Shown here: in pieces, positions 1-64,000 of the stretch | Layout of the letters: each line of letters starts with the position of its first letter | How positions within the stretch are numbered: the stretch's first letter is position 1 | Source: Eledone cirrhosa | Lineage: Eukaryota | DNA: 64,000 bases | Assembly (NCBI GenBank): GCA_964016885.1 | Contig: OZ024742.1 | Location: 221,030,001 to 221,094,000, forward strand | Direction: 5' to 3' | The notes under the pieces: generated by a model | The model's database searches: none | The model's input: the letters and a program-made list of their open reading frames with translations, nothing else | What the model was told of the DNA's origin: nothing | Position numbers and translations under genes: made by a program

Positions 1-274
1 GAGAAAAAAAGTTAGACATAAAAAGTTAAACATATATAAACATATATAAACATATCTCCTTCATCAGGAGAGTACAATAGTAAATAGATTAGAAAATAAA
101 AAATAGAGAAACAGGAACATGGAGTGTGTGTGTGTTGTTTTTAATTTCATGTGTATCACTATATATATTAGTGGAATGGTTTATACGTTATTCATGATGG
201 TGTCTAAGTGTGTCGGGCTGTATTAACATTGTGTATGAGCGTGGCTTGCCAGTGTGTGTATCAGTGTATGTATC

Positions 275-966
275 AGTCTTTTGAAGTCATTAGAGCAAGC
301 GTCCAACTGTGTTGGACTGTACCTCAACGAATCCAAGACTGAGTATGTGAACAGATGCGCAAACAGCCCAAACTACCCCATCAGAACCCTTAATGGTACC
401 ACCCTTAACAGGCTCATATATCTCCTCCTCCAAAAAAGATTTTCTAACCAGGGTATGGCATGGTCAGCGTGCAATGACATGCACGCCATATGGACATCTC
501 AACTTACCAACAAGCTAAAACTGGAAATATTCCAAGCAACCATTAAGCCCATATTACTTTATGGATCCGAAACTTGGACACTAACATCACAACTTGAGAG
601 GAGATTGGATGGCACATATACCCGCCTCTTAATGAGAGTGCAAAACCTATCCTGGAAACGACATCCCACCTTGTCTAAAATCTATGGCAAACTCCCTCGA
701 GCCTCTGCCCTTCTAAAATCCCGGAGAGCTCAATTTGCTGGCCACTGTCACCGTGCCAGCAATGAAATCATATCCGCTCTCTTGCTCTGGAACCCTGACT
801 CCAGCCTGACTAGGAGTAGGAAGCTGTCATTCCCTGACGTTATCTCTAGGGATACAGGAATCAGTAGACAGGACCTGGGGGCAGCGATGGGGGACAGGGA
901 ATTCTGGGGCATGAGAGTGAGATCCATCATCTCGACAGTAGTCGATGAATGATGATGATGATGATG
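275..966 (+). mobile_element. RTE-type non-LTR retrotransposon, 3' fragment (RT C-terminus) with (GAT)n tail
   Basis: ORF 254-952 contains ILLYGSETWTLT, RRAQFAGHCHR and DREFW, typical of RTE C-termini. The stop codon runs into GATGATGAT. Confidence 0.85.
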
Positions 967-1011
967 TATCAAATATAAAAAAATATTAGTGACAAATATG
1001 TAGCTCTTTAT

Positions 1012-1210
1012 TATAATAATTGTTTCTACTTTTGATACAAGGCCAGCAATTATCCCAGTGCATTACTGGTACTTTATTTTATCGACCCTGTCAGGATGAA
1101 AGGCAAAGTTAACCTCGGCGGGATTTGAACTCAGAATGGCAAGGGCCGTAACTCTATGCATCAAAGCATAGCGTCCGACCCTCTACCGATACTGCCAATC
1201 TACCACCCCA
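1012..1210 (-). mobile_element. tRNA-derived SINE (family A, about 190 bp)
   Basis: Minus strand has A-box TGGCAGTATCGG, B-box GAGTTCAAATCCC and a 3' end ...AAAAGTAGAAACAATTAT. Many near-identical copies occur in the window. Confidence 0.85.
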
Positions 1211-4200
1211 CTGCCAATCTACCACCCCTCTGCCAATCCACCGCCCCTCTGCCAATCTACCACCCCTCTGCCAATCCACCGCCCCTCTGCCAATCCACCA
1301 CCCCTCTGCCAATCTACCACTCCTCTGCCAATCCACCGCCCCTCTGCCAATCCACCGCCCCTCTGCCAATCCACCGCCCCTCTGCCAATCCACCGCCCCT
1401 CTGCCAATCTATCACCCCTCTGCCAATCCACCGCCCCTCTGCCAATCCACCGCCCCTCTGCCAATCCACCGCCCCTCTGCCAATCTATCACCCCTCTGCC
1501 AATCCACCGCCCCTCTGCCAATCCACCACCCCTCTGCCAATCTACCACCCCTCTGCCAATCTACCACCCCTCTGCCAATCCACCGCCCCTCTGCCAATCT
1601 ACCACCCCTCTGCCAATCTACCACCCCTCTGCCAATCTACCGCCCCTCTGCCAATCTATCACCCCTCTGCCAATCCACCACCCCTCTGCCAATCTACCAC
1701 CCCTCTGCCAATCCACCGCCCCTCTGCCAATCTACCACCCCTCTGCCAATCTACCACCCCTCTGCCAATCTACCACCCCTCTGCCAATCCACCACCCCTC
1801 TGCCAATCTACCACCCCTCTGCCAATCTACCACCCCTCTGCCAATCCACCGCCCCTCTGCCAATCCACCGCCCCTCTGCCAATCTACCGCCCCTCTGCCA
1901 ATCTATCACCCCTCTGCCAATCCACCGCCCCTCTGCCAATCTACCACCCCTCTGCCAATCCACCACCCCTCTGCCAATCTACCACCCCTCTGCCAATCTA
2001 TCACCCCTCTGCCAATCCACCACCCCTCTGCCAATCTACCACCCCTCTGCCAATCTACCACCCCTCTGCCAATCCACCGCCCCTCTGCCAATCTACCACC
2101 CCTCTGCCAATCCACCGCCCCTCTGCCAATCTACCACCCCTCTGCCAATCCACCGCCCCTCTGCCAATCTACCACCCCTCTGCCAATCTACCACCCCTCT
2201 GCCAATCCACCGCCCCTCTGCCAATCTACCACCCCTCTGCCAATCCACCGCCCCTCTGCCAATCTACCACCCCTCTGCCAATCTATCACCCCTCTGCCAA
2301 TCCACCGCCCCTCTGCCAATCTATCACCCCTCTGCCAATCTACCGCCCCTCTGCCAATCCACCGCCCCTCTGCCAATCTACCACCCCTCTGCCAATCTAC
2401 CACCCCTCTGCCAATCCACCGCCCCTCTGCCAATCTACCACCCCTCTGCCAATCTACCACCCCTCTGCCAATCCACCGCCCCTCTGCCAATCTACCACCC
2501 CTCTGCCAATCCACCGCCCCTCTGCCAATCTACCACCCCTCTGCCAATCTATCACCCCTCTGCCAATCCACCGCCCCTCTGCCAATCTATCACCCCTCTG
2601 CCAATCTACCGCCCCTCTGCCAATCCACCGCCCCTCTGCCAATCTACCACCCCTCTGCCAATCTACCACCCCTCTGCCAATCCACCGCCCCTCTGCCAAT
2701 CTACCACCCCTCTGCCAATCCACCGCCCCTCTGCCAATCTACCACCCCTCTGCCAATCTACCACCCCTCTGCCAATCTATCACCCCTCTGCCAATCCACC
2801 GCCCCTCTGCCAATCTACCACCCCTCTGCCAATCCACCGCCCCTCTGCCAATCCACCGCCCCTCTGCCAATCTACCGCCCCTCTGCCAATCTATCACCCC
2901 TCTGCCAATCCACCGCCCCTCTGCCAATCTACCACCCCTCTGCCAATCCACCGCCCCTCTGCCAATCTACCACCCCTCTGCCAATCTACCACCCCTCTGC
3001 CAATCCACCGCCCCTCTGCCAATCTACCACCCCTCTGCCAATCCACCGCCCCTCTGCCAATCTACCACCCCTCTGCCAATCTACCACCCCTCTGCCAATC
3101 CACCGCCCCTCTGCCAATCTACCACCCCTCTGCCAATCCACCGCCCCTCTGCCAATCTACCACCCCTCTGCCAATCTACCACCCCTCTGCCAATCCACCG
3201 CCCCTCTGCCAATCTACCACCCCTCTGCCAATCTATCACCCCTCTGCCAATCCACCGCCCCTCTGCCAATCTATCACCCCTCTGCCAATCCACCGCCCCT
3301 CTGCCAATCTACCACCCCTCTGCCAATCCACCGCCCCTCTGCCAATCTACCACCCCTCTGCCAATCTACCACCCCTCTGCCAATCCACCGCCCCTCTGCC
3401 AATCTACCACCCCTCTGCCAATCCACCGCCCCTCTGCCAATCTACCACCCCTCTGCCAATCTACCACCCCTCTGCCAATCCACCGCCCCTCTGCCAATCT
3501 ACCACCCCTCTGCCAATCTATCACCCCTCTGCCAATCCACCGCCCCTCTGCCAATCTACCACCCCTCTGCCAATCTACCACCCCTCTGCCAATCTACCAC
3601 CCCTCTGCCAATCCACCGCCCCTCTGCCAATCTACCACCCCTCTGCCAATCTATCACCCCTCTGCCAATCCACCGCCCCTCTGCCAATCTACCACCCCTC
3701 TGCCAATCTACCACCCCTCTGCCAATCTACCACCCCTCTGCCAATCTACCACCCCTCTGCCAATCCACCGCCCCTCTGCCAATCTACCACCCCTCTGCCA
3801 ATCTACCACCCCTCTGCCAATCTACCACCCCTCTGCCAATCCACCGCCCCTCTGCCAATCTACCACCCCTCTGCCAATCTATCACCCCTCTGCCAATCCA
3901 CCGCCCCTCTGCCAATCTACCACCCCTCTGCCAATCTACCACCCCTCTGCCAATCTACCACCCCTCTGCCAATCTACCACCCCTCTGCCAATCCACCGCC
4001 CCTCTGCCAATCTACCACCCCTCTGCCAATCCACCGCCCCTCTGCCAATCCACCGCCCCTCTGCCAATCCACCGCCCCTCTGCCAATCTACCACCCCTCT
4101 GCCAATCTACCACCCCTCTGCCAATCCACCGCCCCTCTGCCAATCTACCACCCCTCTGCCAATCCACCGCCCCTCTGCCAATCTACCACCCCTCTGCCAA

Positions 4201-7200
4201 TCTACCACCCCTCTGCCAATCCACCGCCCCTCTGCCAATCTACCACCCCTCTGCCAATCTATCACCCCTCTGCCAATCCACCGCCCCTCTGCCAATCTAT
4301 CACCCCTCTGCCAATCCACCGCCCCTCTGCCAATCTACCACCCCTCTGCCAATCCACCGCCCCTCTGCCAATCTACCACCCCTCTGCCAATCTACCATCC
4401 CTCTGCCAATCCACCGCCCCTCTGCCAATCTACCACCCCTCTGCCAATCCACCGCCCCTCTGCCAATCTACCACCCCTCTGCCAATCTACCACCCCTCTG
4501 CCAATCCACCGCCCCTCTGCCAATCTACCACCCCTCTGCCAATCTATCACCCCTCTGCCAATCCACCGCCCCTCTGCCAATCTACCACCCCTCTGCCAAT
4601 CCACCGCCCCTCTGCCAATCTACCACCCCTCTGCCAATCTACCACCCCTCTGCCAATCTACCACCCCTCTGCCAATCCACCGCCCCTCTGCCAATCTACC
4701 ACCCCTCTGCCAATCTACCACCCCTCTGCCAATCCACCGCCCCTCTGCCAATCTACCACCCCTCTGCCAATCTATCACCCCTCTGCCAATCCACCGCCCC
4801 TCTGCCAATCTACCACCCCTCTGCCAATCTACCACCCCTCTGCCAATCTACCACCCCTCTGCCAATCTACCACCCCTCTGCCAATCCACCGCCCCTCTGC
4901 CAATCTACCACCCCTCTGCCAATCTACCACCCCTCTGCCAATCTACCACCCCTCTGCCAATCCACCGCCCCTCTGCCAATCTACCACCCCTCTGCCAATC
5001 TACCACCCCTCTGCCAATCCACCGCCCCTCTGCCAATCCACCGCCCCTCTGCCAATCTACCGCCCCTCTGCCAATCTATCACCCCTCTGCCAATCCACCG
5101 CCCCTCTGCCAATCTACCACCCCTCTGCCAATCCACCGCCCCTCTGCCAATCTATCACCCCTCTGCCAATCCACCGCCCCTCTGCCAATCTACCGCCCCT
5201 CTGCCAATCTATCACCCCTCTGCCAATCCACCGCCCCTCTGCCAATCTACCACCCCTCTGCCAATCTACCGCCCCTCTGCCAATCTATCACCCCTCTGCC
5301 AATCCACCGCCCCTCTGCCAATCTATCATCCCTCTGCCAATCCACCGCCCCTCTGCCAATATACCACCCCTCTGCCAATCCACCGCCCCTCTGCCAATCC
5401 ACCGCCCCTCTGCCAATCTACCACCCCTCTGCCAATCCACCGCCCCTCTGCCAATCCACCGCCCCTCTGCCAATCCACCGCCCCTCTGCCAATCTACCAC
5501 CCCTCTGCCAATCCACCGCCCCTCTGCCAATCTACCACCCCTCTGCCAATCCACCGCCCCTCTGCCAATCCACCGCCCCTCTGCCAATCTACCACCCCTC
5601 TGCCAATCCACCGCCCCTCTGCCAATCCACCGCCCCTCTGCCAATCCACCGCCCCTCTGCCAATCTACCACCCCTCTGCCAATCCACCGCCCCTCTGCCA
5701 ATCTACCACCCCTCTGCCAATCCACCGCCCCTCTGCCAATCCACCGCCCCTCTGCCAATCCACCGCCCCTCTGCCAATCTACCACCCCTCTGCCAATCCA
5801 CCGCCCCTCTGCCAATCTACCACCCCTCTGCCAATCCACCGCCCCTCTGCCAATCTACCACCCCTCTGCCAATCCACCGCCCCTCTGCCAATCTACCACC
5901 CCTCTGCCAATCTACCACCCCTCTGCCAATCTACCACCCCTCTGCCAATCCACCGCCCCTCTGCCAATCTACCACCCCTCTGCCAATCTACCACCCCTCT
6001 GCCAATCCACCGCCCCTCTGCCAATCTACCACCCCTCTGCCAATCTACCACCCCTCTGCCAATCTACCACCCCTCTGCAAATCTACCACCCCTCTGCCAA
6101 TCTACCACCCCTCTGCCAATCTACCACCCCTCTGCCAATCTACCACCCCTCTGCCAATCTACCACCCCTCTGCCAATCTACCACCCCTCTGCCAATCCAC
6201 CGCCCCTCTGCCAATCCACCGCCCCTCTGCCAATCTACCACCCCTCTGCCAATCTACCACCCCTCTGCCAATCTACCACCCCTCTGCCAATCCACCGCCC
6301 CTCTTTCAATCTACCACCCCTCTGCCAATCCACCGCCCCTCTGCCAATCTACCACCCCTCTGCCAATCCACCGCCCCTCTGCCAATCCACCACCCCTCTG
6401 CCAATCCACCGCCCCACTGCCAATCTACCACCCCTCTGCCAATCCACCGCCCCTCTGCCAATCTACCACCCCTCTGCCAATCCACCGCCCCTCTGCCAAT
6501 CTACCACCCCTCTGCCAATCTACCACCCCTCTGCCAATCTACCACCCCTCTGCCAATCCACCGCCCCTCTGCCAATCTATCACCCCTCTGCCAATCCACC
6601 GCCCCTCTGCCAATCTACCACCCCTCTGCCAATCCACCGCCCCTCTGCCAATCTACCACCCCTCTGCCAATCCACCGCCCCTCTGCCAATCTACCACCCC
6701 TCTGCCAATCTACCACCCCTCTGCGAATCTACCACCCCTCTGCCAATCCACCGCCCCTCTGCCAATCTACCACCCCTCTGCCAATCTACCACCCCTCTGC
6801 CAATCCACCGCCCCTCTGCCAATCTACCACCCCTCTGCCAATCCACCACCCCTCTGCCAATCTACCACCCCTCTGCCAATCCACCGCCCCTCTGCCAATC
6901 TACCACCCCTCTGCCAATCCACCACCCCTCTGCCAATCTATCACCCCTCTGCCAATCCACCGCCCCTCTGCCAATCTACCACCCCTCTGCCAATCCACCG
7001 CCCCTCTGCCAATCTACCACCCCTCTGCCAATCCACCGCCCCTCTGCCAATCTACCACCCCTCTGCCAATCCACCGCCCCTCTGCCAATCTACCACCCCT
7101 CTGCCAATCCACCGCCCCTCTGCCAATCTACCACCCCTCTGCCAATCCACCGCCCCTCTGCCAATCTACCACCCCTCTGCCAATCCACCGCCCCTCTGCC

Positions 7201-7684
7201 AATCCACCGCCCCTCTGCCAATCTACCACCCCTCTGCCAATCCACCGCCCCTCTGCCAATCTACCACCCCTCTGCCAATCCACCGCCCCTCTGCCAATCT
7301 ACCACCCCTCTGCCAATCCACCGCCCCTCTGCCAATCCACCGCCCCTCTGCCAATCTACCACCCCTCTGCCAATCCACCGCCCCTCTGCCAATCTACCAC
7401 CCCTCTGCCAATCCACCGCCCCTCTGCCAATCTACCACCCCTCTGCCAATCTACCACCCCTCTGCCAATCCACCGCCCCTCTGCCAATCTACCACCCCTC
7501 TGCCAATCTACCACCCCTCTGCCAATCCACCACCCCTCTGCCAATCCACCGCCCCTCTGCCAATCTACCACCCCTCTGCCAATCCACCGCCCCTCTGCCA
7601 ATCTACCACCCCTCTGCCAATCCACCGCCCCTCTGCCAATCTACCACCCCTCTGCCAATCTACCACCCCTCTGCCAATCCACCT
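1191..7684. repeat. 19-bp minisatellite (CTCTGCCAATCYAYCRCCC)n, about 340 copies
   Basis: Directly visible tandem array. The unit matches the 5' end of the adjacent SINE. Confidence 0.98.
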
Positions 7685-7974
7685 ATAATAATAATAATAA
7701 TTAAATTATTGTGTACAGTGCTCAGGTGCATTACAACATTATGTATCCATTCATTAAAATACAAAATGGAATACAACTTCAAGGTGGACTGGATGGTGTT
7801 GACAAAAAAGCAAATAAAATTGTCATAGCAACAACACTATACAACGCATGTGTTTATGTGCTAAGGTGTGTGTGTGTGTGTGTCTATGTGTGCATGCCTA
7901 CATGTTTGTTAAAGCATGTTAAAGGTCTTATGTTGTATGTGTAATGTATCTAAGTGTGTGTAAATATTTCCATG

Positions 7975-8270
7975 TCAGAAAAACAGCACAGCTCCCATGA
8001 CTTTCGGAAACATTTCTTCATGCTCAGAGTTGCTGAAGCATGGAACAAACTATCTATTGTATCCTTCAAAACTTTCATGCTTCCCGAAATTTGCCAACTA
8101 CACCTGGTATTCCCCCTCCACACACATGCACATATGTGTGTGTGTATAACATGGCTGATACACTGTTCACTTTCCTGACATTTGGAAATTATTCTATGTA
8201 CTATACATGCACCTTTGATGAGTTGCAGTGCACCTGAGCACTGTACACAATGATTTTCATTATTCTTATA
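7975..8270 (+). mobile_element. CR1-like LINE 3' fragment
   Basis: RKHFFMLRVAEAWNKL motif, plus a 3' UTR shared with 55803-56340. Confidence 0.7.
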
Positions 8271-8539
8271 ATTTATTTATAAATGAACATTAAACAAAAA
8301 TGGCACAAATGTTTGACATTTCTTGCAACTCATAGATTGTTATGATCATGAATTGTCATTGCCACACTTACACCTGAAAAAAAAAACCTTGAAAATATTA
8401 CCACCACATGATGAGTTTTTTGCCTCATTACTTAGTCTATTATAATTAACCATGTAAGTTTACATTGTTGATATTACAAATGTTACTATGTTATTTCAAG
8501 CTCACTATCTCTCAAAATATTATAGTCAGATCTGTAATC

Positions 8540-8870
8540 TTTCGAGTGCATAGCTCGGAGATTAGAGAGTCACTCCAGGTAGAGCCACTACTTCTCTAAA
8601 TTGAGAGATCACAGCTCCGATACTATGGGCATGTGGTTAGAATGTCTCAGGAAAGAATTGCTGGACAGATTTTATGGGCAAACCCAACTGGCAGGAGATC
8701 CAGAGGTAGACCCCCTTGCAAGATGGTTGGATAACATCCATGAGCTTGGCTGATCTCGCTTGAGGATCCACCCGGATCAGTTGGGGATGGTTACTTCTAA
8801 CAGGACCCGCTGGAAAGCATGCTTGAGGACTCTGACCCAATGACCCTTCCATGCATAAGTGGGCAAAGAA
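8540..8870 (+). mobile_element. RTE-like LINE 3' fragment (second family)
   Basis: Degenerate translation IERSQLRYYGHVVRM...GRRSRGRP. Homologous to 59800-60430 (-). Confidence 0.7.
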
Positions 8871-9632
8871 GAATATCTGTAATCACATTTTAAAATCACT
8901 ATTCTTACTTTTATACCATAAAGTCTCTTTTTGAAATCCTTAATTCTTAATGCCTCAATTAGAATTAAATATTCTAAAGTTAAAAAGCACAAAGCTTGTT
9001 GCTGTTTACTGATAAAAGGTGATATTTAAACATTTTGTTACCATATTTCTAATGGTTGTTACCATATTTCTAATAATTGTTGAATAATTTTGAAAATAAT
9101 CAGAAATTTAGAGGTATTTAGTAATAACTTTCCATTATAAATCTGATGTTTGGGATATAACAAATTTTCTTACTTAAAATCATAATGGAAGTTTGTTTAG
9201 ATAAATATAAGACTTTAAAATAAACAACCTAACCAGATCATGGTTTTAGATTGTTTGATATCACCACATTAATATGTAGAGGTTTGTTTAATATTGTTTG
9301 TAATAAAACCTTTTGATATTGTCAGTAAATAATATAACTTGTATATATTTCCAAAGATGATAGGAAGGGCATCCAGCCATAGAAAACTTGCCTAACAAAG
9401 GGTTGGGAGGACCCTTAATTGTGTCAAAGGTCCCCCCAACCCTTTGTTTAGCAAGTTTGGAATGTGAAACTGTACATAAGCGCACATATCCCTGGCTTGC
9501 CTGGGAGATCAGTGGCTCCGCTTCAGTACTGACTTGGTGTATATGGACCTGTCCAACACTTGTTAGCAGGGAAATTGGACGTTAAAACAACAACGATGAT
9601 GATGGTGAAAGAGAAAAACAAAAGTCAGTATT

Positions 9633-9978
9633 TCAAATGAAAGCATTCAGTACTATAAGGCTCTATCAGATGCAAATGAAACCAATATTATGCAGCTCTA
9701 TTGTATGCAAATGAAAGCATACAGTACTATAAGGCTCTATTGTATGCAAATGAAAACATACACTACTATAAGGCTCTATTGTATGCAAATGAAAGCATAC
9801 ACTACTATAAGGCTCTATTGTATGCAAATGAAAGCATACACTACTATAAGGCTCTATCATATGCAAATAAAAGCAGTAATATAAGGCTCTATCCAATGCA
9901 AATGAAAGCATACAGTACTATAAAACTCTATCATATGCAAATGAAAGCATGCAGTACTATAAGGCTCTACTGTATGTA
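9633..9978. repeat. 42-bp minisatellite (CAAATGAAAGCATACAGTACTATAAGGCTCTATTGTATG-like), about 8 copies
   Basis: Visible tandem units. Confidence 0.9.
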
Positions 9979-11124
9979 AGCAAAATAAAGAAAGTAATAT
10001 GTATTGAATAATGAAAGCATTACTATTTCACTTTCTGAAAATCTGAAATGATGTACTTAATTTTTCAAAGATGAACGTATAATTACAAATGTTAACAGTT
10101 ATATTTATGTAGATAATCATTGTTTAACCCTTTAGCATTTACATTACTCTTTATTTACTATTGTATTGTCATGGTAAAGGCTTTATCTTACATAATTATC
10201 TCACATAATATTGAATCTATGAAATTTTGATATTATTTATTTTGAGAAAAATACCTTAACATCAGTATGAGCAGTCAGTTACGGCCAGTTTGATCAGAAA
10301 GAGGTGAGAGAATTCTGGCCGGATATGACCAGCTTGAATTGAAAACATGGAAATGAAAGAGTATTCCATATGTTTTACATCTTGCTCTACTCCATTTCTC
10401 TTTTCTTTATTCTCCCAGAGTATCTTTTTCGCTCCCACTTTCTCCCCCTAACTCTGTCATCTACTCTCACTCACTCTGTAAGGTGGGTGAGGTAGAGGAG
10501 GAGATATGAAAGTGACAAGTATGTAAGATCAAACAAAATAACCAAAATATAGATGAGGCTTCCTTGGACTTTATTGGTGATCTGGACACTGTTTAATTTA
10601 TATATATATATCTATGTTTGTATATCTGTGTGTATGTATGAGTGTGTTGTGTTGTGACAGATGTATATAGGTTTCTGTGTATGCATGTGTGTGGTGGTGG
10701 TCGAGGCATGCCTGTTTATATGTGTTGAACTACACTTAATTATAGGTTTGAGTAGTTATGTATGCTGTTGTTGTTTAACCCCAGGTCAGCCTTGAGGTTT
10801 CAGAACTTTGATGAAAGCCGTTCCAGCTTTGACCAGTGAAACTCAGTACTACATTATTAAAGATGGGAACTTGATTGCTATTTCTAGCAATTCATACCAC
10901 TATGTAGTTGACTATGATGAATGCTCTGTCTCCCTTCATAACAAAATATTAACATACCAATATAGTTGTTTAATTAGTTCCTCTTGTACTTTGGACAGTA
11001 ATAAGTCACCAACCCTAGTTCTCTGTTCACTCATCTTCTTCTTGCCATGTAATGTTAAACTGTTTTAAGTCTTCTTTCAACATTTCTTCTCTGGTCTTTC
11101 TATTTACATTCTTACCTCTACTAT

Positions 11125-11335
11125 TACCTATACCATGATCCTCCTTCTACTAGCACCCATACCATCGATCTTTCTTCTATTGGTACCTATACCATGATCT
11201 ACCCTCTACTGGAGCTCATACCATTGATCTTTCTTCTATTGGTACCTATAACATGATCCTCCCTCTACTGGTGCCTATACTATGATCCTCCCTCTACTAG
11301 CGCCCATACCATTGATCTTTCTTCTACTGGTACCT
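11125..11335. repeat. Degenerate tandem repeat of about 29-30 bp (ATACCATGATCCTCCCTCTACTGG-like)
   Basis: Visible alternating units. Confidence 0.7.
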
Positions 11336-12025
11336 GGAGGAGGTGGAATATAAACAGGGTGGAGGGGAGCAGTTATTTGTGACCCGAGAGTACATACTGA
11401 GTCTGTCTGTGATCCCACAACACCTCTTGTGTATCCAGTTTATACTGGGTACACAGTATAGAATTCCCACCAACACCCTTTCTACTTAACAAATCTGGCC
11501 ACTTCCAAATATAGTTGTTAGGGTTAATTTTAAACCTCATAACTCTTTTCATGCCTGTTTCTTAGCTTTAATTGCCTTATCCCTGTTACTGTTCCTCCAC
11601 CATGTTACCCTCCATCTTCTTGGAGCCTTGCTCTAACCACAGATCTTGTCTGTAGCTTTCAGCAGTTATATATCACTGTAAGTTTCTATTTCTTCCTCCT
11701 TATTGTCAAAAGTGTCAAGCAGGACACCCCTGAATTTCTCACCTGTTTATATATGTTTCTTTGTATGTGTGTGTATATCATCATCATCATCATCATCGTT
11801 TTCACATCTGTTTTTCCACACTTGCATGAGTTGGAGGGTCCTTCTCAGCACAACATATCTTCACTTGTTGCATTCCTTCGTCATCTCCTCTGCAAGTCTC
11901 ATTAATTTGAGGTTAGCTCTCACCATCTCTGCCCAGGTCTTTCTTGATCTTTCTCTACAGCAGCTTCATTCCACTGAGATTTCCTGGTATTTCTTCACCC
12001 ATTTGCCAATGACCATATGTATGTG

Positions 12026-12057
<32 letters not shown>

Positions 12058-12194
12058 GTATAGTTGTTGAGTAATAATTATTACTAGTGGTATTGATTTT
12101 AGCACTCAAGATTTTTACATGAATTTGTTATTCAATATACACAATTGTGAAAATTTATACTGACATCTGGTTGGTATTGACATTTTTTTCCTGC

Positions 12195-12785
12195 TTAGAG
12201 TTGCTGAAGCATGGAACAAACTACCTGTATCAGTTGTTAGCTGTTGGGACACTTCATCCTTCAAAACTTCCATGCTTCCCGAAATTCGCCAACACTACAC
12301 CTGATCCACATGCACACGTGTGAGTCTGTGTGTATATCATGACTCATACACTGTTCACTTTCCTGACTTTTGTACATTATTCTATGTACTATACATGCAC
12401 CTTTGAAAGTGCATGGCTTAGTGGTTAGAGCATCGGGTTTACAATTGTGAAGTTGTGAGTTCGATTCTCGGACTGGGCTGTGCATTGTGTTCTTGAGCAA
12501 GACACTTTATTTTTCATGTTGCTCCAGTTTACTCAACTGTAGAAATGAGTTGCAATGTCACTGGTACCAAGCTGTATCGGTGGCATGGAGAGAGGCAACC
12601 GGTATGCATGGGCAACTGCTGGCCTTCCACAAACAACCTTGCCCGGACATGTGCCTCAGAGGGGAACTTTCTAGGTGTAAATCCCATTGTCATTCATGAT
12701 TGAAGGGGATCTATACATGCACTTTTGATGAGTTATACTACACCTAAGCACTGTAGATGATAATTTTCGTTATTATTATTATTAT
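12195..12785 (+). mobile_element. CR1-like 3' fragment interrupted by a family B SINE
   Basis: The CR1 3' UTR is split by the SINE. CTATACATGCACYTTTGA is duplicated on both sides (about 12389 and 12711). Confidence 0.7.
12410..12710 (+). mobile_element. tRNA-derived SINE (family B, about 300 bp)
   Basis: TGGCTTAGTGGTTAGAGC A-box, GAGTTCGATTCT B-box and a CTTGAGCAAGACAC central motif. Related copies at about 30525, 50100-50236, 52590-52712 and 61300-61560. Confidence 0.8.
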
Positions 12786-12811
12786 AAGTTGCAGAGTGTT
12801 AATCTAAAAAA

Positions 12812-13184
12812 TGAGAGATCAAAGTTTCAATTCATATTTTTACTTGTATTCTTGCATAGCATATGTTTCACAAGTGCACAACTCTGAGACAACATGTAGT
12901 TATGTAATACTTCTGTAAAAATGTAGCTCAATTATGTTTCAGTTTGCTAATTAGACACTTAATCACAATCACAATCCTGGCATCTTTGTTTGTGTAAAGG
13001 CAGTGAGCTTGCCTCTACACAAGGATATAAACACTGCTCAAATCCTCTGCTATAAAAACAGAGTTGAGCTACATATTACGGAAGTGTTAGTTAGCTACAT
13101 GTGGTTTAAAGATGTTCAATTGTGAAACACGTATTATGTAAGAATACAAATAAAAATCTGATGAATTAAAACTTTCATTTCCCA
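12812..13184. mobile_element. Old MITE-like element with diverged inverted arms of about 120 bp
   Basis: 12812-12933 aligns by eye with the reverse complement of 13061-13184. Confidence 0.65.
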
Positions 13185-13429
13185 TGTTATATATGTGTGC
13201 ATGTATGTGTGTGTTTGTGTGTGTGTTTGTATATGAATGTGTTTCTATGTGTATGTGTTTGCATGTCTGTGAATGTGTAGGTTTCTATGATGTGTATGTG
13301 TTTGTATGTGTGTGAGTGTGTGGGTTTCTATGTGTGTGCATTATGTATTTAGAAATATATTTTTTATTAATGTAGGTATTTACACAGCTATATTACTTCA
13401 TACTCACACACACACTCATACATGTACAC

Positions 13430-13645
13430 GCACACATAACAGAAGTAGTAGTAGTGGTAGCAGCAGCAATAGTAACATTAGTAATAGTAGCAACAGTGAT
13501 GGTGGTGGTGATGTTGGTGTAGTCAGTGCTGTTGGTAATAGTGGTGGTGGTTGTGGTGACAGTGGTGTGGTGGTTGTGGTGGTGGTTGTGACAGTGGTGG
13601 TGGTAACCGTAGTGGGGTGGTGGTGCTGGTGGTAGTGGTGGTGGT
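13430..13645. repeat. (GGT/AGT)n trinucleotide low-complexity tract
   Basis: Visible. Confidence 0.85.
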
Positions 13646-13737
13646 ATAGCTGTGTGTTATTAAACAAACTAAACACGACCAGACAGTAATTAAGATAGTT
13701 GTATATGTTGACTTCCAACAACAATAGAAGGGAGAAA

Positions 13738-16700
13738 TAATGAGTTTGTGCACTGAGATTGGGGGTCATAGCTGGAGTAATGAGTCTGTGTACTGAGATT
13801 GGAGGGTCATAGCTGGACAACATATCCCTGTGACTGAGATTGGGGGTCATAGCTGGACAACATATCCCTGTGACTGAGATTGGGGGTCATAGCTGGAGTA
13901 ATGAGTCTGTGTACTGAGATTGGGGGTCATAGCTGGAGTAATGAGTCTGTGCACTGAGATTGGGGGTCATAGCTGGAGTAATGAGTCTGTGTACTGAGAT
14001 TGGAGGGTCATAGCTGGACAACATATCCCTGTGACTGAGATTGGGGGTCATAGCTGGACAACATATCCCTGTGACTGAGATTGGGGGTCATAGCTGGAGT
14101 AATGAGTCTGTGTACTGAGATTGGGGGTCATAGCTGGAGTAATGAGTTTGTGCACTGAGATTGGGGTCATAGCTGGAGTAATATGTCTGTGTACTGAGAT
14201 TGGGGTCATAGCTGGAGTAATGAGTCTGTGTACTGAGATTGGGGGTCATAGCTGGAGTAATATGTATGTGTACTGAGATTGGGGGTCATAGCTGGAGTAA
14301 TATGTATGTGTACTGAGATTGGGGGTCATAGCTGGAGTAAAGTGACTGTGCACTGAGATTGGGGTCATAACTGGAGTAATATGTATGTGCACTAAGATTG
14401 GGGGTCATAGCTGGAGTAATGTGTCTGTGCACTGAGATTGGGGTCATAACTGGAGTAATGTGTCTGTGTACTGAGATTGGGGTCATAACTGGAGTAATAT
14501 GTATGTGCACTGAGATTGGGGTCATAACTGGACAACATATGTCTGTGTACTGAGATTGGGGTCATAGCTGGAGTAATGTGTCTGTGTACTGAGATTGGGG
14601 GTCATAGCTGGAGTAATATGTATGTGCACTAAGATTGGGGGTCATAGCTGGAGTAATGATTCTGTGTACTGTGATTGGGGTCAGAGTTGGATAACATATG
14701 CCAGTGTACTGCGATTGGGGGTCATAGCTGGAGTAATATGTATGTGTACTGAGATTGGGGGTCATAGCTGGAGTAATGAGTCTTTGTACTGAGATTGGGG
14801 GTCATAGCTGGAGTAATGAGTCTTTGTACTGAGATTGGGGGTCATAGCTGGAGTAATGAGTCTTTGTACTGAGATTGGGGGTCATAGCTGGAGTAATGAG
14901 TCTGTGTACTGAGTTTGGGGGACATAGCTGGAGTAATGTGTCTGTGTACTGTGATTGGGGTCATAGCTGGAGTAATGTGTCTGTGTACTGAGATTGGGGG
15001 ACATAGCTGGACAACATATGTCTGTGTACTGAGATTGGGGGTCATAGCTGGAGTAATGAGTCTGTGTACTGAGATTTGGGGTCATAGCTGGAGTAATGTG
15101 TCTGTGTACTGAGTTTGGGGGACATAGCTGGTGTAATGTGTCTGTGTACTGTGATTGGGGTCATAGCTGGAGTAATGTGTCTGTGTACTGAGATTGGGGG
15201 ACATAGCTGGACAACATATGTCTGTGTACTGAGATTGGGGGTCATAGCTGGAGTAATGAGTCTGTGTACTGAGATTGGGGGGTCATAGCTAGAGTAATGA
15301 GTATGTGTACTGAGATTGGGGTCATAGCTGGGTTAATGTGTCTGTGTACTGAGATTGGGGGTCATAGCTGGAGTAATGAGTCTGTGTACTGAGATTGGGG
15401 GTCATAGCTGGAGTAATGAGTCTGTGTACTGAGATTGGGGGTCATAGCTGGAGTAATGAATTTGTGTACTGAGATTGAGGGTCATAGCTGGACAACATAT
15501 GTCTGTGTACTGAGATTGGGGGTCATAACTTGAGTAATGAGTCTGTGCACTGAGATTGGGGGTCATAGCTGGAGTAATGAGTATGTGTACTGAGATTGGG
15601 GGTCATAGCTGGAGTAATGTGTCTGTGTACTGAGATTGGGGGTCATAGCTGGAGTAATGAGTCTGTGCACTGTGATTGGTGTCAGAGCTGGACAACATAT
15701 GTCTGTGTACTGAGATTGGGGGTCATAGCTGGAGTAATAAGTCTGTATACTGAGATTGGGGTCATAGCTGAAGTAATAAGTCTGTGTACTGAGATTGGGG
15801 GTCATAGCTGGAGTAATGAGTCTGTGTACTGAGATTGGGGGTCATAGCTTGAGTAATATGTTTGTGTACTGAGATTGGGGGTCATAGCTGGAGTAATGAG
15901 TCTGTGTACTGAGATTGGGGGACTTTGCTGGAGTAATAAGTCTGTGTACTGAGATTGGGGGTCATAGCTGGAGTAATATGTATGTGTACTAAGATTGGGG
16001 GTCATAGCTGGAGTAATATGTATGTGTACTGAGATTGGGTGTCATAGCTGGAGTAATATGTCTGTGTACTGAGATTGGGGGTCATAGCTGGAGTAATGAG
16101 TCTGTGTACTGAGATTGGGGGTCATAGCTGGAGTAATATGTCTGTGTACTGAGATTGGGTGTCATAGCTGGAGTAATGAGTCTGTGCACTGAGATTGGGG
16201 GTCATAGCTGGAGTAATGAGTCTGTGTACTGAGATTGGGGGTCATAGCTGGAGTAATGAGTCTGTGTACTGAGATTGGGGTCATAGCTGGAGTAATGAGT
16301 CTGTGCACTGTGATTGGTGTCATAGCTGGACAACATATGTCTGTGTACTGAGATTGGGGGTCATAGCTGGAGTAATAAGTCTGTATACTGAGATTGGGGT
16401 CATAGCTGAAGTAATAAGTCTGTGTACTGAGATTGGGGGGTCATAGCTGGAGTAATGAGTCTGTGTACTGAGATTGGGGGTCATAGCTTGAGTAATATGT
16501 CTGTGTACTGAGATTGGGGTCATAGCTGGAGTAATGAGTCTGTGTACTGAGATTGGGGGACATAGCTGGAGTAATAAGTCTGTGAACTGAGATTGGGGGT
16601 CATAGCTGGAGTAATATGTATGTGTACTGAGATAGGGGGTCATAGCTGGAGTAATATGTATGTGTACTGAGATTGGGTGTCATAGCTGGAGTAATGAGTC

Positions 16701-17172
16701 TGTGTACTGAGATTGGGGTCATAGCTGAAGTAATAAGTCTGTGTACTGAGATTGGGGGTCATAGCTGGAGTAATGAGTCTGTGTACTGAGATTGGGGGTC
16801 ATAGCTGGAGTAATGAGTCTGTGTACTGAGATTGGGGGACATAGCTGGAGTAATGAGTCTGTGTACTGAGATTGGGGGTCAAGCTGGAGTAATATGTCTG
16901 TGTACTGAGATTGGGGGTCATAGCTGGAGTAATATGTCTGTGTACTGAGATTGGGGGTCATAGCTGGAGTAATGAGTCTGTGTACTGAGATTGGGGGACA
17001 TAGCTGGAGTAATAAGTCTGTGTACTGAGATTGGGGGTCAAGCTGGAGTAATATGTCTGTGTACTGAGATTGGGGGTCATAGCTGGAGTAATAAGTCTGT
17101 GTACTGAGATTGGGGGTCAAGCTGGAGTAATATGTCTGTGTACTGAGATTGGGGGTCATAGCTGGACAACAA
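13738..17172. repeat. 39-40-bp minisatellite (GAGATTGGGGGTCATAGCTGGAGTAATGAGTCTGTGTACT)n, about 85 copies
   Basis: Visible tandem array with a GGACAACATAT variant unit. Confidence 0.97.
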
Positions 17173-17209
17173 CTTGACACAATTTTATGTGTATTGCACT
17201 ATAGACATT

Positions 17210-17681
17210 ACCAACACCATCACCACCATTGGCCACTACCACTGTCACAACCAATGCTGTCATTTACACCCCTACCACCAAAACCACCATCAAGACCACC
17301 ACCACCAACACCAACACCACCACCACCACCATCACCACCACCACTGTCACCACCAACACCATTACCAACACCACCAACATCACCACCACCACTGTCACCA
17401 ACACCACCACCAACACCACCATCACCACCACCGTCACCGACACCACCACCACCGTCACCAAAACTACCCCCACCACTGTCACCAACACCACTACCAACAT
17501 TGTCATCAACAGTAATATTGGAAATCAACAGTAAACAATGTAGGTAAACACACACATACACATATATACATGCACACACATAACTCTCACATATACAGAC
17601 CTGCATGCACTCGCATACACATTCACATATACATACACATACAAACCACCAACCAGCACAACAAAACACTACACACACACA

Positions 17682-17726
<45 letters not shown>

Positions 17727-17802
17727 GGAAAACAAGAGCAACAGCAGCAGCAGCAGCAACAAGAACAACAGCAGCAACACTAGCATCAACAACAGCAACA
17801 CC

Positions 17803-17877
<75 letters not shown>

Positions 17878-17952
17878 GCAGCACCAACAACAACAGCAAC
17901 AGCAGCAGCAGCAGCAGCAACAACAACAGCAACAACAACAACAACAGCAAAA

Positions 17953-17984
<32 letters not shown>

Positions 17985-18273
17985 ACAGCAAAAGCAGCAA
18001 CAACAACAGCAACAACAACAACAACAGCAACAACAACAACAACAGCAGCACCAACAACAACAGCAAAACAACAGCAGCAGCAGCAGCAGCAACAACAACA
18101 GCAACAGCAAAAGCAGCAACAACAACAGCAACAACAACAACAACAGCAACAACAACAACAACAGCAGTAACAACAACAATAAACCAAGCAAGAACACAAT
18201 CAAGATTACCATTTGTCATACACTAGCTGAATCTACCACTGACACAATTGGATGTGAGAACAATCTGTTGACC

Positions 18274-18308
<35 letters not shown>

Positions 18309-18518
18309 CACCAATACTACTACTACTACTATTACCACCACCACTAATACTACTACTACCACCACCACCAATACTACTACTACTACTACCACCACCACCA
18401 ATACTACTACTACTACCACCACCACCAATACTACTACTACCACCACCACCACCAATACTACTATTACTACCACCACCACCACCACCAATACTACTACTAC
18501 TACTACCACCACCATTAA

Positions 18519-18562
<44 letters not shown>

Positions 18563-18583
18563 TACCACTACCACCACCACCAA

Positions 18584-18615
<32 letters not shown>

Positions 18616-18720
18616 TACCACCACCAACAATACTACTACTACTACCACCACCACCACCAATACTACTACTACTACTACTACTACTACTACCTCTACTATT
18701 ATCAATTACAATAATAATCA
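17210..18720. repeat. Compound microsatellite block (ACC, AC, CAG/CAA, ACT/ACC)
   Basis: Visible. Confidence 0.95.
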
Positions 18721-19056
18721 TAATAGTGGATGCTAAATGTAGTTTTCTCTCCTGGATGGTGGATGTATTAAACAGGCATCGTTGCAGTTTTTGTTGAGAT
18801 TCATCATCATTTTCACAGTTTAACGTCTATTTTCCATGCTTGCATAGGTTACAAACAAACTGAAGAGAGGGAGAGACGGGGAAAGAGAAGGGGAGAGAGA
18901 GGGGAAAGTGAGGGGAGAGTGAGAAAGAGAGTGGAAGAGTGAGGTGGAGGGAGGGGGAGTGAGGGAGAGAGAGAGAAACAAAACACACATACTCACACAC
19001 ATAGATAGTTAGACAGACAGAGAGACAGACACATACACAAGGAAGAAAAATCGAGA

Positions 19057-19620
19057 ATGTCTTATATTCAGAAAGTGGACAACTGGGATGTAACCAGGGT
19101 TAAGAAAGACACAGACCATGTCACCATTTCTGAAAAATCAAAAAAACACAGCAAACATAGCAAATCCAAGAAATCTCACTCCAACTCCATTTACACATGT
19201 GGCCTTGAACCATCTCCATCATCATCATCATCATCACCACCACCACCACCACCACCACCACCGGATTTCCATTTTCAGAACCCTCAGCTGCCTGAGCTGG
19301 AATCAACTCCTAACAATCCCTATAGATCAAATTCTGAACGGCCATTACACGGTAAAGATAAGAAAAATTGTGCCAACTCTGCTGTCCAGAAACCCAGTCT
19401 CAGTACTTTTAAGCCTCCACCCTCAACACCACCACCCTCCAAATCAGAAAGAGTTAACCCTCCAAATCCTTATATTGTACCTGTGGAAAGCTGTATTCGT
19501 CAACCACCTGTAGCAACAATACAAACAAGGTGTGAGCCTTCTGAAAATCCAGGTTGGGCCAAGCAAAAATATAAGAAATGTGTGGAAAAAGTTACTGAAA
19601 ACCCATTCCGAATTACAAAG
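19057..19620 (+). CDS. Candidate first coding exon of an unidentified gene (Lys/Ser/Pro-rich, 188 codons)
   Basis: Open non-TE frame from ATG with protein-like composition, ending at AAG|GTTTGT (phase 0 donor). No downstream exon identified. Confidence 0.45.
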
Positions 19621-20911
19621 GTTTGTTGTTGCTTTTTTGTACTTTTAATATTTTGTGGAGTGCCATGTTCAAGCAGGAGTGAGTATTGAAAAGTTCTCAG
19701 CTTTACCAATTTCCCAAAACTTTTCAGCAGCACCTTCAATATAAGAGGAGCTGCTGAAAATGAAATTGGAAAATGACTTAACTCTTTCGTTACCATATTT
19801 CTAATAAAATAAACTGTCTATAGTTTTGAAAATTATCAAGAATTTGTAATATAAATAAATCCCTTATTATTAAGCTGCTATATGAAACAAAGGTTCTTAC
19901 ATAAAATTATAATGGAAGGAAGGTTTTTAGATAAATATAAATACTTTCTAATAAACTGTTATAAATCAAGGCTGGTTTCAGGCAGTTTGATATCAAAAGG
20001 GTTAAGCCAAGAACTCCTTATATATATCTGAGTCATGAATGTATCTCATATTGAAAGTGTTATATATTGTTATCAGGTAAAACCATTACATCTGACTATT
20101 TAACCACCGATCATATTTTAATAATATACACTGTATTTCAATTAATGAAGAATTTCGTGGGATTTACTCAAATTATTAATTCTTTCATTATAAAGATAGA
20201 ATTTGTAATATAACTTTATGAAAAGTTCTTATATCAAATTTTTTGGTAAGTTTTTAATTTAATAGGAGTTCATTAAAAGGGGTGGATTTAGTTCATGGAA
20301 TAAGAAGCAGTTTTAGGTAGGTATTAATAGAGTTAAATCTATTTTTTTTTAATCATTAGTTTTACCCTTTTGATGCTAACCCACCTGAGGCCACCTTTGT
20401 TCTATGATACAAAAATATTTTCAAGATTTTGCCCCAAACTGCCGCTGGTTTTATGGTACAAAATTGTTCATTTAAAATTTTCTATATTTAGAATTTTAAA
20501 AATTCTACTATAATCTTATGTAAGAACCTTTTATTGAGATATGTTCTAAACACCAGATTAATAATGACTTGGAAATTATTGGCAGTTTTCCATTAGAAAT
20601 ATTGTAATGAAAGGGTAAAAGCATAATCCTTCATTATAATTTTATGTAAGAATCTTTTATTAAATTATGTCCCAAATACCAGCATTCATTATAAAATAGA
20701 AGTTTGCTAATTTGACTAAATCACTTTAAATTCTTGATTATTTTCAAAAGGAATGACAACATAATAGGTGCGTAATTCTTTAGAACAATGGTCACAAAAT
20801 GGTTAACAGCATTTGGGTCTAGATACATAGTTAGACTTATAGAAAATGGAGTTTGCTGAGTGACTGCTGTTGTTGGATAATGGCTGTTGAATTATAATTG
20901 AGTGGAATCAA

Positions 20912-21105
20912 ATAATTATTTCTACTTTTGGCACAAGGCCAGCAATTATCCCAGTGCATTACTGGTACTTTATTTTATCGACCCCGTAAGGATGAAAGGC
21001 AAAGTTAACCTCGTCGGGATTTGAACTCAGACCATAAAGGGCCGTAACTCTATGCTGCAAAGCATGGCGTCCGACTCTCTACCGATACTGCTAATTCACC
21101 GCCCT
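20912..21105 (-). mobile_element. SINE family A
   Basis: Full copy, head-to-head with a partial + copy at 21160-21251. Confidence 0.85.
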
Positions 21106-21251
21106 TGAGTGGAATCAAATAATATTTATGTCTTTACAACCAATGCAATCTGTGTGTCAGTGAATTGGCAGTATTGGTAGAGGGTCGGACGCCATGCTTT
21201 GCAGCAAAGAGTTCCGGCCCTTTATGGTCTGAGTTCAAATCCCACCGAGAA

Positions 21252-21451
21252 NNNNNNNNNNNNNNNNNNNNNNNNNNNNNNNNNNNNNNNNNNNNNNNNN
21301 NNNNNNNNNNNNNNNNNNNNNNNNNNNNNNNNNNNNNNNNNNNNNNNNNNNNNNNNNNNNNNNNNNNNNNNNNNNNNNNNNNNNNNNNNNNNNNNNNNNN
21401 NNNNNNNNNNNNNNNNNNNNNNNNNNNNNNNNNNNNNNNNNNNNNNNNNNN
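21252..21451. other. Assembly gap (200 N)
   Basis: Run of n. Confidence 1.
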
Positions 21452-21692
21452 TATACATACATATATATATATACATATATATATATACATATATATATAT
21501 ACATATATATATATACATATATATATATACATATATATATATACATATATATATATACATATATATATATACATATATATATACATATATATATATATAC
21601 ATATATATATATACATACATATATATATACATACATATATATATATACATACATATATATATATACATATATATATATACATATATATATAC

Positions 21693-21725
<33 letters not shown>

Positions 21726-22079
21726 CATACATATATATATATATATACATACATATACATACATATACATACATATACATACATATATATACATACATAC
21801 ATATATATATATATAGAAACATACATATATATATATATATATACATACATATACATACATATACATACATATATATATATATAGAAACATACATATATAT
21901 ATATATATATACATACATATACATACATATATATATATATACATACATATACATACATATATATATATATACATACATATATATATATACATATATATAT
22001 ATACATACATATATATATATATACATACATATATATATATACATATATATATATACATACATATATATATATATACATA

Positions 22080-22114
<35 letters not shown>

Positions 22115-22388
22115 GTATACATACATATATATATACATATATATATATATATACATATATATATACATATATATATATATATACATATATATATACATAT
22201 ATATATATATATACATATATATATACATATATATATACATATATATATATATATACATATATATATACATATATATATACATATATATATATATACATAT
22301 ATATATACATATATATATACATACATATATATATACATATATATATACATACATATATATATACATATATATATACATATATATATAC

Positions 22389-22469
<81 letters not shown>

Positions 22470-22650
22470 CATATATATATACATATATATATATATATAC
22501 ATATATATATACATATATATATATATATACATACATATATATATATACATATATATATACATATATATATACATATATATATATACATATATATATATAC
22601 ATATATATATACATATATATATATACATATATATATACATATATATATAC

Positions 22651-22739
<89 letters not shown>

Positions 22740-22768
22740 CATATATATATACATACATATATATATAC

Positions 22769-22799
<31 letters not shown>

Positions 22800-22803
22800 C
22801 ATA
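21452..22803. repeat. (TA)n/(TACA) microsatellite
   Basis: Visible. Similar tracts at 23292-23738, 26747-26900, 27317-27490 and 52714-53048. Confidence 0.98.
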
Positions 22804-23290
22804 TTGTTATACTTTGGGAGGGTCATGTTGCCAATAAGAAACACACGCACCAGTTGCTTTCACTTCAATTTAATTTAATATATATTTATAAATTTACAAA
22901 TTTATAAATTTCTGGTTGGAAATATATATACATCATCATCATCATCATCATCACCGTTTTACGTCCGTTCTTCCACGCTAGCATGGGTTAGACGGGTTGT
23001 CCTGTTGTGGGCAGTGTCTGGTCGGCTGACCATGCCTTGCTCATACAGGAACTGATCTGGCTTGATTTCTACAGCTGGATGCCCTTCCTAACACCAACCT
23101 CATTTACAGTGAGTGCTGGGTGCTTTTTCGTGGCGCCTACACGTCCACTTTACAGTGTGGGCTGGGTGCTTTTTTGCCGTGGCACCTCCACGACCACCTT
23201 GCGGTGGGGGGGGGGGGGCATATTGTTTATATGCTTCAGCATGTACCCATGGGAGGTCGGGTACCCTGTATTACTGCGTGACGCCAGAAG

Positions 23291-23322
<32 letters not shown>

Positions 23323-23333
23323 CATATATATAC

Positions 23334-23370
<37 letters not shown>

Positions 23371-23499
23371 CATATATATACATATATATATATATACATA
23401 TATATACATATATATACATATATATATACATATATATATATATACATATATATATATACATATATATATATACATATATATATATACATATATATATAC

Positions 23500-23597
<98 letters not shown>

Positions 23598-23601
23598 ATA
23601 C

Positions 23602-23712
<111 letters not shown>

Positions 23713-23739
23713 CATATATACATATATATATATATATAC

Positions 23740-26273
23740 AGCAAACCTGCTGTTGGCGACAGACGAGGTCTGTGGCTGGAGCAGGCCTGTAGGCAGGAGG
23801 AGAGTAACATGGTGGTGGAACAGTAAGGTGGAGGGGTCAATTAAGGCCAAAAAGCAGGCTTGGAAAGTATGGCGGGATGGGGGAAGTAGAGAGGACTATC
23901 AAGTGGCCAGGAGGGAAGCTAGGAGACAAGTGTACTTAGCAAGAAGGGAAGCTGAGGAAAGAAAGTTCAAGCATGTTCTACAACGCGATGACCAAAAACG
24001 TGAGGTGTTCAGGATTGCTAGGCAATGCGTCAAGGAAAACCGTGATATTGTCGGGGAGAAGTGTGTACTAAACGACGATGGCACACTTGCCATCACCGAC
24101 GCTGATAAGAAGGTAGCTTGGAAGTGTCACTATGAAAGGCTTCTAAATGAGGAGAATAATTGGGAGAAAGGCAGTCTCCCCCATATCGACCCAATAGAGG
24201 GACCAGCAGTGTTAGTCGAGGGGAGTATAATAAGTAAGGCAATCAAGGATATGAAGACTGGTAAGGCGGCTGGGCCTTCGGAAATAGTTGCTGAGATGCT
24301 GAAGGCATCTGACACGGTGGGACACACCATGGTCACCCGCATAGTTAACCAAGTCGTACAGAATGGGGTTGTTCCGAAGGACTGGCATAGCAGCATCATC
24401 GTTAACTGTTATAAGGGTAAAGGAGACGCCCTAGATAGGAGTAACTATAGAGGCATTAAATTAATCGACCAGGTCATGAAGGTCACGGAAAGAGTAATAG
24501 CGCAACTAATCAGAGAGAGAATTGACCTAGATGAAATGCAGTTCGGGTTTGTGTCAGGCAAAAGTACCATAGACGCTCTTTTCATAGTACGACAACTACA
24601 GGAGAAGTACCTAGCTAAAGGTAAACCCCTCTACTTAGCTTTTGTCGACTTGGAGAAAGCCTTCGACAGAGTCCCCCGCTCCATTATCTGGTGGGCTCTT
24701 AGAAAACTAGGCGTTGACGAATGGCTTGTGAGGGCTATACAAGCCATGTATAAAGAAACAGTCAGCAAGGTTAGAATTAACAACGAATATAGTGAAGAGT
24801 TTAGCGTAAAAGTTGGCGTCCATCAGGGCTCTGTTCTCAGTCCACTACTATTTATTATTGCCCTTCAGGCTATAACAGAGGAGTTCAAGACAGGCTGCCC
24901 ATGGGAACTCCTATACGCAGACGACCTGACACTCATAGCGGAATCAATGGCCGAGCTAGAGAAGAAATTCCAAACATGGAAGCACGGCCTAGAGTCAAAA
25001 GGACTTAAAATTAACCTGGCTAAGACCAAAGTACTAGTTTGTAGGAAAGAAAACAAGGCGGCGGTCCCTTCTGGGAAATGGTCGTGCTCGGTGTGTAGGA
25101 AAGGCGTAGGTAGAAACTCCATTTTATGTCCTAAATGCAAAGTATGGGTGCATAAAAGATGTAGTGGGATCACAGGTAAGCTAACTAAGAACATAGATTT
25201 TACATGTGGCCGGTGCTCTGGTGCAATAAGTAGCAGCAAGTGCCCACAAACTACTAGCTCTTTCAATTGCGCAGAGGGTTCTATAGAAATAGTGGACAGC
25301 TTCCGTTACCTGGGCGATAAAATCAGCAGTGGGGGAGGGTGCTCTGAAAGTACTGTAGCTAGAGTCAGAACTGGTTGGAAAAAGTTCAGAGAGCTTATAC
25401 CACTATTAGCTGCTAAAGGGTTCTCACTAAAAATGAAAGGCAGGTTGTACGATGCCTGCATACGAACAGCAATGCTGCATGGCAGTGAGACCTGGGCATT
25501 GTGTGCAGAGGATATACGCAGACTAGAGAGGAACGAAGCTTGCATGCTCCGCTGGATGTGTAACAGTAATATACGTGAACGGCAAAGCATAAACGAACTA
25601 AAGAAAAAATTAGAGATAAGAGGGATCAGATGTTGTTTACTCGAGAGAAGGCTACGTTGGTATGGACACGTGATGCGCATGAAAGTCGATAGCTGTATAA
25701 CAAAGTGCAGGGCAATAAAGATAGACGGTAGTCACGGAATAGGCAGACCTAGAAAAACCTGGGACGAGCTGATAAACTCCGACATCACACACTTACACCT
25801 CTCCAAGACAATGTCACTGGACCGAGACCTTTGGCGGTACTCAGTAACAGAGAAGACCCGCCTTACCTAAATATATAGTAAAACCTACTCCAGCCAGTAG
25901 GCATCTCTAACAAAATACACCCCGTCCCACCACCCCCACCCCCACCCGATCCACACCACCCCGTTCTATGTAAAGTTATGTTGGTGCCGCGCCATCGAGG
26001 CCGAAACAAATGAGATCGTGTAGGTGTCACGACAAAAAAACACACAGTCCACGCTGTAATGTGGCCGTGTAGGCAACACGGTAAAAACCTCCCAGACCCA
26101 CACTGTAAATGTGGTTGGTGTTAGGAAGGGCATCCAACTGTAGAAAACCTGCCAGACAGTCCTATGCGAGCAAGACAATCACTCTTGCCTCAAGTGGGAC
26201 TACCCCCGTCCAAACCCATGCAAGCGTGGAACACGGACGTTAAACGTTGATGATGATGATGATGATGATGATA
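23740..26273 (+). mobile_element. 5'-truncated RTE-clade LINE with 3' UTR and (GAT)n tail
   Basis: Starts at a TA tract, contains an intact RT ORF, 3' UTR 25871-26248 and a (GAT)n tail at 26249-26273. Confidence 0.93.
23753..25870 (+). CDS. RTE reverse transcriptase ORF (no endonuclease domain), with an internal PHD-type zinc finger
   Basis: [55 protein letters not shown]4HC3 cluster CSVC..CPKC..HKRC..CGRC. Confidence 0.9.
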
Positions 26274-26284
26274 CATATATATAT

Positions 26285-26501
26285 AAAGTTCTAGTTTGTA
26301 AGAAAGAAAATAAGGCAGCGGTCCCATCCAGGAAGTGGCCATGCTCAGTGTGTAGGAAAGGCGTAGGTAGAAACTCCATTTTGTGTCCCAAATGCAAAGT
26401 ATGGGTGCATAAAAGATGTAGTGGGATCACAGGTAAGCTAACTAAGAACATAGATTTTATATGTGGCCGGTGCTCTGGTGCAATAAGTAGCAGCAAGTGC
26501 A
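26285..26501 (+). mobile_element. Short RTE fragment covering only the zinc-finger region
   Basis: Near-identical to about 25028-25243. Confidence 0.8.
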
Positions 26502-26742
26502 CACTAAATTTTTCCTGACACTCATTTGCATACTCACTCATAACTTTGTATCACCCTCAATAATATATTATCTCCAATATCCAGGGTACTTCAACCGTTA
26601 AGGTTGTCTTTTTTCTGGGTATGTCAATATTTATTTATAAAACAAATCTGTATTTTATCTGATGAAAGCGCACCATAATTTGCCTTGGTTGCCCTTGAAA
26701 TATATATACAATAATTATGGTTTTACAAATAGTTTCCATTTA

Positions 26743-26790
<48 letters not shown>

Positions 26791-26821
26791 CATATATATA
26801 TACATATATATATATACATAC

Positions 26822-26899
<78 letters not shown>

Positions 26900-26901
<2 letters not shown>

Positions 26902-27313
26902 GGTGGTGGCTGCCAACTCGTTTTCAAGTATGGCCACTACTTTATATCCATGTAAGAGAACCCCTACCGATGCGCTGAATGAGTGTGACTTTTTAGTCCA
27001 GCCAGCGACTTGAAAACTCTGGTACAAACACTACACTTGTGACAATTATTGACACAGTGCTGGGCCCATGGTACCATGTGACGACAAGTGCAGAGAGATC
27101 TCCAGATATAAAGCAATGCCTGTACCGTGAAGCTTTTATAGTGAGCAAAGGCACTGCACAAAGCCAGTCCCACTCTCTTAACCAAGATGATATTTACCAA
27201 AAAGAAGAACAAGTCAACATCATTGGATACCATCGGGGTGGCAGGTGTTATATCAGAGTTTTCCTTCTCCTAGAATTCTGCCTTGACAAAGGCTAAGGGG
27301 TCATCTCTCCCCA
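26900..27313 (-). mobile_element. Short RTE-derived element between TA tracts, ending in a C2H2 finger
   Basis: Minus-strand translation ends [23 protein letters not shown]. The 5' part has GGAGAAGGAAAACTCTG, reminiscent of RTE 5' UTRs. Confidence 0.5.
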
Positions 27314-27405
27314 TATGTATATATATACATACATATATATATATACATATATACATATATATATATATACATATATACATATATATATATATATACATAT
27401 ACACA

Positions 27406-27457
<52 letters not shown>

Positions 27458-27593
27458 GTAGCGAAGCAATATATATATATATATATATATAGTAATAATA
27501 ATAAATTTCAAGACTAAAATTCAAAGAGGGCTCGAAGATCCCGTTAAGGGTGAAAGCAGCGATTCTTTGCTTAAACTTTAATTTATTATTTTA

Positions 27594-27635
<42 letters not shown>

Positions 27636-27637
<2 letters not shown>

Positions 27638-29090
27638 TCATCATCATCATCGTTTAACGTCTATCTTCCACGCTAGCATGGGTTAGACGGTTTTGTTTCA
27701 TTTTATGCGGGAATGGTCAGGAGACCGTGTCTCGCTCCCACAGAAGTGTCTCTGGCAGGTTTTTTTTACAGCTGGATGCTCTTCCTAACACCAACCACAT
27801 TGACACCTTGCTTACATTTAAGTAAGCAAGGTCAGTTTTTATCACCTCGTCCCAGGTTTTTCTTGGTCTACCCTCTTTGTAGCTTCCATCAATTTTCATT
27901 GCCCTGCACTTTTTTATACAGCTGTCGTCCTGCATACGCATCACATGCCCATACTAACGCAATCTCCTCTCCAGAACACAACATTTGATGCCTCTTATGC
28001 TTCGTCTCTCTCTTAATTTGTTTATGTTTCGCCTTTCTCGCACATTACTATTACACATTCATCGGAGCATGCAAGCTTCATTTCTTTCTAATCTACGCAG
28101 GTCTCACTACCATTTAATATTGCCGTCTGTATACATGCATCATACAATCTGTATACATGCATCATACAATTCATTTTTCGAGAAAAACCCCTTGTGGCCA
28201 ACAGCACTATAAGCTCTCTGAACTTTTTCCATCCCGCTCTAACTCTGGCTACTACTCTTTCAGAGCTCCGTCCACTGCTGATTTTGTCACCCAGGTAACG
28301 AAAAGTGTCTACTATTTCTATAGAACCCACTGGGCAGTTGAAAGAGATAACATTTAGTGGGTCCTTGCTACTTACTGCAGATGAGCATCAGCCACATATA
28401 AAATCTACATTCTTAGATAGCTTACCTGTTATCCCACTATATCTTTTATGTACCCATAGTTTGCATTTCGGGCATAGAATGGAGTTTCTACCTACTCCTT
28501 TCTTACACACTGAGCATGGTCATTTCCCAGAGGGTACCTGTACCCTATTCTCCTCCCTACATACTAGAACCTTAGTCTTAGACAAGTTGACTCTAAGGCC
28601 TTTTGATCCATGTTTGGAACTTCCTCTCTAGTTCAGCTATGAGAGTTAAATCATCTGATTTATAGAAGTTCCCATGGGCAGCCAGTCTTAAACCCTTCTG
28701 TAAAACAATAATAAATAGGAGGGGGCTAAGGACAGAGCCTTAGTGAACTCCTACTATTACACTAAATTCATCACTATATTCATTGTTAATTCTAACCTTG
28801 CTGACTGTTCCTCTATACATGGCTTGTATAGCTCTCACAAGCCATTCTTCCACTCCTAGCTTTCTAAGAGCCGACCAGATTAGCCTTCTCCAGGTCAACA
28901 AAAGCTAAGTAGAGGGGTTTACTGTTAGCTAGGTACTTCTCCTGTAATTGCCGTACAAGGAAAAGAGCATCCGTGGTACTTTTACCTTGCACAAAACCCA
29001 AACTGCATTTCATCTAGATCAATTTGGTTTCTAATCAGTTGAGTAATAACTCTTTCTGTGACTTTCATGACTTGGTCAACTAATTTAATG
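27636..29090 (-). mobile_element. Degraded RTE LINE copy (same family as 23740-26273)
   Basis: (CAT)n tail, 3' UTR and frameshifted RT pieces ([25 protein letters not shown]). Confidence 0.85.
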
Positions 29091-29099
29091 TGGGGAGAA

Positions 29100-29151
<52 letters not shown>

Positions 29152-29539
29152 GCTTACCTTAATTTATTTATTAAGCGGATTGGAATTTTCAGGATTCACT
29201 GCCCTTGGAACTCTTATACTATCAAGAATTTCCCCAGAAATACCCCATCACAATTTGGTAAACTGAATGAGTTTGGGTAATACCTCATTGAAAATTAAGT
29301 ATCTGCATATTATATATATATATAATTTGGTAGTAACATGTGCTTACGCCATATTTGACTAAATAGAATTAGTCTGTTATTTGGGATTTAAAAAAACCCT
29401 CTGAATGGAAAAAAAAGATGTGTATTGACATACATGGGACGCGAACCCACAATGTGTTACCATTACACCAACACACCACCCATGTTTCCTTCCATTCAAT
29501 TAGTGCTATGTAACCATATCAGGTATATATATATATATA

Positions 29540-29898
29540 TATGGTCCCTCATCATCTTTTCTGAGAGCTTCAGGGATCTGAGGTCAGCTCTCACCAGCTC
29601 CACCCATGGTTTTTTGTGATCATCCTCTACTGCATCTTCCTTCCACAGGGATTTCTTGGCACTTCTTCACCCAGCTGTCATCTTCCATGCACATCACATA
29701 GCCATAGCAATGCAGTTTTCTCTCCTGCACACTACAGTTTATCCCTCTTATACACAGCTTCTCCCTCAACTCGTTTATGCTTGGTCATTCACGCACATTG
29801 ACATTGCACATCCATCGGAGCATGCTTACTTAATTTCTCTGCAGCTGTCATGGCTGACAGCTCCTCTGTACATAGCTTGCAGTCTCTTCACAAGCCAT
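29540..29898 (-). mobile_element. RTE 3' coding fragment
   Basis: Similar to 51410-51630. Confidence 0.65.
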
Positions 29899-29951
29899 TC
29901 CTCAGATATGTTTTAACATGTAACTGCTCAGACGCGAATCTACGTGTTAAA

Positions 29952-30043
29952 ACATATCTGAGGAGCTTCCGATTCCAGAGTCAGGTTCGATCATTAATAG
30001 ATCGTTTCTCGAAATGATCGACAGTGAAACATATGTAATATGT
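29952..30043 (+). ncRNA. Type I hammerhead ribozyme motif with extended stem II
   Basis: ACATAT-CTGAGGA-GCT...[TCGATCATT/AATGATCGA]...AGT-GAAA-CATATG-TA-ATATGT. Predicted cleavage after A30037. Confidence 0.7.
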
Positions 30044-30776
30044 AATAATATGTATATGATGCAACACTGATTCTTTGTTTCCTTATATATTAATACTATA
30101 TATATATATATATATATATTTATATCACCATCATCATTGTCATTTTACATCCGCTTTCCCTGCTAACAAGGATTGGATGGGTCTATACATATATGAATAA
30201 GATCTACCTAAGGTTTCAAACTTCAACCAGCATAGGACATAGATATTCTACCACCACCATCACACCCACCCCACATACTACAATCCTCCTCATCACACCT
30301 ACACCACCTACCACCACCACCATCACACCTACTATCACCACCACAACCACCCAACCTACTACCACCACCGCACACATGATGACTAAATCTATAAAGTTCA
30401 AAGATCAATTTTCCAAACACTGATACAGAATCTGTAAATCTAATGCAAAACCTATTTATATTTCATTACACTTTCTTAATAAATTCTGCTATTTCTTAGT
30501 TTTACATTATATTGAACCAGGTGCAGACATGGCTGTGTGGTTAATGAGTTCACTTCACAACCATGTGGTCCTGGGTTCCATCTCACAGCATATCACTTTG
30601 GGAAAATCTCTTCTACTTAGCCTCAGGTCAACCATTGTCTGCAAATATTTTAATTCTTTAAAATGTGAGTTACAAACAGAGTAAGATGAATGAAGCCAGT
30701 CCAACTCTATACACAAACTGTATATTAGAACCAGATTAATATCAATGGTAATTTACGTATGCTCCGTATATATATA

Positions 30777-32081
30777 CAGAGTGTGGACGATATTTGTTCG
30801 CAATTTTCAACTGCTAATTTTCTGCAATTTTTTTTTACTTCCGTTGTCACTCTTGTCTTCATAAAAACAGTGACTATATTTCCATTATTTATTTTCAGAA
30901 TAATTGATTATCAATAATTTTGAACCTCCAAATTTGTGGAAGAGACACAGAGATCTTCTTGGAATCCGCACCGGGAGGACAAATAAGGAAATTTCAGATT
31001 TTCTCAGCGTCAGCAGGAGAATGGTGGAAAAGGTCAGAAAGGAATTGGAAGATTCAGGATTCGACTACGAAGCAACATCAGAGAGGAAAACACATGATCG
31101 ACGATCTGAAGCCTTCAGAACGCTCGAGTTCGTCGCTGAAGTTCAGGATATCATCAACAATGAACCTAGCAAGTCGATGCGTGCCATTGCAAGGGAGAAA
31201 GGCGTGGATGAAAAGCTCATTAGGCTGGTGGTACATGAAGACATTCGCTATGTTTCATACAAGATGAGGAAAGGACAATTTCTGTCAAAGGCGATGCAAG
31301 AAAAGCGACTGAAGCACGCAAAGAAGCTGATCAACAAGTTGAAACACCCACTGGAGCCAGACATGCTGTGGTTTTTCTCCGACGAGAAAAACTTCTGCCA
31401 AGACCAGAAGATCAACTCTCAGAACAACAGGTGGCTCGCTGTCTCATCCAAAGACATGCCCAGAGTCATGCAGACAAAGTTTCCAGTGACAACATTGGTC
31501 TTAGGTGTCGTCAGCAGTCAAGGTGACGTCATGCCACCTCGCTTCTTCCCTGAGGGCCTCAAGCTGAACACCGATGGCTACATCCGCATTCTGAGCGAGG
31601 TAGTAAAGCCCTGGATCAACCAGGTAGCTGCAGGTAGGCTGTACGTGTGGCAGCAAGACTCAGCGCCCTGCCATACCAGCCGAAAGACCCAAGCCTGGCT
31701 GTTAGAGAACTTCGTCGACCACACTTCACCTGACACTGGCCTCCCAGCTCGCCTGACTGCAACCCCCTCGACTTCTTTGTGTGGGGCGCAGTGGAACGAG
31801 ACACCAACAGATCTAGCTGCAATACAAAAGACGATCTGAAGGCCAGGATCACAAGTGCCTTTAGGGGTCTAAGTCGGGGGACAGTGACAAAGGCCTGTAG
31901 TCGGTTCCGAGGCCGCCTTGAGGCCGTCATCAAAGCCAATGGCGGGTTTATCGAGTGAGATCGAAAGAACAAGTCATGAAGACAACTGACCCAAGTTTGA
32001 TAAATATATCTTAAAAAATAAAACTACTGTGTTATTTTTTCCTAGACAGTAATCTTGCAAACAAATATCATCCGCACCCTG
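30777..32081 (+). mobile_element. Full-length Tc1/mariner superfamily transposon, DD37D (maT/mori) type
   Basis: TA|CAGAGTGTGGACGATATTTGTTCGCAA ... TTGCAAACAAATATCATCCGCACCCTG|TA, i.e. TIRs with a TA TSD. Confidence 0.92.
30904..31958 (+). pseudogene. DD37D transposase with a single frameshift near 31735
   Basis: FFSDEK and WQQDSAPCH, then in the shifted frame WPPSSPDCNPLDFFVWG...RLEAVIKANGGFIE*. There are 37 residues between the 2nd and 3rd D once the frame is restored. Confidence 0.88.
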
Positions 32082-32089
32082 TAAATACT

Positions 32090-32292
32090 GTAAAGTGGAC
32101 ATGTAGGTGTCATGACAAATAGCACCCAGCCCACACTTTAAATGTGGTTGGCATCAGAAAGGGCATCTAACGGTAGAAATCAAGCCAGAAACAGTTCTGT
32201 ATGAGCAAGATATGGTAACCTGACCCAACCCATCTAACCCATGCTAGTGTGGAAAATAGATGTTAAATGATGATGATGATGATGGTAATGAT
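32090..32292 (+). mobile_element. RTE 3'-UTR-only short copy with (GAT)n tail
   Basis: GGTTGG..AGRAAGGGCATC..AACCCATGCTAG..GTTAAA(TGA)n. Similar copies at 22932-23200, 33530-33797, 34655-34853, 49907-50070, 56790-56930 and 61660-61822. Confidence 0.75.
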
Positions 32293-35079
32293 GATATAAA
32301 TATATATATTCAGTTTATGTAAAATGCTGACCTGCTTGCTATCGCTTCTTAAATAATTTCCATTCCTGCAAATCTAACAACAAATATTATTCTAACTTTT
32401 ATGTCAACTATATTTTACAAAACAAAGTTACACAATGGAAATATGAAAAAGAAAAACAAAAACAACATTTTTCCCAAAAACCTGCTCTTATTCAACTACT
32501 CCATCCCCCACTTATTAAATTTTGCTAATCTATTTTCGGTGAAATTTTATTTTAAGTGGTAGCATTCCTGCAACAATTAATTTTCTTTATACATTAAAAA
32601 ACATTATTCCTGACAAAAAAATTACATTACTAGAAATCCTATACGTTATAAAGTAAAGTAGGATGGGTTGGGGTCTAGAAAAATTACCGATCCCCCCTCA
32701 TTATTTGGGACCCGAGAGTAGATAATAAACTACTTGGTGTATTTCAGTGACTGCTTTTCCAACTCTTTGTTTTCTGACAATACCTATGACAAGACTGATA
32801 ACAATGTGTTTGGTTCTTGCCTTCCTAATGGAGAACGACTCCTTCAAGAGTTAAGCCCTCACTGGAGGAAGGATATCTATGACTACATTACTAAACTGCC
32901 TGAAACAATTTGTGTTAATATATTCATATTTAAATTAAAATCTTACACCATAATGTTAGTTATGTTCCAAATGCTATGTCAAGGGATACAAAAGGTAGTT
33001 ATTTCATTAAATCCCTCCAAATTCTTGTTAATTTTTAAAATAAATTGCAACACAATGTATTTTGATAAAAAGGGCTAAGTGATTTTTTTTGTTTCGGTTT
33101 TTATTTTATTTTATATTTTTTTTTTTTATTTGTGAAAATAAAAACAAAATGCCAAATTTCTAAAACCAAAGAAGTAATACATGACAAATTAGGCAAGGAA
33201 TGGTAATACAACTTCATTGATGATGATGATGTCTGACAGGTAATTATTGGATTTTCATAGGATGCATCAGAAAATGCATATGATGATTTGTTAATGATAT
33301 ACAGGTGAAATGAAATCTACTCAAGTTAACCCTTTCATGATTGCCTTTCTAATGAAATACATTCTATTTTAATCAATTAATGAAGAATTATGAGGTATTT
33401 ACTAAAAGTATTAATTATTTCATTACTAAGATAGTAACTTAATGTAAGGTTCTTATATAAAATTATGTTGGAAGATTTAAATTGAAATTAGAAACCTTTA
33501 AAATGGGTGGTTTTATTTCATAGAACCAATCCACACTGTAAAGTGATCATGTTGGTGTCACAACAAAAAACATCCAGCTCACACTGTAAAGTGGTCATGT
33601 TGGTATCATAACAAAAAGCATCCAGTCCACACTGTAAATGTGGTTGGCATTAGGAAGGGCATCTAGCCATAAAAACCAAACCAGAAACAGTTTTGTATGA
33701 GCAAGACACAGTCACCTGATCTGACGACTTACCTCAAATGAGACCTGTCTAACCCATGCTAGCATGGCAAATAGACATTACATGACAACGATGATGAGAC
33801 TTCAAAGAATATAGTTTGTTCTAACTTTATAACTTCAAATATTGATCAAAATTAATTTTGCTGTTTATAATATTGTTATTGAGGTAGGTAGAATCCTTGA
33901 ACATTAATACAACCTACTTTCAGAGAATATCATTTTTTTACAACTTCATAACATTGGTTTAACCATTAACGTCCAGTGAAGGACATGGACTCTGCCTCAA
34001 GATATCAGGCTGTGAAAGTCATGGACACAGTCTTTTCCTCAATACATCAGTCTCAGAGGGTATGTGACGACCATAGACACTATCCCTTCCTCCAGACATC
34101 AATCTCTCAGGTGTCAGAGGGTCTGTGAAAGTCATGGACATTGTCCCTTCCTCCAGACATCGCTTTCAGAGTTTGCTTGGTCTATAGAAAAGACATACTG
34201 CTAATTCTTTTCAATCTTATATCATCTCCTCTGTGCTACCTAACATTATATCATGTATTGTAAATATTTCTATTTACTCTAACTACAAAACAGTTCAGAA
34301 AATTTATTTTAAAATACCTCTCCAGGTTTCAAAGCTGATTTCTTCTAGAGAGAAAGAGAGTGGAAGAGAAGAGGAATCAACCCCAGTACTGGACTGGTTC
34401 TTTACCACCTTCAAAAGAATAGTAGGCAAAGTTGTCCTCGATAGGATTTGAATTCAGAGTACTAGAATAAATACTGCAAAGGATTTTGTCTGATGCCCTA
34501 ACAACTTTGCCAATTCACCACCTTTAGATGGTCAACCAGTTCAATTTAAGATTAAGTATGTATTTGATATACTAATTCTGATGGCAACAGTTATATCTTT
34601 ATATTAACGATGGAAAAACGATGTTGTCATTACTGAGTCACCTGTTCAGAATATAGCACCCAGCACACACTGTAAACTGATCGTGTAGGTGTCATGACAA
34701 AAAGCACCCAGTATACACTGTAAATATGGTTGGCGTTAGGAAGGGCATCCGGCTTGGCAATACACGGTCCTCCAACCAGGATGTCTCACAACGGCACAGC
34801 ACATCTTACCAATGCCAATGGGGGAAATGAACGTTAAACGATGATGATGATGATAATGGTTCTCTGCTAAAGCTTGAAAACAAAGACAAATACAGACAGT
34901 TTAGCAGATATTCAACAAACCATTTTACTAAACAAAGCAAATAGACATCATTTCTGTACACTTATCCCTGTTGCTATCGACTGGACAAGTCAGTACGTAA
35001 TGGAGCTACTGTACACCAAGATGGACGGCTATTTGCTTCGCCTGTGTTTCTATTTTTTTTATTTAAGAGATCTATCGGT

Positions 35080-35400
35080 AAACTACAGTTTTCAGTCTGT
35101 AATATTTGAGACGTTCTGACGAGCTGGGCCACTGACAACGAGGTTTTTTTTATCATAATTGGCGGCTCGCTTTACTAAAGTATCAGGTGATGCTCTTGGT
35201 GAGGGTTCTTGGCTATTCTAGCATCTAAAGCTCGCAATCACCTATAGCAATGTAGAGTGTCTTGGATTGTCTCTTGGCGGCTCGCCTTTCTGAGGTGAGA
35301 GGCGATGCCCGTGTGGGTGCCTGGTTGTTTCGGCGCCTTAGCCTCGCCATCACCCATGGTAATGCTGCGAGTGTATTGGCTCGCCTCAAAATATTCCGAT
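35080..35400 (+). mobile_element. CRE-like non-LTR retrotransposon 3' fragment
   Basis: Translates to FQSVIFETF...LAARF...RLSLAITHGNAASVL, typical of a CRE-clade C-terminus. Confidence 0.55.
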
Positions 35401-36989
35401 GACCCTTGTGATATGTGACTGATTGTTGCACTTGGTGGTGAATTGATGGTCGTTTTCGTTTTTTGCTTTCCCCTCCCCTCACTTTTTTTCTCTTCTTTCT
35501 CTCTCTCTGGTCACATATTTTGTACATTTTTGTAGGGTTCCAAGCAACGGTTAATTATATTTGTTATATGTGTTTATATTTGTGTCTCTCTGCCTTTCAT
35601 CCTTACGGGGTCGATAAAATAAAGTACCAGTAATGCACTGAGATAATTGCTGGCCTTGTCCCAAATGAAGAAACAATTATATTTGTAATGTTATGCATAT
35701 ATTTAAAACTTAGTAAAATACACAATTCTTTAGACAGAAACAACATTCCTCGCTATAACGTGTAATAGAGTGTACATGTCTCTCGTTTTATCTTTTCTTC
35801 GCAGATGAATTTACATTGATTTATTTATTTCGTAAATCATATTTATTATAAATTGTGTTTATATGTACAGGGTGTTTTAATAAAATCGACCGATTTATGT
35901 ATTCTTACATTTAATAACACTGTGTAAAATGTCACTTTGTTTATCTAAGTTATATCGTTTCCAGATATCCCTGTATAAAGTTTCTGTAGATATCGGTTAG
36001 ATAAAAATAATATTATTTAACACATGCAACAACCATGAAATATTAGATAAAAATACATGTCAACGTGTATTTAGTGCAGGTAGAAACTCGTTGTGCATGC
36101 CATTCGATAAAACATGATCGATAAAATAAGTGCCAGGATTGAAAAAATAATTAAGTACTAGGGTCGATATGATCGACTATCCCAGCATGGCCGCAGTCTA
36201 ATGACTGAAACCAGTAGAGTGAATTTAATATTAACACGCCTCGACCTAGTCGCAGAGTCTGTTACCCTCTCACATTCTCCTTCTCCCGTTGCCTAAAAGT
36301 CCTTGCTCTTTCCCTCCTTTTCTTCACATGCATGGTATTTATATCCTTTCCTCCACTTTCCTATACAACCAAATCTGCCCTTCTTTACCCTTTTCTCCTT
36401 GTTTTTTCATCACTTCATTTTGTTTTTATCTTTCGTTTTTCTTTCTATATTTCCATCATTGTATAACTTCTGTTTGTAAAATACAGTTGACATAATATAT
36501 GTATAACAGATATCAAAATAAAATTAATTAATTTAAAAAAAACCCCATTAATTACATATTTCAGAGATAGCAGAGCAATAGCACATACAATTTTTTTCCT
36601 CGCCCGATTTTTATGTAAACCCTTTATGTATTTTTTTTAATACATTATTATTTTTATTCACAGTTGTATAAATAACATTACAAATTGTTCACAATTCCTT
36701 CATAAAATAAACACAAATACAAACATATAATAAATACAACTACTGCTAGGTACCTTACAACTTGTCGTGCACCTGAGCACTGTACACAATCATTTTCATT
36801 ATTATTATTTTTTTTTTTAAATACAACGCACCAAAATATATGATCAAAGCGACCTTTCTTTTGTATATATTATATTTGTTTGTGTTTTCGTTCTGTAAGC
36901 ATTATATTATTATATTCTTTTTTTAACTGTAAACAAAACAAATTATTTCATAAAAACAAAAACGACCATCAATACACCACCAAATGCGA

Positions 36990-37220
36990 CAATCGACTCT
37001 ACACCAAGCCAACACACTAGCAGCATTACCACAGATGATGGCGAGGCTAAGGCCTGAAACAACCGGGCACCCTCACGGGCATCACCTAACACCTCAATAA
37101 GGCGAGCCGCCAACGATGACAAGAACGTCGCTGTCAGAGGCCCAACTCCACCAAACGTCTCGAATATGTCAGGCTCGAAAAAAACGATTGTTTGTTTTGA
37201 TAATGTCCCCTCATTCAGCA
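36990..37220 (-). mobile_element. CRE-like 3' fragment
   Basis: FETFGGVGPLTATFLSSLAARLIEVLGDAREGARLFQ...GNAASVL. A third piece lies at about 41590-41735. Confidence 0.6.
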
Positions 37221-38392
37221 CCCTTGTAGTAAATAAAAGATATTAAAATTGCTGGCCTTGTGCCTAAATCAGAAACCATTATTATTCATCTTACCGAGGT
37301 TAATAAATGTATGTACCAGTCCAGTACTGGTATCGGTATAATCTACTTTTCTCTCCTGCCCTCCCCATCAACACCAATGTACCTAAATTAGAGATAATTA
37401 TTATTATAAATACATGTTAACAGGTTTATGGTACTAACGTCGTTTTATATAACTCAACCGAGTGGTAAACATCTATTTTTGCCGCTGTGAATCATTCACG
37501 AGTTCTTATTTACGAAGGTAAATCAATCATTCACATCACTTGTTTTTGAATAGAAATATTCATTGAACGGTGCATTGAAGAATATCGATTCATTCAGGTT
37601 TAGACCAAATATATTTCACAGCGGCATTTTGAATTACTAATTATCACCGTAAAAAGAAAGTATGCCACTTTTCAGATGTACGAAAGACAACGAATGTAAC
37701 ATAAACAAATAATATATAATTCAATAGATAATTAATAAATAATGTATACACCCCGTATTCTTTCTCATTTGTATTGATTTGTTGCTTAAGTATTATACAA
37801 TTTGTGTTGATATGTCAATAATAACAATTTGTGTTAATATGTTCATAATAAAAAAAAACCCAAACTAACACATATTTACTCAATAAACAATTGCTTCGAT
37901 GTATAAATAAATTTCTTAAACACTTCTAGGAAAAACAATTTATTCTGATTACAGGTGTTGGATTTTAAAAAAACACCATTTTAATTTGCTAGGTTATTTG
38001 AATATTACATTAATATGTATTTATCAATTACGTAATTCTTACACGATAAAACATTCAGGCGGTTTGTGTGTGTGTGTTGAAGGAGCGGACTGGGTAGTAA
38101 AAACACACCATTCAATACAAATCAGCGGACACACTTGGCTAGCGATGTTTAGCTACGGTTGATACACACTTCAACAGCATTCTAATAAATATGTGTATAC
38201 ATTTTTGGGAACACCTTGTATATATTATTTGATAAACAAAATACTTCAGATGATTTTAAACGAATGAAAGAGTTCTAAGCCTGTAGAAGTCAACTCTATA
38301 TCAAATAAGTGCCCCTTCTCTATTTAATGTATTGTGTACCCTATTTAAATGTAGCTCCTTTCTAATCATCTCTTCAGAAAACCATTCTTTAA

Positions 38393-38908
38393 GTATATAT
38401 ATATATAATATATATATATATATATACAATATATATATATATATATATACAATATACAATATATATATATATATACAATATATATATATATATATATACA
38501 ATATATATATATATATATATACAATATACAATATATATATATATATACAATATATATATATATATATATACAATATATATATATATATACAATATATATA
38601 TATATATACAATATACAATATATATATATATATACAATATATATATATATATACAATATATATATATATATATACAATATATATATATATATACAATATA
38701 TATATATATATACAATATATATATATATATATACAATATACAATATATATATATATATACAATATATATATATATATACAATATATGTATATATATATAT
38801 ACAATATATATATATATATACAATATATATATATATATACAATATACATATATATATATACAATATATATATATATATATATATACAATATATATACATA
38901 TATATACA

Positions 38909-38940
<32 letters not shown>

Positions 38941-38961
38941 CAATATATATATATATATACA

Positions 38962-38988
<27 letters not shown>
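38393..38988. repeat. (TA)n microsatellite interrupted by CAA
   Basis: Visible. Confidence 0.95.
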
Positions 38989-38993
<5 letters not shown>

Positions 38994-39496
38994 GCGGCAA
39001 CAAGGTGTAATTTCAGTGATATAACAAAGAAATATATATTCTGCTTTAGTATTGAGCACATTTTCTTGGTGTTTGCTAATCTAAATGTACGCGCACACAC
39101 ACATATATATACAATGTATGTGCATATATATATATACACACACATATATACAGGTGTGTGTGTCCAGCGAGGGTGGCCAGAATTAAAGAAGTAATCACCA
39201 GCTAAGCTATCAGATTGTGACATGTCAAAGACATACAAACATGATTATAATTAAATGAATTTACATCAAGGATTTGTTTTGGGTTTTTGTTATTTTCATC
39301 CAGTATGACGAACAAATTATTGATTCTTATACGTGAATAGAATAACGCAAAGTTGCAAATTGCACATACACATATGAATGTTTATGAGTGTGTGTGTGTA
39401 TGTATGTGTGTATGTATGTGTGTGTGCATATAAATATAAGCATGTACATGTGTGTAAACATGCTAAAAACAGCACAGTATTTCCCCCATAATAATA

Positions 39497-39642
39497 TAGT
39501 GAAATTCCGTTATAGCGAAATTCACAGGGTCTAAAAAAAATCGTTGTAACGAAAAATTCTTTATAACGAGATGGAGCGTGTGGCCAGGGATTGAAAAAAG
39601 TTTCGTTTTACTGAAAAATTCGTTATAACGGAATTTTACCTG
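39497..39642. mobile_element. Small MITE (pogo/Tigger-like termini)
   Basis: TAGTGAAATTCCGTTATAGCGAA ... TTCGTTATAACGGAATTTTACCTG inverted ends in a TA context. Confidence 0.65.
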
Positions 39643-40356
39643 TATATATATCATATTGTGTCCTTTACAAAACATCACAGAGACGTTATGTAATCGTATA
39701 TAGATGGAACAGAACAGTGAAAGAATCAACCTACTATTCTAGGTCATCAACACACACAGAGATAAGACATGCACACAGAAGCTATACATAATGTTACTTT
39801 ACCTGTTCATGTTACTATCCATATTATTTCTGTTCTAACATAAAATATCCTGCAGCTCTATCAAATTAAGGTGTCAACTGGGCGCAGCCATATTTGTTTA
39901 CTGAGATTTAAATAATTAAAGAGCTACCCACCCTCACTTCCGCTATGGTTACCTTAGCAACTGAAATATCTCTCATGATGCTTTCAACATCTCCAATTTA
40001 TTTTTCTATCTATATCATACGGGATCTCATTAAATATTCTCTGGTGCCGGTTTGCTTTTCAGATTGTAAATTATGTTACTTTTCATGACTCCATGCTACT
40101 ATTTCGACTACTTGTTACTTTGAAATTGTTATGTTTAAAGGTAAGAATCGTAATTATCAAATCCCCTACCCCGATAATGTACTATTACACCCATCTCGGA
40201 GAAGGGTGTAATAGTAATTTTTAAGAGTAGTTAGTTGATAGGTTCTGTTAGAATTTTGAAGGTGAAATTTCTGTTTTTTCCTGTGATTTTTTATGTATTT
40301 TTAAATGAATATCTGATTTACCCACCCGAGAACTCCATTACACCCCTCACCACGAC

Positions 40357-40878
40357 GGGTATAATAATTGTTTCTACTTTTGGCACAAGGCCAGCAATTA
40401 TCCCAGTGTATTACTAGTACTTTATTTTATCGACCCCGTAAGGATGAAAGTCAAAGTTAACCTCGACGGGATTTGAACTCAGACCATAAAGAGCCGTAAC
40501 TCTTTGCTGCAAAGAATGGCGTCCGACCCTCTACCGATATTGCCAATCCACCAGGGTATAATAATTGTTTCTACTTTTGGCACAAGACCAGCAATTACCC
40601 AGTGCATTACTGGTACTTTATTTTATCGACCCCGTAAGTATGAAAGGCAAAGTGAACCTCGGCGGGATTTGAACTCAGACCGTAGAGGGACGTAACTATG
40701 CTGGAAAGCATGGCGTCCGACCCTCTACTGATACTGCCAATCCACCACCAGAGTATAATAATTGTTTCTACTTTTGGCACAAGGCCAGCAATCCATCAGT
40801 ACATTACTGGTACTTTATTTTATCGACCCCGTAAGGATGAAAAGCAAAGTTAACCTTGGCGGGATAGGGTATAATAAT
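40357..40878 (-). mobile_element. Tandem array of three family A SINEs (third 5'-truncated)
   Basis: Units are separated and flanked by GRGTATAATAAT. Confidence 0.85.
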
Positions 40879-41997
40879 AAAACTTTACCCGAACTTTTTT
40901 ATTTGGACTTCTTACTACTTTGAAATTTTAATTTCTAACGGCAAAACTCCAAACTAATATCATAGCCACCCAATTCAAGAGGCAGTCGATGGGGAGAGAG
41001 ATACCCGATAGTTTTATCTTTTGTTCGTTGGTCAGATATGAAACGAAGTTTATTTGTTGTGGAAGAAATAACGAACATGACAAATACCAACAATAAAAGG
41101 GGGGAAATACAACTACTTCGAATCGTAAATACAATCGTTGATTATAGTGTTCAATAAGGCTTCTACGTATGCGAGGAGTCTCTTTATTTACCGTGGGATG
41201 TTCTGTTAAAAAGTGACAAGCTGTAGTCAGACAGTTATATAGCCAGCAGAGGTAGTATTAAACTTGCTATATGGACAAGGTGTGTTGTACAGACGAAATG
41301 ACAGAGAACTGGGTGATGCTAGAGCCACACGGCAGCGTATTTATAAATCCCCTGCCAGTTACTTTACCGATAGATAACAAATGGCCCTAGATGTTCTTAA
41401 ATACAATTGGCACCGTAAATCCTTCCGTCGGGGTAATTTATCTTTTGTCGTCCCTGCTCATTCTCACCTAGACGTTATAAAGGAGGTGGGGATCACTGCA
41501 TCCATAACCGAACTAAATAAATCACTGAAATACTATCGGTAAACTACCAGAAACTACATTATACAATTTGTGACATAAGATGTTTAAGGGAGCCCCTGTA
41601 AACGAGGTTTTTGTCATTGTTGGCTACTTGTCTCACCAAAATATTTGGTGATGCTCGTGAAGGTGTTTGGCTATTCCGTTAATATAGCCTCGCTGCCACC
41701 CACAATAATGCTGTTAGTGTCTAAACTTGCCTCAAACGGTTTTAGACAACACTAGCCCCCTCACCCCTCGTGATCGAGTGTAATGTGCAATGTACATGCT
41801 TTTTTGTTGTTCTACTTCTGACTCACTTTTATTGATTTGCTTCTTTTGTAAATTATATTTGGAGCGGACATTTGAGAAGACTGTGTGTTCGTTTCACGGG
41901 GTCACCAGTTGTAGCAGATAATTTGATATTCTTTGTATGGTAGTTTGATGAAAAGAATAATGCCATGATTGAGTTGTTAACAACGTTTATTTATTAA

Positions 41998-43995
41998 CTA
42001 GCAGAATGGCCAGGCGTTGCTCGGGCTTCTAAACATAGATTGGCGTGTTTGTAGCGACGTGGTTAGTCAGTCTAGTCACTACTTCTGATCAGATCCGAGA
42101 ATAGTCCTTAGAAGGACTGTTATCGCATACGGTCTGATCAGATATGAAGATAGCCCGTAAAAGGACTGTTGTCGCATATAGCCCTTAAAAGAACTGTTGA
42201 GGATGGACAGACGAAAGCACAAGTTGAAAGGACGAAGCAAGGCGAGATGTAAATTCGATCAGCTATTTATTTTCACATGAAGCGACGATACGAGGTACAA
42301 GGCGTGTGAGTGACAAAGCGTGGCAGAGTAAAGGAACATCGATGTGCTAGCTGACTCTGCCAAAAGTCGACTGACGAAGTGTTGGGAACCACTCTATTTA
42401 TACAGGAACAATCGTTTGATGTTTAGTCGATGTGTAGGCGTTTATTCTGGTAGGTTCTAAGGGTTCTTTTGTTTCGCGTTGAAGAAGCTAGCTAACAGGT
42501 AGATGGCGCTGTATATTTCACAGATGTTATTTCCGGTGGCTGTACATTAGCCCCCTGCCAGTTCTTTTGTACAACAAAAGAGCGAAATATCGTATAGTAA
42601 TGGGCCAGTGGTGCATTTGTAATGACAATAGCCCCAGGAGTGTCCAGCACGTTGTGAAATTTTGTGATCATCGAGTACAGGACAGAGTCGATGTAGAGAT
42701 GATATGGCAAGATGTGTGTGTCAGGAAGAGAAAAAAGAAATAAACTATAAAATGACTTTGACCAGTTGCAATTTCGGTTGAGCTGCCTGTGAATTGCGTG
42801 ACAAAAAGTCTAACTGGGCAGTGAAGATAACCGTAATGTGTGAACTGAATGGCCGTAAGCATGCTGCCTAAAAGTACCAGTTGGCTCCACAGCATATGAC
42901 TTGAGCGAATGCATGTGGTAAAAAAAATAGCGAGGCATTCTCGAGCTATTGAGCGAATGCGTACGTGAATAAAGAAGGCCAGTGTTTTGAGGATGCGATT
43001 TGTGAAATGCATGATCAAAGAGAAAACATTTTGTAGTGTAAGAGTTAGAGGGACACAAATATCTATTGCTCAGTGTATGAACTAAAAGGGTGAAACAAAC
43101 GTGGTTTTGTAGTGTGCATGAAACACAGAATATGTACACGCCTTGTATGTATATAAAAATTATAGCAATTACACAATCAATGTTACAGAACAAGAAAAAT
43201 TCAAATTTTGCAAAACAAGAAAGAGAAGTAGCTAGCTAACAGGTAGATGGCGCTGTATATTTCACAGATGTTATTTCCGGTGGCTGTACATGTTTATCCC
43301 TCCTTTCTGAAACAGTACAGAGAAGTACGGAATATTTCGGCCTGGGGATGGTGTCTACATTTTGTGCTTAGGCAAATCATTTTCCATTAAGATTTTTCAA
43401 AAGCATGTAATTGCGTTCCCTCTCTTTTTTTGTTGTTTTTGCTGATGTTGGTGTGATAGCAACCGTTGGTCGTACTACTAACACAGTCTCGTCCTGCTTC
43501 AGCCAATCGTGTATATTCCCTTCTGCCTCGTCTACCTAAACAATGATTGTAGTACCTCCTTGTACACAATGTTCCTTGTTCTTCCGTGTCGTGCATATGC
43601 AAAGAGATTTGTCTTGCTTCCACTCTTGAGCAACCAACGTATAGTTGCCCTTGTGAAAAACATGACTCTTCCAAAAGAGGACCAGGAACAGCTAGGGTCT
43701 GACCCTGGGATTTGTTGATAGACATTGCAAAGCTGACACAGTTCGGCAAATGGTTCGTTGGTTGTCTGTTTCAAGTGCTCTTCTGGTGGCAGCATCTTGC
43801 GACCGTCGAATAGCAGATTCCACTGACGATTCGTTTGCCCGCCTTGTTCTTTTTCTTGCCGCTTTCGCAGTATTTCGGCCAATGGAGTATCTCTTCCTTC
43901 GAGGCATGACCTAAAAGCAGGACGAAGAACACTAAGACTAACTGGTAGAATAAGGAGTAAACTCGTCAGTCATGCATGTGATTTCCGAACCGTTG
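41998..43995 (-). mobile_element. Internally deleted Helitron (5' boundary approximate)
   Basis: 3' end hairpin GCCCGAGCAACGCCTGGC followed by CTAG|T. PIF1-helicase C-terminal motifs FAMSINKSQGQTL and GQLYVGCSRV lie directly after an N-terminal MPRRKR segment. Confidence 0.85.
42050..43290 (-). mobile_element. Deleted LTR retrotransposon nested in the Helitron
   Basis: TG...CA termini with a 4-bp TSD TGTT (42046-49 and 43291-94). Full LTR 42050-42546 is preceded on the minus strand by PPT-like GGCAGGGGG. About 60 bp of the other LTR remains at 43230-43290. Confidence 0.8.
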
Positions 43996-44151
43996 ACTAT
44001 GTAATTGCTGGCCTTGTGCCAAAAGTAGTGGGACTTTTTGGGTGGCATATCGGCAGTAACAATGACGATAAGCCGTCTGTGCTTTCGTGAAATAAATAAG
44101 TTTCTTTATATTTTGTTTTTATGTATGCAAAAATATCTGTACACGAATATA

Positions 44152-44191
<40 letters not shown>

Positions 44192-44344
44192 CAAGATGTA
44201 TGGTAGGTCGTATGTGAATTGCGATGATCACGTCTGACCTACCAAATATGTGACGGTAGCTAGTTAAACTCTATGCGTATAAGCAGAGCAGAAATATTAA
44301 TGAAAAAGAACAAAGGAACTATTATGACATTATAACAAGTTTAT

Positions 44345-44391
44345 TGCCGACAGCCGTTTCGTCCGACCATATGGTGGGACTTTTCAAGGCA
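44345..44391 (-). ncRNA. Hammerhead ribozyme motif (U3-A8 variant), left-arm copy
   Basis: Exact reverse complement of 48002-48048. Confidence 0.72.
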
Positions 44392-47300
44392 TATAACATG
44401 TGATTGTAAGTTCATTATTTACATCAATGAATCACTTAAGACTAGCAGTTTGAAATTGTGGTATACATCAGCAGCTCCGCTTGTGTATTTGGGGTCTATA
44501 TTCTAAGGGGGCTCCTTTATATTAGTTGTCGGAATTGTAAAAGGGATGGGTTATGGGGAGTTAAGAGAATTTGAAAATGTCCTGAGAGTCAGGGATTGAA
44601 GGTTAAAAATTAGATAATTTATAATTACGTATTAAAAGTAAAAGACTTGGGATCTCGTAGAAGCACCCTAAAAAATCCCTCAATAAGTGCATATAGCTTA
44701 CAAGCCCCAATAAATTTAACAAACTAGAAGAGATTAAGAGACTAATAAAATAAAATAAAAAAATAAAGATATAAAGTTTCCCTAAAAACTATAAAGTTTC
44801 CCAAGAAGTTCCCCCGAGAGAAAAAAATTTCTTTCGAGAGAAAAAAACCTTCTTCCCCAGAGATCTCGTTAAAAATTTTTCGAAAATTTACGAAGTTTTG
44901 ATAATCCCTACTAAGTTGAAAGAAACTAATCAATTAAAGGTTAATTCAAAAAGCCTTCAATAAACCCCTCAGAAGAGGCCCCTTTAATATTTTTAATAGG
45001 AACCTCCTCCGAGAGACCCTTCGAAGAATTAAAATTTTAGAGAGCCTTTAAGGATATGTATAAACGAATTGGGGAAAATTATAAATTAAAAGTTAAAAAT
45101 TACGGTATTTGGGATATCCGAGGAATTTTCAAAGGGCTGGTTCAACAGATATAACTTAGGTATAATAGATAAAATAATTTAAGTAATTTAAGTAATTTAA
45201 TTAGGGAGCAATTCAAAGAGCTTATCAAGTTGGGCAAGATTAAAGAGAATTATAAGTAAGAAAATACATAAGCAAAAAGACAATAATTATAAAATGGCAT
45301 AGTATTCTCAGGACTCAACTTGCTTAACAGGAGATCAGAAATCTTCTCGTCCTGCCCCCACACTATACTTAGCTCTTTCTTTTTCTTCAGACCAGACACA
45401 TAACCCTGACCCCACCCTGTCCCGCACATGACTGCCCCTCTGGCGAATAGGGTGCTCTTTAGTAACCCCGGCCGCATTGATGCCTCGGCTCCCCGATTGC
45501 CGATGGGGACTCCGGTGAGGAACAGTCGACCCTGTGTCCCTATTGCCAACCTGGGATTGGTGGCAGCATTATTGCTGGGCACCCTGCGGGCAGACGATGC
45601 CTGCGGTGTGGGACATTGTGAGTGCCTGGACCCACGTTGACTGATCTGGGGAGGTGCCGTCGGAGATGTATGTCAACAAATACGGGAACTTGCCCAAGGA
45701 AACAGTAACAGAACACCCAATATGGCGGCCGCTCCCTGCCTATAACCAATCAAACCCCTCTCCTCCCCTAATAAACCCCCGCCCAAATAGATGCCTCTCC
45801 CCACTCTCCCCCACTCACTTCTTTTGAGTTAGTTCTTCTTTATTATTAGTGGTTCTTTTTGAGTTAGTTCTTTATTAATGGTGATTTTTTTTTTGTATAT
45901 TTCCACGGTTGACTTAATGGGCTTGGAGAGTTGACTCCCTTGATGTCTGACCACTCGATAAGTTAGGGGCTGTGCCCCTTGAGCAGGGATGTGTCTAGCT
46001 GGTCTACCTGCTGTCTGCTACTACCCGAGACTGGACACGGTCGTAGCCACAGGCCAGCGCGTGCGCGATGGCATGGAATATATATTTTCTGCTAGTCACC
46101 CCGTGTAATATGATACCCCAAGATTCCATGCATGAGATTCACCGAAGCATGCGCAGTCTTAACCGGGAGATGACAAACGAACTTGAAAATAACACAAGAG
46201 AGACCCTACTTGCATATATATACAGACCTGTCTTGAATGTGCATGGCTGACGCAATATGGATAACACGACCAACATCTAAGCTGGAACCGACCCCTACAA
46301 CAAACAAAGAGGGGACAGCCCTTCGCATTTGACCAGTCGCGTGTGTGCTTGGAGTTCGTGGTATACCACCCCAGTCAAATCCACACTGGTTTTTTTTACC
46401 AATATAGCATGTAAACCAATACATCCTATGCAGCGAGACCTTGGATTTGGAACTGGCACCGTTCAACCCCCGAAACTAAAAGATCGAACGGACCACACCC
46501 AGCAACCACTAGCTATTTGATCCACAGGTACATTTCCCAGAGAGTCCACGCGGCTGATAGTGAATCCCAGTTGATTCGTGAACTCTGAACTTTTAAACAA
46601 GACCAAATGTGCCTGGAGCTATGCAGATGACTACATACGCATAATGGATATCGCGCCCACAAGGTCGCCTGTATTATTTATCCTGCTGTATGTGTGTAAA
46701 GTATCCGTACGTGGGATATCCCTGAGTACATTTTCTTGACTATCAATGGTTAATTGATTGTTTGTTGATTACGCAGGGGTATACCATTATGTCTTTGTTA
46801 ATCATATGTAATGCTGTATGGGTGTAAAGTATCCGAGAGCGGGATATCCCTGAGCTAATTTTGCTTAACTGTTAATTGTTTATTGATTTTGTTAATTAGG
46901 CAGGAATATATTATTATGTCTTTGTTAATCCTGTATCAATAATTTTATAGTAATTTTTTTTAATCCTGTATCAATAGTTTCATGATAATTTTGTAATAAT
47001 TTTATAATAATTTTATAATAATTTTGTGATAGTACATTATTAGATTACTGAAGCTACCTTATACCTTCTTAAAAATACATTTTATAATTATTGTTTTTTA
47101 AAAATACATTTTATAATTATTGTCTTTTTGCTTATGTATTTTCTTACTTATAATTCTCTTTAATCTTGCCCAACTTGATAAGCTCTTTGAATTGCTCCCT
47201 AATTAAATTACTTAAATTACTTAAATTACTTAAATTATTTTATCTATTATACCTAAGTTATATCTGTTGAACCAGCCCTTTGAAAATTCCTCGGATATCC

Positions 47301-48001
47301 CAAATACCGTAATTTTTAACTTTTAATTTATAATTTTCCCCAATTCGTTTATACATATCCTTAAAGGCTCTCTAAAATTTTAATTCTTCGAAGGGTCTCT
47401 CGGAGGAGGTTCCTATTAAAAATATTAAAGGGGCCTCTTCTGAGGGGGTTATTGAAGGCTTTTTGAATTAACCTTTAATTGATTAGTTTCTTTCAACTTA
47501 GTAGGGATTATCAAAACTTCGTAAATTTTCGAAAAATTTTTAACGAGATCTCTGGGAAAGAAGGTTTTTTTTCTCTCGGGGGAACTTCTTGGGAAACTTT
47601 ATAGTTTTTAGGGAAACTTTATATCTTTATTTTTTTATTTTATTTTATTAGTCTCTTAATCTCTTCTAGTTTGTTAAATTTATTGGGGCTTGTAAGCTAT
47701 ATGCACTTATTGAGGGATTTTTTAGGGTGCTTCTACGAGATCCCAAGTCTTTTACTTTTAATACGTAATTATAAATTATCTAATTTTTAACCTTCAATCC
47801 CTGACTCTCAGGACATTTTCAAATTCTCTTAACTCCCCATAACCCATCCCTTTTACAATTCCGACAACTAATATAAAGGAGCACCCTTAGAATATAGACT
47901 CCAAATATACAAGCGGAGCTGCTGATGTATACCACAATTTCAAACTGCTAGTCTTAAGTGATTCATTGATGTAAATAATGAACTTACAATCACATGTTAT
48001 A

Positions 48002-48048
48002 TGCCTTGAAAAGTCCCACCATATGGTCGGACGAAACGGCTGTCGGCA
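48002..48048 (+). ncRNA. Type I hammerhead ribozyme motif (U3-A8 variant)
   Basis: TGCC-TTGAAAA-GTCC-cACCAtaTGGTc-GGAC-GAAA-CggctG-TC-GGCA. GUC cleavage predicted after C48044, with AATAAA immediately after. Confidence 0.72.
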
Positions 48049-48092
48049 ATAAACTTGTTATAATGTCATAATAGTTCCTTTGTTCTTTTTCA

Positions 48093-48130
<38 letters not shown>

Positions 48131-50238
48131 TAACAGATTAAAGTTTAAGCAAAGAATCGTTGCTTTCACCCTTAATGGGATCTTCTGAAACTAAAAAAAT
48201 CAATCTATGAACGCAGAAGTAAATATTTTGAAAAACATTGCAACCGAAGGAAAACAGGAAGACGATACTTTGGTTCGTGAAGACGTTCCCTGGCAATGAA
48301 CCTAATGCAGACAGCCAGACATACAGACGTTATCGCTATGTAGCTATCTAAAAAAGACAACAGAAAATTGAAAAATAAAAGCTGCAGTTATTATCTTTAG
48401 ACCGCAAGGAATATATAAAGGTAAGTTTGAAGTCATTCGGAGTAGAAATATGGATTTATATAGACTTTGCAAAAATTAGGACACACACACACAGACAATT
48501 TCAGTTTTATATAGATGTATAGATAACAATATTCACTTTGCACATCGAGTAATATTATTTATGACATGAAATATCCAAACATTAAATTGTTAGCTGCTAC
48601 GAGTTAACGTGAATGCATGTATCAGAGAAGACAATATAGTATAAGTTGTGTTGTGTCTTGCAGATACAATATGACAGGAGGAATAGGATGAGCGTATAAT
48701 ATAAACAATATGAACTTACTATGTGTGTGTGTGTGTGCCTATTCTTAGAATATATTATTCTTCTCAAGAATGCTACTTCATGTCTGGCTGCCTGGCTGTG
48801 TCGGTGGTCGGTAAAGTAGAAGCCAGTAAGAACCAGAAGAAAGATAGAGTGAAAGGTCTGCTAATGCCTACATCGCTATTGCTCGCTGACTGCGACTTCG
48901 AGTCTGTCCCTTGGATTCCTTAACTCCTTGTATTTATAATAAGTGCTAAAGTTAGAAGGATGGATATATGAGGTTGATTTATGATCAGCCATGTGGTTAT
49001 TGTCTCCCGAGAAGCTGGGGTCACAGGTCAAGTGGAATGTACATTTATCATCGCTGTCTTTGACAAGACAATGGTGAGAACCTCCAACGATAGATAGTCC
49101 TAGAAGCGTGAAAGCTCAGATTCGGTTTCGAAACTTCGCCGGTAAAACATAGGAGTATTCCATTATATATTCAATATATAAATGATGAATAGTTGCTTCA
49201 TGTAAAATTGTAACAGTATATTATCAACTGAATAAATTAGAACTGACACGTATGTCTCCATATTTAGCATACTTCCATAACCAGACCTGCCAACCTCTAT
49301 AAACCCAAACAGGAAATACCCTGAAAAAAAGTGCCCCCAAAACAGGGAGAAATGAGGCAAAATGGGGAGATTTTATATAATGAAAGTTATACCCATTTTC
49401 ACAAGACATGTCATCCAAAGTTGAACTCATGGCATACACCCCACACTTGCCTGAGGTTAAAGTAGGCTCTTCAGTTGTGTCAATAATAACAACCTCTCTA
49501 GTGCTGCCAGTACACCCTATAAAATGGTTGGTGATAGGAAGGGCATGCCACTGTAGAAACAATACAAACAAAGGTAGAGATGACTCTTTAATTGTGCCCA
49601 GGATACAACAGCCTCTCTATACAATAAACACATCCAGTACACTTTGTAAAGTGGTTGGTAATAGATCCACATATGAAGGGCACCTAGCCTTAGAAGACCT
49701 GCCAAACATAGGGTCATATAAATATATATATAATATACATATATATATATATATATATATGTCGCTGTGAGGTAAGAAGTGTAAGTAATTGATTAATCAA
49801 AATTATTGACTGTGGATTTGCTTCTCAGTACTGAAATGCTTGTAGAATACAAAAGGATGTGTAAAATTTCTAAAAAGCTTTAGTTATCTTTTACACACAT
49901 TTGCATATCATCATCATCATCATTTTACGTCCGCTTTTCCCTGCTTGCAAGGGTGGGACGGGAACTGATTCTGGCTTGATTTCTACAGCTGGATGCCCTT
50001 TCTAACACCAACCTCATTTACAGTGAGTGGTGGGTGCTTTTTTGCCGTGGCACCTCCACGACCACTTTGCAGTGGAATGATATAGACCCCAGTCCCTATC
50101 ATCTCATTTCTACAGCTGAGTAAGCTGGAGCAATGTGAAATAAAGTGTCTTGCTCAAGGAAACAACACATCACCCAGTCTGAGAATTGAACTCACAACCT
50201 TTCGATTGCAAGGCCAATGCTCTAACCACTAAGCCATG

Positions 50239-50378
<140 letters not shown>

Positions 50379-50461
50379 GAACTTTTTTTGTTTAATATAA
50401 GGAACTGTTTCTTTGTTTTATTCATTATTTTTTAATATTTTATATATATATATATAGAAGG

Positions 50462-50512
50462 AGCTTCTACAGGACTAGTACTGTTTCATTCAGATGAAAT
50501 CTTCAGGAAGCT
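50462..50512 (-). ncRNA. Type I hammerhead ribozyme motif
   Basis: Minus strand: AGCTTC-CTGAAGA-tTTC atct GAAt-GAAA-CAG tactagtc CTG-TA-GAAGCT, 5 nt from (TA)n. Confidence 0.75.
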
Positions 50513-50804
50513 GGGTGTCATATTAAGTTCTGGTATTTATACATTTAGGTAGTGGTAAGGGAGGGGTGGTGGAGGGGGGGGGGTATTTAGATACACGGGA
50601 CCACTTCATGGCACAGGCCGTTTTTTCTTTGGGGAGTGGTCAATAAGCCAGAGTGCTTTTTTGAAATAATTAAATGAGTAAATAAATAAATAAATAAATG
50701 AATAAATAGATAAAAGAATAGATAGATAAAATAAATAAAAGAATAAATAAAAATAAATAAATAAAAACCCCATGAATAGTAATTCAACAGATATATAGTA
50801 GGGA

Positions 50805-50863
<59 letters not shown>

Positions 50864-51283
50864 ATATGAGTAAAAGTTTCATTTTAAGTGGTTTTCTAGC
50901 ACCATAAATGAGAAGAAATGAAGGAGAAAACCAAAAACATAAATGGATGAATAAAATGAAGAATTAGACAGTTTTAAAACACAATGATCATGAACAAAGT
51001 GGTATTCATAAAATACAAGAACAAAATTGCAATTTATGGTATTGAACCAGCAGAGAAGAGACGATGCCAGGATGATGATGATGACAGGAAATTAATAGGA
51101 TATTGAGAAAGATTAGAAAATGAAGTGGTTATGTTGGTAATTTATTCTTTTATCATGTCTGTGGATTTCTTCCAGAAATGCATCACATTTCAATAAACAT
51201 TTTAACTTTAAAGCTGTTTGATTTTATTTAGTCTCAACCCCCCCCCCCCCCCCCCTCTGTCTTTTGCATATACATATATATAT

Positions 51284-52445
51284 ATCATCATCATCATCAT
51301 CATCATTTTAGGTCCGCTTTTCGCTGCTTGCAAGAGTGGGACGGGTCCTATTAAGCACAGCATCTTTCCATTCGTCATGGTCCTTTGTCACCTCCGTGAG
51401 TGAGCTGCAGCGATCTGAGGTCTGCTCTCACCACCTCCGCCCATGTTTTTCATGGTCTTCCTTCTACTGGGATTTCTTGGCACTTCTTTACCCAGTGGTC
51501 ATCCTCCATGCGCATCACATGTCCATAACAACGCAGTCTTCTCTCCTGCGCACTACAGCCTATCCCTCTTATACACAGTTTCTTTCTCAACACGTTTATG
51601 GTTGGTCATTCACACACATTGACATTGCGACTTCTACTGTCAAATGTCCCTGTACATCTACTGCATATGTAGTTTTCCCTACCTGTTAGTTTGCCTGTTA
51701 TCCCACTACATCTCTTGTGTACCCAAGATCTGCATTGTGTACATTTTATAGAATTTATGCCAACTCCTTTCCTACATATCAAATATGGCCATTTCCCTGA
51801 TGGAATCAGAGTTTTGTCCTCTTTTCTACTTATCAACACCTTAGTCTTAGTAGGTTCACTCCCAGTCCTCTTCATTCCAACTGCTGTTTCCACAGCCAGA
51901 ATTTATTCTCAAGCTCCTCTACTGATTCTGCTATAAGTAACAGATCGTCAGCATAGAGAAGTTCCCATGGGTAGCCAGTCTTAAACTCCTCTGTTATCGC
52001 TTGGAGGACTATAATGAACAAGAGCAGGCTGAGGGCCAAACCCTGATATACTCCTACTTGTATCTGGAATTCCTCACTAAACTCCATTCCTACTCTCACT
52101 TTACTAACAGCACCTCTGTACATAGCTTGCACTGTCCTCACAAGCCATTCCTCTACACCTAGTTTCCTTAGGGACCACCAGATGACAGATTGGGGTACTC
52201 TATCGAAGGCCTTCTCTAGGTCAATAAAAGCTAAGTATAGTGGCTTATTCTCTAAGAACCTCTGTTGTAGTTGTCTCACTAAGAAGAGGGCATCTGTTGT
52301 ACTTTTCCCAGTCACAAAACCGAACTGCATCTCATCTAATTTGACCCTTTCTCTAATTAGTTGCGCTAGTATTCTTTCTGCCACTTTCATAACCTGATCC
52401 TATAATTGCTCCTCTCCAGAGCATCCCCTTTACCTTTGTAGCAAT
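51284..52445 (-). mobile_element. Degraded RTE LINE copy
   Basis: ORF 51872-52390 has [15 protein letters not shown] and LLYADD. A zinc-finger remnant and a (CAT)n tail are present. Confidence 0.88.
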
Positions 52446-52711
52446 TTATATATATATATATATATATCACCTTGATCACCTTCACCGACCAGTCAGTCGG
52501 GCGCCGCTGGTCACAGCACGTCGTGCTGTTTTAGCCATAAGATAACGCCATCCCACTGGCTGGGTGGGCAGGCTGGTACTCATTTCTACAGCTGAGTAAA
52601 CTGGAGCAATGTGAAATAAAGTGTCTTGCTCAAGGAAAGAACACATCCGGTCCGAGAATTGAACTCACAACCCAACCTTTCGATTGCAAGCCCAATGCTC
52701 TAACCACTAAG

Positions 52712-52760
<49 letters not shown>

Positions 52761-52789
52761 ATATGTATGTGTATATATATATGTATATG

Positions 52790-52834
<45 letters not shown>

Positions 52835-52992
52835 ATATGTATATATATATGTATATATATGTGTATATATATATATATATGTATATACATATATATATGT
52901 GTATATAAATATATGTATATATATATATATATATATATCATTTCATTTTACGTCCGCTTTTCCCTGCTTGCAAGGATATATGTATATGTATA

Positions 52993-53051
<59 letters not shown>

Positions 53052-53267
53052 ATACATAGTTTAAAAAGTAGAGATCTACTTTATATCTTGCCAAACAAAG
53101 GGTTTTGGGAGGAGCCTTTAGTTATGTCAAGGGCATGAATGACACCCTTCCTAGTGCTGGTGAGCTACATAATAAAAGTACTCAGTAAATGCTGTAAAGT
53201 GGTTGATGTTAGGAAGGGCATCCAGCTGTAGAAAGCTTGCCAAACAATGGTTGGATAACATTAGAGT

Positions 53268-53640
53268 GGCAGTATCAGTAGAGGGTCGGACGCCATGCTT
53301 TCCAGCATAGTTACGTACCTTTACGGTCTGAGTTCTAATCCCGCCGAGGTTAACTTTGCCTTTGATCCTTACGGGGTCGATAAAATAAAGTACCAGTAAT
53401 GCACTGGGTAATTGCTGGCCTTGTGCCAAAAGTAGAAACAATTATTATACCCTGGTGGATTGGCAGTATCGGTAGAGGGTCGGACGCCATTCTTTGCAGC
53501 AAAGAGTTACGGCTCTTTATGGTCTGAGTTCAAATCCCGCTGAGGTTAACTTTGCCTTTCATCCTTACGGGGTCGGTAAAATAAAGTACCAGTAATGTAC
53601 TGGGTAATTGCTGGCCTTGTGCCAAAAGTAGAAACAATTA
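53268..53640 (+). mobile_element. Family A SINE dimer
   Basis: Two tandem copies joined by ATTATTATACCC. Confidence 0.85.
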
Positions 53641-54639
53641 ATGAGTTCAGCTGGTCTCGCTTGGGGATCCAGCCAGATCAGTTTGAGGCGGTTGCTTCTG
53701 ACAGGACCCGCTGGAAGGAGTGTTTGAGGATTCTGCCCCCATAACCCTCTTAGAAATAAGTGAGTGAAGAAGGAAGAGGAGGAGGATGATTACGATGATG
53801 ACAACGACAACAACAACAATGGACAACTACTTCTGACTGTCATTGTGAGGTGGGAAATAGAAGATTCTGGAATATCTACTGTTGAACATATGCTTGATAT
53901 TTAGATATTTGTCATGTGTATTGGAAAGAATAAGAAAAAGATATCTGTATAACAAAGACTTTATTCAACTACTCTTGGGTCTCGAATACCCCCCCCCCCC
54001 CCCCCCATCACGCTTATTAATCCCCCCTCCCCCGCTCTTATTTCAACCCCTAGCTTGTTAAATTTTGCTAATCTATCTCTGGCAGGCAAAATTTTATTTT
54101 AAGTGGTAGCATTTCTGCAACAATTAATTTTCTTTATACATTTAAAAACATTATACATCACAAAAACAAAAGAACATTACTAGAAATCCCATACTTTATA
54201 AAATAAATAGGATGGGTTGGGGTCTCAATATGTAAACTAAACAACTAATTCTAGTTTTTAAAAAAATCAATGGAGACAACCCCTTTAGGTTACATTTGAG
54301 TTTTACCTGTTGATTGAGGGAGTAAATTGACAGAGATATCAGAACATTTTGGTATTTGTTCAAATTCTCTATGTCCTGATTTCAAACTCTGCCATGGTCA
54401 ACTTTGCTTTTCATCTTTTTCGGGTAAATATATTAAACCCCCCAGTCCAGGAATGGTAGATTGGTAGAATTGTTAACTTGTTGAACAGGATGCTTTGTGG
54501 TATCTGTTTGGGCTTTGTGTGTTCTGAGTTTAAATCCCACAACTTGTCACTGGAAAAGCAGTAACATTTGGCCTAGAGATGTGTTGTGACTGACAGATCA
54601 TATCAGTAATGGAAAGGCCAATGGAAACATAGTTTTCTT

Positions 54640-55023
54640 GGTTCAAAACTGCCTGCGTCAATTGTTAGCTGCCGAGACACTGCATCCTTTAAGACACTCA
54701 TGCTTCCCGAAATACGCCAAAACTACACCTGATGTACCCCTTCCATACACATGCACACATGTGTATCATGACTCGTGCACTGTTCATTTTACTGATGTTT
54801 GTGCATTGCCCTATGTACTGTACATGCACTTTTTTTGATGAGTTGTGGTGCACCTGGGCACTGTACACAATATTTCATTATTGTTATTATTATTATATCA
54901 TGACTCATACACTGTTCATTTTCCTGACATTTGTACATTATTCTATGTACTATACATGCACCTTTGATGAGTTGTAGTGCACCTGAGCACTGTACACAAT
55001 AATTTCATTATTATTATTATTAT
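54640..55023 (+). mobile_element. CR1-like 3' UTR fragments (tandem) with (ATT)n tails
   Basis: Homologous to the 3' end of 55803-56340. Confidence 0.7.
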
Positions 55024-55802
55024 TTAAATACTTTCCTCTCCTTTTTGTAGTTGGGAAATGTAAACTCGCTTACCTTACCCTCCATGAAAATGTCACTGTT
55101 GCCTGATTGCATAATCCATGAACCATACTTGCCCCATGAAACTCTGACCAGAAATCCTGGGTTTCACATAAGCTCTCAGCTACATGATTACTAAGTATAA
55201 ATCCCTATTTCCTATTAAGAAAAAGGCTCTGTTCTCTTGCCCTTCCACTTATGTGACATCACTCTTCCTGTTACTTTCTAGGTGCTGCTCATAACCCCTC
55301 ACTTTTTTTAATAAAATAAGAACAGTAACCATAACCTCTTAGAGAGAGGGATAAAGACACATATGAATTATAGTGATTAGTGTATGTAATAACTTGTTGA
55401 AGGTTTAATAGTAAGATAGAACATTTGAGCCAGAAGGGAGATTTAAAAAGATGCAGTTTTAAGGAAAACAGATTAGACAAAACATTTTTAGTTAGATGCT
55501 GTACTCGAGAACACTCATCTAATCCATACATGATGATGATTGTGATGCTGGTGAGGATGATGACAATGATGATGATAATGATGATGATGATGAGGAAGGG
55601 GATGATGAAGATGATGATGGTGATGATAGTGATGGTAGTGGTGGTGGTGGTGGTGGTGGTGGTAGAACAAAGCCCTCAAACTCTATTATAAGAACACAGA
55701 GAGACATAATAGCAATGATATAGTTCTTTCAAGTCTTTTCAATAAGCCTATATTTTGCCAACATTTTAAATAATTCTTTCTGATTATTTGTGATGATATA
55801 TA

Positions 55803-56340
55803 TAATAATAATAATGAAATTATTGTGTAAAGTGCTCAGGTGCACTACAACTCGTCAAAGGTGCATGTATAGTCCATAGAATAATACACAAATGTCAGGG
55901 AAGTGAATAGTGTATGAGTCATGATATACATGTGTGTATGTGTATGGAGGGGGAACATTAGGTGTAGTGTTGGCGAATCTCGGAAAGCATGGATGTTTTA
56001 AAGGATGCAGTGTCTTGACAGCTAACAACTGATGCAGGTAGTTTGTTCGATGCTTCAGCAATTCTGAGCGTGAAAAATGTTTCCGAAAGTCATGGGAACT
56101 GTACTGTTTTCTGACTTTGTGGGCATGCCCACGTGTGTTAGACACATGGAAATCAAAAAGGTACTCAGGGTTGTTGTTGGCAAGATGGTTAACAATTTTG
56201 TGGGTGTTTACCAAGTCAGTTGCCAGGCGTCGGAGCTTCAATGTATCCATGCCCAGGGAAGCAAGGCGTTCAGAGTATGGTAGATGCCTGATGGAGGGTA
56301 TTTGCTTGGTTGCACGTCTCTGAACAGTTTCCAGCTTTAC
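55803..56340 (-). mobile_element. CR1-clade LINE 3' fragment
   Basis: LETVQRRATKQIP..LPYSERL..LRR..DL..TRGH motifs and an (ATT)n tail. Confidence 0.85.
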
Positions 56341-58358
56341 ATGTAACATTTAGAATTTCATGAATTAATAACTTCTTTTATTTTATATTTTTTATTTTTT
56401 ATTAATTCATATTTTTTATCTTATATTTATTATGTTATATTTTTACGAGATCCAACTAGATTGTCATTTGAAACAAAAACCTTTTATTTTTAGAAAAAAC
56501 AGAACAGAACAAGAAAATTACAACACACAACAACAGAATTTTAAGGCCATTTCCCCTGCTAAAGTAGGGGTTAGTAATACAAACCCTTAACAGGTTTCAT
56601 TACCTCATAAAGGGGTCCTTTATGAGATAATGTTTTACAGCATGCAGGGATATGGTATCATCATCGTTTATTGTCTGTTTTCCCTGCTAGTGAGGGCTGG
56701 ATGATGATGATCATCAACATCACCATCATCGTTATCATCATCACCATCACCACCACTGCCACAACCACCACCACCATCACCACAAACCATCATCATTATG
56801 TCCATTTTTTTCAAGCTAGCATGGGTTAGACGAGTTGTCCCATTGTGAGATAAGTCAAATCAGTTGTTCATGTCTTGCTCATACAGAACTGATTCTGGCT
56901 TGGTTTCTACGGCTGGATGCCCTTCACTACATATACAGTGTTGACTAGGGTCTGGGGTGGGGGAGGTGCATGGGGATTGGAGAGGTAGATCTAGGGTAGT
57001 GGACTTATCAGGTGAGGGTGGTGCATAGGGACGGGGGTGAAGGGTGAGGTGTTTGGACATGGGTGGAGTGTTAGGATGTAGGAGGTGTATGGAAGTGGTA
57101 GGGGAAAGTGGTACATACTAGATGTGTATCTAAAATTACTAACAATTGATTTTCCAAAGTTTCAAGTAAAAATAGACTGGTTAATTTTGCATTGAAAAAA
57201 ATTCATTGTATAAAAATACTGGATGAACAAATAAACACATGATAGGAATATTTTTTAATAAAGTGTTATATGTAGTTCTAATTAATAGAATGGGTTAAGT
57301 AGAAATGTATTGTACAAAGTACGCCGAAAATTTGCAATTAATTAAAATTTCTTTCTCAGTTGAAGAAAGGAAACAAAAACTTTGTTGAAGTTGTTAGCAA
57401 CTCTGAATGAAAAGAGGAGATAATTTGATAAAAAATTATTTCAACAAAATTATCTTACATGCTTAGAGGGGGGGGGGGGGGGGGGGGAAGGGGGTTTTGT
57501 TTGCAGATAAGAGGACAGCTGCAGACATGTTTCTGTCTTACCAAACCTCATCAGCATAGATTTTTTATTTTTAAATACAAACAATTGTGAAGAGTTTTTT
57601 AGTCAGTAGTAATCTAATTTTATAGGTGGCAAATTGGCAGAGTTTTTAGAACATTGGGTAGAATACTTTACAGTATTTGTTTCAGCTTTCTGAGTTCAAA
57701 TCCTCCCAAAGTCAACTTTGCCTTTCATCCATTCGACGTTGATAAAAAAAGTACCAGTCTAGTACAGGGGTCGATTTTTCCTCTATATCTCTTTCTCACT
57801 TCCATTCTCTCACCCTCTATCCTTCTCTAGAAGACATCTGCTGCATTCAGACCTGGAGAGGGGTGAACTCTGTCAGGTTTTTAAAAAAATGTTCTAGAAA
57901 CGCTGTATGTCAATACGGTGCCCCTTTGACACCCTCATGAGTTATGGGACCATACATGCGTACAATCTTTATTATGAAAAAATAAATGAGCTCAGCAAAA
58001 TAACCGCCACCATCATCACCATCACCACCACTATCACCACCATCATCACCACCATCATCACCACCACTACTACTACCACCAACATCACTACCACCACTAT
58101 CACCATCACCTCCACCACCACCACCATCACCAATATCATTGTTGCCGCCACCGAAGCTGGTACAGTAATTATGGCATTTAATGAAGAGAAGAGGAAAGTC
58201 GATTAAATCGACTCCCAGTGCGTGACTGGTACTTTACTTTATCTATCCGTAAGGATGAAAGGCAAAGCTAACCTCGATTGGATTTGAACTCAGCACGTAA
58301 AGGGCCATAACTCTCCCAATCCTAAAATAAGGAAATCAAGAACACATAGTTCTTTTTA

Positions 58359-58986
58359 TTATTTTTTATTATTAACGGGCGGTGGATTGGCAGTATCAGT
58401 AGAGGTCGGACGCCATGCTTTCCAGCATAGTTACGTCCCTTTACGATCTGAGTTCAAATCCCGCCGAGGTTGACTTTGCCTTTCATCCTTACGGGGTCGA
58501 TAAAATAAAGTACCAGTAATGAACTGGGTATTTGCTGGCCTTGTGCCTAAAGTAGAAACAATTATTTTTTATTATTAACGGGCGGTGGATTGGCAGTATC
58601 GGTAGAGGTCGGACGCCATGCTTTCCAGCATAGTTACGTCCCTTTACGATCTGAGTTCAAATCCCGCCGAGGTTGACTTTGCCTTTCATCCTTACGGGGT
58701 CGATAAAATAAAGTACCAGTAATGAACTGAGTAATTGCTGGCCTTGTGCCTAAAGTATAAACAATTATTTTTTATTATTAACGGGCGGTGGATTGGCAGT
58801 ATCGGTAGAGGGTCGGACGCCATGCTTTCCAGCATAGTTACGTCCCTTTACGATCTGAGTTCAAATCCCACTGAGGTTGATTTTGCCTTTCATCCTTACG
58901 GGGTCGATAAAATAAAGTACCAGTAATGCACTGGGTAATTGCTGGCCCTGTACCTAAAGTAGAAACAATTATTTTTTATTATTAAC
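58359..58986 (+). mobile_element. Tandem triplet of family A SINEs (203-bp period) upstream of STEEP1
   Basis: Units start at 58377, 58580 and 58783. TTATTTTTTATTATTAAC occurs four times. Confidence 0.9.
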
Positions 58987-59166
58987 AAACGTAAACCATG
59001 ACTTTACTCTTCACTCCTGATTCTAAATTCAAGCTTTAGGCTTGAGTTATTTGCCTTGGTTAGATATTATAATGAATTTATATATGAAATAAACTGTTGG
59101 CGTACCGAAAACGAAAGTATAGTAGAGCTGTACTTAGTAAGCTAGAGTTATCAGACTTAGCGGATA

Positions 59167-59173
59167 CGGAAGT
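59167..59173 (+). promoter_or_regulatory. ETS-type motif CGGAAGT in the putative STEEP1 proximal promoter
   Basis: 79 bp upstream of the ATG in a locally CpG-richer patch. Confidence 0.4.
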
Positions 59174-59245
59174 AGTGATATCGTGTTATTGTAAGAACTT
59201 CGTGTTGTTAGAGTGTTTATCGAAGATAAGTATTTAGCGAACAAA

Positions 59246-59366
59246 ATGCCTAAAGTTGTTTCCAGAAGCGTGGTTTGTACTGACACTAAAGATCAAGAAG
59301 AATACCAGGGAGAGAAACCACTTTACATTTATTACTGTATATGTGGACAAATGTCGTTGATTCTTG
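59246..59366 (+). CDS. STEEP1: STING ER exit protein 1 (CXorf56/UPF0428), coding exon 1
   Basis: [40 protein letters not shown] matches the conserved CXorf56 N-terminus. Donor G|GCAAGT. Confidence 0.93.
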
Positions 59367-59799
59367 GCAAGTATAAAATATTTCTTGGTAAATTTATATA
59401 ACACCCAACTCGATTTCAGTGGGAAAAATAATTTTTTCCTGTTTTTTTTTTTTGTGTGCTATCAACCAATCTAACCTCCAATATGCTGGCAACCGACTTT
59501 TTCCCCGGGAAAAGGAGGTGTGTGGTGCCCCCACCTCCTCGGAGTTTTCTCTACAATTTCTTTTTGCGTGTTATCAACAAATATGACCTAACCAGTCGGA
59601 AACGACTACATTTGTAGAAAAAGTAGAGTGAAAGGGGGCTAAAAGACCATCCGAGTTTCACATATCTACACATCTCTCGCTTTTGGTCGGAAATAATTAT
59701 CTTGTTTTTGTCTGGACCTCTTATATGCTTACAATCGATTTTTTTCCCCGGATTACGGTTAGGGTTAGTTTCAGGGTCGCTGGAGTTTCTTCATCTCAT

Positions 59800-60430
59800 A
59801 TCTTATTCCTGGGAGGGTCGTGGGAGCAGAGTCATCAAATACTCCTTCCAGCAGGTCCTGTCAGAAGCAACCGTCTCCAACTGATCCAGCTGGATCCCCA
59901 AGCGAGACCAGCCAAGCTCATGGATGTTACCCAACCATCTTGCTCAGAGTATATCCCTCGGTCCCCTGTCGGTTGGGTTTGCCCATAAAATGTGTCCAGC
60001 GATTCTTTCCTGAGACATTCTAACCACATGCCCATAGTATTAGAGCTGTGATCTCTCAATTCGGAGAAGTAGCTGCTCTACCGTGAGTGACTCTGATCTC
60101 CGAGCTACGAACTCTTTCGAGTAATGTTACTCCAAAGACCCTTCGGAAGAACCCAATTTCGGTCGCTGGTATTCCCGATCGTATTCTTTTGATCATTACC
60201 CAAGATTCATGACCATAGGTAAGGGTTGGCACGAATACCGAATTGAAGATAGCAAGTTTGGCTTTTACACCTACCTCTCTTCTGATTACTGAATGCTGAG
60301 CTGGCGCATTACTGCACCAGCTCCTGCAATTCTTGCACTTAATTCAGCCTTCCACCACTTGTGAACGTGGTCCTGAGATACTTGAACTTGTACACCTGCC
60401 TCAATGGAATTCCATTCACGTATCTGCCAT
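59800..60430 (-). mobile_element. RTE-like LINE fragment in STEEP1 intron 1
   Basis: Homologous to 8540-8870, with FKYLR and RSQL..GHVVRM remnants. Confidence 0.7.
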
Positions 60431-60565
60431 ATCTAGTTTTTAAATCAAATTTATCAATTCACTATTCTTTGATAGACAAATGAATAAATATGCATTTTCT
60501 GATCTCTTTCGAGAATTGTTTCTTATAAAGTGTATTATTGTAATCTGTTCTTATATTTTCACTAG

Positions 60566-60680
60566 ATTGTCCTATGGAAAAGTTGCCATTGAGGAAACGG
60601 GATGGTGCTCGAGTGATAGATGGTCAGAAACATGCTCATAAAATCACGTGTGACCCAGATGAAATTATTTACTTAAAAAG
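60566..60680 (+). CDS. STEEP1: STEEP1 coding exon 2
   Basis: TAG|AT TGT..., translating (D)CPMEKLPLRKRDGARVIDGQKHAHKITCDPDEIIYLK(R). Donor AG|GTATCT. Confidence 0.93.
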
Positions 60681-62110
60681 GTATCTAGAATGATTAGATT
60701 CATTGGTGGAGGGGTGGGGTGGGGTGGGGGGGTTCTTAGCCTCATTTAAAATAATTAACATATGTTGAATAAGAAACAAAGACCACTCATAATTTACAAT
60801 TTACAACTGTTTACTCATCTTCAAAGCCTGATTTTCTATGCTTGCATGGGTTGGACAAGATTGTTTCTATCAGGTTATTTAGGGTCATATGCCCTTCCTA
60901 ATGCCAACCTGTATAGTATATATATCATTTGTTCAACCGCTACACAGCTGTATGTATTGTATATGGGAGACACAGTCAACTGTCACTGCAAGCTCTTATA
61001 AGTGATGTTGAATGGACGCTTGTAATGACTTGTATACACATACATTTTATATCATCACCATTTAAAGTCTATTTTCTGTGCTTGCATGGTTTAGCTGGTT
61101 ATCACATTCTGAGGCCAGACCAGTCAGATGACTAGGTCCTGCTTGTAAGCCTTGTTTTGGCTTGGTTTCTAAGGCCCTTCCTAACACCAACTACTTTATA
61201 GTGTGTATTGGGAGCATTTTATCATGACTCTGGCAATACCACGTTATTGGGTGCTTTTCATTGTGGCACCAGCACATTATATATATATATATATATATAG
61301 TTAAGGCATGTTAGGATGCTTAGCTAATGATTGTAAGGTCATGAGTTTCATTTCTAGTGGTGCATTGTGTCCTTGAGCAAGACAATTTTTTTGACATTGC
61401 TACAGTTCATTAAGTTGGCAAAAACAGGTTGTACCTGTAATCCAAAAGGCTGGTCTTATCATATCCTGTGTCATGCTAAGTTTCCCTGAGAACTATGTTA
61501 AGAGTACATGTGTCTGAATGTTAATCTCATGAGTTGGCTGTTCTGTTGATCGAATCAGTTGGAACACTTGTCTTCAGAATTGACAGTGCTCCACATTTCC
61601 GTTATGAACACGGTATGGCCAGATCCTCCTCATAACGGAACTACCTAGTTCCACACTAAACGTTGTTGGTGATAGGGCATCCAACTGTAAAAGTCCCTGC
61701 CAAAATACAGTTCAGTTTGGTACAGTGCAGCTAACTGTCCAGATTTGACTAATAACATAGATGACCCATCTAACCCATGCAAGTGAGGAAAAATAAGGCG
61801 TTAAACGGTGATGATGATGATGATATATATATATCATCATCATAGTTTTCATGTCAATTTTTCCATGCATACACAGATTTTCTTCTACTAAATTAATTTC
61901 AGCCATTGATTGATCTGGTTCTATATGGTGGATGATACATGCCCAAGATTCCAAGCAGTAGTACTGAAGCCAAAACCACACAGTCTTCAACTGTACTTCT
62001 TAACCATACAGCTATGCCTGCTTATGTAGATTCAGTATACTATTTTTGTAATTGATTCTGTTACATTGATTGGTTTTTACCAAGTTTTCTATTGATTTCT
62101 CTCTTTATAG

Positions 62111-62152
62111 GCCTGAAGGTGTTGAGAAACAATATAGGCAAAAATGTAAACG
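62111..62152 (+). CDS. STEEP1: STEEP1 coding exon 3 (gene appears to continue beyond the window)
   Basis: TTTATAG|G CCT GAA GGT..., translating (R)PEGVEKQYRQKCK(R). Donor CG|GTAAGA. Confidence 0.9.
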
Positions 62153-62970
62153 GTAAGAATTACTTAGTATTCTTCTTTTCATCTATTTCTTTATATCTTC
62201 ATCATAATTATCATTTAGCTCCCATTTTCCCTGCTGGTAAAGATTGAACAGGTCTTCACAGACTGTGTTAGTACTTATGCAGGCCTACTGACCTCCAGAC
62301 AGGTTGGGTGGTCTGTATCTCATTTATATCATCATCATCGTTTAACATCCATCTTCCACGCTAGCATAGGTTAGACGGTTTTGTTCCATTTGATGCGAGA
62401 ATGGTTGGGAGACTGTGTCTCACTTGTACAGAAGTGTCTCTGGCAGGTTTTCTACAGCTGGATGCCCTCCCTAACACCAACCACATTTACAGTGTGGACT
62501 GGGAACCTTTTTACCGTGTCTCGACCACCTTACAGTGTGGACTGTTGTGTCATCGACACAGTGGACGGAAAAGGGAGGATGAGGTAGGGTGTGGAGGGTG
62601 GGGTGCACATTGGGTTAAGAGGTGCCTACTGACTAGGTTTGTATGCAATGGCAGTCAGGTCTATAATGATGATATAAAAGTTGGTGTTAGGAAGGGCATC
62701 CAACGGTAAAAAAAACCTGTCAGTCCTATACGAGCGAGTCACGGTCACCCGACCAATCTTACCTCAAATGGGACAATTCCCGTTTAACCCATTCTAGTGT
62801 GGAAGATAGATGTTAAACGATGATGATGATGATATATATATATATATATGTATAGACATAGAATATTCGAAAATATTCTGTATGTTTATAATAAACATTT
62901 TGAAGACCTAATCGCTATAGAATAGAATACGTCACGTATTACAATTAGATTCTCGATAAAAGCAAGGGAA

Positions 62971-63013
62971 GTAATCTACGCGTTTCATTCTTGTTAGAAT
63001 TCATCAGGACTAC
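62971..63013 (-). ncRNA. Minimal type I hammerhead ribozyme (antisense copy)
   Basis: Reverse complement of 63175-63217. Confidence 0.85.
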
Positions 63014-63174
63014 ATATCCAGTGCTTTTATCGAGAATGACACAGCTAGAGACTTATAGAATACTTAGCTGTGTACTGGAACTGGTTTGAAGAGCTCTTTC
63101 AAACCAGTTCCAGTACACAGCTAAGTATTCTATAAGTCTCTAGCTGTGTCATTCTCGATAAAAGCACTGGATAT

Positions 63175-63217
63175 GTAGTCCTGATGAATTCTAACAAGAA
63201 TGAAACGCGTAGATTAC
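63175..63217 (+). ncRNA. Minimal type I hammerhead ribozyme (sense to STEEP1)
   Basis: GTAGTC-CTGATGA-ATTC taacaa GAAT-GAAA-CGCG-TA-GATTAC. Stem I is extended by ATTCTCGATAAAAGCA/TGCTTTTATCGAGAAT. Cleavage predicted after A63211. Confidence 0.87.
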
Positions 63218-64000
63218 TTCCCTTGCTTTTATCGAGAATCTAATTGTAATACGTGACGTATTCTATTCTATAGCGATTAGGTCTTCAAAATGTTTATTAT
63301 AAACATACAGAATATTTTCGAATATTCTATGTCTATACTCACATATATATCGCTATTTCAGAGCATTTATTCCAATTTATATATATATATATAAATATAC
63401 ACACACACACACTAGACTTCCCCAGTTTCTGTCTACCAAATTCACTCAAGGCAATGGTCAGTCAAAAAGTATTATAGAAGATACTTGTACAGGGAGCTAT
63501 GCATTGGTATTGAATTTGAAATGTGGTTGTGAAGAAAACTTAACAACAAAGCTGTTTGTACATAGACTGGTTCTTTATTTTACTGATCCAAGATGAATGA
63601 AAGCTAAAGTTGACATTGGTGGGATTTCAATCCAGAACATTATGCAACAAATATCAGCAAAGTATTTTGACCTATTTATTTACGGTTTGCATTTTATTAT
63701 GTCATGTCTTCCTACAGTACTGTGCACATAAACATCCCAGACCATGTCCAGAGAAAAGCCACTTGACTAATTAGCATAAAGTCACTTACAGATATACTTT
63801 TAGACCTTTGGCTCACAGACATACTGTCTCCTATATTTGCTTTGTGGAGCTATCTGGTGTCAGCTCTTCAGAGCTGGCTAACTGATCTCTTTCTTTCAGA
63901 GCTAGATGGTCTTATGTCACCTCTACTGAAGTATTGTTTCCTCCTTTCATCATTCTTGCTGTGTCCAACCCTGTCAAGCCCTACACTAAAATGATACCCA

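What the first reader, a model, noticed from the sequence alone, without database searches (positions are those of the whole stretch)
44294..48099. 3.8-kb foldback element with 1-kb arms ending in U3-A8 variant hammerheads
Seen: near-identical inverted arms of about 1 kb, each with an outward-facing HHR (core TTGAAAA instead of CTGANGA, stem II GTCC/GGAC, GUC cleavage triplet) followed by AATAAA. The 1.8-kb spacer has a GC-rich segment (45350-45780), a tandem duplication of about 128 bp (46685-46935) and no long ORF. Established: the C3-G8 pair of HHRs can covary to U3-A8. Inference: the compensatory change suggests a selected ribozyme. The element looks like a young non-autonomous Penelope-like unit with inverted pseudo-LTRs that could yield long dsRNA.
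Basis: partly seen in the sequence, partly recalled or inferred. Interest (0 to 1): 0.75.

Follow-up and report, generated by a model that had tools for sequence, protein, structure and literature searches.

The report
Two-armed Hydra-type Penelope retroelement stub
This fold-back is a truncated, two-armed insertion of an abundant Penelope-like jumping gene, a known kind of structure with a known hammerhead variant, but its two ends sit just before a pair of small conserved hairpins that likely tell the element's reverse transcriptase where to start on each DNA strand.

Summary
The arms and hammerheads are real. The element is not a separate non-autonomous unit. It is two 5'-truncated copies, joined head to head, of a 5.3-kb autonomous Penelope-like element (PLE) of the Hydra clade, with open 863-aa reverse transcriptase/GIY-YIG frames elsewhere in the genome. 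The 'spacer' is the last 36 codons and 3' UTR of the longer copy. The insertion splits a (TA)n tract in a host repeat. U3-A8 hammerheads, inverted copies, one-sided tails and (TA)n targets are all published for PLEs. Added here: U3-A8 is derived (three sister families carry C3-G8); 28 of 29 two-armed insertions have one tailed and one tail-less end; sister arms share a source; in four families both ends lie 2-7 nt before twin bulged GCUC...GAGC hairpins, also readable in published coral and sea-cucumber consensus sequences. They likely set the two reverse-transcription starts (inferred). This scan noted the twin hairpins before on other DNA of this genome. No editing scar or RNA evidence for dsRNA was found.

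The parts
43289..44149 (.). left part of the host repeat that was interrupted
   Evidence: 17 of 24 relatives continue through a short TA tract straight into the right flank
44156..44189 (.). (TA)n target tract, left side
44189..44293 (-). PLE tail (~105 nt; 107-110 with TA-compatible bases), on the left arm only; its outer end is insertion end 2
44268..44289 (-). bulged hairpin 1 (GCUC-UG...CA-UA-GAGC; this copy ends GAGU). Hairpin 2 lies just past the tail end and is not copied into this insertion
44294..45296 (-). short arm: inverted 5'-truncated copy of the element's 3' end
44343..44392 (-). type I hammerhead, U3-A8 core, C17 at 44349
45294..45296 (.). head-to-head junction, 3-nt overlap (ATG) between the two copies
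45293..45403 (+). last 36 codons and stop of the RT/GIY-YIG ORF (LLNRRSEIFSSCPH motif)
45404..48099 (+). long 3' UTR / pseudo-LTR of the long arm (2.7 kb); longest ATG frame in two intact copies is 80 codons
45718..45729 (+). YY1-like motif in the GC-rich segment (motif name recalled; function untested)
   Evidence: motif in 21 of 30 loci L031-L060
46684..46930 (+). 128-bp tandem duplication, a family-wide feature of the 3' UTR
48001..48050 (+). type I hammerhead, U3-A8 core, self-complementary 8-nt stem III, C17 at 48044
48091..48099 (+). tail-less end (insertion end 1), ends in ATAT matching the target
48096..48125 (.). (TA)n target tract, right side
48126..48525 (.). right part of the interrupted host repeat

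Best explanation
This is one insertion of a Hydra-clade Penelope-like retrotransposon into a (TA)n tract, made of two 5'-truncated copies joined head to head, likely because both cut DNA strands primed reverse transcription on RNA from one source, each starting just before one of two bulged hairpins. Shown: the identity of the element, autonomous relatives, the two fixed ends, the twin hairpins next to them, the shared source of sister arms, the empty target site. Inferred: the GIY-YIG domain cuts both strands of (TA)n; each 3' end pairs by 3-4 nt with a UAU/AUAU just 5' of hairpin 1 or hairpin 2; two RT active sites bound at the hairpins copy inward for independent distances; the two cDNAs join through a few bases of microhomology. 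The tail is then the RNA between the two start sites. The hammerhead is predicted to work as a dimer in tandem transcripts; cleavage is untested and it must be uncut or re-ligated on the template, since both starts lie 3' of it. Confidence: identity about 0.95, hairpin-directed two-strand priming about 0.6.
For: Autonomous partner: tandem array with a 5.26-kb period and open 877-codon frames in L111-L113; model pLDDT 84.6, top fold matches telomerase RT; RT aspartates invariant in 118 aligned proteins; Hydra motifs met. Ends: 28 of 29 two-armed insertions have one tailed and one tail-less end; the tail is on the longer arm in 15, the shorter in 10, equal in 3. Ends cluster at two sites in family A (75 of 76), B (12 of 12), C (6 of 7), D (16 of 16), each 2-7 nt 5' of a GCTC...GAGC hairpin; tail length 107/94/94/164 tracks hairpin spacing 106/99/92/166. 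The same hairpin is readable in published Hydra consensus sequences of coral and sea cucumber with changed upper stems. Sister arms are closer than the median of other arms in 27 of 27 insertions; 9 of 11 long pairs are cherries, at most 4 in 10,000 shuffles; 14 of 14 outward pairs agree in N7 subtype, P about 0.001. The anole PLE protein cuts and extends both strands and starts at two internal sites that define the tail (PMC11167929).
Against: No biochemical or RNA data for this family. The hairpins are weak alone (fold z -0.2 for hairpin 1; the hairpin 2 stretch folds otherwise in the copy tested), and my descriptor was derived from these sequences, so its shuffle control overstates significance. 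One of 29 insertions has two tail-less ends. The anole protein starts at sites not homologous to the cut DNA, unlike the TA microhomology here. Sister-arm likeness could come from gene conversion after insertion. Junction microhomology was read only from BLAST overlaps; an exact test failed. Loci were chosen as best hits or listed pairs, not at random. No clear twin hairpin was seen in the stretch of Hydra-1_Obim that was shown.
Confidence: 0.65

Rival explanations
1. Self-priming fold-back (Arkhipova et al. 2013): one RNA or cDNA folds back and copies itself; the two ends are then set by endonuclease cuts that resolve the hairpin intermediate, and the hairpins would be recognised as DNA, not RNA.
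For: Explains near-identical sister arms. 3 of 29 insertions have equal arms, and near-symmetric palindromic junctions occur (L134, L143, L145). Proposed in PMC3846280 (passages); Craig et al. ascribe the tail to endonuclease resolution.
Against: In 10 of 29 insertions, the window's among them, the tail is on the shorter arm and missing from the longer one, so the short arm cannot be a plain copy of the long one. Most junctions are asymmetric. Two RT start sites matching the tail were shown in vitro for the anole element.
Confidence: 0.2
2. Two independent insertions or later DNA rearrangement, with arms homogenised by gene conversion.
For: TA tracts are hit repeatedly (one search shows neighbouring PLE ends); two pairs of arms differ by 5% (L137, L141).
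Against: Strict one-tail/one-tail-less pairing (28 of 29), 14 outward against 1 inward close pair among the first 100 listed matches, direct joins without target DNA between the arms.
Confidence: 0.08
3. A distinct non-autonomous 3.8-kb fold-back family selected to make long dsRNA.
For: The copy codes for no intact protein; 1-kb arms would pair if transcribed through.
Against: No other locus has these breakpoints. No A-to-G excess: 22 A>G against 22 T>C in arm-private changes, 20 against 23 at distinct shared sites.
Confidence: 0.05
4. Assembly artefact or DNA transposon with terminal inverted repeats.
For: Long inverted repeats are prone to mis-assembly; no contig of the three public runs laid spans the element.
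Against: Arms differ by indels; ends are asymmetric; RT partner found; empty site exists with no non-TA duplication.
Confidence: 0.02

Closest known systems
Hydra clade of C-terminal EN+ Penelope-like elements (Craig et al. 2021, PMC8557442; section 11, passages and parts of the supplement read)
   Same: Single RT + C-terminal GIY-YIG ORF; RW(K/R), DKT, CxCX5C linker, CxxC and CxH around the conserved E and N, no CCHH; hammerhead in the pLTR; (TA)n target.
   Different: Unit 5.3 kb against generally under 3 kb; 863 aa with two disordered inserts (484-584, 683-713); 2.7-kb 3' UTR; U3-A8 core, whereas the 6 Hydra rows seen in File S2 are C3-G8; the twin hairpins are not mentioned in the parts read.
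Typical PLE insertion with inverted 5'-truncated copy and one-sided tail (Adineta Pen2a, PMC3846280 passages; Craig et al. preprint passages)
   Same: Head-to-head inverted copies, tail on one end, partial tandems.
   Different: Tail about 105 nt instead of 30-40; it lies upstream of the ORF start; no non-TA target duplication can be seen.
U3-A8 minimal hammerheads of Schistosoma Cercyon PLEs (Cervera and De la Pena 2014, PMC4209133, parts 1-2 of 4 read); natural U3-A8 covariation (Perreault et al. 2011, PMC3088659, passages)
   Same: U3-A8 core, short palindromic stem III suited to dimer folding, motifs also found close together on opposite strands.
   Different: Here the change is placed on a tree: derived within a C3-G8 group, so probably an independent origin.
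Poseidon element PAc of Anolis (Frangieh et al. 2024, PMC11167929, parts 1-2 of 4 and text of two supplementary figures)
   Same: Works like it: AT-rich target, both strands extended, two internal starts that define the tail, sequence 3' of the start needed.
   Different: PAc starts inside the ORF in one AC-rich stem-loop without homology to the target; here starts lie in the 5' leader before two separate hairpins and match TA.

Membership tests
Penelope-like element (EN+) | Telomerase-like reverse transcriptase in the family's ORF | tested here: met
   Fold matches led by TERT, E 6e-9; D259, D355, D356 invariant. Pfam and PDB sequence searches gave no hit.
Penelope-like element (EN+) | C-terminal GIY-YIG endonuclease | tested here: met
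   VVY..YVG..F..RF..H motif by eye; best homologue carries PF01541; no direct Pfam hit on this protein.
Penelope-like element (EN+) | Partial tandems, inverted 5'-truncated copy, one-sided tail | tested here: met
Penelope-like element (EN+) | Hammerhead in the pLTR | tested here: met
Hydra clade | RWK-type motif and DKT instead of DKG | tested here: met
   RIRWRT and SDKTR
Hydra clade | CxCX5C linker; CxxC and CxH flanking E and N; CCHH absent | tested here: met
   CNCRKKDKC; CSLCLSESH...LN...CPH; no CxxC inside the GIY-YIG core
Hydra clade | Insertion into (TA)n | tested here: met
Hydra clade | Generally short (<3 kb); a tendency, not a diagnostic | tested here: not met
   5.26-kb period; sister families 4.2-5.1 kb
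Hydra clade | Phylogenetic placement with named Hydra elements | not tested
   Published proteins were only compared by eye; the tree holds no named reference.
Nematis / Neptune clades | CX2-5CxxC linker and CCHH motif | tested here: not met
Hammerhead ribozyme, type I | Core nucleotides and three stems | tested here: met
   U3, A6, G12-A14, A15.1 and U16.1 invariant in 106 of 106 rows, A8 in 105 (part of the motif was the search anchor); stem III self-duplex -9.7 kcal/mol
Hammerhead ribozyme, type I | Self-cleavage | not testable with these tools
   needs an assay
Non-LTR retrozyme / distinct non-autonomous family | Fixed short non-coding unit repeated in tandem | tested here: not met
   variable truncations of a coding unit
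Fold-back DNA transposon | Symmetric terminal repeats, target duplication, transposase partner | tested here: not met
   asymmetric ends, RT partner, no non-TA duplication

The most novel reading that the evidence does not exclude
Hydra-clade PLE RNAs carry two copies of a bulged GCUC...GAGC hairpin, conserved from corals to sea cucumbers to this genome, that dock the two halves of a telomerase-like RT and set one start site per target strand. One RNA source is copied twice, which explains both the inverted arms and the one-sided tail, and the tail length is simply the hairpin spacing.
Probability: 0.55. Interest if true: 0.7.

Novelty: new member of a known kind. Interest (0 to 1): 0.45.

Why it matters
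The element itself is ordinary PLE debris and the U3-A8 core is published. What matters is the family data. The origin of the PLE tail and of the inverted arms is an open question in the papers read. The twin hairpins give a defined RNA signal that can be moved or broken in an existing type of in vitro assay, with young families that have open frames. The C3-G8 to U3-A8 switch between sister families is also direct comparative evidence that these poorly active hammerheads are under selection.

Tried and rejected
First clade guess (Neptune/Nematis) rejected after reading the Hydra definition. Pfam and PDB sequence searches did not recognise the protein. RNA runs: no RNA holder listed; the three runs of unknown kind gave only short contigs, mostly 90-99% alike, with depth rising toward the element's 3' end, and none spans the insertion. 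ADAR signature: none; an apparent A>G excess among changes shared by sister arms (52 against 33) vanished when sites were counted once (20 against 23; private shared 7 against 8); singletons 14 A>G of 143 A against 22 T>C of 191 T. AATAAA as poly(A) signal: not conserved in families C and D, and ends are TA, not poly(A). Second ORF in the 3' UTR: none over 80 codons. Exact junction-microhomology script failed on mismatches. Complex prediction of two copies of residues 1-480: no answer, no evidence either way. mir-515 Rfam match (E 0.37) taken as chance. Literature: no description of the twin hairpins was seen in the listings of searches or in the passages read; subscription papers, Arkhipova 2006 and figure images were not visible, nor the .gbk supplement of PMC11167929. 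The idea that long TA tracts at the ends (median 10.5 and 18 units) are added by the RT could not be separated from slippage.

Full report
Observation. The inverted arms are at 44294-45296 and 47107-48099, 96.7% alike with 5 substitutions and two indels. Each holds an outward-facing type I hammerhead with core UUGAAAA, a 4-bp stem I, stem II closed by G-C, and a stem III that is only 2 bp as a monomer but self-complementary over 8 nt. Rfam finds both below its threshold (20.1 bits). The 128-bp duplication is present.

What the element is. The 3' end has 1228 candidate places in the first look of the genome search (not a copy number). A 20-nt core pattern has 869 exact matches. The GC-rich part of the spacer has 156 candidates, and in 28 of the 30 loci fetched the match runs back to window position 45294, where most go on into a shared upstream sequence. 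That sequence is a PLE ORF: a tandem array with a 5.26-kb period and open 877-codon frames at three loci, 863 aa from the first Met. The window keeps its last 36 codons at 45293-45403. The model (pLDDT 84.6) matches telomerase RTs best. All sequence motifs that define the Hydra clade in Craig et al. 2021 are met; the size is not typical. I first read the clade as Neptune/Nematis; earlier notes of this scan pointed to Hydra, and I then tested it. So the insertion is a long 5'-truncated copy (45294-48099, +) joined by a 3-nt overlap to a shorter inverted copy with the tail (45296-44189, -). It splits the TA tract of a host repeat; 17 of 24 relatives of that repeat show the empty site with no other duplication.

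The hammerhead. U3-A8 is published for natural hammerheads (PMC3088659, passages) and for Schistosoma PLEs (PMC4209133). Here it can be placed. Three sister families (76, 71 and 69% identical in the RT) carry C3-G8 at the same place upstream of the ORF. The tree is (D,(B,(C,A))), with support 97/96 for B+C+A and 85/84 for C+A, so U3-A8 in family A is derived (midpoint root, 11 unnamed homologues outside). The first 100 listed of 869 matches with A8 all have U3, while N7 is A in 74 and U in 26. With G8 in this context there are 3 matches, all C3 and of the sister type. Both single-change states are thus rare or absent while the free position varies. This supports selection on the pair, not activity as such.

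Architecture across copies. One search mapped 34 rows; 5 were dropped (one duplicate, three without an inverted arm, one with a lost end). Of the 29 left, 28 have one tailed and one tail-less end and one has two tail-less ends. The tail is on the longer arm in 15, the shorter in 10, and arms are equal in 3. Breakpoints differ at every locus. Sister arms are closer than the median of other arms in 27 of 27 insertions and closer than every other arm in 9 of 27. On a tree 9 of 11 long pairs are cherries, against at most 4 in 10,000 shuffles. These loci were best hits or listed pairs, not a random sample, and gene conversion is not excluded.

Twin hairpins. In families A-D the copy ends fall at two sites (75 of 76, 12 of 12, 6 of 7, 16 of 16). 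Each site ends in TAT or ATAT, matching the target, and lies 2-7 nt 5' of a hairpin of the form GCUC, upper stem, two-base 3' bulge, GAGC. The upper stem starts UG/CA in hairpin 1 and C(C)/(G)G in hairpin 2 (the descriptor found 7 of the 8, missing a copy with a UC bulge). Tail length follows hairpin spacing: 107/106, 94/99, 94/92, 164/166. Three more families met by chance carry hairpin 1. In the supplement of Craig et al. I read both hairpins in Hydra-1_Ajap, hairpin 1 in Hydra-2_Ajap and in Hydra-2_Amil (upper stem changed on both sides), a loose variant in Hydra-1_Crog, none clearly in Hydra-1_Obim, and Hydra-1_Amil ends before the place (by eye). I noted the motif; six earlier notes of this scan describe it on other DNA of this genome, which is not independent support. 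I did not see it in the listings of searches or the passages read.

Mechanism. The anole PLE protein cuts and extends both strands, starts at two internal sites that match the tail, and needs RNA 3' of the start (PMC11167929). Applied here by inference: both strands of (TA)n are cut, each 3' end pairs with a UAU just before a hairpin, two cDNAs grow inward from RNA of one source, stop independently and join. This accounts for head-to-head arms, one tail per insertion on either arm, and tail length. Self-priming (PMC3846280) explains equal arms but not a tail on the short arm unless ends are set later by the nuclease. Both starts lie 3' of the hammerhead cut site, so the template must be uncut or re-ligated.

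dsRNA. Nothing supports it here. No A-to-G excess was found, and both arms read outward. It remains possible under read-through.

Verdict. Real, explained, and a new member of a known kind. Interest 0.45 rests on the testable twin-hairpin model and the polarised C3-G8 to U3-A8 switch.

Noticed in passing
window 62850-63340: Palindromic stub with two 241-nt arms between TA tracts, each with an outward C3-G8 hammerhead; a different PLE-like family.
   Followed up: partly
window 50474-50514 (-): Single hammerhead-like core CUGAAGA...GAAAC followed by TA tracts.
   Followed up: no
L064 (G000:C5:57.61 Mb): The closest full-length relative seen sits in the TA tract of another copy of the same host repeat, in the same orientation as the window's insertion.
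   Followed up: partly
L125:9204-9257; L085:923: A second, unrelated U3-A8 hammerhead family, in an inverted pair in L125.
   Followed up: no
L116/L117, L120/L129, L125/L128: Sister-family hammerheads carry other core departures: C4 in family D, no G10.1-C11.1 pair in B and D, and GUU or GUA triplets.
   Followed up: no
L061-L063 (G000:C2:219.149-219.165 Mb): Three-unit array whose two inner hammerheads share a U4G change absent from the outer ones, suggesting DNA-level duplication.
   Followed up: no
window 45718-45729: YY1-like motif (name recalled) in the GC-rich start of the 3' UTR, in 21 of 30 loci; a possible internal promoter for the next unit.
   Followed up: partly
window 43289-44149 and 48126-48525: High-copy host repeat; one frame at 43387-43770 (-) resembles a Helitron-type helicase motif by recall, with no Pfam hit.
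   Followed up: partly
window 51872-52399 (-): Fragment of a non-LTR reverse transcriptase (RVT_1, E 4e-19).
   Followed up: no
window ~1100-7800; 21252-21451: 19-bp satellite array of about 340 units; a 200-nt N gap.
   Followed up: no
G000: The RT query gave 36,947 first-look candidates, and family D has many identical pLTR copies, so PLEs are abundant and recently active here.
   Followed up: no
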